From assembly GCA_034670305.1 (NCBI GenBank), contig JAXMNT010000092.1:1-13396 (forward strand): a stretch of 13,396 nt of DNA. The letters run 5' to 3'. This stretch comes from Deltaproteobacteria bacterium (GTDB lineage Bacteria > Myxococcota_A > Polyangia > Polyangiales > Houyiibacteriaceae). Below, in pieces: positions 1 to 13,396 of this stretch (positions are counted from its first letter, which is position 1; each line of letters starts with the position of its first letter). Made by a program: the position numbers and the translations under genes. Below the pieces are notes generated by a model. It did no database searches, was not told the origin of the DNA, and saw nothing but the letters and a program-made list of their open reading frames with translations.

Positions 1-126
1 CTGTCTCTGTCTCTGTCTCTGTCTCTGTCTCTGTCTCTGTCTCTGTCTCTGTCTCTGTCTCTGTCTCTGTCTCTGTCTCTGTCTCTGTCTCTGTCTCTGT
101 CTCTGTCTCTGTCTCTGTCTCTGTCT
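1..126. repeat. Perfect hexanucleotide microsatellite (CTGTCT)x21, running off the left edge of the window
   Basis: 21 exact CTGTCT copies read directly from position 1 to 126. Confidence 0.97.
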
Positions 127-146
127 CCAAAAAAAGATCCAGCCAC

Positions 147-176
147 CTGTCGATCTCGCGGAGCCTGGTTCGACTC
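147..176 (+). promoter_or_regulatory. Putative ECF42-type promoter (-35 TGTCGA 148-153, 17-nt spacer, -10 CGAC 171-174) for the VOC gene
   Basis: CTGTCGATC-N12-GTTCGACTC, identical in both boxes and spacing to the motif at 3919-3948; matches the ECF42 consensus TGTCGA / CG(A/T)C; A7 tract upstream at 129-135. Confidence 0.75.
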
Positions 177-266
177 ATGGGGGAAGGCGACACGAGGTCG
201 CTGCAACGACGGCCCTCAGGCCAGCACCTGCGGTTCCCGCAGACCGCAACGAAAAGAGAAGAGACA

Positions 267-1013
267 ATGGGACATGATTTCGGACGATTCGTTTGGCACG
301 AGCTCATCAGCAAGGACACGGAAGCGGCCAAGGGGTTCTATGGCGAGCTGCTTGGCTGGACCTTCTCGGAGATGAAGATGCCGAACGGCACCTACACGAT
401 GATCCACCGCGGTGAGGCGCCGATCGGCGGGATCACGAAACCGCCGATGGACGGCGTGCCGCCGCACTGGGCCGGCTACGTGTCGGTCAAAGACGTGGAC
501 GCGACCGCCAAGGTCGTCGCGAAAAAGGGCGGCAAAGCGCTCATGGACGCGATGGACATTCCCGGCGTCGGTCGCATCCAGCCGGTCAAGGATCCCCAGG
601 GCGGCGCGCTCTTCCTGTTCACCGCCGCCGACGGCGACCGGGATCCGTCCACCGGCCATGCCGCGTGGCACTGGTCGGAGCTCTGGGCCTCCGATCCCGA
701 TGCCGCCGCGACGTTCTACGAAGAAGTGTTCGGCTACACCCGCGACACCATGAAGATGCCGCAGGGCAACTACCACGTCATGAAGAACGGCGAGAAGCCG
801 CGCGCTGGCGTGATGAAGGCGATGGGCGACGCGCCTCCGCACTGGGCCTACTACGTCCACGTCGACGACGTCGACGCCAGCCTCGCCCGCGCCAAGAAGC
901 TCGGCGGCGGGCTGATGGGCGACCCGATGGAAGTCCCCGGCGTCGGCCGCTTCGGCTTCGTGACCGACCGCGAAGGCAGCGCGCTCGGCCTCATCACGCC
1001 CGCAGACAAGTAA
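267..1013 (+). CDS. VOC (glyoxalase/bleomycin-resistance) family protein with two tandem VOC domains, Rv0577/CFP32-like
   Basis: Duplicated motifs: FVWHEL..D...[11 protein letters not shown]...[14 protein letters not shown]...DIPGVGR...DPQG and WHWSEL..D...[11 protein letters not shown]...[14 protein letters not shown]...EVPGVGRF...DREG. ATG 267 follows a purine-rich RBS (AAGAGAAGAG); the ORF-track start at 177 sits directly against the -10 box. Confidence 0.93.
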
Positions 1014-1037
1014 GCTGAGACCAATCAGCGCATGAAC

Positions 1038-1069
1038 CGTGGCGCGTTCCCAAGAGGGGGCGCGCCGCG
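1038..1069 (+). terminator. GC-rich hairpin downstream of the VOC gene (probable terminator or 3' stabiliser)
   Basis: Arms CGTGGCGCGTTCCC (1038-1051) and GGGGGCGCGCCGCG (1056-1069) form 14 bp with three G-U pairs on the + strand RNA; loop AAGA; followed by TCAGTTT, only a weak U tract. Confidence 0.55.
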
Positions 1070-1074
1070 TCAGT

Positions 1075-1284
1075 TTCGGCGTCGGCTTCGGCGTCGGCTT
1101 CGGCTTCGGCGTCGGCTTCGGCGTCGGCTTCGGCATCGGCGTCGGCTTCGGCATCGGCTTCGGCTTCGGCGTCGGCTTTCGGCTTCGGCGTCGGCTTCGG
1201 CTTTCGGCGTCGGCATCGGCTTTCGGCTTCGGCGTCGGCTTCGGCGTCGGCGTCGGCGTCGGCTTCGGCTTCGGCGTCGGCTTC
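1075..1284. repeat. Degenerate hexamer tandem repeat (DTCGGC)n, about 34 units, between the convergent VOC and wcaJ genes
   Basis: Units TTCGGC, GTCGGC and ATCGGC read directly; three single-T insertions shift the phase. Confidence 0.95.
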
Positions 1285-1319
1285 AATGTCGGGCGCTCTC
1301 CCGCGCGCGCGTCCGCGAC

Positions 1320-2723
1320 TCAGTACGCGTTCTTGCGAACCTTCGACCCGAACACCGTCAGGAAGATGATCTTGATGTCCCAGAGGAGCGACCAGTTTCG
1401 GATGTAGTAGAGATCGTGTTCGATCCGCTTCTCCATCTTCTCGAGCGTGTCGGTCTCTCCCCGCCAGCCATTGACCTGGGCCCAGCCGGTGATGCCGGGT
1501 TTGACCTTGTGGCGGAGCATGTAGCCCTGGATCTTGGAGCGGTACGCTTCGTTGTGGGTGACCGCGTGGGGGCGCGGGCCGACGATGCTCATGCTGCCGG
1601 TGATCACGTGCAGGAACTGGGGCAGCTCGTCGAGCGACGTGCGGCGGAGGAACGCGCCGAACTTCGTGATCCGCTGGTCGTTCTTCGTCGCCTGTTTCAC
1701 TTCGCCCCCGTCTTCCATGACGGTCATCGAGCGGAACTTCAGGACGTGAATGACCTCGCCGTTGAGCCCGTAGCGCCGCTGGCGAAAGAACACCGGACCA
1801 GGCGACGTGAGCTTAACGCCGATGGCGACGATGGTCATCGGGATCAGGATCAGCAGTAGAATCATGGTGCCGACGACGATGTCTTCGGCCCGCTTGAGCC
1901 AACCACTGACGCCATAGAACGGCGTCTCGTGAATGCTGACCACCGGGACGTCGCCGAGCGTGCCCCAGTTCGCGTGCAAGAGATCGAACGCGTAGAAGTC
2001 GGCCGCCATGTAGACGTCGGCGGTGGTGTCGGCGAGCTTGCGGACGAGCTCGTTGATGCGGGGCTCGGCGCGAAGCGGGAGCGCGATGTAGACGAGGTCG
2101 ACCTCGCCGTTCTTGGCCGCTTCGACCAGGTCGTCGAGATGGCCCTCGCGTTTGCCGAGCTCCGGCGGGATGGGGTGGCACCGCTCTTCGAAGCGGTCGT
2201 CGTAGTAGCCGAGGATCCGCAGCCCGAGGAAGGGCTGCTGCACGATGGTGCTGGCCACCCGTTCGCCGAGCTCCGTCAGACCGGCGATCGCGACCGCGCG
2301 GGTGTTGCGTCCTTGGCTGCGGGCCCGTCGAAGCACGAGGCGCAGCGCCGTGCGCCAGATCGCGATGCCGACCGGGGTGCCGATCCCCCAGAACAAGGAG
2401 ATCGCGCGGGAGTAGTCGGCCGAACGTTTCGAGACGAACGCGAGCAGCAGCAGCACCGCCGTCACCACGCCCCAGCTGAGGAACGCGCGGAAGACCTCGC
2501 GGCCGATCGTCTCCCCGCGCCACGCGCGGTAGAGGCCCATGCTCTGGGTCACGAAGTGGAAGAGGACGACGGCGACGATCGTCGCGGTCGTGTGCATCTC
2601 GCGCCAGTGCTCGCCGTTGAAGACGACCGCGCCGATGTGGACGCCGACGATGATGCCCGCGTCGATCCCCCGCATGGCGAGGTTCAGCACCGGGGAGTGT
2701 GGCTTGACCAGCCCGCCGCTCAT
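1320..2723 (-). CDS. wcaJ: Undecaprenyl-phosphate glucose phosphotransferase (WcaJ/EpsZ-type priming phosphoglycosyltransferase)
   Basis: Four N-terminal TM segments, central Rossmann-like region (VAIAG...LGYYDDR...VDLVYIALP), C-terminal bacterial sugar-transferase domain: KRAEDI...[13 protein letters not shown]...KFRSM...[22 protein letters not shown]...[11 protein letters not shown]...[16 protein letters not shown]...[16 protein letters not shown]. Confidence 0.95.
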
Positions 2724-2809
2724 CGGAACCCTCGAAGGCGGGTCTTGGCGCTCGCTTCAGGGCTGCTCATCCGGACGTGCGAGGTTTGCCGCAGGATGCG
2801 ATCGGACGC

Positions 2810-2877
2810 AACGGTTGTCTTCAGGGACACCCCAAGAAACGGTTGGAATCGAGCGATTGCAAGACAGCGATTGCAAG
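2810..2877. promoter_or_regulatory. Direct-repeat array in the divergent wcaJ/wza intergenic region (candidate transcription-factor operators)
   Basis: AGCGATTGCAAG at 2852-2863 and 2866-2877; AACGGTTG at 2810-2817 and 2838-2845; all fit ARCGRTTG on a 14-bp grid. Confidence 0.45.
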
Positions 2878-2890
2878 GGTACGAAGGCCC

Positions 2891-3871
2891 ATGCGGCTCT
2901 CGCTCCTCCTTCTCCTTGTGGTCGGCTGTGTCCGTTTGGACGACGCGCCCACCTTTCCTCAGGACGACCCCGAGTTCAGCGCGCCGCAACTCGCCGAGCC
3001 GACGGGGCTGGATGAAGATCCTCCGCGGGCGCTCACGCTCCTACCCGGCGATGAGGTGACGATCCAGGCGTTCAGCGCGGAGGTCACCCAGTACGAGGGC
3101 ATCCTCGTCGACGAGACCGGTCGCATCCATGTGCCCCTGGCCGGGGACGTCGACGTGGGTGGATTGACGTTGGCCGACGCCGAGGAGCGCGTACAAGAGG
3201 CGATGCGTCGCCTCGATCGCGTGGTTCGCGTGGGCCTGCGCATCTCGGTGCACGGCGGGCATCAGGCCTCCGTCATCGGCGCGGTCGGCGACCCGGGCCG
3301 GGTGCCCGCGACGCCGGGGATGCGCGTCGCGGATCTCCTCGCGGCTGCCGGTGGCCCCGCATCGCCGACGGAGGCGGGCACCAACCCGGTGGCCGATCTC
3401 TACGGCGCGCGGCTCATTCGCGCAGGCGAGGCGGTGCCGGTGAGCATCCCGAAGGCCCTTGAGGGGGACCCCCGCCACAACGTGCGGATTCAGCCCGGCG
3501 ATCACCTCTACGTACCCTCGGGACGCGGCAACACGATCACGGTGCTCGGCTCGGTGGGGGCCGCGGGCGTGTTCGCCTACCGACATGGCATTCGTCTGAC
3601 CGAGGTGCTGGCGCGTGCCGGTGGACTCGACGAACACGGCGACCGCACCGATGTGCACGTGGTGCGCGGTTCGCTGCGGGAGCCACAGGCGTACCGCGCG
3701 TCGCTGCGAGAGATCGTCAACGGCGGCCGCTCGGATGTGGTGCTGGCTGCGGGCGACGTCGTGTACGTGACCCAGGAGTGGACCTCCCACGTCGGCGAAG
3801 TCTTGAGCCGCCTGTCGATTCTCTTGGCCGATCCCGCCACGATCGCGCTCGCCATCGCTCTGACGCGCTGA
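2891..3871 (+). CDS. wza: Polysaccharide export lipoprotein (OPX/Wza family; Poly_export plus SLBB domains)
   Basis: From ATG 2891 a lipoprotein signal MRLSLLLLLVVG|C; PES motif LLPGDEVTI...VDETGRIHVPLAGDVDVGGLTL; SLBB-like repeats VIGAVGDPG...DLLAAAGG...IQPGDHLYVP and VLGSVGAAG...EVLARAGG...LAAGDVVYV; hydrophobic/amphipathic C-terminal helix. Confidence 0.88.
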   Translation: MRLSLLLLLVVGCVRLDDAPTFPQDDPEFSAPQLAEPTGLDEDPPRALTLLPGDEVTIQAFSAEVTQYEGILVDETGRIHVPLAGDVDVGGLTLADAEERVQEAMRRLDRVVRVGLRISVHGGHQASVIGAVGDPGRVPATPGMRVADLLAAAGGPASPTEAGTNPVADLYGARLIRAGEAVPVSIPKALEGDPRHNVRIQPGDHLYVPSGRGNTITVLGSVGAAGVFAYRHGIRLTEVLARAGGLDEHGDRTDVHVVRGSLREPQAYRASLREIVNGGRSDVVLAAGDVVYVTQEWTSHVGEVLSRLSILLADPATIALAIALTR

Positions 3872-3918
3872 TTCTGAGCCGTGAGCGCCTCAGCGCGGCG
3901 GACTTTTTTTCGAATCCG

Positions 3919-3948
3919 CTGTCGATCGACGCACGGTTCGTTCGACTC
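3919..3948 (+). promoter_or_regulatory. Putative ECF42 autoregulated promoter (-35 TGTCGA 3920-3925, 17-nt spacer, -10 CGAC 3943-3946)
   Basis: CTGTCGATC-N12-GTTCGACTC upstream of the DGPF-ECF42 operon; T7 tract at 3904-3910; matches the ECF42 consensus. Confidence 0.8.
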
Positions 3949-4003
3949 TCCTTCAGACCGCGGACACTTCCACCTCGTCCGCGCAACCAGGGGAGTTCAG
4001 CAC

Positions 4004-4360
4004 ATGCAGTACTTGTTGATGATCTACGAAGCGGAGTCCTTGAAAGAGGCCCGCACCGATGCGGACAACGGCGCCATCTACGGCGGCTACATGAAGTTCA
4101 CCGAAGAGCTCAAAGGCAGCGGCAAGATGCTGGCGGGCGACGCACTCGTCGGAACCAGCTCCGCCACGACGGTGCGGGTGCGCGACGGCAAGACCGTCCT
4201 GACCGACGGCCCGTTCGCCGAGACCAAGGAGCAACTCGGCGGGTACTACCTGATCGAAGCCGCGGACCTCGACGAAGCCACGGCCATCGCCGCGAAGATC
4301 CCGACCGCCGCGACGGGGTCGATCGAAGTCCGGCCGATCATGGTCTGGGACGACAAGTAG
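4004..4360 (+). CDS. YciI family / DGPF-domain protein
   Basis: MQYLLMIY start, hallmark ATTVRVRDGKTVLTDGPFAETKEQLGGYYLIEA...GSIEVRPI; RBS AGGGGAG at 3989-3995 before ATG 4004. Confidence 0.95.
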   Translation: MQYLLMIYEAESLKEARTDADNGAIYGGYMKFTEELKGSGKMLAGDALVGTSSATTVRVRDGKTVLTDGPFAETKEQLGGYYLIEAADLDEATAIAAKIPTAATGSIEVRPIMVWDDK

Positions 4361-4403
4361 CCTGAACCTCGCTGCACGTCGCACCCACGCGGTAGGGTGG
4401 GGC

Positions 4404-5669
4404 GTGCATCCGAGTTCCGACCGCACCGACGAGGTCGCCCGGGAGATCCAGCGCGTGGTGCGGGAGCACCACGGCTGGGTCATCGCGCGCCTGGTGCGGG
4501 CCGTCCGCGATTTGGATCTGGCCGAAGACGCACTCCAAGAAGCCCTCGAGGCCGCGTTGACCCAGTGGCCCGTTCAGGGGGTGCCGGACTCTCCGCGTGC
4601 GTGGCTCGTCCGGTCGGCCAGGAACAAGGCGATCGACGTGCTCCGGCGCCGGACGATGCGTCGAGGCAAGCAGGAAGAGATCGAGTGGCTCGAGACGCTG
4701 CGGCTCGAACAAACCCAAGCCCCCGTTCCCGAGGACGCCCTCTCCGACGACATGCTCCGACTGATCTTCATCTGCTGTCACCCCGCGCTCGCCATGGAGG
4801 CGCGGCTGGCGTTGACGCTCCGCACGATCGCGGGACTGACGACGGATGAGATCGCGCGCGCGTTTCTCGTGCCCGTGCCGACGATGGCGCAGCGGCTCGT
4901 GCGTGCGACGAAGAAGATCCGAGACGCGGGGGTGCCGTATCGGGTGCCACGGCAAGACGAACTCGACGAGCGGCTCAGCGGCGTGCTCGCGGTGATCTAC
5001 TTGGTGTTCAACGAGGGATACACCGCCACGTCCGGCGACACCCACGTGCGTCGCGCGCTCTGTTCGGTGGCGATCGACCTCGGCCGACAAGTGGCGCAAC
5101 TCTTTCCAGCCGAGCCGGAAGCGCTTGGGCTGCTCGCGTTGATGCTGCTGCAGGACTCCCGCCGCGAAGCGCGGATTGCCGAGGACGGCGCCCTCGTCTT
5201 GCTCGAGGCCCAAGACCGGACCCTGTGGGATCAGACCGCCATCGAGGAAGGGATCGCGCTGACCAAAGCCGCCCTCGAACAGTCCCGGCCGTCGCCTGGT
5301 CCCTACAGCCTTCAAGCCGCCATCGCGGCGGTGCACGCGGAAGCGCGGTCTCCGGAGGAGACGGACTGGCCGCAGATCGCCGGGCTCTACGGAGTGCTCT
5401 ACGAGCGCGCGCCCACCGCCGTCGTGGCCCTCAACCGCGCGGTCGCGATCGCATTCGCGTTCGGGTTCGAGCGGGGGCTGGAGGCGATGGACGCGCTCGC
5501 CGAACCACTCGCGCACTACCACCTGTTTCATTCGGCCCGGGCAGATCTACTTCGGCGCTGCACCCGCTACGCAGAGGCGGCCGCGGCATACGAGCGGGCG
5601 CTCGAGCTGTGCGAGAACGAAACGGAGCGCGCGTTCTTGCGCGACCGACTGCGGGGCGTGAGCAGCTAA
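4404..5669 (+). CDS. ECF42-group RNA polymerase sigma factor with C-terminal DUF6596/TPR extension
   Basis: Region 2 DLDLAEDALQEA...WP..GVPDSPRAWL..ARNKAIDVLRR; DDMLRLIFICCHPAL; region 4 LTLRTIAGLTTDEIARAFLV....MAQRLVRA; VIYLVFNEGY, GPYSLQAAIAAVH, TDWPQIAGLY, VVALNRAVA; directly downstream of a DGPF gene, the defining ECF42 context. Confidence 0.93.
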   Translation: MHPSSDRTDEVAREIQRVVREHHGWVIARLVRAVRDLDLAEDALQEALEAALTQWPVQGVPDSPRAWLVRSARNKAIDVLRRRTMRRGKQEEIEWLETLRLEQTQAPVPEDALSDDMLRLIFICCHPALAMEARLALTLRTIAGLTTDEIARAFLVPVPTMAQRLVRATKKIRDAGVPYRVPRQDELDERLSGVLAVIYLVFNEGYTATSGDTHVRRALCSVAIDLGRQVAQLFPAEPEALGLLALMLLQDSRREARIAEDGALVLLEAQDRTLWDQTAIEEGIALTKAALEQSRPSPGPYSLQAAIAAVHAEARSPEETDWPQIAGLYGVLYERAPTAVVALNRAVAIAFAFGFERGLEAMDALAEPLAHYHLFHSARADLLRRCTRYAEAAAAYERALELCENETERAFLRDRLRGVSS

Positions 5670-5777
5670 GAAGCGGAAGCGGTAGCGGACGCGGAAGCGG
5701 AAGCGGAAGCGGAGGCGGAAGCGGAAGCGGAAGCCGACGCCGACGCCGACGCCGACGCCGAATCCGAAGCCGATGCG
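5670..5777. repeat. Degenerate hexamer tract, about 18 units (GAAGCG switching to GACGCC/GAAGCC), starting immediately after the sigma-factor stop codon
   Basis: Read directly; consensus GAHGCS, essentially the reverse complement of the 1075-1284 tract. Confidence 0.92.
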
Positions 5778-5808
5778 CCCGAGCGGTGATCCGTGGTTCC
5801 ATACCTGG

Positions 5809-7317
5809 ATGCAGGCGGGGCGGGTCTTGGATCGGTACGAGGTGTGGGGGCGGCTGTCGGCGGGCGGGATGAGCGAGGTGTACCTCGCGCGGCATCAGCG
5901 GCTCGCGATCCCGGTGGTGGTGAAGTCGCTGTTGCCCGATCTCGCCAACCACGCCGCCCTCTCCGAAGGGCTCTTGCGATCGGCGCGGTTGATGGCGCGG
6001 GTCACCGCGCCGCAGATCGTCCGCATCCTGGACGTCGGTGAGTTCGAGGACGAAGGCGCGGCCGGGGGCACCGCGCGCAACGCGGTCTTCCTCGTGGAGG
6101 AGTACATCGACGGGGTCGACCTGTCCGAACTCGGCATGTCGCGGCGGGTCTCCCTGAAACGTTCGTTGCCGCTGTGGGCGGTGGCGGGGTGGACGGCGGA
6201 AGCGGCCACGGGACTGCACGCGGCACACCAAGCAGGGGTGCTGCATCGGGACGTGAAACCGGCGAACCTCTTTCTCACCGCGGACGGCATGGTGAAGGTC
6301 GGTGACTTCGGCGTGGCGGTGGAAGCCAAACAGGCCGCGAGTTCCGTCGCCGCAGGGACACTCCGGTTCATCGCGCCCGAGATGATCCTCGGGCAACCCG
6401 CGGACCGCCGAGCCGATCTCTTCTCGCTCGGCGCCACCGCCTTCGCGATGCGGTACGGCATCTCACCATTCGCAGACACGCAGTCCCTCTGTGATCCCGC
6501 GATCGGCCCCCGGTTCCCGCCGGCCTCCACGCCTTACGAAGCGTTCTTCCAACACGTGCTCGGGGGCCTCTTGGCCAACCGGCCAGACGCCCGCCCGCGC
6601 ACGGCGGCCAGCGTCTCGGGCGTGCTCGCCAAACTCAGCCGGCCCATCGTGCCGCGGCTGCCGATCCTCGCCGAGCCCAACGGCGACCTGCGGGTCGACG
6701 GATGCTGGATCCGCTTCGAACTCGGGGACATCGCGGAGGCGGAAGCCGACGTCATCGTCAACAGCGCCTACTCGTCCATGACGATGGGCGACGGGGTGGG
6801 TGCCGCGCTCAAGCGCGCGGGTGGCGCCGTCGTGGAAGAAGAGGCGCTGGCCGCTGGCGAACAGGCCCTCGGTGCATGCGTCTCGACCACGGCCGGCGCA
6901 CTCAAGGCGAAACACGTCTTCCACGCGGTGTCGGCCTGGAACCAAGTCTCGTGCGTCGCGCGTGCGACCCACCGCGCGCTCGTGCTCGCGGAGGCCGGCG
7001 GACACCGGCGCATCGCGATGCCCGCGATCGGCACGGGTCAGGGCCGGGTCGCGAACGAAGCCTGCGCCCAAGCGATCGCCGGCGTCCTGAAGCTGCACCT
7101 CCTGCTCGGAGGTTCCGGCCTCGAGTCGCTCCACCTGGTGCTCTACGACGAGGAAGCCCTGAGCGCGTTCCGGGAGGTCTTCGCGGGGGTCTTCGCTCCC
7201 GACCAGGCGCGGGAGAGTTCGATGATCCACGACGCCCTTCCGGCCTCCTCCGAGGACTTCCACGCCCCGACCCTGCACGCGTTGAGCACCGACAAAACCG
7301 GCCCACTGGTCGGCTAG
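5809..7317 (+). CDS. Hanks-type Ser/Thr protein kinase fused to a C-terminal macrodomain (ADP-ribose-binding fold)
   Basis: Kinase motifs SAGGMSEVY, VVVK, HRDVKPANL, VKVGDFG, GTLRFIAPE, DLFSLG; macro motifs GDIAEAEADVIVNSAY...GDGVGAALKRAGG, TTAGALKAKHVFHAV, IAMPAIGTG. No TM segment seen. Start 5809 preferred because the ORF-track start at 5773 lies in the repeat tract. Confidence 0.88.
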   Translation: MQAGRVLDRYEVWGRLSAGGMSEVYLARHQRLAIPVVVKSLLPDLANHAALSEGLLRSARLMARVTAPQIVRILDVGEFEDEGAAGGTARNAVFLVEEYIDGVDLSELGMSRRVSLKRSLPLWAVAGWTAEAATGLHAAHQAGVLHRDVKPANLFLTADGMVKVGDFGVAVEAKQAASSVAAGTLRFIAPEMILGQPADRRADLFSLGATAFAMRYGISPFADTQSLCDPAIGPRFPPASTPYEAFFQHVLGGLLANRPDARPRTAASVSGVLAKLSRPIVPRLPILAEPNGDLRVDGCWIRFELGDIAEAEADVIVNSAYSSMTMGDGVGAALKRAGGAVVEEEALAAGEQALGACVSTTAGALKAKHVFHAVSAWNQVSCVARATHRALVLAEAGGHRRIAMPAIGTGQGRVANEACAQAIAGVLKLHLLLGGSGLESLHLVLYDEEALSAFREVFAGVFAPDQARESSMIHDALPASSEDFHAPTLHALSTDKTGPLVG

Positions 7318-7399
7318 GCCACGCCATCCGAGCGCCTTTCGGGTCCATCGCCGAAGTCAGGCGGCGCTTTGGGGCGAGTTGCCGTATAAGTCGGCGCTT

Positions 7400-10300
7400 A
7401 TGGGCTTTACCAGCTACCTCATGGGGGCCGAGTCGCTCCTGGTTCAGTGCGCCGAGATCTTGCTCGACCGCGGTCACTTCATTCGCGGCGTCATCACCGA
7501 CAACCGCGAGATCGTGCAGTGGGCGCGTGGCCGCTCGATCCCGGTGCTCGCACCCGGGCGCGGACTCGAGGAGCGCATCACGGAGGACTTCGATTGGTTC
7601 TTCTCCATCGCGAACCTGCGCATCATCTCGGACGCGGTCCTCGCGAAGGCGAACGCCGGCGCCGTCAACTTCCACGACGGCCCCCTCCCGCGTTTCGCCG
7701 GACTCAACGCGCCGAACTGGGCGCTGCTCGAGAACGAACCCCGCCACGGGATCACGTGGCACAAGATCGAAGCCGGCATCGACGAAGGCCACGTCATGGC
7801 CCGCCGCGAGTTCGACATGCCCGAGCTCGCCACCGCGCTCGAGTTGAACACCGCTTGCTACGAAGCGGCGATCGACAGCTTTCCGGAGGTGCTCGAGCGC
7901 ATCGAGAAGGGCGACACGACCGGCGAACCGCAGGACCTCTCGCGCCGCACCTACTTCGGCAAACACGACCGGCCGCCCGCGCTCGCGCTGATCGACTTCT
8001 CGGGCGAAGCCGAGGCCGCGGTGCGCCTCGTGCGCGCGCTCGACTTCGGCACGAAGTACCCGAACCCGATGCAGATCGCGAAGGTCGTCCTGGACGGCGA
8101 GGTGCTCCTCGTCCGGAGCGCCGAGGTCGGGCACGCCACGGGTGCACCCGGCACGGTGCTCGAAGCGGACGTGAACGGGGCCACCGTCGCGGCCGGAAAC
8201 GGCTCGGTCGTGCTCACCTCGCTGACGACGCAAGACGGCGTCGCCCGCTGCCCCTCGACGCTGGCAGGCAAGACCCTTGAGCTCTTCGACGCGGTGACGC
8301 GGCAACGGCTCACCGACCGCAACGCGGAGATCTGCAAGGCGGACGACTTCTACGCGGCGCGGCTCGAAGCCCTCGACCCGATCGAACTGCCCATGCTCGG
8401 TGCCCGCACCGAAGCGCCTCAGCAGGCGATGGTCGAGGTCGACGCGGGTGGCCTCGAGGGGCCGCAGTGGGTGGCCGGCGTTGCGGCGTTCTTGGCCCGG
8501 GCCGGCGCCAAGAAGTCCTTCCACGTTGGGTGGCGCGGACGAACCCTGGCCGCCGCGATCGAAGGCGACGAGCGGTTCTTCGCGTCGTCGGTGCCGATGA
8601 AGGTCGACGCCTCCGGCACCATCGCGACGCTCGGCGCGCTGCTCGAGAAAGAGCTCGGACGGCTCGACGCGCGGGTCAGCTTCGCGCGCGATCTCGTCGC
8701 CCGCCGACCCCGCGCGGTTCGGGGCACGCTCGATGTGGTCGTCGCGCCGCTCGCCGAGGGACTCGTCGATGGCTCGGGACTGACCCTGGCGCTCGGCAAG
8801 ATCTACTACGACTGCAAGCGGCTCTCCGCGGCCGACGCGAGCACCCTCGCGCGCCGCCTCGGCGTGCTGCTGACCGCCGTCGAAGACGACACCGAGGTCA
8901 GCGACCTCCCGCTCCTGACCGACGCGGAGCGCCGGCAGCTGCTCTTCGACTGGAACGCAACGCAGACCGAGTTCGACCGGGACAGCTGCATGCACCAGCT
9001 CTTCGAGAAGATGGTGGACGCGACACCGGACGCGACCGCGCTGGTCTTCGAAGGCGCGCGTCTGACCTACCGGCAGCTCGACGAGCGCGCGAACCAGGTC
9101 GCCCACGTGCTGCAGAGCCGCGGCGTCGGACCGGACGCGATCGTCGGTTTGTACGTACACCGTTCGCTCGAGCTCGTCGTCGGTGCGCTCGGCATCCTCA
9201 AAGCCGGCGGCGCCTACCTGCCGCTCGACCCGGAGTACCCCGCGGACCGCATCGCGCTCATGCTCGAGGACAGCCGCGCGAAGGTGGTGCTCACCCACGT
9301 CGAAGCGAGCCGCACCCTGCAGACCAGCGCGGAGGTGCTCGTCATCGATCGAGACCCGGAGGTGCTGCGCGCGCCGACCGCACGGGTCGCGTCGAAGGTC
9401 ACCTCGAAGAACCTCTCGTACGTCATCTACACCTCGGGTTCGACCGGGCGCCCCAAGGGCGTGATGATCGAACACCGCAACGTCTCGAACTTCTTCGCCG
9501 GCATGGACGCACGCATTCCGCGTCCGGATGCGGGCAGTGGCAAAGAGGTCTGGCTCGCGGTCACGAGTTTGAGCTTCGACATCTCGGTCCTCGAGCTCTT
9601 CTGGACGATCGCGCGCGGCTTCACCGTGGTCGTGCACCGGGAGCGCGAACGCCGCGGTCCGGGCGCCGTGTCTCCGCAGGTTGCGGCGCGGCCCATGGGG
9701 TTCGGCCTCTTCTACTGGGGCAACGACGACGGTCAGGGACCGCGCAAGTACGAGCTCCTGCTCGAAGGCGCAAAGTTCGGCGACCGGAACGGGTTCACTT
9801 CCATCTGGACGCCCGAGCGGCACTTCCATGCGTTCGGCGGTCCCTATCCGAACCCGGCCGTGACCGGCGCAGCGGTCGCTGCGGTGACGCGCAACATGGA
9901 CGTGCGCGCGGGCAGCTGCGTCGCGCCCCTGCACCACCCGATTCGCATCGCGGAGGAGTGGGCGGTCATCGACAACCTGACCAACGGACGCGTCGGCCTC
10001 GCGTTCGCATCCGGTTGGCAGCCCGACGACTTCGTGATTCGCCCCGAGAACGCGCCCCCGAAGAACAAGGACGCGATGCTCGACTCGATCGACGTCGTGC
10101 GGCGCCTCTGGCGCGGCGAGTCCGTGGAGTTCGACAAGGGCGACGGCGAGATGTTCGCTGTGGTGACCCAGCCGCGCCCGGTCTCCGCGGAGCTGCGGGT
10201 CTGGGTGACGACCGCCGGCAACCCCGAGACTTGGCGGGCCGCGGGAGAGAAGGGCGCCAACGTCCTCACCCATCTGCTCGGTCAGTCGATCGAAGAGGTT

Positions 10301-11962
10301 GGCGAGAAGATCAAGGTCTACCACCAGGCGCTCCGCGACGCGGGGCACGACCCGGCCGACCACGCGGTCACCCTGATGCTCCACACGTTCCTCGCGGACA
10401 CCCGCGAAGAGTCGCGTGAGATCGCCCGCGAACCGATGAAGGGTTACCTGCGCGCCGCGGCCGGGCTCATCAAGCAGTACGCCTGGGCGTTCCCCGCGTT
10501 CAAGAAGCCGGCCGGCGTCGAGAACCCCTTCCAGATCGATCTGCAGTCGCTCTCGACCGAAGAGATGGACGCGATCCTCGACTTCGCCTTCACCCGGTAC
10601 TTCGAGGACAGTGGACTCTTCGGCACGATCGAAGACGCGGTCACGCGGGTGAACGAGCTCAAAGCCATCGGCGTCGACGAAGTGGCGTGCCTCATCGACT
10701 ACGGCATCGAACCCCGGGTCGTGCTCGAACATCTCAAGCACGTCGCGAAGGTCATCGCGCAGACCGGCGAACCGGTGCTCGAAGCGCCGGCCCCCGACGC
10801 GGATCATTCGGTCGCCGCGCAGCTCACCCGCGAAGCGGTCACGCACATGCAGTGCACGCCCTCGATGGCGCGGCTGATGACCCTCGACGACCGCGCGCGG
10901 ACCGCGCTGCGCGGCCTGCAGTGTTTCTTGATCGGCGGCGAAGCCTTGCCGGGTGCGCTTGTCGGGGAGATCGGAACGCTGACCGATGCGCACATCGAGA
11001 ACATGTACGGGCCGACCGAGACGACCATCTGGTCCTCCACCCAGACCGCGGCCGCGGGCGATGGCATCACGGGCATCGGCACGCCGATCGCCAACACCCA
11101 GATGTACGTACTCGACCTCGATCGGCAGCCGGTTCCGGTTGGCGCACCTGGGGAACTCTTCATCGGCGGCGACGGCGTGACGCGCGGCTACCTCTACCGC
11201 GACGAACTCACCCGCGAACGGTTCCTGCCCGATCCGTTCCGGGGTGGCGACGCGCGCATGTACCGCACGGGGGACCTGGTTCGGTGGTTGCCCGACGGCA
11301 CGCTCGGGTTCATCGGCCGGGTCGATCATCAGGTGAAGCTGCGCGGCTACCGCATCGAACTCGGTGAGATCGAATCAAGGCTCAACGAATGTTCCGAGGT
11401 CCGCGAGGCGATCGTGATCGCGCGCGAGGACACACCAGGCGACAAACGGTTGGTGGCGTACATGACGGTCGACGCGGAGATCGACGAGGCTCAACTTCGG
11501 GCGCATCTGGGCGAGTCGCTGCCGGAGTACATGGTGCCGAGTCACTTCGTGGTGCTGGATGCGTTCCCGCTCACGCCGAACGCCAAGGTGGACCGCAAGA
11601 AGCTGCCTCCGCCGGGCGAAGTCAAACGCGCGAAGGCGGCCGCATACGTGGCACCCGACAGCGACACCGAAGTGAAGATCGCCGAGGTGTGGAAGAAGGT
11701 GCTCGGCGCCTCTCAGGCCGGATCGCGCGACAATTTCTTCGAGCTTGGCGGGCACTCGCTCTTGGCCGTGCAAGCGCACCGGGAGCTCAAGGGCATGTTT
11801 CCGAGCGCGACCCTCTCCATCACCGACATCTTCCGGTTTCCGACGCTGGGAGAGCTCGCGGCGCATCTCGACGGCGGCAGCGGTGGATCGAAGAAGCTCG
11901 GCAAGGCGGCGGAGCGTGCGGCCGCTCGGCGAGAGATGATGCGAAAGCGTCGTGGTCGCTGA
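7400..11962 (+). CDS. Single-module NRPS: formyltransferase - degenerate condensation-like linker - adenylation domain interrupted by a MupA/Atu3671-type luciferase-like monooxygenase - peptidyl carrier protein
   Basis: F: NFHDGPLPRFAG, HKIEAGIDEG. A: LTYRQLDERANQ (A1), LKAGGAYLPLDP (A2), YVIYTSGSTGRPKG (A3), SFDISV (A4), NMYGPTETTIW (A5), GELFIGGDGVTRGY (A6), YRTGD (A7), GRVDHQVKLRGYRIELGEIE (A8), PNAKVDR (A10). LLM about 9695-10762: FGLFYWG...WTPERHFHAFGGPYPNP...HHPIRIAEEWAVIDNLTNGRVGLAFASGW. T: DNFFELGGHSLL (Ser codon 11756-11758). No TE. Confidence 0.93.
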   Translation: MGFTSYLMGAESLLVQCAEILLDRGHFIRGVITDNREIVQWARGRSIPVLAPGRGLEERITEDFDWFFSIANLRIISDAVLAKANAGAVNFHDGPLPRFAGLNAPNWALLENEPRHGITWHKIEAGIDEGHVMARREFDMPELATALELNTACYEAAIDSFPEVLERIEKGDTTGEPQDLSRRTYFGKHDRPPALALIDFSGEAEAAVRLVRALDFGTKYPNPMQIAKVVLDGEVLLVRSAEVGHATGAPGTVLEADVNGATVAAGNGSVVLTSLTTQDGVARCPSTLAGKTLELFDAVTRQRLTDRNAEICKADDFYAARLEALDPIELPMLGARTEAPQQAMVEVDAGGLEGPQWVAGVAAFLARAGAKKSFHVGWRGRTLAAAIEGDERFFASSVPMKVDASGTIATLGALLEKELGRLDARVSFARDLVARRPRAVRGTLDVVVAPLAEGLVDGSGLTLALGKIYYDCKRLSAADASTLARRLGVLLTAVEDDTEVSDLPLLTDAERRQLLFDWNATQTEFDRDSCMHQLFEKMVDATPDATALVFEGARLTYRQLDERANQVAHVLQSRGVGPDAIVGLYVHRSLELVVGALGILKAGGAYLPLDPEYPADRIALMLEDSRAKVVLTHVEASRTLQTSAEVLVIDRDPEVLRAPTARVASKVTSKNLSYVIYTSGSTGRPKGVMIEHRNVSNFFAGMDARIPRPDAGSGKEVWLAVTSLSFDISVLELFWTIARGFTVVVHRERERRGPGAVSPQVAARPMGFGLFYWGNDDGQGPRKYELLLEGAKFGDRNGFTSIWTPERHFHAFGGPYPNPAVTGAAVAAVTRNMDVRAGSCVAPLHHPIRIAEEWAVIDNLTNGRVGLAFASGWQPDDFVIRPENAPPKNKDAMLDSIDVVRRLWRGESVEFDKGDGEMFAVVTQPRPVSAELRVWVTTAGNPETWRAAGEKGANVLTHLLGQSIEEVGEKIKVYHQALRDAGHDPADHAVTLMLHTFLADTREESREIAREPMKGYLRAAAGLIKQYAWAFPAFKKPAGVENPFQIDLQSLSTEEMDAILDFAFTRYFEDSGLFGTIEDAVTRVNELKAIGVDEVACLIDYGIEPRVVLEHLKHVAKVIAQTGEPVLEAPAPDADHSVAAQLTREAVTHMQCTPSMARLMTLDDRARTALRGLQCFLIGGEALPGALVGEIGTLTDAHIENMYGPTETTIWSSTQTAAAGDGITGIGTPIANTQMYVLDLDRQPVPVGAPGELFIGGDGVTRGYLYRDELTRERFLPDPFRGGDARMYRTGDLVRWLPDGTLGFIGRVDHQVKLRGYRIELGEIESRLNECSEVREAIVIAREDTPGDKRLVAYMTVDAEIDEAQLRAHLGESLPEYMVPSHFVVLDAFPLTPNAKVDRKKLPPPGEVKRAKAAAYVAPDSDTEVKIAEVWKKVLGASQAGSRDNFFELGGHSLLAVQAHRELKGMFPSATLSITDIFRFPTLGELAAHLDGGSGGSKKLGKAAERAAARREMMRKRRGR

Positions 11963-11974
11963 TAGGCTTCCCAC

Positions 11975-12538
11975 GTGGCGATGAACGTACGAACGCGGGG
12001 GCACGTGCTCCAGCGCCACATCTCCTACGTCGAGACCCGGTGGGGCGAGGAGATGCTGGAGTCCGCATTCGAGCTCTGCTCGAATGGGGTGGCCAATGCG
12101 CTTCGGGAAGCGCTGGTCCCTGGCGCGTGGTTTCCCATCCTCTGGCTCAGCCGGTTTCAGCACGCGGTGGTGGCCGCGACGGACAACGTCGAAGCCATCG
12201 AAGACCTCTCGTACGACACTTCGACGGGGTACATCAGTCAGTTCTCGGGACTCGCCGCGCATGTGCTCAGCCCCTCGGGCGTGCTGCGCAAGGTCCCGAG
12301 CATGCTCGGTGACTCGTTTCACGGCCCCGAGGTGGTGATCGAAGTCGAAGGGGACCGTGCCACCGTGCATCACACCAAGTGCGCGGGCTTCGACTCGTTG
12401 ATGTGGGGCATGATGCACGCGGGCCTCGTGGGCATGCTCGATGGCACCGGCGCGCACGACGTCCGGCAGGAGATCCTGCGGGGCGGGGGCACCAGCGACG
12501 AGTGCCTGCTCGAACTGAAGTGGCGTCGCCGCACCTGA
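11975..12538 (+). CDS. Small V4R/HNOX-like protein resembling myxobacterial DUF2378/TIGR02265-type proteins; function unknown
   Basis: Fills the gap between NRPS and PPTase on the same strand; pattern RG....V...WG...L.PGAWFP...SP..VL...G.LVGML...G...C.LELKW resembles this family (recognised by eye). Start GTG 11975 or ATG 11981. Confidence 0.6.
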   Translation: MAMNVRTRGHVLQRHISYVETRWGEEMLESAFELCSNGVANALREALVPGAWFPILWLSRFQHAVVAATDNVEAIEDLSYDTSTGYISQFSGLAAHVLSPSGVLRKVPSMLGDSFHGPEVVIEVEGDRATVHHTKCAGFDSLMWGMMHAGLVGMLDGTGAHDVRQEILRGGGTSDECLLELKWRRRT

Positions 12539-12564
12539 CGACGGCGCAGTCGACCTTGGACCCC

Positions 12565-13269
12565 GTGCTGGCTTCTGACAACGCAGACCTCTTCGCCCGA
12601 CTCTTCAAGGGCCCGGTGGTGGTGGAAGAGATGGACCCCGCGTCGGTGCCTGCCGACTTGTCTCCGCTCCATCCAGGCGAAGCGGCGATGATGGCCCGCG
12701 CGGTGGAGAAGCGTCGCCGAGAGTTCACCGCCGGGCGCGTCCTCGCGCGCACCGCGATGGGGCGGCTCGGGATCTCCGAGCAGCCGCTTCTCAATGGAGA
12801 CGACCGGGCCCCCATCTGGCCCGCCGGCGTGGTCGGCACCATCACCCACACCCGCGGCTGGTGCGCGGTGGCGATGGCGAAGGCGACCGACGTGCGGGCG
12901 CTGGGTGCCGACGTCGAACAAGACACACCGCTCGAAGCGCGCCTCTGGGACTCCGTGCTCAACCCAGACGAGATCGACCACCTTCAAGGCATGCACGCGG
13001 ACGAGGCACGCGCGCTCGGCAAACTCATCTTCAGCGCCAAGGAGTGCGCCTACAAAGCGCAGTACCTGCTGACCCGAACGTTCCTCGGGTTCTCGGCCAT
13101 GAGCGTCTCGGTCGACGCCGATGCGCGTTCGGACAGTGGTTCGTGGACGGCGACCTTCCGCCAATCCGCCGGTGAGTCGTTTCAGACGGGAGACCAACTC
13201 CACGGAAGCTTCCGCCGCACCGGTGGGCTGATCGCCACCGCGCTCGTGATCCCGTTCGAGTTGGGATAG
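12565..13269 (+). CDS. 4'-phosphopantetheinyl transferase, EntD/Npt type
   Basis: AVEKRRREFTAGR..AR.AM..LG, DRAPIWPAGVVGTITHT, ALGADVE, IFSAKECAYKAQY motifs. Start uncertain (GTG 12520, TTG 12556 or GTG 12565). Confidence 0.9.
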   Translation: MLASDNADLFARLFKGPVVVEEMDPASVPADLSPLHPGEAAMMARAVEKRRREFTAGRVLARTAMGRLGISEQPLLNGDDRAPIWPAGVVGTITHTRGWCAVAMAKATDVRALGADVEQDTPLEARLWDSVLNPDEIDHLQGMHADEARALGKLIFSAKECAYKAQYLLTRTFLGFSAMSVSVDADARSDSGSWTATFRQSAGESFQTGDQLHGSFRRTGGLIATALVIPFELG

Positions 13270-13274
13270 TCGCT

Positions 13275-13300
13275 AGCAGGTCGCTGAAAAGCGACCTGCT
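13275..13300 (+). terminator. Perfect 11-bp hairpin with GAAA tetraloop downstream of the PPTase gene
   Basis: AGCAGGTCGCT-GAAA-AGCGACCTGCT; no canonical U tract, followed instead by a pyrimidine-rich hexamer tract. Confidence 0.65.
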
Positions 13301-13334
13301 CCCTTGCCGTTGCCCTTGCCCGTGCCCTTGCCCG
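13301..13334. repeat. Short hexamer tract (CCCTTG/CCGTTG/CCCGTG), about 5.5 units
   Basis: CCCTTG CCGTTG CCCTTG CCCGTG CCCTTG CCCG read directly. Confidence 0.75.
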
Positions 13335-13396
13335 CGTCGTGGACGCCGTGTGTTTCGCGACGGCGAGGCGCGAATCGGAGCGCGATGCCCAGCGGA

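Follow-up and report, generated by a model that had tools for sequence, protein, structure and literature searches.

The gene at positions 7400-11962 of the window, by which the whole analysed stretch of 13,396 nucleotides is meant, encodes a nonribosomal peptide synthetase (NRPS) composed of a formyltransferase (F) domain, one lobe of a condensation (C) domain, an adenylation (A) domain split by a luciferase-like monooxygenase (LLM), and a thiolation (T) domain. The enzyme probably serves as a loading module that delivers an α-hydroxy-N-formylglycyl thioester, held on its T domain, to a separate polyketide synthase (PKS). The domain content, motifs, orthology and NRPS-PKS co-occurrence underlying this reading were established directly. 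Formylating starters, monooxygenase-split glycine A domains and α-hydroxylating LLMs are each understood singly and their combination is common. The architecture is unexplained, not unseen, and has been an orphan in the literature for years.

The window is one complete contig, which extends 127 bp beyond the gene of a 4'-phosphopantetheinyl transferase (PPTase); it is therefore uninformative on what follows downstream. Its features are as follows.

1320-2723, minus strand: WcaJ-type undecaprenyl-phosphate glucose phosphotransferase, exopolysaccharide (EPS) priming (Bac_transf and CoA_binding_3)
2777-3871, plus strand: Wza-like polysaccharide export protein with Poly_export and SLBB (Pfam, NCBIfam)
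5773-7317, plus strand: fusion of a Ser/Thr kinase with a macro domain, immediately upstream of the NRPS gene (Pfam)
7400-11962, plus strand: F-C(lobe)-A(LLM)-T NRPS gene, coding for 1520 aa when counted from the ATG (domain profiles, homologue N-termini, GC3)
7400-8236, plus strand: formyltransferase domain, N and C subdomains (Pfam)
8291-8932, plus strand: C-terminal lobe of a condensation domain, residues 305-518 (predicted fold, Foldseek, structural alignment)
9002-9655, plus strand: N-terminal part of the A domain, A1-A4, with FDIS at 9575-9586 (Pfam, motifs)
9701-10753, plus strand: FMN-dependent LLM inserted between A4 and A5 (TIGR04020, PuwE match)
10790-11605, plus strand: C-terminal part of the A domain, with A5 NMYGPTE at 11000, A7, A8 and the A10 Lys1403 (Pfam, motifs)
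11675-11869, plus strand: thiolation (PCP) domain, GGHSL with Ser1460 (Pfam, motif)
11891-11959, plus strand: conserved Arg-rich C-terminal tail, R1517 and R1524 invariant (homologue alignment)
11975-12538, plus strand: 187-aa protein whose predicted fold is H-NOX-like, with distant similarity to DUF2378 (GC3 of 0.86, AF2 model)
12379-13269, plus strand: Sfp/EntD-type PPTase (4PPT_N with E 5e-26, ACPS; PptT/Npt-like by NCBIfam)

The open reading frame of the NRPS comprises 1527 codons, from a TTG at 7379 to 11962, and the ATG at 7400 is its likely start, as an earlier sequence-only reading of this DNA had given, since the N-termini of homologues begin there; residue numbers are counted from the TTG. 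The GC3 of the gene (0.88) matches the expectation for a real gene of the host genome, a test that a 1475-aa frame on the antisense strand fails. Pfam profiles locate Formyl_trans_N at residues 80-172 (E 5e-11), Formyl_trans_C at 202-286, AMP-binding in two separate pieces (E 6e-88), Bac_luciferase at 785-1100 (E 1e-44), AMP-binding_C at 1330-1403 and PP-binding at 1433-1497, while the best overall match of the protein in the PDB is LgrA. The sequence-only reading had described a starter protein made of F, A, LLM and T without a thioesterase (TE) or reductase (R) domain. Pfam and NCBIfam scans recovered all four domains, a motif scan reproduced exactly the A4 and A5 positions between which the LLM had been placed, and the whole protein, scanned with Pfam and for motifs, contains no TE, R or HHxxxDG; the half C domain is the one element that reading had missed. 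An N-terminal formyltransferase fold with its catalytic triad is thus followed by A and T, and no donor-accepting C domain is present, in agreement with the starter position assigned previously. The observation made on this NRPS is confirmed and its interpretation is supported. The Arg-rich tail could possibly act as a docking element.

The F domain carries the motif NFHDGPLPRFAG, the counterpart of which in Fmt and ArnA is N-x-H-x-SLLP-xx-RG. Residues N97, H99 and D135 align with the Asn, His and Asp of these two enzymes, and none of the three varies among the 13 aligned homologues, which bears out the catalytic N/H/D motifs claimed earlier. In searches of the PDB, the domain matched Fmt (3tqq, E 1.5e-15) and ArnA (E 5.8e-14), and the F domain of LgrA, the sole structurally characterised NRPS F domain, only at E 2e-4, placing it far nearer to Fmt and ArnA. 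As GPLP and AG stand where Fmt and ArnA carry SLLP and RG, the substrate of the domain is only putative. The altered motif, the best PDB matches to Fmt, ArnA and sugar N-formyltransferases instead of the LgrA domain, and the EPS priming and export genes adjoining the NRPS would also fit an F domain that does not act on tethered glycine, either formylating an amino sugar of a polysaccharide pathway or lying idle, in which case unformylated glycine or hydroxyglycine would be delivered. Such a role is very unlikely, given that the domain is fused to the N-terminus of a donor-less starter, as in LgrA, with an invariant triad, that an LLM-less look-alike with GPLP in Kitasatospora (L060) lacks any match to the polysaccharide queries, and that the NRPS-PKS pair elsewhere also lacks glycan neighbours among the scanned genes. 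Formylation of the glycyl amine accordingly remains the preferred role for the F domain.

Between the F and A domains, the AF2 model of residues 287-545 (pLDDT 91.2) returned C domains as all of its top Foldseek matches, and structural comparison aligned 204 residues of the lobe with residues 175-439 of EntF (Z 16.9, rmsd 2.9). This C domain is found by fold search and is invisible to a PDB sequence search with residues 8-534 (window positions 7400-8980), which returned no C domain and just a C-A linker. Both the N-lobe and the HHxxxD motif are absent; lacking the N-lobe and the catalytic histidines of HHxxxDG, the lobe is probably a structural spacer or scaffold.

The A domain possesses the motifs A3, A7, A8 and A10, all recovered by motif scan, and its specificity code, re-read by motif position, is DILQLGMIWK, the same glycine-type code that the sequence-only reading had derived; nine of the ten positions are identical in all 13 homologues. 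In a PDB search of the pocket stretch run at E 0.01 (a threshold of E 1e-8 gave no match), the best match was a DhbF fragment (5u89), which has Q, L, G, L, I and W against Q, L, G, M, I and W here, with five of the six residues identical. Module 1 of DhbF activates glycine. The second-best match was the second A domain of LgrA, which is likewise glycine-activating and was rejected as a model of the pocket because its code, D-I-A-N-L-C-I-I-Y, differs; the first A domain of DhbF was retained instead. Judged by its code, the specificity of the A domain is glycine-type.

The inserted LLM scores 475.7 bits against the NCBIfam model TIGR04020 (MupA/Atu3671 LLM; cut-off 244.45), and its closest solved relative is PuwE (PDB 6ket, E 1e-102), the match spanning the whole LLM domain and the whole 362-aa chain. 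MupA, the namesake of TIGR04020, α-hydroxylates ACP-bound thioesters in vitro (PMC10952193), the Ox domain of PuwE is the proposed maker of a 2-hydroxy acyl chain (PMC4219810), and the LLM inserted in the glycine module of MtaG and MelG is proposed to hydroxylate Cα, the resulting carbinolamide then dealkylating to give an amide and a carrier-bound α-keto acid (PMC11411415). By analogy, the hydroxylated thioester formed here might cleave itself into formamide and a glyoxylyl-S-T, so that a glyoxylyl (2-oxoacetyl) group would be the PKS starter and the formyl group merely a transient activating or protecting group. This option, already raised in the sequence-only reading, draws on an LLM and a glycine code like those of MtaG and MelG, but it is unlikely: the keto acid is the waste and the amide the product of MtaG, so that the waste would become the product here, and spending formyl-tetrahydrofolate merely to lose formamide would be costly. 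Furthermore, at neutral pH peptidyl-α-hydroxyglycines persist long enough that peptide amidation requires a lyase, and no gene resembling a lyase was seen in the window. Retention of the α-hydroxy-N-formylglycyl unit is therefore preferred.

The reading of the NRPS as a starter implies a partner in trans, to which the sequence-only reading had also assigned the hand-over. The host genome encodes, on another contig (C32:52468-59121), a PKS with the order KS-AT-KR-DH-CP-TE and intact motifs (KS Cys-His-His, AT GHSMG, carrier GGHSL, TE GFSGG), which shares 50% identity with the roseobacter PKS and 66% with that of locus L001. Across the host genome and 40 relatives, NRPS and PKS are both present in the same 17 genomes and both absent from the remaining 24. 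Of the 38 loci whose NRPS orthologue is full-length, 31 have a full-length PKS orthologue within 10 kb, counts weighted heavily to related roseobacters; in six more loci the PKS match is only partial (single-HSP coverage 0.37-0.89), and the one locus without a match is a 4.7-kb contig. The gene order outside the roseobacters is NRPS then PKS (L016, L017, L025, L032 and L041). In 12 relatives, a GT2 gene comes directly 3' of the PKS, at a distance of 33-977 bp, and it is present in 16 of the 17 genomes that hold both synthases; the orthologue of the host genome (C37:66903-67868, 52-54% identical) does not adjoin the PKS. On this phylogenetic profile, the C32 PKS is the missing partner of the NRPS, to which the starter unit would be handed over.

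The placement of KR before DH is atypical for a single-extension module, and this PKS could be used iteratively. The glycine starter would then be extended repeatedly to an N-formyl-amino polyenoic acid, pigment-like or lipid-like, and not to a C4 unit. Iterative PUFA and enediyne synthases likewise place KR before DH, the host PKS lacks an ER, and NCBIfam assigns it no characterised equivalog, PfaA-type synthases being among its partial matches. Sequence nevertheless cannot tell iterative from single use, the GT2 and glycan genes suit a small polar unit equally well, and papers of 2015 and 2022 on the roseobacter cluster tie no pigment or lipid phenotype to it, making repeated extension rather improbable. 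A single extension is retained in the scheme given below.

With the PKS on C32 and the GT2 gene on C37, the host genome carries the cassette at three separate loci. That the PKS might lie just past the end of the NRPS contig is ruled out, as it sits in the middle of C32 (52.5-59.1 of 87.4 kb), at least 28 kb from either end and among unrelated genes. Its neighbours there encode kinases, a pectate lyase, an aldo-keto reductase and a PKD protein. Given the three contigs and these unrelated neighbours, co-regulation of NRPS, PKS and GT2 is not to be assumed. The dispersal might be taken to mean that the cassette is breaking up, with the NRPS orphaned from a working pathway after the PKS and GT2 had moved, the more so since the closest relative (G004/L001) still has its PKS 6.4 kb from the NRPS. 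This is improbable in the extreme: the three genes are intact full-length frames with every catalytic motif, the PPTase is still adjacent, and NRPS-PKS linkage is loose in other genomes of the same family (1-52 kb), two of which (G013 and G024) also keep the pair 43-52 kb apart. A dispersed and working cassette is thus assumed in what follows.

The assembly line is proposed to operate as follows, and we infer from sequence each of its chemical steps, that formylation comes before hydroxylation, and what becomes of the product. The PPTase beside the NRPS would prime Ser1460 of the T domain, the A domain would adenylate glycine and load it onto T, and the N-terminal F domain would formylate the glycyl amine with N10-formyl-tetrahydrofolate. 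The FMNH2-dependent LLM would then hydroxylate the α-carbon of the thioester-bound glycine, supplied by a flavin reductase acting in trans; no flavin reductase gene was found within the window. With no C, TE or R activity in the module, transfer to a ketosynthase would be the sole exit for the oxidised N-formylglycyl unit. The putative acceptor, the KS-AT-KR-DH-CP-TE protein on C32, would add one malonyl unit, followed by reduction and dehydration, to give a 4-formamido-4-hydroxybut-2-enoyl-type chain released by its TE. The N-acyl-α-hydroxyglycine unit may be unstable as such. The GT2 gene and the polysaccharide priming and export genes suggest that the released unit is glycosylated or placed on a surface glycan, and the product may therefore be glycan-linked.

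The neighbours of the NRPS bear on this last point. The WcaJ-type priming enzyme scores 542 bits against TIGR03023 (cut-off 410.75), and polysaccharide genes flank the NRPS here, in L001 and in the roseobacter locus L004; none was found among the genes scanned beside the NRPS-PKS pair in L016, L017 and L032, and in L025 a GT2 gene without sequence kinship to that of the roseobacters lies between NRPS and PKS. Of 38 loci, 25 have a PPTase gene downstream of the NRPS. In the host genome it adjoins the NRPS region with the gene of the 187-aa protein in between, and its true start is probably later in the frame, the first ATG past the upstream stop being at about 12631 as read by eye.

The 187-aa gene is kept between NRPS and PPTase only in the closest relatives and holds the same place in L001 and L013; the kinase-macro gene holds the same place in L001. 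The 187-aa protein has no match in Pfam or NCBIfam, and a word-based homologue search found two relatives where an exhaustive search found 112. Its AF2 model (pLDDT 95.8) resembles H-NOX proteins over the full length (TM 0.72-0.74), and 5 of 40 family members match DUF2378. H-NOX haem sensors have a conserved proximal His and a Y-x-S-x-R haem-binding motif. The sequence alignment of 40 family members has no His, Tyr, Ser or Arg in invariant or near-invariant columns. Because the LLM needs FMNH2, this protein was considered as its flavin reductase, a role to which the predicted H-NOX fold gives no support. Both it and the kinase-macro protein are lineage-specific neighbours and may be regulators.

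A more far-reaching proposal, which is possible but doubtful, is that NRPS, PKS and GT2 jointly produce a small C4 acyl unit, glycosylated and bearing a formamido or aldehyde group, which would be built into or onto surface polysaccharide as a primer, cap or decoration, with the H-NOX-fold and kinase-macro proteins acting in sensing or regulation. If this were true, it would represent an undescribed NRPS-PKS-dependent route of glycan modification in hundreds of species and many phyla, and, provided that the glycan link holds, a new type of surface-polysaccharide chemistry.

Proteins of this architecture are abundant: among the 120 matches listed, all carry PF00551, PF00296, PF00501 and PF00550 and measure 1488-1566 aa. 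Loci from named genomes belong to Myxococcota, Alpha-, Beta- and Gammaproteobacteria, Chloroflexota, Acidobacteriota and Actinomycetota, as well as a Salinivenus MAG. The earlier mention of similar proteins in Proteobacteria lacking a characterised product thus stands, although the family is far wider than that phylum. Full-text searches aimed at a product or at this architecture named no characterised product, with the proviso that an assignment in a subscription journal could be missed, and no characterised enzyme was found that joins a formylating starter to an LLM-split glycine A domain. A PKS/GT/NRPS/PPTase cluster has been described in 28 of 57 roseobacter genomes with an uncharacterised product (PMC4337385), is attributed there to Martens et al., and had an uncharacterised product in papers of both 2015 and 2022. 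Identification of the product would fill a long-standing gap for the roseobacters, an ecologically dominant marine group. The present work contributes a myxobacterial member with a dispersed cassette, a clean phylogenetic profile linking NRPS, PKS and GT2, and two lineage-specific NRPS neighbours as possible regulators.

Among known systems, the roseobacter cluster shares with the host genome a full-length NRPS orthologue of the same architecture (51-55% identical), orthologues of the PKS, GT2 and PPTase, and polysaccharide genes around the NRPS. It forms one operon, PKS-GT2-NRPS-PPTase, whereas the host genes lie on three contigs, and the kinase-macro and H-NOX-fold genes that flank the host NRPS (each in 1 of the 38 loci) are both absent from the roseobacter loci. 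MtaG and MelG, of myxothiazol and melithiazol biosynthesis, also carry an LLM between A4 and A5 of a glycine-type A domain, a likeness taken from their published description (PMC11411415). According to that description, they are termination modules, C-A(MOx)-T-TE, with working C and TE domains and an amide on the upstream chain as product, in contrast to the F starter with half a C domain and no TE found here.

The F-A-PCP loader LgrA of linear gramicidin shares the N-terminal F domain before A and T and the starter position. The N-formylglycine loaders of oxazole polyketides are F-A-PCP formylating modules, and loaders of this kind share the glycine code and the hand-over to a downstream synthase. 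Compared with LgrA, the F domain described here is remote in sequence, and the C-lobe spacer between F and A and the LLM within A are additional; we know of no LgrA-type or oxazole-polyketide formylating loader with an LLM insertion. The LLM-less Kitasatospora protein (L060) has the arrangement F-C(lobe)-A-T with the same GPLP motif and glycine code, and precedes a PKS. Finally, MupA and PuwE belong to the same TIGR04020 LLM family, with thioester α-hydroxylation shown for the former and proposed for the latter. MupA is free-standing and acts in trans on a PKS and the LLM of PuwE lies between PKS and NRPS modules, whereas the LLM described here interrupts an A domain, and its substrate would be an N-formyl amino acid.

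The genome that holds the window comprises 7.9 Mb in 105 contigs, one of which, complete at 13,396 bp, is the window itself. By its best matches that carry names, the genome falls in Myxococcota, close to Sandaracinus and to MAGs of Sandaracinaceae. Its nonribosomal peptide synthetase (NRPS) gene lies in an open reading frame extending from 7379 to 11962 on the forward strand, which is backed by codon-position GC (GC3 0.88), and the start placed at 7400 by the sequence-only reading is the probable one, since the Met encoded there is where homologues begin in the alignment. A long antisense frame (6902-11329) was ruled out as a gene by codon-position GC. With residues counted from the TTG at 7379, the following Pfam domains were assigned to the NRPS:

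80-172, Formyl_trans_N
202-286, Formyl_trans_C
785-1100, Bac_luciferase, with AMP-binding split into two pieces
1330-1403, AMP-binding_C
1433-1497, PP-binding

The Pfam and NCBIfam scan and the motif positions confirmed the organization described in that reading as a whole, namely a formyltransferase (F) domain, an A domain interrupted by a luciferase-like monooxygenase (LLM) domain, and a thiolation (T) domain, with FDIS exactly at 9575-9586 and NMYGPTE at 11000. The A3, A7, A8, A10 and GGHSL motifs are all intact. Behind the T domain, an Arg-rich C-terminal tail (window 11891-11959, consensus RAAARR-x-AM-x-RRR) is kept from Myxococcota to roseobacters and might be a docking element for a polyketide synthase (PKS).

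The specificity code DILQLGMIWK, previously derived by manual alignment, was recovered when the Stachelhaus positions were read from the motifs; nine of them do not vary across the 13 aligned homologues, and the tenth is L, M or F. When only the pocket-lining stretch was searched against the PDB, the first rank was a DhbF cross-module fragment (5u89), whose Q, L, G, L, I and W align to Q, L, G, M, I and W of the NRPS, DhbF module 1 being the glycine module of bacillibactin synthetase. The next rank was the second A domain of LgrA, a glycine domain whose own code differs. Glycine is thus well supported as the predicted substrate by the code and these pocket matches.

PDB matches of the F domain include Fmt (E 1.5e-15) and ArnA (E 5.8e-14), and the catalytic triad ascribed to it holds: Asn97, His99 and Asp135 fall on the catalytic Asn, His and Asp of both proteins and are invariant across the aligned NRPS family. 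Where Fmt and ArnA have SLLP...RG, this domain has GPLP...AG, and its similarity to the F domain of LgrA is only remote (E 2e-4). Action of the F domain on another substrate is considered very improbable. A Kitasatospora protein (L060) has the same F motif and glycine code, a comparable spacer and a PKS behind it, with the LLM absent, which suggests that the chassis of F domain, condensation-type lobe, glycine A domain and T domain may exist without the oxygenase too. N-formylglycine loaders start the oxazole polyketides. In a complete genome from the same family as the genome of the window, a second frame of 1286 aa (G012:C1:6597572-6600823) occurs besides the NRPS orthologue; it is 33-38% identical to the F and A parts, lacks the LLM and is possibly an LLM-less paralogue.

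Residues 287-541, left unnamed in the sequence-only reading, have no Pfam match, and a PDB sequence search with residues 8-534 returned only the C-A linker for this stretch. A fold model built on an alignment of 25 family members reached pLDDT 91.2, and its top Foldseek matches were all NRPS condensation domains. Model residues 19-232 align structurally onto EntF 175-439 (Z 16.9, rmsd 2.9, 204 aligned), with comparable ranges in McyB, TycC and AB3403, all of which represent the C-terminal lobe of the condensation domain, so the NRPS is predicted to carry half a condensation domain, the catalytic lobe being absent. The motif scan found no HHxxxDG anywhere in the NRPS.

The LLM falls in NCBIfam TIGR04020, the MupA/Atu3671 family (475.7 bits, cut-off 244.45), and its nearest solved structure across the whole domain is PuwE (6ket, E 1e-102), the second-best LLM in the PDB reaching only 3e-26. 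The PuwE Ox domain has been proposed to generate the 2-hydroxyl of the fatty acid in puwainaphycin (PMC4219810), alpha-hydroxylation of ACP-bound thioesters has been demonstrated in vitro for MupA, which gives the family its name (PMC10952193), and MtaG and MelG, whose monooxygenase is likewise inserted in a glycine module, are proposed to hydroxylate C-alpha, followed by chain release as an amide (PMC11411415). By analogy with these precedents, alpha-hydroxylation of the tethered glycyl unit would be the best-founded activity of the LLM. An MtaG-like collapse of the hydroxylated unit, giving formamide and a glyoxylyl starter, is unlikely.

Taken from sequence, the NRPS is probably a loading module that would form N-formyl-alpha-hydroxyglycyl-S-T and hand this unit from its T domain to a PKS, which would perform one malonyl extension followed by reduction, dehydration and TE release. 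The partner is seen across genomes. A genome-contig pattern search (597 of 599 matches confirmed) left 80 loci, and among the 38 with a full-length NRPS match, mostly related roseobacters whose counts are therefore not independent, a full-length PKS orthologue lies within 31, a partial match (single-HSP coverage 0.37-0.89) within six, and none within one, a 4.7-kb contig. Beyond the roseobacters, the NRPS comes ahead of the PKS, in Chloroflexota (L016), Agarilytica (L017), Salinivenus (L025), Acanthopleuribacter (L032) and Acidimicrobiaceae (L041). The slot between the two genes seems to collect tailoring enzymes: in L025 it holds a GT2 unrelated to that of the cassette (14098-15012), and in L032 an oppositely oriented short-chain dehydrogenase gene (14764-15819).

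In the own genome and 40 relatives, with NRPS matches counted if they ran from the F domain into or past the LLM, NRPS and PKS occupy an identical set of 17 genomes, the remaining 24 having generic A-domain or KS-AT matches only, or none; on one contig, the two lie 1-52 kb apart. The cassette GT2 is present in 16 of the 17 and was not found in G005, an assembly of 870 contigs and 93% completeness. G015 has the GT2 too, with an internal stop, and weaker matches (39-41%) appear in three more genomes. In 12 relatives, the GT2 starts 33-977 bp behind the PKS. In the own genome, the orthologues lie on other contigs:

C32, 52468-59121 (10469-17125 in extracted locus L081), PKS orthologue, mid-contig among unrelated neighbours
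C37, a third contig, 66903-67868 (9874-10935 in L083), GT2 orthologue, 52-54% identical

The C37 GT2 has a multi-pass membrane protein of 537 aa and a weakly Wzz-like protein of 729 aa ahead of it and a SAM methyltransferase behind it, with recA at a distance of about 7 kb. That the cassette, dispersed over three contigs, is decaying in this genome is hardly credible; the C32 PKS keeps an intact KS Cys-His-His, AT GHSMG, an NRPS-type, PCP-like carrier motif GGHSL, and TE GFSGG. No NCBIfam equivalog fits it. Its AT has RAAHS at the place of the specificity motif, which is HAFH or YASH in malonyl- or methylmalonyl-specific ATs. A KR, with an additional KR-prefix domain, stands ahead of the DH, and this order points to iterative use of the PKS, which is nevertheless judged quite unlikely beside the single extension of the loading-module proposal.

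The neighbours in the window are:

1320-2723, reverse strand, WcaJ-type priming transferase (542 bits against a WcaJ equivalog cut-off of 410.75)
2777-3871, forward, Wza-like gene
3881-5669, forward, YCII-domain gene and ECF sigma factor carrying DUF6596, flanked by the Wza-like gene and the kinase
5773-7317, forward, immediately ahead of the NRPS, Ser/Thr kinase with a fused macro (ADP-ribose-binding) domain
11975-12538, forward, 187-aa gene between NRPS and PPTase
12379-13269, forward, Sfp/EntD-type PPTase (Pfam, NCBIfam)

The closest relative (G004, locus L001) has the order PKS, unknown gene, priming transferase, Wza, kinase-macro, NRPS, small protein and PPTase, which the window shares from the priming transferase on, without the PKS and with the YCII/sigma-factor pair. 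This pair looks like an insertion, as the Wza-like gene and the kinase are adjacent in L001. The kinase-macro gene is directly upstream of the NRPS there too (8220-9794) and occurs in none of the 37 other full-length-NRPS loci. The 187-aa protein has no Pfam or NCBIfam match; its family counts 112 representatives with lengths near 190 aa, and five of 40 members touch DUF2378, a distant affinity. Its model (pLDDT 95.8) is matched by H-NOX proteins at TM 0.72-0.74; haem binding appears doubtful because the invariant and near-invariant alignment columns listed contain no His. The place of the gene between NRPS and PPTase is kept in no relatives beyond the closest ones (L001, L013), and its product might sense or carry a small molecule in connection with the pathway. 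The polysaccharide link of the NRPS-PKS pair is frequent and not universal, no polysaccharide genes being found among those scanned beside it in L016, L017 and L032; the fate of the released product is possibly tied to GT2 or a glycan.

A word-indexed homologue search gave 1434 matches out of 8000 scored candidates, and the 120 matches listed all have the four key Pfam domains, 1488-1566 aa and 52-81% identity to the NRPS, those named being from Sandaracinaceae/Myxococcota MAGs and many Roseobacter-group genera. At a Cognatishimia locus, the NRPS gene belongs to an operon of GT2, Wzx-like flippase, PKS (KS-AT-KR-DH-CP-TE), GT2, NRPS, PPTase, Wzz and a priming sugar transferase. This operon is the NRPS/PKS/GT/PPTase cluster conserved in the Roseobacter group, which was reported from 28 of 57 genomes, its product uncharacterised (PMC4337385); the NRPS genes were still termed uncharacterised in a 2022 paper (PMC9769649). 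Searches of openly available full texts for a product or for this architecture yielded none. The gene adds one more member to a large orphan family, itself a so far uncharacterised variation on known NRPS starter modules and monooxygenase-containing modules.
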